Origin: a virus
Lineage: Duplodnaviria; Caudoviricetes
Direction: 5' to 3' (one strand)
Virus record (IMG/VR): IMGVR_UViG_3300049982_000030
Location: 1 to 28,085 of that record
Length of the DNA: 28,085 nt
The translations under genes and the position numbers were made by a program. Below, in pieces: positions 1 through 28,085 of this stretch. Within the stretch, counting starts at the first letter, position 1, and the number at the start of each line of letters is the position of its first letter. Below the pieces are notes generated by a model that saw only the letters and a program-made list of their open reading frames with translations, did no database searches and was not told the origin of the DNA.

Positions 1-70
1 AGGTCGGACGGCCGGTGTCTGGTCCACCACTAGATCGTTCAAATGAGCGAAAGCGCTACAGCTCGGCACG

Positions 71-637
71 TCACAACTCGGCAACGGAATCGGACACGCC
101 GGTAGCTTGGCGTGACGCAGTTAACTCTGCCTCCAGCGCATCCACACGCGCTCGCAGCTCCTTGCGGTGACTCTCCGCACCCTTGCCCGGTACTTTCTGT
201 GCATCCCAGTCGGCCAGGTTCGCCAGTGCGACCTGCAGCTCGGCCTCGATCGTGGTAATTGGCCGCAGGCGTACAGGCAGGCGAGCAACCGTCGCTGGCG
301 GCTGCTCCGCCTCCCGTCCGACCGCCCGTCTCAGCAACTCGCGAAGCAGCACCTCATCATCCACTGCGGTGATCTGGTGCACGATGGCCGGCGCCTGAAC
401 TCCGGGGATGCCTAGCGCCTCAACAGCGACGGTAGTTACGTGCGCAGTTGTGACATTGAAGGCGCTAGCAAGCGCCTCGAGAGTTGTCGTCCGCGGTAAT
501 TGAGGCAGTACGTCCCGGTCGTCGTTCAGCAGGGTGCTGACGAGCTGCTTCGACAACCCCGAAGCCTTGACCAGGTCCCGTGCTTGCCAGCCGCGGTTAT
601 CCAGTTCGGACTGGATGAATCGCCGCAGTGCGTGCAT
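71..637 (-). CDS. Immunity repressor (XRE/Cro-CI HTH)
   Basis: N-terminal HTH (LRRFIQSELDNRGWQARDLVKASGLSKQLVSTLL...TLEALASAF). Start moved to ATG 637, which has GGAGG upstream on the minus strand. Divergent from a Cro-like gene. No S24 autocleavage domain visible. Confidence 0.85.
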   Translation of the reverse strand: MHALRRFIQSELDNRGWQARDLVKASGLSKQLVSTLLNDDRDVLPQLPRTTTLEALASAFNVTTAHVTTVAVEALGIPGVQAPAIVHQITAVDDEVLLRELLRRAVGREAEQPPATVARLPVRLRPITTIEAELQVALANLADWDAQKVPGKGAESHRKELRARVDALEAELTASRQATGVSDSVAEL

Positions 638-686
638 GGTGTGAGGTTCCTCCGCCCGTTGAGTCGATGTACAGGTGGTCCGAGAC

Positions 687-713
687 GATCGGTCAAGCAC
701 CACTGGACCGATC
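687..713. promoter_or_regulatory. Operator-like inverted repeat
   Basis: GATCGGTCAAG-CACCA-CTGGACCGATC: 11-bp arms with one mismatch. Core GTCAAG-N5-CTGGAC at 692-708. Confidence 0.65.
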
Positions 714-796
714 TTCCCCCGATCCCGTCAAGCAAGCCACCGCCACGCCGAGCGCCCTGCGCCGCGTAAATCCCTCGAAACCAGGCATTAGACCGC

Positions 797-826
797 TTGA
801 CACCGAGTCAACTGATATGCGACCTT
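797..826 (+). promoter_or_regulatory. Probable rightward early promoter; back-to-back -35 hexamers
   Basis: TTGACA at 797-802 inside the palindrome TTGAC-ACCGA-GTCAA (797-811), which also gives TTGACT on the minus strand. The -10 is non-consensus. Confidence 0.5.
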
Positions 827-828
827 AA

Positions 829-845
829 GTCCAACGGTGCTTGAC
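829..845. promoter_or_regulatory. Operator-like site upstream of cro
   Basis: GTCCAA-CGGTG-CTTGAC; its reverse complement GTCAAGCACCGTTGGAC matches 692-708 (GTCAAGCACCACTGGAC) at 15/17. Confidence 0.65.
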
Positions 846-868
846 AAGCACACGAAGGAGGCGACAGA

Positions 869-1168
869 GTGATCCCTGCACACACACGCCGGCGTCAACG
901 AGCCAAGGGGCGATGGATGAAACTCCGCAAGCGGGAGTTGCTGAAGGCGTATCGCGAGCAGAAGGGCCTCTCGCAGGCCGGACTCGGCCGGTACGCGAAC
1001 TGCAGTCGCCAGTTCATCTGGCAGCTGGAGAGCGGGGATCGCAACACCTGCACCAAGGACATCGCGAAGCTCGTCGAGGAGGCCCTCGGGCTGCTCCCCG
1101 GCACACTTTTTGAGCCCAAAGAGTCGTCCGCAATTGGACCGCTGGTCAAAAAGCGGGTGGCAGCATGA
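869..1168 (+). CDS. Cro-like HTH protein
   Basis: XRE HTH (LLKAYREQKGLSQAGLGRYANCSRQFIWQLESG); strong SD AAGGAGG before GTG; divergent from repressor. Confidence 0.85.
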   Translation: MIPAHTRRRQRAKGRWMKLRKRELLKAYREQKGLSQAGLGRYANCSRQFIWQLESGDRNTCTKDIAKLVEEALGLLPGTLFEPKESSAIGPLVKKRVAA

Positions 1169-1602
1169 CGACACGTGAGCAGATCGCAGCCATCCAGGAC
1201 CCGGCAAGGCGTGAGCACTTCATGTACTGGGCCTACGACGCGAGCGGCGGCCTGCTCTACGTCGGATGCACGATGCAGCCGGAACTCCGACTGCAGGGGC
1301 ACCGCTCCAACCGTGCGGCCTGGCTGGAGTACGTCGTCCGCTACCGCGCGTTCGGCCCGTACAACTACGAGACCGCTCGCCGCATGGAGCACGCAGCGAT
1401 CCTCGAGTACGAGCCGCCGTTCAATGCGCAGACGCCGGCATACCTGGCCGTCAAGGCAGACGAGAGCCGTCGCTTCGAGGAGCTGCTCGCCAAGTACCTA
1501 TTGGCGGGGATGACACGCGATGCCGCTGGGAAACGGGCGCTCGCTGAGGTGGACGCGGGCCGGCCACAGCACCGGCTCTACCGGCCCCTGGTGTCGGCAT
1601 GA
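1165..1602 (+). CDS. GIY-YIG nuclease family protein
   Basis: FMYWAYD-x5-LYVGCT, RLQGH, helix with catalytic Glu (ARRMEHAAI) and PPFN; ATGA overlap. Confidence 0.8.
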   Translation: MTTREQIAAIQDPARREHFMYWAYDASGGLLYVGCTMQPELRLQGHRSNRAAWLEYVVRYRAFGPYNYETARRMEHAAILEYEPPFNAQTPAYLAVKADESRRFEELLAKYLLAGMTRDAAGKRALAEVDAGRPQHRLYRPLVSA

Positions 1603-1796
1603 CCAGCGCCAAGCAGCAGATGCTCACCGTCTCCGGCGTCGCAGACGAGCTCGCGATCTCGGCCGAGCATGTCCGCCGCATGATCCGGCGCGGCGAACTG
1701 GCCGCCGTGAACATCGCGACCTCCGGCCGCCCGAACTACCGGGTGTCCCGCGCAGCGCTCGATCGGTACCTCACCGACCACGCCGTCGCGTCCTGA
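1599..1796 (+). CDS. Excisionase-like MerR-type HTH protein
   Basis: MLTVSGVADELAISAEHVRRMIRRGELAA...YRVSRAALDRYL, typical of Xis/HTH_17. Confidence 0.85.
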   Translation: MTSAKQQMLTVSGVADELAISAEHVRRMIRRGELAAVNIATSGRPNYRVSRAALDRYLTDHAVAS

Positions 1797-1867
1797 CCCC
1801 AGACATGCCAACGCCGCCGGGCTCGCGACCAAGCAGAAACCGACGGCATCAGACAAGGAGAACGTAC

Positions 1868-1987
1868 ATGAGTTCGCTGAAGAAGAACGCGAAGTGGGTC
1901 GCCAGGGGAGTGTGGACCGCGGTCTGGGTCACGGCCCTTCTGGCTGTCGGTGTCTGGCTGGTTCTGCCGCCGGTGATCCACCCGTGA
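1868..1987 (+). CDS. Small single-pass membrane protein (39 aa)
   Basis: SD AAGGAG then ATG 1868; basic N-terminus followed by a hydrophobic helix. Confidence 0.65.
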   Translation: MSSLKKNAKWVARGVWTAVWVTALLAVGVWLVLPPVIHP

Positions 1988-2187
1988 TCGCCGACGTGGT
2001 GGTCCTCCCGGCCACGTTCACCTGCCTTCGCTGCATGGAGAACCCGGCTCTCCCGACTGGCCTCTGGTGCGCGGTGTGCGCGCCGATCGTGGACGCGCTT
2101 CCGGCTGAGCCGGTCGACGGCGGCCTCGAGGGCTGCATCTCCCGCCACCCCGCAGACAAGCAGCGCACGACGGGAGCCGACCGATGA
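1984..2187 (+). CDS. Small zinc-finger hypothetical protein
   Basis: GTGA overlap; CLRC...CAVC pairs; fills the gap between coupled genes. Confidence 0.6.
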   Translation: MIADVVVLPATFTCLRCMENPALPTGLWCAVCAPIVDALPAEPVDGGLEGCISRHPADKQRTTGADR

Positions 2188-2504
2188 TCGGCCCGCACGC
2201 AACACCCGCCGCCGCCTACGCCGCACTGGGCGAGTTCCTGACCGTGGATGCGCCGAAGTTGATGAGCGTCCAGATCTCGAACGAGTACGAGACGCCGCGG
2301 GGCGCTCCGAACCTCATCACCTACACCGCGAAGATCCACGTCCCGGAGGCCGCGTTCCCCGCCTGGCTGGAGCTGCACGGCTTCACCGCCGCCGACGCGA
2401 TCCGAGGCGAGTGGACGAAGGACCGTGATGTGTTGCGGGTCGTCAGCCACACCGGCGTCGAGATCTTCTGCCTGACCGACAAGCCGACGGGCGGTGCGTC
2501 ATGA
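2184..2504 (+). CDS. Hypothetical protein
   Basis: ATGA overlaps at both ends; GC3-rich codons. Confidence 0.7.
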   Translation: MIGPHATPAAAYAALGEFLTVDAPKLMSVQISNEYETPRGAPNLITYTAKIHVPEAAFPAWLELHGFTAADAIRGEWTKDRDVLRVVSHTGVEIFCLTDKPTGGAS

Positions 2505-2686
2505 CCGCCTGCAACCACGAACGCAAGGGCGTCGTCATCAGCGGCGCCGGCGAAGGGCGCTGTTCACACGCACCGGTTTGCGAGCGGCCCGAGTGCGTCG
2601 CCGAGGCCCTTGCCTGGGCCGCGCACTGGACCGGCCTGCCCGCCCGCCACCTGCTCGACGCACAGAAGACCGAGGTGTCGGCATGA
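2501..2686 (+). CDS. Small Cys/His hypothetical protein
   Basis: ATGA coupling; CNH, CSH and C-x4-C residues. Confidence 0.6.
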   Translation: MTACNHERKGVVISGAGEGRCSHAPVCERPECVAEALAWAAHWTGLPARHLLDAQKTEVSA

Positions 2687-3087
2687 CCGTCCACGCCTTC
2701 CCGATCCTGACCGGCACGCTGGCCGAGAGCGACTACATCACCCAGAAGCACGAGTGCAACCTCGGCATTCGCTTCGACGCGGACGATTGCGTCGCCTGCG
2801 TCGGCTGCGGCCACGCCGAGTGCCGCCACCGCGTCACGGACCTGCCGAAGCCGATCGACACCAGCGGCATGAGCGCGGCGCAGATCGTCGAAGCCCGCAA
2901 GGTCGAAGCGCTCTCGCTGCACGCCGCGATCACCGCCACCCCATGCGAGGTCAACGGCTGCGACTGCACGCGCATGAAGTGCGGCGACGAATGCGTCACC
3001 TGCTCTGGCGACGGCAACGTCGAGGACGAGCGGACCGGGCGCACCTACACCTGCCGCGAGTGCGGCGGATACGGCGTGGTCGCATGA
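2683..3087 (+). CDS. Cys-rich protein with DnaJ-type zinc finger
   Basis: ATG 2683 after GAGGT; CVTCSGDG...CRECGGYG (CxxCxGxG twice) plus further Cys/His clusters. Confidence 0.7.
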   Translation: MTVHAFPILTGTLAESDYITQKHECNLGIRFDADDCVACVGCGHAECRHRVTDLPKPIDTSGMSAAQIVEARKVEALSLHAAITATPCEVNGCDCTRMKCGDECVTCSGDGNVEDERTGRTYTCRECGGYGVVA

Positions 3088-3920
3088 CCAGCCCGACCTA
3101 CGCCAACCAGTTGCCCGGTCGCGGCCGGTACTACTTCCACCCCAACGGCACGGAGCAATGGCCCTCGGTCACGAACGTGCTCGACACGTCGATCTCCAAG
3201 CCGGCGCTCGTCCCGTGGGCCGCGAAGATCACCGCCGAGAAGGCGTGGAAGACACTGCCGCAGATGGTGAAGGCGTCCCGCACCGCGAAGGATCGCGAAG
3301 CCCTCACCAAGGTGATCAAGGGCGAAGTCCGGATCGCGAAGGACATGGCCGCCGACCTCGGCTCCCGCGTCCACGCAATCGCAGAGGCGTACGTGCTCGG
3401 CAAGCCCATGGCCGACGACCCCGAGGCGCAGCCCTTCGTCGACCAGGTCCTCCGCTTCTACAGCGACTACGGCATCAACCCCGAGCTCGACATCGAAGCA
3501 GCCGAGGCGACCGTCATCAACCGCCGCGTCGGGTACGCCGGCACCGGCGACCTGTGGGTGTGGCTGAACCTCGACGGCGAACGCCGCCTCTGGCTTCTCG
3601 ACTACAAGACGAGCCTGACCCGGCCCGCGAACTCGGTCTACCCGGAGTACGGCATGCAGCTCGCCGCGATCGCCAAGGCGGACACGTTCCTCCTCGACGA
3701 CGGCACCGAGATCCCCGCGCCCGGCCCGATCCACGGCACCGCGATCTTGAACCTCCGCACCAAGGACTACGGGCTCTGGCGGATGCCCTACGACGGCGAC
3801 CTGAACGCCGCCTTCAACGCCTTCAAGGGCGCACTGACCAACACCAAGTACCTGCACTCCCTGTACGGCGCGAAGCCCGTACCGGTGAGCGCACCTGAGC
3901 GAGAGAAGGGGGCAGCCTGA
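3084..3920 (+). CDS. PD-(D/E)XK (Cas4/RecB-like) exonuclease
   Basis: PSVTNVL, GSRVH, YAGTGD, LLDYKTS and QLAA motifs; ATG 3084 overlaps the upstream stop. Confidence 0.85.
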   Translation: MTSPTYANQLPGRGRYYFHPNGTEQWPSVTNVLDTSISKPALVPWAAKITAEKAWKTLPQMVKASRTAKDREALTKVIKGEVRIAKDMAADLGSRVHAIAEAYVLGKPMADDPEAQPFVDQVLRFYSDYGINPELDIEAAEATVINRRVGYAGTGDLWVWLNLDGERRLWLLDYKTSLTRPANSVYPEYGMQLAAIAKADTFLLDDGTEIPAPGPIHGTAILNLRTKDYGLWRMPYDGDLNAAFNAFKGALTNTKYLHSLYGAKPVPVSAPEREKGAA

Positions 3921-5014
3921 TGTCGCGCATCGCGAACAGGCAACGGCAGATGGCCGAGCAGGGGCGGTTGCGCTGCGGCTACACCACCGAGGGGCAGAAC
4001 GGGAAGCTGCGTCCGGTCAAGTCGAACACGTGGATCGTCACCTCGCACAGCGAGGAGCACGTCCAGGCCGCCGCCGCACTGTGGGGCGGGACGGCCGAGC
4101 GGTGGCAGCCGCAGGGCAACGGCGCCGAGCAGTGGCGGGTAATCACGAACGCGAATGCGATCGACGCGATCCTCCCGCCCGGCGACCCACTGACGCAGGC
4201 CTACGAGACATGGTCGCGTGGCGGCTGCCAGCTCCGCTGTGACGGGATCACCGAGCAGCTGCAGGGCGCGCCGTGCGTGTGCTTCGCGAAGTTCGGCGAG
4301 AACTGGCACGAGCAGCCCAAGGGCCGGGTCTGCGACTCGAAGTCCCGCCTCAAGGTCCTGCTGCCCGACATGCCTGGCCTGGGCGTCTGGCGTATGGAGA
4401 CGGGGTCGTACTACGCGACCGACGAGATCGCGGGCATGGTCGACGTGATCCGCGGCTCGGTCGGCGACCAGACCCTCGTGCCGGTGCGGCTCCGGATCGA
4501 GCCGCGCATGCGGGTCGCCGATGGCCAGACGAAGCAGTTCATCGTGCCTGTGCTCGAGCTGCGTGGGGTGACGGCCGGCGAATTGCTGGCCGGGAACATC
4601 ACCCGTGCCGCGATCGGTGGTGCTCCTGCTGCGGCTGCAGCGATCGAGGCGAAGCGCCCGGACTATCTGGCCGAGGCGAAGGCGGCGACGACAGCGGAAC
4701 AGGTCATGGAGATCTGGACCCGCGCGAACGAAGCGAAGCACATGACCGAGGACCTGCACCGGGCGATCGGTGACATCGGCCGGGCCCTGAAGGCAGCGGA
4801 CACCGAGCCGAAGGACGCGGAGATCGTCGAGCAGTCGGGCGACAAGGACGAACTGTGGCAGCAGATCGTCACCGTTGCCGGCGGCATGGACATGGACCTG
4901 TTCGTGATCGAGGAGGACTTCGCAGCCAAGAACAGGGGCACTACGCCCGAGGCCGCGACCGTGACCGACCTGCGCACCTACCTCGCCGACCTGGAGCGGA
5001 GGGCCGCGGCGTGA
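3920..5014 (+). CDS. phiC31 gp3-like (recombination directionality factor family) protein
   Basis: N-terminus RQMAEQGRLRCG...RPVKSNTWIVTS, CDG...CVC...C-x4-RLKVLLPDMPGLGVWRMETGSYYA and F.VPVL recall this family; assignment is from memory. Confidence 0.65.
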   Translation: MSRIANRQRQMAEQGRLRCGYTTEGQNGKLRPVKSNTWIVTSHSEEHVQAAAALWGGTAERWQPQGNGAEQWRVITNANAIDAILPPGDPLTQAYETWSRGGCQLRCDGITEQLQGAPCVCFAKFGENWHEQPKGRVCDSKSRLKVLLPDMPGLGVWRMETGSYYATDEIAGMVDVIRGSVGDQTLVPVRLRIEPRMRVADGQTKQFIVPVLELRGVTAGELLAGNITRAAIGGAPAAAAAIEAKRPDYLAEAKAATTAEQVMEIWTRANEAKHMTEDLHRAIGDIGRALKAADTEPKDAEIVEQSGDKDELWQQIVTVAGGMDMDLFVIEEDFAAKNRGTTPEAATVTDLRTYLADLERRAAA

Positions 5015-5739
5015 GCTGGCACAGAGGACCGCTGTTCGGCTTCGACCTCGAGAGCTCGGGTGTCGATGTGGCGAACGACCGCATCGTCACTGCGGCGATC
5101 GTCGACATCCGGCCGGGTGAACCGACCCGCACCCGGACTTGGCTCGTCAACCCCGGAATCGCTATCCCGGAGGATGCCACGAAGGTGCACGGGATCACCA
5201 CGGAGAAGGCCCGCGCCGAAGGCCAGCACCCGTCGGTCGCGCTGGAGGAGATCGCACTCGAGCTCACCGTCGCGCTCGCTGGCGGCGTCCCGATCGTCGC
5301 GTTCAACGGCAGCTTCGACCTGTCGATGACCGACCGGGAGCTGCTGCGCTACAAGCTCGGCGGCCTGGAGGAGCGGCTCGGCTCGTACGACGCCGTCGCC
5401 CCGGTGCTCGATCCGCATGTGCTGGACAAGCGGTTCGACAAGTTCCGCAGGGGTTCCCGGACCCTGACCGCGACGTGCGGTGTGTACGGCGTACCGCTGG
5501 ACAACGCGCACGCGGCGGATGCTGATGCGATCGCGGCCTGCCGGCTGTTGTTCAAGCTGGCGTCCAAGTTCGACCTGTCAGCGGAGTTCACGCTGCACCA
5601 GATCCACGACGGGCAGGTCGAGTGGCGCGCTGAGCAGATGGCTTCTCTAGCTGAGTACTTCCGCAAGCAGGGCAAGGACGCGAGCGACGTGGACGGCTCG
5701 TGGCCGATCCGCCGGCTCGCCGAACAGCAGGCCGCGTGA
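5011..5739 (+). CDS. DnaQ-like DEDDh 3'-5' exonuclease
   Basis: ExoI FDLESSG, VHGIT, ExoII AFNGSFD, ExoIII AHAADADA; GTG 5011. Confidence 0.92.
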   Translation: MSWHRGPLFGFDLESSGVDVANDRIVTAAIVDIRPGEPTRTRTWLVNPGIAIPEDATKVHGITTEKARAEGQHPSVALEEIALELTVALAGGVPIVAFNGSFDLSMTDRELLRYKLGGLEERLGSYDAVAPVLDPHVLDKRFDKFRRGSRTLTATCGVYGVPLDNAHAADADAIAACRLLFKLASKFDLSAEFTLHQIHDGQVEWRAEQMASLAEYFRKQGKDASDVDGSWPIRRLAEQQAA

Positions 5740-5927
5740 CCCCGCCGCTGGTCCACCGCACCGTCACCTGGGTCACTCCGGCTGGCAGGTGGCGCTGGAA
5801 CTGCCAGGACTGCCCCGCGAAGGCCAGCGGCTACCACACCGAACAGAAAGCGCTGCGCATCGCCGCGATCCACGAAGACCCATCCCGCAACACACAGGGC
5901 AGCCCGGCTGCCGCGACCAAGAACTGA
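5736..5927 (+). CDS. Small hypothetical protein (CxxC...H)
   Basis: GTGA overlap; WRWNCQDC...AAIH. Confidence 0.55.
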   Translation: MTPPLVHRTVTWVTPAGRWRWNCQDCPAKASGYHTEQKALRIAAIHEDPSRNTQGSPAAATKN

Positions 5928-5941
5928 AAGAGACCGAGCCC

Positions 5942-6319
5942 ATGAAGAAGCGCACCCTCGCCGCCCTGATCGCGGCACCTGTCGTCGTCGCCGGCGGCCT
6001 CACTGCCTTCGCCGCGACCGACAACAAGGCAACCGACGCCACAGCGAACACGCCCCGCCCGACCGTCACTCAGACCGTGACCGCGCCGGCCAAGCCCGCC
6101 GCGACCGTGACCACGACTGTCGCTGTCCCGACCGTCCCGCAGTCCTGCCTGGACGCGCTCGACAACGCCGACCTCGGCTTCACCTACGCCGGGCAGGCGC
6201 TGAACGCGGCGGCCGACTTCGACGTCGCGACGATGAACGCGATCACGGACAAGCTGACCGAGCTCGCCCCGATCTACAACACGAACAAGGCCGCCTGCCG
6301 CGCGGTTGGTGGCAACTGA
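5942..6319 (+). CDS. Secreted or membrane-anchored protein
   Basis: Signal-like MKKRTLAALIAAPVVVAGGLTAFAA, Thr/Pro linker, helical domain flanked by two Cys. Confidence 0.75.
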   Translation: MKKRTLAALIAAPVVVAGGLTAFAATDNKATDATANTPRPTVTQTVTAPAKPAATVTTTVAVPTVPQSCLDALDNADLGFTYAGQALNAAADFDVATMNAITDKLTELAPIYNTNKAACRAVGGN

Positions 6320-6513
6320 TGAGCGACAACAGCAGGTCCAGCGGAGGCGTCGGCTTTACCGGACTGCTCACCGTCTTGTTCGTCGGACTCAAGCTCGGCA
6401 AGGTCATCGACTGGTCCTGGTGGTGGGTCTTGTCGCCGCTCTGGATCTCGACCGCCTGCGCTGTCGTCATCATCGCCGTGGTGCTGCTGGTGCTGGCGGT
6501 GAGGGAGCGATGA
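6319..6513 (+). CDS. Small phage membrane protein
   Basis: GFTGLLTVLFVGLKLGKVIDWSWWWVLSPLWI, a widespread two-TM phage family. Confidence 0.85.
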   Translation: MSDNSRSSGGVGFTGLLTVLFVGLKLGKVIDWSWWWVLSPLWISTACAVVIIAVVLLVLAVRER

Positions 6514-7055
6514 GCGGGCTGCAGCAGGTCGTCGCCAAGTTCCTGGCCGAGCGCGACCAGGTCATCACCGCGATCAACAACTGCCCGGCCTCCAACATGG
6601 AGGACTACTGGCGCTGGCAGGGCAACGCCGAAGCGCGCCGCACTCTCAGTCAGGACCTGGAGCGAGACGGCATCGACCTGACGGCTGAGCCCGCCCCGGT
6701 CGCCAGCCGGACCCTTGTCGCCATGACCGTGGCTGGGCATGAAGCCCGCTACATCGTCCAGGACGGACGGCCCCGCTGGTTCTGCCCGTGCGGCGAATGG
6801 GAGACCGACGATGTGATGTTGGTCGTCCATGGCCACGCAAGCCACCTCGCCGCCCTGGTGATGGCTATCGGCGTGTTCCGCGACGAGGCCACCGTGAAGG
6901 CCGAGGCCATCCGCGAAGCCGCCGAAGTCCAGCGCCAGTACGCCGCCGACGCCCGCACTCAGTACGGCGAAGCCGAGCACACCAACATCGCCGACTGGCT
7001 CGACGAGCACGCCACCGCCATCGACCCGGCCCGGCTCGAAGGAGCGCACCCGTGA
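6510..7055 (+). CDS. Hypothetical protein
   Basis: ATG 6510 after GAGGGAG; internal WFCPCG...H-x3-H. Confidence 0.7.
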   Translation: MSGLQQVVAKFLAERDQVITAINNCPASNMEDYWRWQGNAEARRTLSQDLERDGIDLTAEPAPVASRTLVAMTVAGHEARYIVQDGRPRWFCPCGEWETDDVMLVVHGHASHLAALVMAIGVFRDEATVKAEAIREAAEVQRQYAADARTQYGEAEHTNIADWLDEHATAIDPARLEGAHP

Positions 7056-7276
7056 ACAAGTTCAAGGTCGGAGACGAGATCCACGGCTTCGCACGCGGTG
7101 CATTCGGACGCGACTCATACGACTGCCGGATCGTCGAAGCGGTCGGCCGCGACTGGGCCGTCACCCGGAACACGAACGGCGAGCCCGAGATGGTCTCAGG
7201 CGACAGGGTAGATCTGGCCTACCACGCGCGAACCGACCGCAGCTACTGCGACGACGAGTGCGAGGCCAAGCCATGA
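7052..7276 (+). CDS. Hypothetical protein (SH3-like small phage family)
   Basis: GTGA overlap with SD AAGGAG; FKVGD...GAFGRDSY...VEAVGRDWAV. Confidence 0.7.
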   Translation: MNKFKVGDEIHGFARGAFGRDSYDCRIVEAVGRDWAVTRNTNGEPEMVSGDRVDLAYHARTDRSYCDDECEAKP

Positions 7277-7467
7277 GCAAGACCACAGACCGCGCGGCCA
7301 CCGCCGCTGGACTCGTCCTCGGTGCGGCCCTCGTCGGCTACCCCGTCGGTGCGCTCCTCGCCCGCCGCTACCTCGCCACACCCATCACCGCCACGCCGGC
7401 CAAGCCCTACAGCCAGAGCGACGCCGTCGTCACCAGCATCAGCAACCTGAAGGGAGCGGGCAAGTGA
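7273..7467 (+). CDS. Small membrane protein
   Basis: ATGA coupling; hydrophobic AAGLVLGAALVGYPVGALLA. Confidence 0.6.
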   Translation: MSKTTDRAATAAGLVLGAALVGYPVGALLARRYLATPITATPAKPYSQSDAVVTSISNLKGAGK

Positions 7468-8051
7468 TCATCGCCGGACTCGACACCTCGCTCACCTCAA
7501 CCGGGCTCGTCCTCATCGGGACCACCCCCGACCTGGACTGGCGGGTCAAGCTCCACCGGGTCGAGAGCAAAGCGCCCACAACCGGCCGCGACCAGAAGAC
7601 CGGCAAGAAACTCGCACCGACCCTGAAGCAGCGCCTCGACCGACTCACTGACATCGAAGACGCCATCGTCGCGCGCCTCAACGGCGTCACCTTCGCCGTC
7701 ATCGAATCACCATCCTTCGGCAGCGTCGGCTCAGCGAGCCGCGACCTCGCCGGCCTCTGGTGGCGCGTCGTCGGCAAACTCGACGGACTCGGCATCCCCG
7801 TCGCCGAAGTCTCCCCGTCCGGCCGCATCAAGTACGCACTCGGCACCGGGCGCGGTGACAAGGACCGCGTCCTCGCCGCCGTCATCAAGCGCTACCCCGA
7901 CCTCGATGTCACAGGCAACGACGTCGCCGACGCCCTCGTGCTCGCCGCGATGGGCGCCAGGTGGCTCGGCCACCCGATCGAAGACTCACTGCCCGCCAAC
8001 CACATCGCAGCAATGGACGGCGCGCACTGGCCCGAGGCGGTGGCGGCATGA
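7464..8051 (+). CDS. ruvC: RuvC-like Holliday junction resolvase
   Basis: IAGLDTSLTSTG, AVIESP, KYALGTGRGDKDRV and DVADAL catalytic pattern. Confidence 0.9.
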   Translation: MIIAGLDTSLTSTGLVLIGTTPDLDWRVKLHRVESKAPTTGRDQKTGKKLAPTLKQRLDRLTDIEDAIVARLNGVTFAVIESPSFGSVGSASRDLAGLWWRVVGKLDGLGIPVAEVSPSGRIKYALGTGRGDKDRVLAAVIKRYPDLDVTGNDVADALVLAAMGARWLGHPIEDSLPANHIAAMDGAHWPEAVAA

Positions 8052-9370
8052 CGGACCTTCAGGTGGTGTCCCTCTTCGCCGGGATCGGCGGCATCGACCG
8101 CGGCCTCGAACTCGCCGGCGCATCCACCGCACTCCTGTGCGAGAAGGACAAACACGCCCGCAACATTCTCGCCCGCCACTACCCACAGGCGGTCATCCAC
8201 AACGACGTAACGGAGCTCACCGCCGATGACTGCCGAGCAGCTGGAGCTGTACCCGGACGAACCGTCCTCACCGCTGGCTGGCCATGCCAAGGCAACTCCG
8301 TGGCGGGCGCTCGTGGGGGCATGGACGATCCACGCTCAGGTCTGTGGTCGCATGTCGTGCGCCTGCTGGCTGAACACCGTCCCGCCTGGTTCATCGGTGA
8401 GAACGTGCCTGGTCTTCTCTCCGTCAACGACGGACGAGACTTCTCCATCGTCGTTCACGACCTGGCCCGCCTCGGGTATGGGTTCACCTGGCGGGTTCTG
8501 GACGCTCGACACTTCGGAGTCCCCCAACGGCGCCGTCGCGTCGTCATTGTCGGACGTCTTGGAGACACCGGGGCCGCAGCTGCACAAGTACTACTTGAGC
8601 CCGAAGGCCTGTCAGGGAATCCTGCGGAGGGCATCGAACCGCGGCCGCGTCTTGCCGGCGATGCTCGAGAGAGCGTTAAGGCTGGTCGCTGGCACGCAGA
8701 CATAGCGCCGACGCTCAGCGCGCCCAGCGGAGGGAGCCGCCGGTACGGCACCGACGCAGACACTGCCGAGTCGCTGGTGGTGGTTGGGATCCTCGGAGAC
8801 CAGACCCACACCCTGACCGCAGAAGGTCACGATGCCAGTGAAGACGGCACGGGGCGCGGCACACCGGTCATCGCCTACGCGCCCACCTTCGTGCCGGCTC
8901 TGACCACGCGATCCGGCAACACCCAGGATGACCAGCAGACCGGGCAGGTTGTCGCCTTCGATCTACGCGGCCGGGACGAGGGAGCGCTGCCCGAGGTCCA
9001 CCGCGACGGCTCCACCGTCGGGAGTCTCCGCGCGGCCGGAGGTGGCTCCTCGCGGGACTACATCGCGTTCGCTGAGAACCAGCGCGGCGAACTGGCGATC
9101 AACCCGACTATGCCAGCGCTCAAGGTCGGCGGCGGGAAACCGGGTCAGGGTTACCCGGCTGTCACTGACGGCATGATCGTCCGCCGCCTCAGCCCGCGGG
9201 AGTGCGAGCGCCTCCAGGGCCTCCCTGACGGATGGACCGAGGGTCAGGCCGACTCGCAGCGTTACAAGCAGCTCGGCAACAGCGTCGCCGTACCCGTCTT
9301 CGAATGGGTCGGACGCCGGCTCGTGGCCGTCGACAACCAACTCAACGCACCGGTCCTGAAGGGGGCCTGA
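8048..9370 (+). CDS. DNA (cytosine-5) methyltransferase
   Basis: Motif I LFAGIGG, IV GWPCQG, VI ENVPG, VIII PQRRRR, IX RRLSPRECERLQG, X YKQLGNSVAVP. Confidence 0.96.
   Translation: MTDLQVVSLFAGIGGIDRGLELAGASTALLCEKDKHARNILARHYPQAVIHNDVTELTADDCRAAGAVPGRTVLTAGWPCQGNSVAGARGGMDDPRSGLWSHVVRLLAEHRPAWFIGENVPGLLSVNDGRDFSIVVHDLARLGYGFTWRVLDARHFGVPQRRRRVVIVGRLGDTGAAAAQVLLEPEGLSGNPAEGIEPRPRLAGDARESVKAGRWHADIAPTLSAPSGGSRRYGTDADTAESLVVVGILGDQTHTLTAEGHDASEDGTGRGTPVIAYAPTFVPALTTRSGNTQDDQQTGQVVAFDLRGRDEGALPEVHRDGSTVGSLRAAGGGSSRDYIAFAENQRGELAINPTMPALKVGGGKPGQGYPAVTDGMIVRRLSPRECERLQGLPDGWTEGQADSQRYKQLGNSVAVPVFEWVGRRLVAVDNQLNAPVLKGA
8226..8705 (+). CDS. Nested +1-frame ORF, putative C5-methyltransferase beta subunit
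   Basis: 159 aa fully inside the MTase gene; GGAG upstream; C-terminal SSLSDVLE...KYYLSPKACQGILRRASNRGRVLP.MLERAL is MTase-like; host-frame codon usage is distorted over the overlap. Confidence 0.72.
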   Translation: MTAEQLELYPDEPSSPLAGHAKATPWRALVGAWTIHAQVCGRMSCACWLNTVPPGSSVRTCLVFSPSTTDETSPSSFTTWPASGMGSPGGFWTLDTSESPNGAVASSLSDVLETPGPQLHKYYLSPKACQGILRRASNRGRVLPAMLERALRLVAGTQT

Positions 9371-9375
9371 TTCCT

Positions 9376-9651
9376 ATGCAACGCAACGAGATGAACCCGC
9401 GCCACTGGCGCGACTTCCTCGCCGTACTCGACACCGTCGAACGTGGCCGCGAGGTATCCAGCAACCACCTCCGCGACCTGCTCGCGGCAGCCGACATCCC
9501 CGAGAAGTCCCGCGGCGGACTGTTCGCTCAGGCTGCGAGCCAGGGCTACCTGAAGCGGGTCCGGTACGAGCCGTCCACCGGCGACACGGCCAACCGCTCG
9601 GTGATCTGCATCTACAAGCGCACACGCCAGCAAGGACCGGTGGCCGCATGA
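9376..9651 (+). CDS. Hypothetical protein, probable winged helix
   Basis: Helical N-terminus then GGLFAQAASQGYLKRV...IYKRT; coupled to thyX. Confidence 0.65.
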   Translation: MQRNEMNPRHWRDFLAVLDTVERGREVSSNHLRDLLAAADIPEKSRGGLFAQAASQGYLKRVRYEPSTGDTANRSVICIYKRTRQQGPVAA

Positions 9652-10364
9652 CCACCATCACGATCCACAGCGACGTCGACGTGCAACTCGTCGAGTCAAT
9701 GGCATCCGACAAGGCCGTCGCCGACGCCGCCCGGGTCAGCGTGATCGGCGACGAGACCCTGACCCGCGAGGTCGACACTGCCGCCGACGCCGGACTGATC
9801 GGCTACCTGATGAAGAACCGGCACGGCACCCCGTTCGAGCACAACGCCTTCAAGTTCTACGTCAAGGCACCGATCTTCGTCTTCCGCGAGTTCCACCGCC
9901 ACCGTGTCGGGTTCTCCTACAACGAGATGTCCGGCCGCTACACCGAACTGCCGGGAGAGTTCTACATCCCCGCCGCCGACCGGCCGCTCGTTCAGAAGGG
10001 CAAGCCGGGCGCCTACGAGTTCGTCACCGGCAGCCATGACCAGCACCTGACCATGCACTGGTCGATCCACCGCGCCTACGAGACGGCCTGGGTTGTCTAC
10101 CAGGACCTGCTCAAGCAGGGCATCGCCAAAGAGGTCGCCCGCATGGTGCTCCCGGTCGGGATCTTCAGCCAGATGTACGTCACCTGCAACGCCCGGTCGC
10201 TGATGTCGTTCCTCAGCCTCCGCACCAAGGACGCCTCCAGCACGTTCCCGTCATACCCGCAGCAGGAGATCGAGATGGTCGCCCGCCGCATGGAGAACGC
10301 CCTCGCCGAGGCGATGCCCATCACCCACCACCACTTCCAGAAGAACGGGAGGGTCGCGCCGTGA
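9648..10364 (+). CDS. thyX: Flavin-dependent thymidylate synthase
   Basis: AARVS, HGTPFEH, ThyX signature RHRVGFSYNEMSGRY, EVARMVLP, NARSLMSFLSLR. Confidence 0.96.
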   Translation: MTTITIHSDVDVQLVESMASDKAVADAARVSVIGDETLTREVDTAADAGLIGYLMKNRHGTPFEHNAFKFYVKAPIFVFREFHRHRVGFSYNEMSGRYTELPGEFYIPAADRPLVQKGKPGAYEFVTGSHDQHLTMHWSIHRAYETAWVVYQDLLKQGIAKEVARMVLPVGIFSQMYVTCNARSLMSFLSLRTKDASSTFPSYPQQEIEMVARRMENALAEAMPITHHHFQKNGRVAP

Positions 10365-10606
10365 CCGACCAGTTGAAACTCCGCGACGGCGACCAGCCGC
10401 TGCCCGTCAAGAACGATGCTCCCGACATCCAGTCGCAGGTCATCGCCGACATCCAAGCCCGACGTCTCGTCGGGATCTCGCGGTATGGCACCGCGCTCCA
10501 GCCGAACAACGGCCGCGACATGCTCCTCGACGCCTACGAGGAAGCGATGGATCTCACCATCTACCTCAAGGGCTGCCTCGTCGAGCGGGACGGCGGTGCG
10601 GCATGA
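10361..10606 (+). CDS. Small all-alpha NTP pyrophosphatase (MazG-like)
   Basis: R...G..RYG..L...NGRD.LLDAYEEAMDLTIYL with EExxD metal-binding motif. Confidence 0.6.
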   Translation: MTDQLKLRDGDQPLPVKNDAPDIQSQVIADIQARRLVGISRYGTALQPNNGRDMLLDAYEEAMDLTIYLKGCLVERDGGAA

Positions 10607-11352
10607 CCAAGCTCAACGACACCGCCAACAAGGGCCGTGAGTCCATCTTGCCGCCGGTCGCCGACATCGCGGCCGAGATCCGCAAGGGCGCCGAAGTAGG
10701 AGCGATCTGCATCCAGTACGGCGTCTCCCGGTCGACCCTGCAGAACCGGTTCCATGTTGCCGGGTACACGCTCTCGACCGGCGAGCCGCACGCTCCGCGC
10801 CACGACCGCCCGGCCCCGCTCGAGTCCCAGCATGTCGGCGCAGGCGGCCAGCACGTCGGAGGCGGCGACTACCAAGGCCTGCCCACCACCGCCGTCAAGT
10901 ACCGCGGCGCGACGCGGCGCTCCAGTATCGACTGGGACCAGATCACCGAGCAGTACGTCGCAGCCGGCGGACAGGTGGACGCCAGCGTGTGGCCCCAGCA
11001 CGGCAAGGTCGTCGTCATCGGCAGCAACAGCGCCCGGTCCTCCCGCGCGAACATCCACAGCTTCGAGGAAGCCACCGAGTACAAGGAACCCGCCGCGCCC
11101 AAGGACAAGCCGGCCAAGAAGCCGCGGGCACGGAAGAAGGCCGCGACGTCCGCGATGCCGACCATCTACCAGGTCCAGCCCGAACAACGCCCCGAGATCC
11201 GGCGCCGCTACGAAGCGCTCGAGACCATCGCCGACATCGCCCTGGACCTCGACGTCAGCGCAGGCTCCATCCGGTACGCGATCGAGAAGGCCGGCGGACG
11301 CATCCGGTCGAAGAAGGAAGCCGCCGCGCTTCGACTGGGGAACGCGTCATGA
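10603..11352 (+). CDS. Protein with two HTH domains
   Basis: N-terminal ICIQYGVSRSTLQNRF and C-terminal TIADIALDLDVSAGSIRYAI, joined by a Lys/Ala/Pro linker. Confidence 0.7.
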   Translation: MTKLNDTANKGRESILPPVADIAAEIRKGAEVGAICIQYGVSRSTLQNRFHVAGYTLSTGEPHAPRHDRPAPLESQHVGAGGQHVGGGDYQGLPTTAVKYRGATRRSSIDWDQITEQYVAAGGQVDASVWPQHGKVVVIGSNSARSSRANIHSFEEATEYKEPAAPKDKPAKKPRARKKAATSAMPTIYQVQPEQRPEIRRRYEALETIADIALDLDVSAGSIRYAIEKAGGRIRSKKEAAALRLGNAS

Positions 11353-12005
11353 GAGCCGACGACCCGCGCCACGGCAGCAACGCCGGATACATCCAGCACT
11401 GCCTGCAGAAGGTCGACTCCTGCCAGCCGTGCCGCACCGCACACAACGAACACAAGCGCGCAGTCCGTGCACGGAAGCAACGCGAAGGACTCGACCGGTT
11501 CCGCATCGACCCCACCGGCACACGCCGCCGGATCCGCGCCCTCATCCGCATGGGCTGGCGCTACACCGACATGGACCGCTGGCTCGGCAATCGGGCTCCG
11601 AGCACCCACAACATCAACCGCAGCGACACTATGCATGTACACACTGACACCGCCGCGGCCGTGAAACGGATGTACGACGCCCTGTCGATGCAGCTCGGGC
11701 CATCGGAACGGAACCGTGCCGTGGCAGCCCGACGCGGCTGGCCAAGCCCACTTGCCTGGGACGACGACACGATCGACGACCCCAAGGCGCGACCCGCAGG
11801 AGTCCGGGGCAGCGGACGCCCACACAGGCACGAGGTCGACGAGGTCGCGGTACTGCGCGCCATTCGCGGCGACCGCAGTATCGCCCTCACCACCGCCGAA
11901 CGCGCCGAAGTGTCCCGCAGGCTACGCGCCGCGGGCTGGTCATTCGCCGCGATCGAAGCCCACACCGGCCTCAAGGCCGACCGGTACCTGGAGGTGGCCG
12001 CATGA
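11349..12005 (+). CDS. Zn-binding plus HTH DNA-binding protein
   Basis: HGSNAGY..H...CQPCRTA, then GTRRRIRALIRMGW, GWPSPLAWDDDTIDDP and a C-terminal HTH; familiar actinophage early protein. Confidence 0.75.
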   Translation: MRADDPRHGSNAGYIQHCLQKVDSCQPCRTAHNEHKRAVRARKQREGLDRFRIDPTGTRRRIRALIRMGWRYTDMDRWLGNRAPSTHNINRSDTMHVHTDTAAAVKRMYDALSMQLGPSERNRAVAARRGWPSPLAWDDDTIDDPKARPAGVRGSGRPHRHEVDEVAVLRAIRGDRSIALTTAERAEVSRRLRAAGWSFAAIEAHTGLKADRYLEVAA

Positions 12006-12256
12006 CGCACGCAGCACTCCCGGGCGGGTGGCGGGCCATCACGCTCCAGGACATCGTCCGCGGTGAAGAACCGCTCGAGCGCGGCCTCCACAACGTCGGC
12101 CTCCGTGGCACCGAGAAGGCGAAGGCCGAGCAGGACCTGGCCGAAGCGCGCGCCTCGTACCTCGCCGGCGACGTGACCACCGCGCTGGCAGTGGCCGCGA
12201 GTATCGCCGAGGAACTCCAGACGACACGGCAGCCAGGAAGGGGAGCGGCCGCGTGA
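12002..12256 (+). CDS. Hypothetical protein
   Basis: Coupled at both ends; SD GGAGG. Confidence 0.6.
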   Translation: MTHAALPGGWRAITLQDIVRGEEPLERGLHNVGLRGTEKAKAEQDLAEARASYLAGDVTTALAVAASIAEELQTTRQPGRGAAA

Positions 12257-13008
12257 TGCCGTACTACGCCGACGACTCTGTCACGCTGTATCACGGCGAT
12301 TTCCGCGAGTTGCTGCCCATCCTCGCGATCACCGCTGACCTCATCGTCGCTGACCCGCCCTACGGTGAAACCTCACTCGACTGGGACAGCTGGATCGACG
12401 GCTGGCCCTCAATGCTCACGCCGTACTCCAATGCGATGTGGTGCACCGGCTCCATGCGCATGTTCATGGACCATCGAGACGAGTTCGCCAACTGGAAGCT
12501 CTCACAGGACATCGTGTGGGAGAAGCACAACGGCTCCGGGCTACACGCCGACCGGTTCCGCCGCGTCCATGAGTTCGGGCTTTTCTGGTATCAGGGCAGC
12601 TGGGACTCGCTCCACCACGTGACACCCACAGTGGACCAAGCCGTTCGCAGAACCCGGCGATCGAAGCGTCGCCCGCCACACCTTGGGCACATCGACGCAT
12701 CACCGTACTCCAGCGAGGACGGCGGGCCACTGCTCATGACCTCGGTCATCTTCGCCCCCTCGATGCATGGCCGCGCCATCAACGAGACCGAGAAGCCCAC
12801 CGCGCTGCTCGAGCCCCTGATCTCCTACGCATGCCCTGTCGGCGGTCTGGTGCTCGACCCGTTCGCCGGGTCATCGTCCACTCTCGATGCCGCTCGCAAC
12901 CTTGGTCGGCGCGCGGTCGGAATCGAGAAGCGCGAGAGCCAGTGCGAGAAGGCAGCCAACCGGCTCTCGCAAGGCGTCCTGATGTTCGAGGACGGTGGTG
13001 CCGCGTGA
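12253..13008 (+). CDS. DNA N4-cytosine/N6-adenine methyltransferase (beta class)
   Basis: TLYHGD, DPPY catalytic motif, then TEKP and VLDPFAGSSST SAM-binding motif. Confidence 0.93.
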   Translation: MMPYYADDSVTLYHGDFRELLPILAITADLIVADPPYGETSLDWDSWIDGWPSMLTPYSNAMWCTGSMRMFMDHRDEFANWKLSQDIVWEKHNGSGLHADRFRRVHEFGLFWYQGSWDSLHHVTPTVDQAVRRTRRSKRRPPHLGHIDASPYSSEDGGPLLMTSVIFAPSMHGRAINETEKPTALLEPLISYACPVGGLVLDPFAGSSSTLDAARNLGRRAVGIEKRESQCEKAANRLSQGVLMFEDGGAA

Positions 13009-13523
13009 TGACCATCGGCAACATCAAGGCCGCCGCCGCGGTCGTCCGCACCATCCGCGAGGACTGGGACCAGCGCGCCGTCACCGACCAAGTCAACACG
13101 CTGGCCGCCGAATACAACCACCGCGACGTCGTCTACGCCTGCATCACCATCGCCGAAGACCTCAACAACCGGGCCCCGATCACCCTGTCAATCAAGGCCG
13201 CCGACGTCATCGCGAAGCTGCACGAGAAGACAAAGATGCCGCGCATGTTCTCAGCCGGCCGGCGCGACGACGCGTTCCTGTGCGACACGTGCAGCAAGAC
13301 CGAATCGAACTGCATGTCCGCCGCGACGAACCTCGACGGGTGCGACCACCTGTTCAAGTCGATCCGGCAAGCCGAAGCCGAACGCGAGAAGCAGCGCCTC
13401 GTCAACAGCCCTGAGCGGATGGAGGCGAAGGCCGAGTTCGCCCGCCACAAAGGCGACCTGTTCGCCATGCCCGCCGACATCGACCAGCCACAACACCCCG
13501 AACCCGAACAGGAATCAGCATGA
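13008..13523 (+). CDS. Hypothetical protein, possibly replication-associated
   Basis: TGATG overlap (alternative GTG 13005); helical domain IREDWD...NRAP plus CDTC...C...CDH. Confidence 0.65.
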   Translation: MTIGNIKAAAAVVRTIREDWDQRAVTDQVNTLAAEYNHRDVVYACITIAEDLNNRAPITLSIKAADVIAKLHEKTKMPRMFSAGRRDDAFLCDTCSKTESNCMSAATNLDGCDHLFKSIRQAEAEREKQRLVNSPERMEAKAEFARHKGDLFAMPADIDQPQHPEPEQESA

Positions 13524-14266
13524 GCACGACGATCGAGTGGACCGAGACGGTCTGGAATCCAACCACCGGATGCGACCGGATCTCGGCCGGGTGCGACAAC
13601 TGCTACGCCCTCAAGATGGCCAAGCGGCTCAAGGGCATGGGGTCGGCCAAGTACCAGACCGACGGCGACCCACGTACCAGCGGCCCGGGCTTCGGAGTCG
13701 CGATACACCCGGACGCACTGACGATCCCGCTCCGGTGGCGCAAGCCGCGGACCGTGTTCGTCAACTCGATGTCGGACCTGTTCCACGCCCGCGTCCCGCG
13801 CGACTTCGTTGCTCAGGTGTTCGACGTGATGGCATCCACACCGCAGCACACCTACCAGATCCTCACAAAGCGGCCAGAGCGGGCCAGGCGCGTCCTGGCA
13901 AGTTTGGCCCCGACCCCGCTGCCCAACGTCTGGCTCGGCACCAGCATCGAATCCGACGATCACGTGCGCCGTGCCGACGCCCTCCGCAACACCCCGGCCG
14001 CCATCCGGTTCATCTCCGCTGAGCCGCTACTTGGACCGCTTCCGTCGCTCGACCTGACGGGCATCGACTGGCTGATCGCTGGTGGCGAGTCCGGTCCGGC
14101 CGCGCGCCCGATGCAGGACGAGTGGGTGCGGGATCTCCGCGACCGCTGCCGTGATGCGGGAACCGCCTTCTTCTTCAAGCAATGGGGAGGGCGCACTCCC
14201 AAGGCCAACGGTCGCGCGCTCGACGGCCGCACCCACGACGCGTACCCGGTGCCCGCCACCGCCTGA
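13520..14266 (+). CDS. DUF5131 / phage Gp37-Gp68 radical-SAM-like protein
   Basis: IEWT..VWNPTTGCDRISAGCDNCYA (Cx6Cx2C), FVNSMSDLFH, QILTKRP, GGESG, FFFKQWGG. Confidence 0.92.
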   Translation: MSTTIEWTETVWNPTTGCDRISAGCDNCYALKMAKRLKGMGSAKYQTDGDPRTSGPGFGVAIHPDALTIPLRWRKPRTVFVNSMSDLFHARVPRDFVAQVFDVMASTPQHTYQILTKRPERARRVLASLAPTPLPNVWLGTSIESDDHVRRADALRNTPAAIRFISAEPLLGPLPSLDLTGIDWLIAGGESGPAARPMQDEWVRDLRDRCRDAGTAFFFKQWGGRTPKANGRALDGRTHDAYPVPATA

Positions 14267-14298
14267 CCACGGCACCACCAAGACGCGAGGAGCGCCTG

Positions 14299-14676
14299 AT
14301 GCCCTACCTGATGATGGACGACAACTTCGCCGACCACCCCAAAATCGAGGGGCTGTCCGACGGCGCGTTCCGTCTCCACGTCGCAGCCATGTGCTACGCC
14401 GCGAAGTTCCTCACCGACGGCGCAATCCCCGCGGTGCGCGTCGCGCGCCTCGCACCCCGGTACAGGCCGGCGCTGCTCAAGGAACTGCTCAAGGCGGGGC
14501 TGTGGGTCGAGCACGACCAGGACTACAAGATCCACGACTACCTGCAGTGGAACAAGCCCCGCACCTGGTGGCAGAAGGAGCGTGCAGCGGCAGCCGAACG
14601 GCAGCGTGTGCACCGCGAGAAGAAGGCCCGCGAACGACGCGAAGCCGAGGAACGCGACGGTGATCCAGATGCGTGA
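14299..14676 (+). CDS. Replication initiator-like winged-helix protein (N-terminal domain only)
   Basis: SD GAGGAG; DDNFADHPKI..LSDGAFRL...TDG...L..AGLW...IHDY..WN...AERQRVHR matches actinophage RepA-like N-termini. Confidence 0.75.
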   Translation: MPYLMMDDNFADHPKIEGLSDGAFRLHVAAMCYAAKFLTDGAIPAVRVARLAPRYRPALLKELLKAGLWVEHDQDYKIHDYLQWNKPRTWWQKERAAAAERQRVHREKKARERREAEERDGDPDA

Positions 14677-14840
14677 GTCACCCCGTATGTCACGCCGTGA
14701 CAAACGCCGAACCAACGGTGTGAGTCACCCCCACCCAGACCAGACCAGACCAGAGAAGTACTTAACTCACCTCTGCTTGTGGTCCAGGTTTAGGGGTTTT
14801 TCAGTCCAAGACTTTGATCGAAAACGCCACTACCTAACAC
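14673..14840. repeat. Putative replication origin
   Basis: GTGAGTCACCCC twice (14673, 14720), palindrome TGTCAC-GCC-GTGACA (14688-14702), CCAGA x4 (14735-14754), then a visibly AT-richer tract. Confidence 0.6.
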
Positions 14841-14854
14841 GCGAGGGGCACAGG

Positions 14855-15238
14855 ATGAGCACCGAAAACGAGACGGAAACCGAGGCGAAGTCGTTCGCCC
14901 AGATGCAGTCTGAGATCCGCGAAGTGAACGTCGCGAACGGCTGGTACGACGGAGCCGAGCGTCCCTTCGGTGACGACGTCTCGCTCCTGCACTCGGAGGT
15001 CTCCGAGATGTACGAGGCGTTCCGGCAGTGGGGTCTGGACGACGCCACCGTGCAGGAAAGTGCACGCGGTACGGGGCAGCCGCCGAAGCCGGAGGGTGTA
15101 GGTAGCGAAGCCGCTGATGTGCTGATCCGGCTGCTCGACACCTGCGACCGGCACGGCATCGACCTGGGCGCCGAGTACGAGCGGAAGCTCGCACACAACC
15201 GGACCCGCGGCTACCGACACGGAGGGAAGCGCGTATGA
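14855..15238 (+). CDS. MazG-like nucleotide pyrophosphohydrolase
   Basis: LLHSEVSEMYE...EAADVLIRLLD...K...NRTR..RHG; SD GAGGGG before ATG 14855. Confidence 0.88.
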   Translation: MSTENETETEAKSFAQMQSEIREVNVANGWYDGAERPFGDDVSLLHSEVSEMYEAFRQWGLDDATVQESARGTGQPPKPEGVGSEAADVLIRLLDTCDRHGIDLGAEYERKLAHNRTRGYRHGGKRV

Positions 15239-15567
15239 CCACGCCCGCTGGCCAGCTCTGCGGCTGCCCGATCTTCACCACCCACACCACCCACGGCAAC
15301 CCCTGGTGCCAATGCGGACACCAGTACGCGGCGCACACCAGCCCCGGCGCGGCCTGCACCATGACCGCGGGCGGCGAGCAGGCACCCGACTCCGAGCACC
15401 GTCCCACCGGGATCCGCTCCACAGATGTGGGCCCGTTCATCCGCTGCTCCTGCGGCAGCAACCCCACCCCGCACTACTGGCTCAAGGCCCACTGGCCCGG
15501 CGGCAAGAGCGAGGGCGAGCGGCTCCTGCGAGAGCTTGCCAGCGAGATCGAAGGTGCCAAGTCATGA
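15235..15567 (+). CDS. Cys/His-rich hypothetical protein
   Basis: CGC, CQCGH..AAH, CSCG...H; coupled at both ends. Confidence 0.6.
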   Translation: MTTPAGQLCGCPIFTTHTTHGNPWCQCGHQYAAHTSPGAACTMTAGGEQAPDSEHRPTGIRSTDVGPFIRCSCGSNPTPHYWLKAHWPGGKSEGERLLRELASEIEGAKS

Positions 15568-16196
15568 CTACCGACGCCCCCGACGAAAGCCGTGACGAGC
15601 GGTTCTGCGGCGCCCGGAAACGGCAGGGCGAGGGGACCTGTACGCAGCCTGCTGGTTGGGGCACGGACCATGTCGGGATCGGCTCGTGCAAGCTGCACGG
15701 CGGGTCGATGCAGAACCACAAGACGGCGGCGATCACGACGCAGGCGAAGCGTGACGTGGTGCTGTTCGGTGCGCGCCGTGATGTGCATCCGGCTGATGCG
15801 CTGCTGGAGTTGGTGCAGTGGACGGCCGGCGAGGTGGATTACTGGCGGCACCGGGTGCGGCTGCTGGAGGAGCATGAGCTGACGTGGGGTGTGACGCGGG
15901 TCAAGGAGGGCGGGGATGACCGGGGGACGACTGAGGAGGCGAAGCCGAACGTCGCGTACGTGATGCTGGTGGACGCGAGTAACCGGCTGGAGCGGTACTC
16001 GGCGAGCGCCCTGAAGGCCGGTGTCGACGAGCGCAGGGTGCGGCTGGCGGAGCAGCAGGGGACGTTGCTGCATGGCGTGCTGGTGGCGGTGTTGGGCGAG
16101 TTGGGGCATGACGTGGCGCCGGGGTCGGTGGCGGCGCAGGTGATCCTGCGGCACATGGCCCCGCTGCGGGAGCTCGAGCCGGACGGTGCGGCGTGA
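15564..16196 (+). CDS. HGG-motif protein, candidate terminase small subunit
   Basis: CGARKRQG...C...AGWGTDH.G.GSCKLHGG, helical body, ALKAGVDERRVRLAEQQG; resembles actinophage genes usually placed directly before TerL. Confidence 0.65.
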   Translation: MTTDAPDESRDERFCGARKRQGEGTCTQPAGWGTDHVGIGSCKLHGGSMQNHKTAAITTQAKRDVVLFGARRDVHPADALLELVQWTAGEVDYWRHRVRLLEEHELTWGVTRVKEGGDDRGTTEEAKPNVAYVMLVDASNRLERYSASALKAGVDERRVRLAEQQGTLLHGVLVAVLGELGHDVAPGSVAAQVILRHMAPLRELEPDGAA

Positions 16197-16378
16197 GTGG
16201 CCAGATCGTGCGCCAGGGGAAGCATGAGTGCCAGACCCTGTCGGACAACTACGAGAACGGCACTATCTGGCGCTGCGACTGCGGCCGGTACTGGCGGCTG
16301 AGGACCTACCTGAACCCGGACTTCAACGGCTGGCGGCGGATCTTCTGGCTCGGCCGGAAGCTACGGAGGCTGCCGTGA
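16193..16378 (+). CDS. Small Zn-ribbon-like protein
   Basis: HEC...GTIWRCDCGRYW; GTGA overlap. Confidence 0.6.
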   Translation: MSGQIVRQGKHECQTLSDNYENGTIWRCDCGRYWRLRTYLNPDFNGWRRIFWLGRKLRRLP

Positions 16379-16539
16379 GGCCCCGCACCTGCGAGCATCG
16401 CCTGACCCGTGGCCGTGCCCGCCGTGTCTGGGACGCGGTCCGCCGCCGCCACACCCGGCATGTCTGCGACCGGGTCCGCTCGTTCCGCCATGAGCACATC
16501 GGGCGGCACGTCTGCGGATGCGGGGTGAAGTGGGCATGA
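16375..16539 (+). CDS. Small Arg/His/Cys-rich protein
   Basis: SD GGAGG and GTGA/ATGA overlaps at both ends; C...HVC...H...HVCGCG. Confidence 0.5.
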   Translation: MRPRTCEHRLTRGRARRVWDAVRRRHTRHVCDRVRSFRHEHIGRHVCGCGVKWA

Positions 16540-16856
16540 GCGCGGTTGAACTGGAGGCGCAGGCGCTGGTGGATCCGTTGCTCATCACGCACCTTGACGA
16601 GGACTGGGCTGTGCCGTGCGAGTCGAAGCGGCACTACACCAGCGGCTGCAAGGGCCTCAATCCGGCCGAATGGACGCTCCAGTTCGTCGGCTGCTGCCCG
16701 CGGTCGCCGCTCGGGTTCATGCTCTGCGAGCCGTGTAAAGCCAAGCTGCTCGCCGACCCGGCGATGTGGTGCAACCACTGCTCGGCCGTATTCCAGCCGC
16801 CGTCGACCGCGTTCCGCCTGATCGAACCCCTGAACCGGAGGACGCCGCATGCCTGA
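16536..16856 (+). CDS. Cys-rich hypothetical protein
   Basis: ATG 16536; CES..H...C, CC, CEPC, CNHC. Confidence 0.65.
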   Translation: MSAVELEAQALVDPLLITHLDEDWAVPCESKRHYTSGCKGLNPAEWTLQFVGCCPRSPLGFMLCEPCKAKLLADPAMWCNHCSAVFQPPSTAFRLIEPLNRRTPHA

Positions 16857-17739
16857 GACCGAGGAACGCTTCACGACCTCACTGGAGCACGTCAGCAGGG
16901 TGGAAGCCCTAGAGGCCGCCAGCGGCCTTCTAAGGCTCCAAACCGCCTACACGGCCCACGCCCCATCCGAGTGCCTGAACGGCTGCGAGAGCCGCCAAAG
17001 CTCGCCAGCGAGCAAGGTCCACTGCGAACCCGGCCAGCTTCTCTGCCCAAGATGCGGCGCGAGGGTGGACAAGTGGCTCCGGGCCATCCCCGACGCGTTC
17101 GGCCGCCTGCTCTGGGTCAAGGACCACGGCACCGTCCAAGCAGACCCCGGCACCAAGCACACCAAACGCCCCGACCCGCCCGCCCCCATGCGGCTCGAAG
17201 TCACCGACCTCCTCGACACCAGAGACGGCCGCGGCGTGCTCGGCGTAGTCCACTCGTGGGCCGAACTCGTCCGCGACCAGCGCCACGACACCAGGCCCTG
17301 CACCTGCAGCCACGCCCGGCCGTCCCACACCGAGAACCGGTGCTCCGCGATCGGCTGCGCCTGCCACGACTACACGCCCGTCACAGCCACCGTCACCCGC
17401 GAATGCGCCTACCTGATCACCAACCTCCCGTGGTGCACGCAGCAGGAGTTCGCCGGCGACCTGTACAGCGAGATCAAGCAGCTCGCCCGCACCCTCGACG
17501 ACACGATCGGCGAGTACCGGCCCAAGCCCGTCGGGTCCTGCGCTGCACTGCGCGACATGCCCGACTCGACCGTGCAGGTGCTCTGCGGGGGAGCACTCGT
17601 CATGGAGAAAGAATCCCGGTCCGTCAAGTGCTTGCGCTGCGGCAGCAGGCACGAAGCCAACGAGCAGCTGCGGGCGCTCGGGCTGATCGTGGGTGCGATG
17701 TTCGGGGACAATGGCAACAACCACCTGGAGGCATCATGA
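16849..17739 (+). CDS. Multi-zinc-finger protein, candidate late-gene regulator
   Basis: SD GGAGG; LCPRC, PPAPMRLEV.DLLD, SWAELVR, GSC...CGGAL...CLRCG; family typically ends actinophage early operons. Function is inference. Confidence 0.7.
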   Translation: MPETEERFTTSLEHVSRVEALEAASGLLRLQTAYTAHAPSECLNGCESRQSSPASKVHCEPGQLLCPRCGARVDKWLRAIPDAFGRLLWVKDHGTVQADPGTKHTKRPDPPAPMRLEVTDLLDTRDGRGVLGVVHSWAELVRDQRHDTRPCTCSHARPSHTENRCSAIGCACHDYTPVTATVTRECAYLITNLPWCTQQEFAGDLYSEIKQLARTLDDTIGEYRPKPVGSCAALRDMPDSTVQVLCGGALVMEKESRSVKCLRCGSRHEANEQLRALGLIVGAMFGDNGNNHLEAS

Positions 17740-17966
17740 AGCAACGGATCGCCAACGCTCTCCGGAGCATGGCGGACAGGCTCGACCCGCCGCCGCCACC
17801 AGCCCTGGCTCCCCAGACATTCAGGATCACCGAGCCGGTGTTCTCGCCCGAGCAGGTGGCCCGCATCGGCAAGCAGATCGCCGAGGTCATGAAGAACCGC
17901 CCGAAGCTCAACATCCCAGTCCTACCGAGCCCGCCCGCACCCCCAGCACCCCGGAGGCTGAAATGA
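17736..17966 (+). CDS. Pro-rich hypothetical protein
   Basis: SD GGAGG; ATGA overlaps. Confidence 0.6.
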   Translation: MKQRIANALRSMADRLDPPPPPALAPQTFRITEPVFSPEQVARIGKQIAEVMKNRPKLNIPVLPSPPAPPAPRRLK

Positions 17967-18286
17967 CCACGCCAGCATGGACCGTCCGCGTAGCCGGCGG
18001 CGACGCACCCACCGCGCTCATCGTCGAACGCCCAGACGGGTCGATCGTCACCGAAGCCGACGAGCAGGAGCTGTACACCCTCATCAACGGGCAGCCCGAA
18101 GAGCCCACCGACCCGAACCGGCCGCCTGGCCTGTCGAATGGGCACTGCCTGATCACCGAGGAGCACACGCCGCATGTCGCGACGATGACCGGTGACGACG
18201 GGAGCCCCATCGAGTTCTGGTGCACGGGAGAGGCATCGCCTGAGGCTGAGGCTGAGGCTGCGGCGGTCGAGGACGGCGAGGGCTGA
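17963..18286 (+). CDS. Acidic hypothetical protein
   Basis: SD GGAGG; ATG 17963; C...H..H...C cluster. Confidence 0.6.
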   Translation: MTTPAWTVRVAGGDAPTALIVERPDGSIVTEADEQELYTLINGQPEEPTDPNRPPGLSNGHCLITEEHTPHVATMTGDDGSPIEFWCTGEASPEAEAEAAAVEDGEG

Positions 18287-18501
18287 TGCAGGACGGCTTC
18301 GTGCCCGTCTGGGCTGGCACAGACTCGGGTTCCCTGATCGGGCACGTGATCAAGTTCAACCGTCGCACAGGGAAGCTCACGATCCAGTTCACCGACCCGG
18401 AGGTCGTGCAGGAACTGGACGAGGGGGAGCGGATCGGGCTGGGGTTGTCGATGCACGAGGTCCGAGAACCTCGGAGGCGGCTGCGTGACGGCGAGGACTG
18501 A
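18286..18501 (+). CDS. Hypothetical protein
   Basis: TGATG overlap; GC3 bias. Confidence 0.6.
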   Translation: MQDGFVPVWAGTDSGSLIGHVIKFNRRTGKLTIQFTDPEVVQELDEGERIGLGLSMHEVREPRRRLRDGED

Positions 18502-18525
18502 TCCGGTTGCAGCCAGACTGCGACA

Positions 18526-18870
18526 ATGGGTGACATGACCGAGCCTCCAGCACCAGGTGACACAGCCCGAATGACCCTGAGTATCGGCGGGCAGGTCTCG
18601 CCCGAGGTCGCCGCCGTCCAGCACCTGTGGCAGAAGCGGCCTATCCCACCCGAACTGGCGTCGGACCAGCCGCGAACGATCGACGAGTGGCTGGTGACAG
18701 GTGACCCCGGAGGCGGGTATCCGCCGTACCGGTACACGTGGCGAAGCGACGAGTACGCCGACCCTGAGGCCGGAGCGCGCGCCCACATAGCTCTCGTCGG
18801 GGAGTGGGTTGATGGCCCGCATCTGTCGCACCGGACGGTGACGTACAGCGGCTGGGAGTCGGTGCTGTGA
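18526..18870 (+). CDS. Hypothetical protein
   Basis: ORF coupled to the next gene; start uncertain (18526, 18535 or later). Confidence 0.55.
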   Translation: MGDMTEPPAPGDTARMTLSIGGQVSPEVAAVQHLWQKRPIPPELASDQPRTIDEWLVTGDPGGGYPPYRYTWRSDEYADPEAGARAHIALVGEWVDGPHLSHRTVTYSGWESVL

Positions 18871-19097
18871 GCGGCACGTTGGAGCCGCGCGACGTGGTTG
18901 TGAAGGGTGCGCTCAACCTGCACGTGTTCCGGCAGCGGCTCACCGCCCTGGGCGTCCCGTTCCAGGTTGTGCCGCTGTCCGGCGACGTGCCCGCCGAGAA
19001 CTTCACCGCCTACTACCGAGACCGCACCGTCCGGATCACCGCCACGGGCGAGCAGTGGGTTGAGATCGAGCAGTGGCTAGCCGGGAGGCCCTTGTGA
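18867..19097 (+). CDS. Hypothetical protein
   Basis: GTGA overlap; SD GGGAG. Confidence 0.6.
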   Translation: MSGTLEPRDVVVKGALNLHVFRQRLTALGVPFQVVPLSGDVPAENFTAYYRDRTVRITATGEQWVEIEQWLAGRPL

Positions 19098-19185
19098 CTG
19101 GCACTGATATGCCACGCGGATCTTGGGGGGTAGACGCGAGATCCGCACATACGAGCCGCACGCGGCCTACAACCACGGGGGACCT

Positions 19186-19383
19186 GTGACCGACGCTCGC
19201 CTCATCCCGCCTCCAGCGGTCCTGGCGTACTGCTCCCGCTGCCACGCGACGAGGACCCTCCGCCTGCACGAGGCCGACATGGAGCGGCAGATCCACCAGT
19301 ACGCCTGCACGCACTGCGGTTGGCAGGGAGCGGAGATCACCTCGGAGTTCGCCCGCGACCTGCCTCAACCAACGGGGGATTGA
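19186..19383 (+). CDS. Small zinc-ribbon protein
   Basis: GTG 19186 after GGGGGA; CSRC...CTHCG. Confidence 0.6.
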   Translation: MTDARLIPPPAVLAYCSRCHATRTLRLHEADMERQIHQYACTHCGWQGAEITSEFARDLPQPTGD

Positions 19384-19652
19384 TGACCGACACCTGCGCC
19401 TGCTCGACCAACCCGGAGCCGCATGACCACCGGTACCTGCGACCGCTCCAGGTCGCTGCGCTGGTCGGCCGGCCGTTCCAGACCATCGACTCGTGGCGGA
19501 AACGCGGAGACCTGCCCCAGATGGGGGAGGGGTACGGGCAGCGGAGGGTGTGCGTCTGCTGCGCTGCGGGGCTCGCCACGACGACCGCTGTGAGGTGGTC
19601 GAAGCGTGCCCGTCGGGGAGGCTACAAGTCGCCTCGGAGGGCTGCCGCATGA
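19383..19652 (+). CDS. MerR/Xis-like HTH protein with Cys clusters
   Basis: LRPLQVAALVGRPFQTIDSWRKRGDL; TGATG overlap. Confidence 0.65.
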   Translation: MTDTCACSTNPEPHDHRYLRPLQVAALVGRPFQTIDSWRKRGDLPQMGEGYGQRRVCVCCAAGLATTTAVRWSKRARRGGYKSPRRAAA

Positions 19653-19659
19653 CCTCGGT

Positions 19660-19728
19660 GTCAAGTAACGCTTGACGGAATGTCGCGCGTCACTTGACAG
19701 CCCCCGCACGCTCGTGAACTAATTCACG
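19660..19728 (+). promoter_or_regulatory. tRNA/late promoter region with two operator-like sites and a CRP-like palindrome
   Basis: GTCAAG-TAACG-CTTGAC (19660-19676), GTCGCG-CGTCA-CTTGAC (19682-19698), TTGACA (19694-19699), CGTGA-N6-TCACG (19713-19728). Confidence 0.6.
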
Positions 19729-19757
19729 GCAGCGGCAGAGGTATCTCTGCCACCCGC

Positions 19758-19831
19758 AGCAGAGTGGAGCAGTTCGGTAGCTCGCTGGGCCCATAACCCA
19801 GAGGTCGCCGGTTCAAATCCGGTCTCTGCCA
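19758..19831 (+). tRNA. Initiator-type tRNA-Met (CAT)
   Basis: Full cloverleaf: acceptor GCAGAG/CTCTGC with a 1:72 mismatch, D stem GAGC/GCTC (A11:U24), anticodon stem CTGGG/CCCAG with three G:C pairs, T loop TTCAAAT, A73; CCA not encoded. Confidence 0.93.
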
Positions 19832-19894
19832 CGAACAACCCGCGCCCCCACGCAGCGCGGCAGGCCCCACGACTTCGACCCCGTGGCTGGCCAA

Positions 19895-19935
19895 GCGAAG
19901 GCCCCGACTCACCACCTGAGAGCCGGGGCCTTCGC
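19895..19935 (+). terminator. Strong GC hairpin, probable intrinsic terminator or attenuator
   Basis: GCGAAGGCCCCG...CGGGGCCTTCGC 12-bp stem extended by CTC/GAG; no clear U-tract. Confidence 0.6.
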
Positions 19936-19996
19936 CATTCCAGCGCCCCGGGCCTGACTACGGAAGGGACCGGGAGCAAGCCGAGGAGGGCAGCCG

Positions 19997-21484
19997 ATGA
20001 CCGCGCTGTCCGCCTTCGAATACGCCGCCCGCATGTTCGCCGAACCCGAACGCAAGTACGCCACCCCCGGTGAGTTGGCCCGGGCGCTCGACCCGCGCAC
20101 CGTGCAAACCCCGGCGCTCGATCTGATCGACGAGGCGCTCGTCGAACTGTTCAACACCCCCGACGGCCGGCTCATCATCAGCATGCCGCCGCAGGAGGGG
20201 AAGTCGACCCGGGTCGCGAAAGACTTCGTCACCTGGGTCCACACCATGAACCCGGGCTGCCGGGTCGTCACCGCGTCGTACGGGCAAGGCCTGGCCAACC
20301 GCAACGGCCTCGCACTCCGCCGCAACATCAGCGACCACCCGCAACTCGGCCTCGCAGTCGCCCCGGACAACGGCGCGAAACACGAGTGGGAGATCGCCCA
20401 GCATCGCGGCGGTGTCCTCGCAGTCGGCATCGGTGCCGGTGTCACCGGCCGCCCCGCCGACATGCTGGTCATCGACGACCCGATCAAGGACCGCAAGGAA
20501 GCCGACTCGGCGCTGATCCGGGAGAACATCTGGGACTGGTGGATCGAGGTTGCCTCCACCCGCCTCGCACCCGGCGCACCTGTCGTACTGATCCTGACCC
20601 GCTGGCACGAGGACGATCTGGCCGGCCGGCTCAAGGAGGCTGAAGACGGCCACCTGTGGCAAGTCCTCAATATCCCGGCGCAGGCTGACCATGACCCGGG
20701 GAAGGGCGAGACTGACGCGCTTGACCGCGAGCCGGGTGAGTTCATGGTGTCCGCCCGTGGCCGCACGATCGCCCAATGGGAAGCGATCAAGACCCGCGTC
20801 GGCTCCCGCACCTGGAACGCCCTCTACCAAGGCAGGCCATCACCGGCCGAGGGCGGCATGTTCAAGCGGGACCACTGGCGCGAGTACGACGTACCGCTGT
20901 GGCTGGTCCGCGACGACGGGGCACACATTGTCACCCACGCCGACGAGATCCTCGCGTCCTGGGACATGACATTCAAAGACACCGCATCAAGCGACTTCGT
21001 CGTCGGGCAGGTGTGGATGCGGCGCGGCGCCGAAGCGTTCCTGCTGGACCAGGTCCGTGGCCGCATGGACTTCGTCACCACCTGCGCCCGGTTCCGTGAG
21101 TTCTCCGCGAAGTGGCCGCAGGCAACACTCAAGCTCGTCGAGGACAAAGCCAACGGCACCGCGGTCATCAACGCGCTGCGCCGCATCGTGTCCGGCATCG
21201 TCCCCGAAGAACCGCACGGCTCGAAGGAAGCACGCGCCGCCGCCGTCACCCCGCTGGTTGAAGCAGGCAACGTGTGGCTGCCATCACCCGAACTCGCCCC
21301 GTGGATCGGTGACCTGATCGAAGAAGCCGCTGCGTTCCCCACCGGTGCTCATGACGACCAAGTCGACGGACTGTCCCAAGCATTGAACCGGCTCATCCTC
21401 GCGCCGCTGCTCGACGGCTCCCTGGTCGAGCCCGACGAGTTCGACGAACTCGACACCGCCGGCTACGCCATCAGCCCCTACTGA
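19997..21484 (+). CDS. terL: Terminase large subunit
   Basis: Walker A MPPQEGKS, Walker B LVIDDP, TRWHEDDL, LYQGRP, nuclease SWD...EDKANG...HDDQVD; SD GAGGAGG. Confidence 0.96.
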   Translation: MTALSAFEYAARMFAEPERKYATPGELARALDPRTVQTPALDLIDEALVELFNTPDGRLIISMPPQEGKSTRVAKDFVTWVHTMNPGCRVVTASYGQGLANRNGLALRRNISDHPQLGLAVAPDNGAKHEWEIAQHRGGVLAVGIGAGVTGRPADMLVIDDPIKDRKEADSALIRENIWDWWIEVASTRLAPGAPVVLILTRWHEDDLAGRLKEAEDGHLWQVLNIPAQADHDPGKGETDALDREPGEFMVSARGRTIAQWEAIKTRVGSRTWNALYQGRPSPAEGGMFKRDHWREYDVPLWLVRDDGAHIVTHADEILASWDMTFKDTASSDFVVGQVWMRRGAEAFLLDQVRGRMDFVTTCARFREFSAKWPQATLKLVEDKANGTAVINALRRIVSGIVPEEPHGSKEARAAAVTPLVEAGNVWLPSPELAPWIGDLIEEAAAFPTGAHDDQVDGLSQALNRLILAPLLDGSLVEPDEFDELDTAGYAISPY

Positions 21485-21503
21485 CCCCGAGGAGGTGACC
21501 CGC

Positions 21504-23159
21504 ATGGCCGACTGGACACAGCCCACCCTCGACGACCACCTCACCGAGGTCGCGACGCTGCGGGAAACGCACCTGCTCGAACAGCTGGACGCGTCGCACA
21601 ACACCGTCGAGATCCTCCGCGAATCCCTCGCCGACGTACAGCTCGCGTTCGAAGACCGCGGCTGGCTGCAGCTCACCCTGCAGGCCCAGAACGAACTCTC
21701 CCCTGCGGGCCGGAAACGGATCCGGGACCTGTCCCGCGTGATGGCGATCATGAACCCGCTGATCAAGCGCGGGCTGTCGCTGCGGAAGGCCTACATCTGG
21801 GGCCAGGGCGTCGACATCACGGTCCGGGACCAGTCCGACAAAGGCCAGGACGTCAACGCCGTGGTGCAGACGTTCCTGGAGGACAAGTCGAACAAGGCCA
21901 CGTTCTCCGGGTCGCAGGCCCGCGAGGAGATGGAGCAGGCCGCCTACACCGACGGTGAACTGGCGGCTGCCCTGTTCACTGACCCGCTCGACGGGACGGT
22001 GCTGCTCAGGTGGGTGCCGGTCGAGGAGATCACCGACGTGATCACCGACCCCGAGGATCAGGTGACGCACCAGTACTACCGGCGCGAGTACACCGAACGG
22101 TTCGTGTCGGGCGGCCAGGTCGTGCAGCTGCTGCGGACCGTGTACTACCCGGCGCTCGGCTATGAGCCGCGGGTGAAGCCGTCCACGATCGGCGGCGCCG
22201 AGGTCCTGTGGAACGCGCCCGTCCGCATGGTCGCCGTGAACCGTCCGACCCGCGGCACACGCGGCATCCCGGACGCGTTCGCCGCGATCCCGTGGGCCCG
22301 CTCGTACAAGGAGTTCCTCGAGCAGTGGGCCGTGCTGATGAAGTCGCTGGCCCGGTTCGCGTGGCAGACGAAGACCCGCGGCGACCGCGCGAAGGCTGTC
22401 GCGGCGAAGACCTCGGCCGCGCCGACCACTGACGTGTTGCGTGGCGGCAACCCGTCCGGTGCCGGAGCGACCGCGGTCACGGACCCGAACACTTCGCTCG
22501 AGGCGATCCCGAAGACCGGCGCCACGATCGACGCCGACTCCGGCCGGCCACTCGCCGCGATGACCGCTGCCGCGCTGGACGTGCCGGTGACGATGCTGCT
22601 CGGCGACCCCGGCATGAACGGGGCACGTGCGGTCGCGGAGACCCTCGATGAGCCGACGCAGTTGACGATGAACCTGCGCAGGGACCTGTGGGGCGAGTTC
22701 ATGCTCGACGTCCTGAACCACGTCATCGACTGGGCGATCCAGGCACCCAAGGGCGCGTTGAAGGGGAAGGTTTCCCGGGTTGGCGATCGCGTCATCCGCG
22801 AGCTCCCCGAGAACGATGACCGGTCGATCGACATCACGTGGCCGGACTTCGACTCGACTCCGGTCGAGACGCTGGTGAAGGCGATCGTCGAGGCGGACGG
22901 CACGATGAAGATGCCGCCGCTCGTCACGCTGCGGCTGCTGCTGACCGCGTTGAAGGTCGACAACATCGACGAGGTCCTCGACGAGATGACCGATGACGAC
23001 GGCAACTTCATCGACCCGGAAGTCAACGCTGGACAAGTCGCGGTGAACCAGTTCCGGGCCGGGCAGGATCCGGCTGCCGCATTGAACGGTGCACCGCAGG
23101 ACCAGACGCCGTCTGCCGACCAGTCGAAGCCGAAGCCGCCGCCGAAGCCCAAGGCGTAA
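21504..23159 (+). CDS. Portal protein
   Basis: Follows TerL, about 550 aa; NPLIKRGLSLR..YIWGQG, DGEL motif; GGAGG favours ATG 21504 over GTG 21495. Confidence 0.88.
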   Translation: MADWTQPTLDDHLTEVATLRETHLLEQLDASHNTVEILRESLADVQLAFEDRGWLQLTLQAQNELSPAGRKRIRDLSRVMAIMNPLIKRGLSLRKAYIWGQGVDITVRDQSDKGQDVNAVVQTFLEDKSNKATFSGSQAREEMEQAAYTDGELAAALFTDPLDGTVLLRWVPVEEITDVITDPEDQVTHQYYRREYTERFVSGGQVVQLLRTVYYPALGYEPRVKPSTIGGAEVLWNAPVRMVAVNRPTRGTRGIPDAFAAIPWARSYKEFLEQWAVLMKSLARFAWQTKTRGDRAKAVAAKTSAAPTTDVLRGGNPSGAGATAVTDPNTSLEAIPKTGATIDADSGRPLAAMTAAALDVPVTMLLGDPGMNGARAVAETLDEPTQLTMNLRRDLWGEFMLDVLNHVIDWAIQAPKGALKGKVSRVGDRVIRELPENDDRSIDITWPDFDSTPVETLVKAIVEADGTMKMPPLVTLRLLLTALKVDNIDEVLDEMTDDDGNFIDPEVNAGQVAVNQFRAGQDPAAALNGAPQDQTPSADQSKPKPPPKPKA

Positions 23160-23162
23160 CCG

Positions 23163-24215
23163 GTGGCGATCACCGCGAAGACGGTGCGCCTCACGCAGCA
23201 ACTGCGCCGCGACCTGCTGAAGATCACCGACGAGCAGGCCCGGAAGCTCACCGCAGCGTGGGTGGACGCCTGGGATCTCGTGTCGACCGATCTCGATGCC
23301 GCGGTCAACGAACTCGTCACGAACGCTAACGGCGGCATCCTGTCCCGCGCCACCGTGCTCCGGTCGCGGCGTCTGCAGATCGCGCTGCAGGCCATCGCCA
23401 GCAGGCTCGACGCGCTCACCACCGACAGCGGGCGGCTGATCACCGACGACCTCGCCGAGGTTGTGCGCACGGCCGGCGAGGCGCAGGAGGCGATCATCGC
23501 GTCGCAGCTCCCGACGGCCAAGCTTCCCGACCTGGCCGGCTGGGTGAAGCCGGACGCGAAGGCGCTCGACGCGATCGTGAAGCGGTCCACCGAACGGATC
23601 ACGTCGGAGCTGTGGCCGCTGTCGTCGGAGGCTGACGCGGTCATCCGCCGCGAACTGGTCCGGGGCATCGCTACGGGATCGAACCCGCGCAGTACGGCCA
23701 GCCGGATCATGAAGGGCGCCGAGGGCGGCTTCAACGGGGGACTCAGCCGGGCGTTGACTATCGCACGGACCGAGACCTTAGATTCGCATCGCGCTGCCGC
23801 AGCCGAATCCCATGCCGCCAACGCTGACGTGCTCGGCGGCTGGGTGTGGCTTACCGACCTGTCGCCCCGCACCTGCCCCGCCTGCCTCGGCATGTCCGGC
23901 ACCGAGCATCCGCTCACCGAACCGGGCCCGCTGGGTCACCCGAACTGCCGGTGTTCACGCATGCCGAAGGCGAAGACGTGGCGTGACCTCGGCATCGACC
24001 TCGACGAGCCCGAGTCGGCAGCGCCTGACGCGGGGGAGTGGTTCGCGGGGCAGGACGAGAAGACGCAGCGGGCGATCCTCGGCGCCGGCCGGTATGCCGC
24101 CTGGCAGCGCGGCGACTACCCGATGGACGCCTGGGCGGTGAAGGTCCAGAACCCCGCTTGGCGGTCGAGCTACCAGACCTCAAAACTGGCCGGTTCGAGC
24201 CGGAAACCCCTGTAG
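23163..24215 (+). CDS. MuF-like minor head morphogenesis protein
   Basis: RALTIARTET...RTCPAC...HPNCRC signature. Confidence 0.9.
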   Translation: MAITAKTVRLTQQLRRDLLKITDEQARKLTAAWVDAWDLVSTDLDAAVNELVTNANGGILSRATVLRSRRLQIALQAIASRLDALTTDSGRLITDDLAEVVRTAGEAQEAIIASQLPTAKLPDLAGWVKPDAKALDAIVKRSTERITSELWPLSSEADAVIRRELVRGIATGSNPRSTASRIMKGAEGGFNGGLSRALTIARTETLDSHRAAAAESHAANADVLGGWVWLTDLSPRTCPACLGMSGTEHPLTEPGPLGHPNCRCSRMPKAKTWRDLGIDLDEPESAAPDAGEWFAGQDEKTQRAILGAGRYAAWQRGDYPMDAWAVKVQNPAWRSSYQTSKLAGSSRKPL

Positions 24216-24287
24216 AATAAGGGCAAATAAGTGGGTCCCAGGTGCGCTAACACCTGAGACCCTTACCGACCACCTGGGTAAGAGGTG
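24213..24287 (+). promoter_or_regulatory. HNH leader: -10 box and structured 5' UTR
   Basis: TAGAAT at 24213-24218; hairpin GGGTCCCAGGTG-CGCTAA-CACCTGAGACCC (24233-24262). Confidence 0.55.
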
Positions 24288-24293
24288 AACGGC

Positions 24294-24932
24294 ATGGCTG
24301 ATGGTACCTGCCTGATCGACGACTGTGGCAGCGAGGTCGCTGCGCGCGGCTGGTGCTCAAAGCACTGGCAACGCTGGCGCAAGTACGGCGACCCACACAT
24401 TGTCTACCCGCCGTCGGCTGGTCCTCAGCGGCCTGCGACGGAGCGCTTCTGGGAGAAGGTCGACAAAGCCACGACGCCCGATGGGTGCTGGACCTGGACT
24501 GCCGGGAGTGACGAGGACGGCTACGGGCACTTCAAGGTGGACGGCCGCACCTGGCGCGCGTCCCGCTGGATCTTCAATCAGACCAACGACGCACCCCTCG
24601 CTGACGGCGAGCAGGTGCGACACACGTGTGACAACCCTCCCTGCGTGCGACCGGCCCACCTCATCAGAGGAACCAGCGCCGACAACTCGCGCGACATGGT
24701 CTCCCGCGCCCGGTCAGCGCGCGGCGCCCGCCACGGCTCACAGCTGCATCCCGACACGGTCATGCGCGGCACCGGAAACGCCGCGCACAAGTTGACGGAC
24801 GACGAGGTGCAGGAGATCCGCGCCCGCTACGCAAACGGCGAACTGCAGATCCCGCTCGCGAAGGAGTTCGGGGTCACTCAAGTGACCGTCAGCCTCATTA
24901 CCCGACGCAAGACCTGGACCCATCTGGAGTGA
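24294..24932 (+). CDS. Free-standing HNH homing endonuclease
   Basis: N-terminal C-x4-C...C..H finger, RFWEKVDK...CWTW...GYG, RHTCDNPPCVRPAHL..GT..DN, C-terminal HTH. Start 24294 or GTG 24285. Confidence 0.92.
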   Translation: MADGTCLIDDCGSEVAARGWCSKHWQRWRKYGDPHIVYPPSAGPQRPATERFWEKVDKATTPDGCWTWTAGSDEDGYGHFKVDGRTWRASRWIFNQTNDAPLADGEQVRHTCDNPPCVRPAHLIRGTSADNSRDMVSRARSARGARHGSQLHPDTVMRGTGNAAHKLTDDEVQEIRARYANGELQIPLAKEFGVTQVTVSLITRRKTWTHLE

Positions 24933-24938
24933 TTGCCC

Positions 24939-26291
24939 ATGCCGGATTCCGTTGAGATCAAAGAGTCCGGCACGTTGGCAAAGCCGCCCGAGCAGAGCGG
25001 CAAGATGCTCGCGCAGATCATTACCCCGGGTACCGGGTCGAGCGGGACCTACCCGGTCTCCACCCTGGAGGCCGCGGCAAAGGACCGCCTGGTCAAGGCC
25101 GGTACCCCGCTTTACCTGGATCACCCGACCGAAGCTGAGGCGCTGGAGCGGCCCGGCCGATCGGTGAAGGACCTGGTCGCAGTGTTCACCGAGGACGCCC
25201 GCTGGACCGGTGAAGCCCTCGTTGCTGAGGCGCAGATCTTCTCCCCCTACCGGCCGCTGCTCTCTGAGATGGCGCCGTACATCGGCCTGTCGATTCGCGG
25301 CTCCGGCCTGGTCACGCCGGGTGGCGTCATCGAGTCATTGGACTCGATCACGAGCGTGGACTTCGTAACTGCCGCGGGACGTGGCGGCAAGGTGCTGCAG
25401 ATGCTTGAGTCGGCGCGCCAGTCAGGTATCCCGATCCGCGAAGCCACCGCGAGCGACACCGATCGCGCGATCCAGGACGCAGTCAGTGCCGCGTACAACA
25501 ACCAGGACGCCGAGACGTATACGTGGGTGCGCGACTACGACCCCGAGAAGAAGCTCGCCTACTTCGAGATCTCCGTCGGCGGCGTCTGTACCACCTACTC
25601 CCAGACCTACGCCGTGAGTGACTCCGGCGACGTCGAGCTCACCGGCGAGAGGTCCGAGGTCAACCAGCGCACGGAGTACGTGCCTGCGGCCGCGACCGAG
25701 TCCAGCCTGCCGCCGCTGAAGTTCACCGAGCCCAGCACCACCCCGAATGTCCCGCGCCACGCGCCCGGGCAGCCCACAACCATCAGGGAGAACACCATGC
25801 CCGAGAACGAGGGCGCCACGACCCCCATCGAGGAGTCGAAGCGGCGCGAACTCGAGGAGAAGGCCGGTCGCACGGAGATCGCCGAGGCCAAGCTGGCGTC
25901 GGAGACCGCGCGCGCCGACACCGCCGAGCAGGCACTCGCCGTCGAGAAGGCTCGCGACTATGCCCGCGACTTCGGCACCAAGCGTGTCCGCGAGGCGAAC
26001 AGCGAGCTGGACCCGGCCGCGGTCGACAAGATCGTCGCCGAGGCGATGCGGGATCTGCCGCTGACCGAGGCCGACAAGGCCGCCGATCGTCGCCTCGACA
26101 CCGAGGTGTTCGGCAAGGCCGTCGACACGGCCCAGCTCGCCGAGGAGACCTACCTCGCCACCGTGATCAAGAACCGCGGCGGCTCCGTCCAGGGCCTCGG
26201 CCAGACCGACGGCAAGGCCGACGTCACTGAGGCGCAGGTCGACAACATCGTGGCCGGCGCGTTCGGTCGCCGGACCGTGAAGGGAGCCTGA
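24939..26291 (+). CDS. Capsid maturation protease / scaffolding protein
   Basis: IITPG.GSSG.Y, YLDHP, IGLSIR, SVDFVT.AGRGG protease motifs; coiled-coil C-terminus. Confidence 0.85.
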   Translation: MPDSVEIKESGTLAKPPEQSGKMLAQIITPGTGSSGTYPVSTLEAAAKDRLVKAGTPLYLDHPTEAEALERPGRSVKDLVAVFTEDARWTGEALVAEAQIFSPYRPLLSEMAPYIGLSIRGSGLVTPGGVIESLDSITSVDFVTAAGRGGKVLQMLESARQSGIPIREATASDTDRAIQDAVSAAYNNQDAETYTWVRDYDPEKKLAYFEISVGGVCTTYSQTYAVSDSGDVELTGERSEVNQRTEYVPAAATESSLPPLKFTEPSTTPNVPRHAPGQPTTIRENTMPENEGATTPIEESKRRELEEKAGRTEIAEAKLASETARADTAEQALAVEKARDYARDFGTKRVREANSELDPAAVDKIVAEAMRDLPLTEADKAADRRLDTEVFGKAVDTAQLAEETYLATVIKNRGGSVQGLGQTDGKADVTEAQVDNIVAGAFGRRTVKGA

Positions 26292-26292
26292 C

Positions 26293-26649
26293 ATGGCTAC
26301 GAACGAGGTCTTCGACGAGGCCACCGACATCACCCTGCCCGTCCCGGCCTACGTCGTGTCGGGCAGCCCGGTGATCGTCGGCATGATCCCCGGCGTCGCC
26401 ACCACGGCCCGTGACGCCAGCGGCAACGCGACCGTCACCACCGAGGGTGCCTACAACCTGTCCGTCACCGGCGCGATCGCGTCCGTAGGGCTGCCGGTGT
26501 ACATCACCAGCGCCACCGGTGCCCTGGTCGTCGCTCCGGGCGCTGGCATCCAGCTGTTCGGCCACGCCCTCGCCACCAAGGCGAGTGGCGCCGGCGTCAT
26601 CCCCGTCCGGCTCGCACAGTTCGCTGTCGCCAGCGACGTCCCCGCCTGA
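26293..26649 (+). CDS. Capsid decoration/cement protein (DUF2190-like)
   Basis: MATNEVF...SGSPVIVG..PGVA...EGAY.L...G.PVY...FG.AL...IPVRL; lies between scaffold and capsid. Confidence 0.8.
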   Translation: MATNEVFDEATDITLPVPAYVVSGSPVIVGMIPGVATTARDASGNATVTTEGAYNLSVTGAIASVGLPVYITSATGALVVAPGAGIQLFGHALATKASGAGVIPVRLAQFAVASDVPA

Positions 26650-26668
26650 TCCCCGAAGGAGATCAAAC

Positions 26669-27808
26669 ATGACTACGGAGATCCTCACCGGCGACGCAGC
26701 TGTCGCAGAGGGCACCGCGCTGCCGATGCGGCGCCGCTCCACCAACCCGCAGTACCTCGCCAAGGTTGCGGAGGCCGCGACCCTGATCGGTCGCGTGTTC
26801 GCCGGCGACCGCCGCGCCACCCTGCAGGTCTCGGAACTGATGAGCACCTCGGACTTCCCGAAGATCTTCGGGGACGTCCTCGACCGGGAACTGATGGCTC
26901 AGTACGAGCAGATCACCCCGATCTGGAAGGGTTTCGCGACCCGTGCCCAGGTCAACGACTTCCGGCCGAAGCACTGGCTCGACCTGCTCGGCGGTCGCGC
27001 TGAGCTCGACCCGGTCGGCGAGGGCGCGGAGTACAAGGCGCGTGCGCTGACCGAGAACGACTACAAGCTGACCGTCGGCAAGTACGGTTCGCGGCTCCCG
27101 CTCACGTGGGAAATGATCATCAACGACGACCTGGGCGCCTTCCAGACGGCTCCGGAGCGTCTCGCGCAGGCCGCGGTCGACACCGAGGACAAGCTCGCGA
27201 CCCGGCTGTACGCCAGCGCGACCGGTCCCGTATCGGCGTTCTTCACCGCGTCCGGTGGAGCCGTGGACAACAAGGTGCTGAACGTCGACAACCTGTCGGC
27301 GGCGCTCACCACGGTCGCGACCCGCCGCGACTCCGACAACCGGCCGATCATGATCCGGGCGTTCGTCCTGGTCGTGCCGCCGAGCCTCGAGGTCGCTGCG
27401 CACAACATCGTGAACGCGACCCTGATCCGGCTGCGCAACGATGCGTCGTCGGCGTCGCAGGCCCGCGACGTCGAGGTCACGAACTGGCTGGCCGGCAAGG
27501 TCGAGATCGTCACGAACCCGTGGCTTCCGGTCATCGACCTGTCCGGTTCGGGTGCGAACGCGGCGAAGACCTGGTACCTGTTCCCGGCGCCGTCGACGCC
27601 GCGCCCGGCCATGGTCATGGGCTTCCTGCGTGGCCACGAGACGCCGGACCTGCGGGTCAAGGCCGACGGCGGCATGCGTGTCGGTGGCGGTTCGGTTCCG
27701 GCCGAGGAGGGGTCGTTCGAGAACGACGACATCCAGTACCGGATCCGTCACGTCACCGGCGGCACCACGCTCGACCCGATCGCCGCGTACGCGTCGGTTG
27801 GCCCGTAG
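26669..27808 (+). CDS. Major capsid protein (Mu gpT-like, HK97 fold)
   Basis: SD AAGGAG; STSDFP, VNDFRP, GEGAEY, KYG...TWEMIINDDLGAF, LVVPPSLE. Confidence 0.92.
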   Translation: MTTEILTGDAAVAEGTALPMRRRSTNPQYLAKVAEAATLIGRVFAGDRRATLQVSELMSTSDFPKIFGDVLDRELMAQYEQITPIWKGFATRAQVNDFRPKHWLDLLGGRAELDPVGEGAEYKARALTENDYKLTVGKYGSRLPLTWEMIINDDLGAFQTAPERLAQAAVDTEDKLATRLYASATGPVSAFFTASGGAVDNKVLNVDNLSAALTTVATRRDSDNRPIMIRAFVLVVPPSLEVAAHNIVNATLIRLRNDASSASQARDVEVTNWLAGKVEIVTNPWLPVIDLSGSGANAAKTWYLFPAPSTPRPAMVMGFLRGHETPDLRVKADGGMRVGGGSVPAEEGSFENDDIQYRIRHVTGGTTLDPIAAYASVGP

Positions 27809-27811
27809 CCG

Positions 27812-28018
27812 ATGCCGCACGCTGTCACGACGACGGACGTGTTCCTGGAGCAGATCTCCGGTCAGCTTGACACGCTGATCGGGATCCTGCGCCCGGAACC
27901 GCCCGCCGAACCGGAGCCAGCCGCTGACGATGCGCCGGCTGCTGGGGAGCCGGCGCCTGTCAGCAAGAAGCCGCCGGTGAAGAAGGCCACGGCCCGCAAG
28001 AAGGTCACCGGCCAGTAG
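27812..28018 (+). CDS. Small Pro/Ala/Lys-rich protein after capsid
   Basis: Short helix and low-complexity tail typical of post-capsid genes. Confidence 0.65.
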   Translation: MPHAVTTTDVFLEQISGQLDTLIGILRPEPPAEPEPAADDAPAAGEPAPVSKKPPVKKATARKKVTGQ

Positions 28019-28085
28019 CTGGATGTCGGGGCGTCAACCCGTGGAATCGGCGCACTCCACGCTCATTGCACCGCGGGAAGGCGCA

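Follow-up and report, generated by a model that had tools for sequence, protein, structure and literature searches.

The cytosine methyltransferase gene of this phage holds a second open reading frame of 159 codons in its +1 frame, and the locus raises the question of whether this nested frame encodes a protein and, if so, what that protein contributes to the enzyme. The window, by which we mean the whole stretch of 28,085 bases analysed here, is a virus sequence estimated to be about 52% complete, with 68% G+C. Pfam and PHROG searches find in it terminase, portal, capsid, ThyX and RuvC-like genes and a WhiB-like match, and because of this gene set, including the WhiB-like match, and the G+C content, it probably comes from an actinobacterial phage. 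The methyltransferase gene has as its neighbours the RuvC-like gene, a small ORF without assigned function and ThyX (Table 1), and Pfam and PHROG searches recognised no restriction endonuclease among the ORFs scanned adjoining it. Judged by what is established for phage methyltransferases, the enzyme is likely an orphan, possibly multispecific, anti-restriction methyltransferase that modifies phage DNA at one or several sites; counts of tetranucleotide palindromes gave no hint of a methylation target. A modification and nucleotide-metabolism cluster lies near the gene, comprising ThyX, a second (N6/N4) DNA methylase (12253-13008), a DUF5131 gene (13520-14266) and a pyrophosphatase-like gene (14582-15238). 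Elsewhere in the window, a 296-aa gene (16849-17739; phrog_1467/908, function not known) has a +2 frame open for 294 codons, where an overlapping 331-aa ORF (16971-17966) without a Pfam match is found, +2 frames being frequently open at this G+C content.

Table 1. Positions of the two overlapping frames, their parts and the flanking genes in the window
Feature	Position	Strand	Basis or remark
RuvC-like resolvase gene	7464..8051	+	phrog_159, E 4.2e-41; stop overlaps alpha start
Alpha, C5 cytosine DNA methyltransferase, 440 aa	8048..9370	+	PF00145, E 3.9e-62; TIGR00675 above cut-off
GGAG, Shine-Dalgarno-like, 10 nt before beta ATG	8212..8215	+	Sequence; within alpha motif III codons
Beta, nested ORF, ATG start, 159 aa	8226..8705	+	+1 frame of alpha (8226-8048 = 59x3+1)
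Beta core, W80 to about residue 158	8463..8699	+	W-x-x-S-G-M over alpha motif VII; L-S-D-V-L-E helix over motif VIII end; KYYLS-helix-helix beyond
Alpha linker, codons about 185-219, sequence dictated by beta frame	8600..8705	+	Codon-change counts; low pLDDT
Alpha variable region with about five diverged cassettes of the T-L type, which are candidates for target-recognition domains in tandem	8708..9175	+	Four by pattern, fifth (THTLTAEG) by eye
ThyX thymidylate synthase	9648..10364	+	PF02511, E 1.2e-46; downstream of alpha

The long frame, alpha, carries motifs I-VIII, the variable region and motifs IX and X in a single ORF that runs uninterrupted through motif X, and with the catalytic PC, the ENV and the motif VIII arginines present its C5 methyltransferase motif set I-X is complete. 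Motif IX is found at residues 379-390 (nt 9182), which bears out the first-pass annotation, made from the letters alone, in its statement that the long frame retains its own motifs IX and X. The AF2 model of alpha superposes on M.HhaI (1fjx_A) with Z 30.2 and rmsd 2.1 over 239 aligned residues, so that an M.HhaI-like fold is predicted; the variable region is modelled with low confidence and pLDDT is below 50 from about residue 185, although for the linker a low pLDDT is also expected from the shallow alignment. Some of the alpha analyses, including the Pfam and PHROG searches and the AF2 model, were run without the first Met, and their residue numbers are one lower. With all ten motifs in place and a model that fits M.HhaI even when beta is left out, alpha could be an active enzyme by itself.

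The nested frame, beta, had been described as an ATG-initiated ORF with an upstream GGAG lying wholly inside the methyltransferase gene, and this is what we find. An in-frame TAA at 8208 shuts the +1 frame five codons ahead of the ATG. The extent previously given, from just before motif IV to just past motif VIII, is right in placing beta inside the gene but not in its limits, as the first codon of beta comes shortly after motif III and its last some 50 codons beyond motif VIII. The stop was also correctly placed against the variable region, the first T-L-type cassette beginning at 8708, 3 nt past the beta stop at 8705, but what begins there are diverged units with cross-scores of 17-28, not sequence repeats. 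Residues 1 to about 78 of beta are variable and predicted to be disordered. The core that follows has invariant or near-invariant columns at L108, L112, E113, L124, S125, A128, G131, I132, R134, R135, A136, R139, L143 and P144, and the C-terminal pattern SSLSDVLE-x7-KYYLSPKACQGILRRA...LPAMLERAL is present as first reported. A model of beta gives confident helices over residues 108-158, with pLDDT 89-98 for residues 121-159; its best fold comparison reaches an uninformative Z of 3.3, among only 10 chains (Foldseek-derived). Nothing in Pfam, PHROG or NCBIfam matches the beta of the window, and a beta profile run against PDB sequences gives no hit at E up to 10. The first match in the ESM Atlas, a cluster bearing the name DNA cytosine methyltransferase (0.91), was discounted as evidence for beta, since a genuine gene read in the wrong frame may give such a score.

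Is the nested frame a coding frame? ORF length by itself was rejected as evidence, as an open frame is not rare in a genome of 68% GC: two other genes of the window hold +1 stop-free runs of 158-159 codons, and for the window alone the open frame has a P of about 0.10 under synonymous recoding. Since the open frame alone is unremarkable in the window, the case for coding rests on conservation. With alpha as query, the best 80 of 178 viral loci were taken. Motifs IV-VI could be parsed in 75 of 81 loci, and in every one of these the +1 frame runs without a stop through 11 or more codons ahead of the ENV motif and 98 or more behind it. Dereplication at 80% left 47 loci, window included, of which 45 had been picked without reference to beta and two through beta. 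All 47 are open, against 8.5 expected from recoding that preserves the alpha amino acids, and under the same null 89.5 stops are expected over this stretch around the ENV motif, where none is observed, although the 47 loci, being related, are not 47 independent trials. The +2 frame of these loci holds 110 stops, the +1 frame none in 3,642 codons. Bacteria and archaea supplied a second, independent group of 80 loci, selected by motif IX patterns; 76 of them were parsable, and 72 of these have an open +1 frame.

The silent sites of alpha point the same way. At fourfold-degenerate alpha codons in 40 sequences, third-base identity is 0.61-0.70 over alpha 140-219, that is, over the beta core, and 0.31-0.37 outside the overlap (motifs I-III, variable region, motifs IX-X). 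Across alpha 173-218 in five close pairs, the alpha frame has 11 silent against 101 replacement codon changes, while the beta frame has 57 against 69; over motifs IX-X in four pairs, it is the alpha frame that is rich in silent changes (58 silent, 49 replacement) and the frame of beta that is not (16 and 97). The beta-frame-silent pattern past motif VIII therefore indicates that selection there acts on beta. Residues 1-76 of beta show 31 silent against 141 replacement changes and thus no constraint at the protein level beyond the absence of stops. A shadow effect has to be allowed for, in that alpha imposes part of the beta conservation over motifs VII-VIII, where a closed-frame control (L152) scores 9.9 bits. 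The A/T-rich third positions noticed earlier over the overlap are also real: host-frame GC3 is 97/160 (61%) there, compared with 51/59 before and 181/221 after it, and 81-94% in seven other genes of the window. The +1 frame is under purifying selection, and we regard it as very nearly certain that beta is a real protein. Zero stops in 47 loci, frozen silent sites and the silent/replacement flip uphold the view of the first-pass annotation that the nested ORF is a real coding frame, and both signs proposed for checking it, an uninterrupted +1 frame (47/47) and suppressed synonymous variation across homologues, have been found.

The first-pass annotation had taken M.EcoHK31I as its model. According to PMC2836561 and PMC3404938, this enzyme of E. 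coli HK31, which recognises YGGCCR, has a beta chain that is nested in another frame of the alpha gene, is required and bears motif IX. PMC2836561 further reports that beta initiates at its own ATGs, that beta deletions to residues 41-50 weaken binding to alpha, raising the Kd to 2.4-7.1 uM, and abolish activity in vitro, and that a steep loss of activity separates deletion 70 from deletion 69. These deletion points map to residues 84-93 and to L112, a near-invariant column, of the window beta. The window beta has three ATGs, at codons 1, 43 and 85, and in EcoHK31I starts within the chain gave rescue. Primers in the supplement of PMC2836561, read by eye, place W-S-N-S-G-M at residue 37 and L-S-Q-V-L-E-T at residue 65 of EcoHK31I beta; W80 and L108 of the window beta are likewise 28 apart and overlie motifs VII-VIII in an identical +1 register. 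The full EcoHK31I layout, in which beta reaches motif IX and alpha is without it, occurs in the related loci L183, L197, L199 and L202-L204, and the window beta is 38% identical to that of L183 over 112 residues (E 1e-17), while the variable regions of the two differ. From the spacing of the primer motifs and the identity to L183, the window beta is therefore the front half of an EcoHK31I-type beta, homologous and in register, a half which by the deletions matters in EcoHK31I, so that the choice of model was apt and the comparison suggested with EcoHK31I beta has given a positive answer (primer motifs by eye; L183 as an EcoHK31I-type locus). As in M.EcoHK31I, the small chain lies entirely in an alternative frame, its coding being judged here from selection, and it is homologous to EcoHK31I beta by way of the primer motifs and L183; motif IX is not moved from the large chain to the small one, which stops at 8705. 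The principle is known from one enzyme, EcoHK31I, and by its sequence the window locus is a variant of it without motif IX in beta. The motif IX pattern we used was too narrow ('not found' in 37/149 loci), and the counts of layouts are lower bounds.

The nested frame is widespread. Searching with a profile built on 41 betas brings up 7,344 clusters (50% identity), of which 5,292 pass E 1e-10, and beta is matched by 134 GenBank phage records and 530 plasmid records, where among the matches listed the only names are those of the host gene or hypothetical protein. A search for related loci with beta alone as query returned one locus. P1 dmt, P7 dam and Omega gp127 all have the nested frame uninterrupted (103-112 bits to the beta-core profile), each being annotated in its record as one gene with the nested frame unannotated; the accessible part of PMC12707154 mentions P1 dmt solely as a Dam substitute. 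A literature search that did not extend to REBASE or to journals behind subscription, the P1 genome paper among them, gave no report of a widespread nested beta, a beta without motif IX, the fused form described below or the P1 dmt frame.

Several departures from this layout were seen among the relatives. In 18 viral loci (e.g. L038, L049, L058, L060, L062 and, in part, L065-L080) alpha ends 12-129 residues past motif VIII and an ORF of its own further downstream carries motifs IX-X, with beta still nested; motifs IX-X are likewise split off beside a nested beta in Omega gp127/gp128 (L083:2326-3630), and all of these are likely three-chain enzymes. Another type of nested +1 chain, which contains P-T-P motifs and whose end resembles motif IX (L087:2417-3304, L088:1962-2447, L056:3149-3703), is missed by the beta profile, and the alpha of these loci is short and keeps motif X. 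In a Nocardioides genome (L182:2423-5414), a nested-type methyltransferase stands beside HNH-like and Vsr-like genes recognised by eye, so the nested layout apparently occurs in restriction-modification loci as well. Five proteins of 267-277 aa (P0029, P0030, P0043, P0053, P0082) have the beta core behind a LAGLIDADG-like endonuclease domain, a call based on a listed PF00961 match for P0082 and made by eye for the other four; possibly these are homing endonucleases that invaded the beta frame of a methyltransferase. Switches between the alpha and beta frames near motifs VI-VII or past the beta core are seen in L016, L028 and L034 and in P0072, P0088, P0096, P0114 and P0117, several at G-runs, and may be assembly errors, pseudogenes or slippage-prone sites.

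The loci in which the nested frame has been lost bear on what beta supplies. There are four closed genome loci. One of them, L181, has a truncated beta, cut after the L-S-D-I-L-E helix. In the other three (L192, L233, L236) the +1 frame is broken by stops, while alpha is intact and carries the whole beta core, from W-x-x-G to the last helix, in frame after motif X. Their fused cores reach 42-57 bits, with scores of 91-108 against shuffled maxima of 52-57, and their target-recognition segment is shared with the nested-type L182 and L186. A beta core after motif X is present in 66/66 related proteins of about 450 aa, 64 of which also have motifs IV, VI and VIII. From these fusions it follows that the module is retained free of the overlap, on the chain of the catalytic domain. 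Among the 210 parsed of 226 loci, the module is nested in 158, fused in three and strongly matched in both frames in none, in a tally whose profile was built from 41 of the sequences and in which L226 is irregular, two analyses having parsed it in different frames.

Single-chain enzymes offer a second comparison. Their +1 frame is closed by 1-10 stops in 40 Dcm-like loci (about six distinct sequences) and in six others, and in the Dcm-like genes and L152/L154 a T-L-x-x-L-L...KY-x-L-helix follows in frame right after motif VIII. Compared profile to profile, beta 87-140 matches the Dcm-type segment after motif VIII with E 3.5e-4; against Dcm alone the main beta profile gives E 0.025, with 2-8 bits per sequence, and four single-chain controls (L148-L151) give no match. 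A bridging clade (L131-L146) matches the main beta profile with P 99.7%, and the beta of L131 ends in the GNGFG that is also found in Dcm; run against 70 targets, the profile of this clade has its best eight matches all in post-motif-VIII segments and none in a nested-type alpha. Residues 69-179 of L183 beta resemble positions 179-300 of TIGR00675 (E 4e-5), beginning just past the end of the alpha match. An hhalign match of the N-terminal half of beta to Dcm motifs VI-VII was rejected as same-position shadow similarity, and an hhalign result of 90.7% is inflated by shadow text over motifs VII-VIII. We therefore describe the Dcm likeness of the beta core as weak but specific. In C5 methyltransferases the small domain begins with the segment after motif VIII, the first helix of which is packed close to motif IX. 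The role of beta looks structural rather than that of an optional accessory, regulatory or specificity subunit, because its core is fused when the nested frame is lost and resembles a segment of the single-chain enzymes, and because the T-L cassettes stay in alpha; on the same grounds we depart from the first-pass annotation, which had proposed such an optional subunit.

The cassettes, which may be target-recognition domains, recur one by one in 1 to 83 of 160 related loci, counts that are biased because three cassettes overlap the patterns used to search for the loci. Distant relatives have them in common piecewise and in differing combinations, which suggests that target-recognition units are shuffled among relatives.

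Taking these results together, we consider it likely that the locus encodes a two-chain C5 methyltransferase in which beta is a required structural subunit and supplies the start of the small, DNA-binding domain. As far as sequence comparison reaches, it is established that both frames are intact, that the +1 frame is selected and homologous to EcoHK31I beta, and that the core joins the main chain when the frame is lost. We further infer translation from the ATG at 8226, a heterodimer, contact of the beta helices with motif IX and the cassettes, and methylation that depends on beta. Ribosomes would most likely start at 8048, coupled to the stop of the upstream RuvC-like gene, and again at 8226; the separately initiated beta of 159 residues would bind alpha, its core contributing the helices with which the small domain begins; on the domain completed in this way motif IX and the cassettes would fold, and the alpha/beta pair would methylate phage DNA at one or several sites.

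Three other explanations have to be weighed against this two-chain enzyme. Beta may be real and bound to alpha but not needed for catalysis, tuning instead the level, stability, processivity or cassette choice of the enzyme. Such a modulator would fit the observations that alpha keeps motif IX, the only element with which the accessible literature credits EcoHK31I beta, that alpha models as a complete catalytic domain, and that the beta core is a basic helical module (ILRRA-x-x-RG) which could touch DNA. Retention of the open frame in 72/76 loci with in-frame fusion in the three intact exceptions is better explained by a required part, and the position of beta is that of a structural segment in single-chain enzymes, so that we think a dispensable modulator improbable. 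The +1 frame might alternatively be reached by frameshifting or slippage, giving an isoform that joins the N-terminal part of alpha to the C-terminal part of beta, as the first-pass annotation also suggested. In some database proteins alpha motifs I-VI do run on into the beta core, in several cases at a G-run after motif VI (P0072, P0096, P0114), but these could equally well be assembly errors or pseudogenes, and the window has no G-run at that place. An SD-like word with an ATG for beta is present in 27/47 loci, a count without a chance control, which leaves 20/47 without this pair; on the other hand, the ATG is conserved at the same codon in seven loci (L002, L016, L034, L037, L062, L071, L083), EcoHK31I beta uses its own ATGs, and a hybrid product would be without motif VIII. 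We do not favour a frameshift isoform and consider it very unlikely.

The remaining explanation is that conserved alpha codons merely keep the +1 frame open and nothing is made from it. The unremarkable P for the window alone and the shadow similarity that exists over motifs VI-VIII would be expected from such shadow text, but the null that preserves the alpha amino acids predicts 89.5 stops where none is seen, the silent sites of alpha are frozen, and the core persists in the fusions, in a frame free of alpha overlap. This explanation is already largely refuted and in our opinion scarcely credible.

Beyond the window, we find on balance rather probable a wider reading in which a very large branch of the C5 methyltransferases, with P1 Dmt among its members and thousands of clusters spread over phages, prophages and restriction-modification systems, consists of obligate two-chain enzymes, whose unannotated +1 chain forms the structural start of the small domain. 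Its module would have three interchangeable states: it may follow motif VIII in line, be overprinted on motifs VII-VIII or be fused behind motif X. Beta would be defined by this module and not by motif IX, and EcoHK31I, which the accessible literature treats as an isolated case in which motif IX comes from the small chain, would be a member and not an oddity. If this is true, enzymes of a major branch of phage C5 methyltransferases, P1 included, as a rule contain a nested subunit that has no name, and this subunit has a different and more basic job; annotation would change accordingly, as no Pfam, PHROG or NCBIfam family contains beta. Recoded or codon-optimised genes would lose beta and test inactive, and synthetic recoded genes may thus yield false negatives in methyltransferase screens. 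The locus would also be one of the rare overlaps in which both frames build one enzyme, its natural fused and nested sisters would show overprinting arising and being undone, and they may offer natural split points for engineered targeted methyltransferases.

Comparison with known systems places the window gene as follows. E. coli Dcm, M.HhaI and M.HaeIII (TIGR00675) have the same catalytic motifs and fold as alpha, but in Dcm-type enzymes the segment after motif VIII belongs to the main chain, whereas in the window it would be supplied from the second frame and its counterpart in alpha is a linker shaped by beta. SPR and phi3T are multispecific C5 methyltransferases of Bacillus phages; they likewise have a long variable region of tandem T-L-type cassettes, and are single chains, while the window gene is a candidate two-chain enzyme. 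P1 Dmt, P7 Dam and Omega gp127 have the same intact +1 ORF as the window gene, P1 Dmt being further fused to a Dam domain that the window alpha does not have. In M.AquI, by the account in PMC3404938, two polypeptides form one enzyme, as we propose here, but the small chain is the distal variable region with motifs IX-X and comes from a separate gene, while the window alpha is one ORF; an AquI-like split on top of the nested frame is found in the 18 viral relatives and Omega gp127/gp128, not in the window. M.EcoHK31I comes closest, since there too the gene of the large chain encloses all of the small one, which spans motifs IV-VIII in the +1 frame. In contrast to that YGGCCR enzyme, the window locus is a phage gene without a recognised restriction endonuclease adjoining it, and its beta is about 60 residues shorter and has no motif IX, while its alpha carries motifs IX and X together with about five cassettes.

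Follow-up and report, generated by a model that had tools for sequence, protein, structure and literature searches.

Nucleases that cut tRNA-fMet occur in many bacteria (PMC4705866; PMC7180214; PMC8522696), VapC toxins being among the enzymes described as cutting it (PMC4705866; PMC8522696). The tRNA-Lys of phage T5 escapes PARIS (PMC11464382), and nuclease escape by phage tRNAs has been proposed in general terms in a paper that gives the recognition sequences of the enteric enzymes as unknown (PMC10264068). Phage tRNAs need not be resistant, since those of phage D29 are cut by VapC52 (PMC13273310). Lone tRNA-fMet genes are known from prophages (PMC12429752), and two entries for cluster C1 mycobacteriophage tRNA-fMet carry A1, C72, A73 and U33 (PMC10264068, Supplementary file 1a, rows 30 and 48). 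The initiator tRNA gene considered here is a real and likely functional variant of this known phage cargo, with C in place of U at position 33, and the escape role proposed for it is testable. As a single gene it is modest: phage initiator tRNAs and the A1.C72 mismatch were already known.

Genomic setting

The window, i.e. the whole stretch of viral DNA that was analysed (a contig of 28,085 bases), contains a single tRNA, a tRNA-Met(CAU) gene on the + strand. The gene order runs from repressor-like, recombination, replication and methylase genes to the terminase, portal and head genes. The tRNA sits in front of the latter, with terL starting 165 bases downstream, and the features of this region are as follows.

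19383–19652, + strand: small open reading frame with a weak helix-turn-helix match (Pfam HTH_23, E 0.004, below the cut-off), a possible late-gene regulator
19694–19723, + strand: putative late promoter with a −35-like hexamer and no canonical −10; TTGAC is invariant in 6 of 6 aligned leaders
19734–19751, + strand: short hairpin ahead of the tRNA, with a 3′ arm that shares a 10-base repeat with the tRNA 3′ end; a varied form of the hairpin is present in relatives without the tRNA
19758–19831, + strand: tRNA-fMet gene of bacterial initiator type, with A1.C72 and without an encoded CCA (ARAGORN; Rfam, 58.7 bits; pair-by-pair numbering)
19791, + strand: C33, the sole difference from the host-type copy L410 at an unpaired, non-terminal base (numbering; host survey)
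19838–19935, + strand: conserved three-hairpin leader between the tRNA and terL (z −6.35 for 19835–19960), present with or without the tRNA
19997–21484, + strand: terminase large subunit, first gene of the packaging and head operon (PHROG 38, E 2.8e-106)

The placement with the late genes given in the preliminary description is thus upheld, and expression of the tRNA together with them is predicted. A promoter consensus scan of the leader region found none, and no RNA sequencing runs containing this sequence were listed. The three hairpins between the tRNA and terL have C-rich loops and, though they show little covariation, are conserved in 6 of 6 relatives aligned. Rfam gave only weak, sub-threshold matches to this leader (Scr3202 and 6C RNA), and a scan of viral contigs for the leader motif returned 20 loci, only 3 of which were already known relatives.

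The hairpin ahead of the tRNA (19734–19753) resembles an acceptor-stem minihelix, and its 10-base repeat recurs at the tRNA 3′ end (19823–19832). A role for this hairpin as a switch invading the acceptor stem was considered and rejected, as the predicted pairing probability is 0.0 and the hairpin exists without the tRNA. The early region (7961–9370, 9648–10364 and 12253–14266) holds a C5 methylase, a thymidylate synthase-like gene, a second methylase and a DUF5131 gene.

The TerL relatives are named for Mycobacterium sp. (87%), Kribbella (80% and 72%) and Nocardioides (67%), and the best cultured matches include Arthrobacter phages (61–62%). As these relatives are named for actinobacteria, an actinobacterial host is likely.

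Identity and structure of the tRNA

ARAGORN calls a tRNA-Met(cat) at 19758, and Rfam RF00005 matches over 19758–19831 with 58.7 bits and an E value of 1.8e-10. By numbering, the acceptor stem consists of an A1.C72 mismatch followed by G2:C71, C3:G70, A4:U69, G5:C68, A6:U67 and G7:C66. The discriminator base is A73, after which the sequence continues with CGA, so the CCA is not encoded. The anticodon loop is C32 C33 C34 A35 U36 A37 A38 (CCCAUAA), C33 being position 19791, and the anticodon stem contains three consecutive G:C pairs at 29:41, 30:40 and 31:39, an initiator feature (PMC5389676). The T loop is UUCAAAU, with U54, U55, C56 and U60. The cloverleaf with a CAU anticodon, the unpaired 1:72 combined with G2:C71, C3:G70 and A73, and a purine 11:pyrimidine 24 pair (A11:U24) are all as in bacterial initiators. 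One further element, G4:C69, is replaced by A4:U69; it is a minor formylase determinant in E. coli and not family-defining, and many C1.A72, U33 copies share A4:U69. The main formylase determinants named in PMC9976931 and PMC5389676 are all retained.

By its sequence the gene product is of the bacterial tRNA-fMet type. It is very probably a working initiator, with charging, formylation and maturation predicted from that identity. The numbering, together with ARAGORN and Rfam, confirms the position, loop and first pair reported beforehand, as well as the signs of formylation then listed (the 1:72 mismatch, G2:C71, C3:G70, A11:U24 and A73). An assembled contig of run X1 covers 19706–19891 with 0 differences; X1 may be the source sample, so this match excludes a typing error only.

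Comparison with actinobacterial host copies

Aligning the tRNA with a host-type actinobacterial copy (L410) gives 64 identical bases of 74. The 10 differences comprise both bases of the 1:72 mismatch, the compensatory pairs 4:69, 6:67 and 51:63, one change from G:C to G:U, and C33. The stem changes all keep pairing, while 1:72 remains a mismatch, and the compensatory changes suggest that the tRNA fold is under selection. Actinobacterial chromosomal tRNA-fMet copies (such as L410 and L427–L439) have in common with the contig tRNA the D loop, the T loop, the three G:C pairs, A11:U24, G2:C71, C3:G70, A73 and a 1:72 mismatch; the D and T arms had been called actinobacterial-like, and their loops are indeed the same as in the host copies. 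The contig tRNA differs in having C33 for U33, A1 for C1, A4:U69 and A6:U67 for G:C pairs, C51:G63 and G49:U65.

The first pair had been described as the reverse of a usual C1.A72, a contrast that does not apply to the likely host group. Among 34 actinobacterial loci given, 31 copies were readable, and all of these have C1, with U72 in 18 and C72 in 13; A1.C72 is therefore one change from a host state. An encoded CCA is absent in 17 of the 31 copies too. For phages A1.C72 is ordinary and already published. Among distinct viral copies, 8 of 77 with C33 and 7 of 82 with U33 have it (drawn from at least 119 and at least 120 IMG/VR loci, respectively), with 14 and 12 different 1:72 states in the two sets. 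A tie between A1.C72 and C33 was thus rejected, the mismatch being equally frequent with U33 and the same-site relatives (see below) having C1.C72. Neither C33 nor A1.C72 is common in host chromosomal tRNA-fMet as far as sampled, since neither was found in the sampled actinobacterial chromosomal copies; both recur in phages, and a view of them as peculiar to this one tRNA is not supported.

Resemblance to eukaryotic initiators

The likeness to vertebrate tRNA-iMet noted beforehand is real for the pieces that were checked. Human tRNA-iMet has C33, and a probe in the supplement of the same paper has the identical six-base acceptor 3′ strand, although its base 72 is U and its T loop of the A54 type (PMC8887486). 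Metazoan cytoplasmic tRNA-iMet has C33, the six-base strand and the three G:C pairs in common with the contig tRNA. It differs in its A1:U72 pair, where the contig tRNA has C72 and a mismatch, in A54 and A60 of the T loop, where the contig tRNA has U54 and U60, and in being without the R11:Y24 pair (PMC9976931) that the contig tRNA keeps as A11:U24.

That the tRNA or its arms derive from a eukaryotic tRNA-iMet is extremely unlikely, even though C33 and the acceptor 3′ strand match the human tRNA and the 23-base anticodon arm is also found in 8 of 24 viral loci whose T loops are of eukaryote type. A single transition separates this arm from its actinobacterial counterpart, both the D loop and the T loop are bacterial, and local alignment scores reach 55 to host copies compared with 26–34 to seven viral copies of the eukaryote type. 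When bacterial-type initiators sharing the acceptor strand were sought, 112 metagenome and 9 viral loci were obtained. Among the 55 distinct well-paired tRNAs that have it (5 poorly paired sequences were dropped from the set), 49 have U33, and 27 of those 49 have C1.A72. A eukaryotic origin was rejected on the bacterial T loop, A11:U24, the 1:72 mismatch and the occurrence of the same acceptor stem in ordinary U33 copies. The earlier suggestion of convergence is also supported, and the resemblance is likely a coincidence.

Presence and absence among relatives

A tRNA is present in 2 of 16 loci with TerL relatives. In three relatives (L025, L027 and L029) the tRNA is missing, although the promoter-like site, the first hairpin and the leader downstream are all there, and aligning L029 with the contig leaves a clean 76-base gap in its place. 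As these close relatives have the same leader without it, the tRNA is dispensable; it is optional cargo at a fixed site. Loss by recombination between the two 10-base repeats was rejected, since L029 still has the stretch from hairpin to insertion point and so does not fit the product of such an event.

Two relatives (L504 and L563) also carry the tRNA at this site; their copies have C1.C72, C33 and an exchanged, compensatory 51:63 pair. Contigs of runs X3 and X4 also extend from the tRNA into the leader, and one X2 contig at this site probably has U33, as judged only from depths summing to the reported value. The high summed depth of C33 contigs in X2–X4 was set aside, because these runs had been selected on the wording of the query. 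In L031 the matching place upstream of terL is taken by a different C33 initiator, which has G1.G72. At the same upstream position the TerL relative L030 (2256–2330) has a divergent tRNA with a CAU anticodon and without the three G:C pairs. L504 contains an extra insert of ~110 bases between the tRNA and the leader hairpins, and L025 and L029 have short inserts before terL; the leader seems to be a preferred site for small cassettes. Scanning the neighbours of 12 further loci revealed one more C33 copy before terminase genes (L022), the others not being so placed within the available DNA. A 95% identical copy with U33 is also found (L577).

A non-translational role, in which the tRNA would act as a nuclease decoy or as a processing site splitting the late leader, is suggested by its position inside a conserved structured leader and by the cloverleaf not being the lowest-energy fold (−27.1 compared with −29.7 kcal/mol). 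Such a role is improbable, as the major initiator identity elements are all kept, with compensatory changes, and a 96% identical copy occurs in an unrelated context after glycosyltransferase genes (L021/L585).

The optional presence of the gene argues against tRNA-dependent lysogeny, in which the phage would integrate into the host tRNA-fMet gene and this copy would replace that of the host. Lysogeny of this kind is known in actinophages for other isotypes (PMC10865867, the main text of which does not contain 'fMet'), and the contig encodes repressor-like and excisionase-like genes. The tRNA, however, heads a lytic late operon, close relatives are without it, and no integrase was found among the 52 open reading frames scanned of this partial contig, which makes the explanation very unlikely.

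Position 33 in hosts and viruses

Among 400 genomes drawn from the Nocardia phylum, U33 was found in 359 and C33 in 0, counts that rest partly on 12 genomes flagged as unpublished. A class-level draw of 400 genomes, partly overlapping the first, likewise gave C33 in 0. In the phylum draw, 1 genome of the 400 has a loop without A38, near HNH and regulator genes. C33 therefore separates the phages from the sampled actinobacterial host group, and the anticodon loop of the contig tRNA differs from that of the isoacceptor in the host group to which its TerL relatives point. A scan of GTDB gives an estimate of ~790 C33 stretches among 185,579 genomes. Of 120 such loci listed, 2 are actinobacterial by title, and both lie in prophage DNA just ahead of packaging genes, in genomes that also hold U33 copies. 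An Enterocloster genome shows the same layout, with a prophage C33 copy just ahead of packaging genes and U33 copies elsewhere.

IMG/VR is estimated to hold ~170 C33 compared with ~1600 U33 stretches, and C33 is present on many unrelated tRNA bodies in viral contigs. A viral scan that allowed any base at loop positions 32, 33, 37 and 38 listed 120 loci, 7 of which could be matched to loci from the previous scans (3 of them on their order in the scan), and yielded 88 distinct initiator-type tRNAs. The consensus loop is found in 55 of these and a non-consensus loop in 33, with C33 in 8, a purine at 33 in none and U33 kept in 80; some hosts of these contigs may carry such loops themselves, and host genes at the edges of prophages probably account for some of the consensus copies. 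About one-tenth of viral initiators thus change a base that is fixed in the sampled host phylum, and about one-third change some loop base. The swaps that recur in the viral loops (L587–L699, L041–L047; 33 of the 88 distinct sequences) are U32 with C38, U38, G37 and C33. Six cultured actinophage copies, picked from 114 records, all have U33 and are all altered elsewhere in the anticodon arm relative to the host.

C33 is nonetheless tolerated in cells, since it is the sole form found in 15 of 55 matching genomes of the Weissella family (61 searched; none mixed). It recurs in Planctomycetota, Erysipelotrichaceae, Patescibacteria and archaea among the GTDB matches listed, and a single-record Phycisphaerales chromosome has one match, with C33. 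In the single genomes checked for Phycisphaerales and Solobacterium, as in part of the Weissella family, it was the sole initiator form found (L289, L298, L377 and L305). The published statement of U33 in prokaryotic initiators, made from four named species (PMC8887486), consequently has exceptions in whole bacterial lineages. The cellular occurrences support function and equally allow drift. No description of C33 in bacterial or phage initiator tRNAs was found in the open-access literature searched; PMC7781912 and PMC5175351 yielded nothing on position 33, and the accessible part of PMC2528185 describes an unusual initiator loop without discussing C33.

A possible role in nuclease escape

The reading that we put forward, at somewhat less than an even chance as a whole, is that of a working late initiator whose C33 renders it less open to attack by host enzymes that recognise the loop. 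Transcription would start at the conserved −35-like site near 19694, together with the late genes, after which the precursor would be trimmed and given its CCA by host enzymes. The tRNA would then be charged, formylated and used to start translation, adding to or replacing host tRNA-fMet while virion proteins are made. C33 would be one of several phage-side loop changes that produce a poorer target for enzymes reading the fixed anticodon loop of the host.

Escape by C33 is plausible by analogy with such systems as T5, and tolerated drift is nearly as likely. What favours escape is the contrast between hosts fixed at U33 (359 U33 and 0 C33 of 400) and phages that vary (33 of 88 listed). In addition, the C33 prophage copies, two actinobacterial and one in Enterocloster, lie ahead of packaging genes in genomes whose other copies have U33, the six cultured actinophage copies differ from the host arm elsewhere, and L031 has its different C33 initiator at the matching place. 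Against it, most viral initiators keep U33 (80 of 88 listed; 6 of 6 cultured), three close relatives have the same leader without the tRNA, and the same-site X2 relative probably has U33 on its summed depths. A secondary-structure model of the precursor gives the acceptor stem a probability of only 0.2. The mapped VapC cut falls between 38 and 39, not at 33 (PMC10264068), and no link between cleavage and position 33 was found in the passages covered.

The tRNA may instead provide an extra dose of working initiator late in infection, with C33 a tolerated neutral change; position 33 would drift because an initiator can carry C there. This is quite possible, though we would not call it probable. 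C33 is a single transition, the Weissella-family genomes and the other lineages named above use it, phage first pairs vary widely, and a U33 version of a nearly identical tRNA exists in L577. Neutrality accords less well with the sole unpaired internal change having hit a base that is invariant across all 359 matching host genomes while the D loop, variable among hosts, is unchanged here, or with the recurrence of C33 on many unrelated viral bodies.

C33 could also serve to keep A37 free of t6A. With U33 changed to C, the action of E. coli TsaBCDE on initiator tRNA is blocked in vitro (PMC8887486), and the other viral variants hit 32, 37 and 38, which are also relevant to t6A. The anticodon loop of S. 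aureus tRNA-fMet is, however, already unmodified in vivo (PMC13443448), and we regard this explanation as highly improbable.

Returning to escape, a broader and doubtful proposal is that bacteria, including actinobacteria, run anti-phage enzymes, either nucleases or toxins that modify, reading the fixed CUCAUAA initiator loop, and that phages have answered repeatedly with a few loop swaps (C33; U32 with C38; U38; G37). The C33 gene would then be a swappable counter-defence cassette heading the late operon, and the set of swaps would map the recognition code. The C33 and U33 forms make a one-base allele pair on one tRNA body, by which the question of why phages carry initiator tRNAs becomes directly testable.

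Comparison with known systems

The T5 tRNA-Lys that withstands PARIS/AriB (PMC11464382) is likewise the phage version of a host tRNA, altered in its anticodon arm; its resistance has been shown, whereas that of the contig tRNA is hypothetical. The tRNA-fMet copies of cluster C1 mycobacteriophages are similarly phage-borne initiators with A1.C72 and A73, but they have U33 and belong to tRNA-rich genomes, whereas the tRNA described here is the only one of its contig and lies in a late leader. As optional cargo, a lone or paired Met/fMet tRNA is also seen in phiLM21-like prophages (PMC12429752) and in Clavibacter phage CN1A. In CN1A an unannotated initiator-type tRNA with U38 (L461, 1500–1576) adjoins an annotated tRNA-Trp. 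It too is found just ahead of the terminase genes, but with U33 and U38, where the contig tRNA has C33 and A38.
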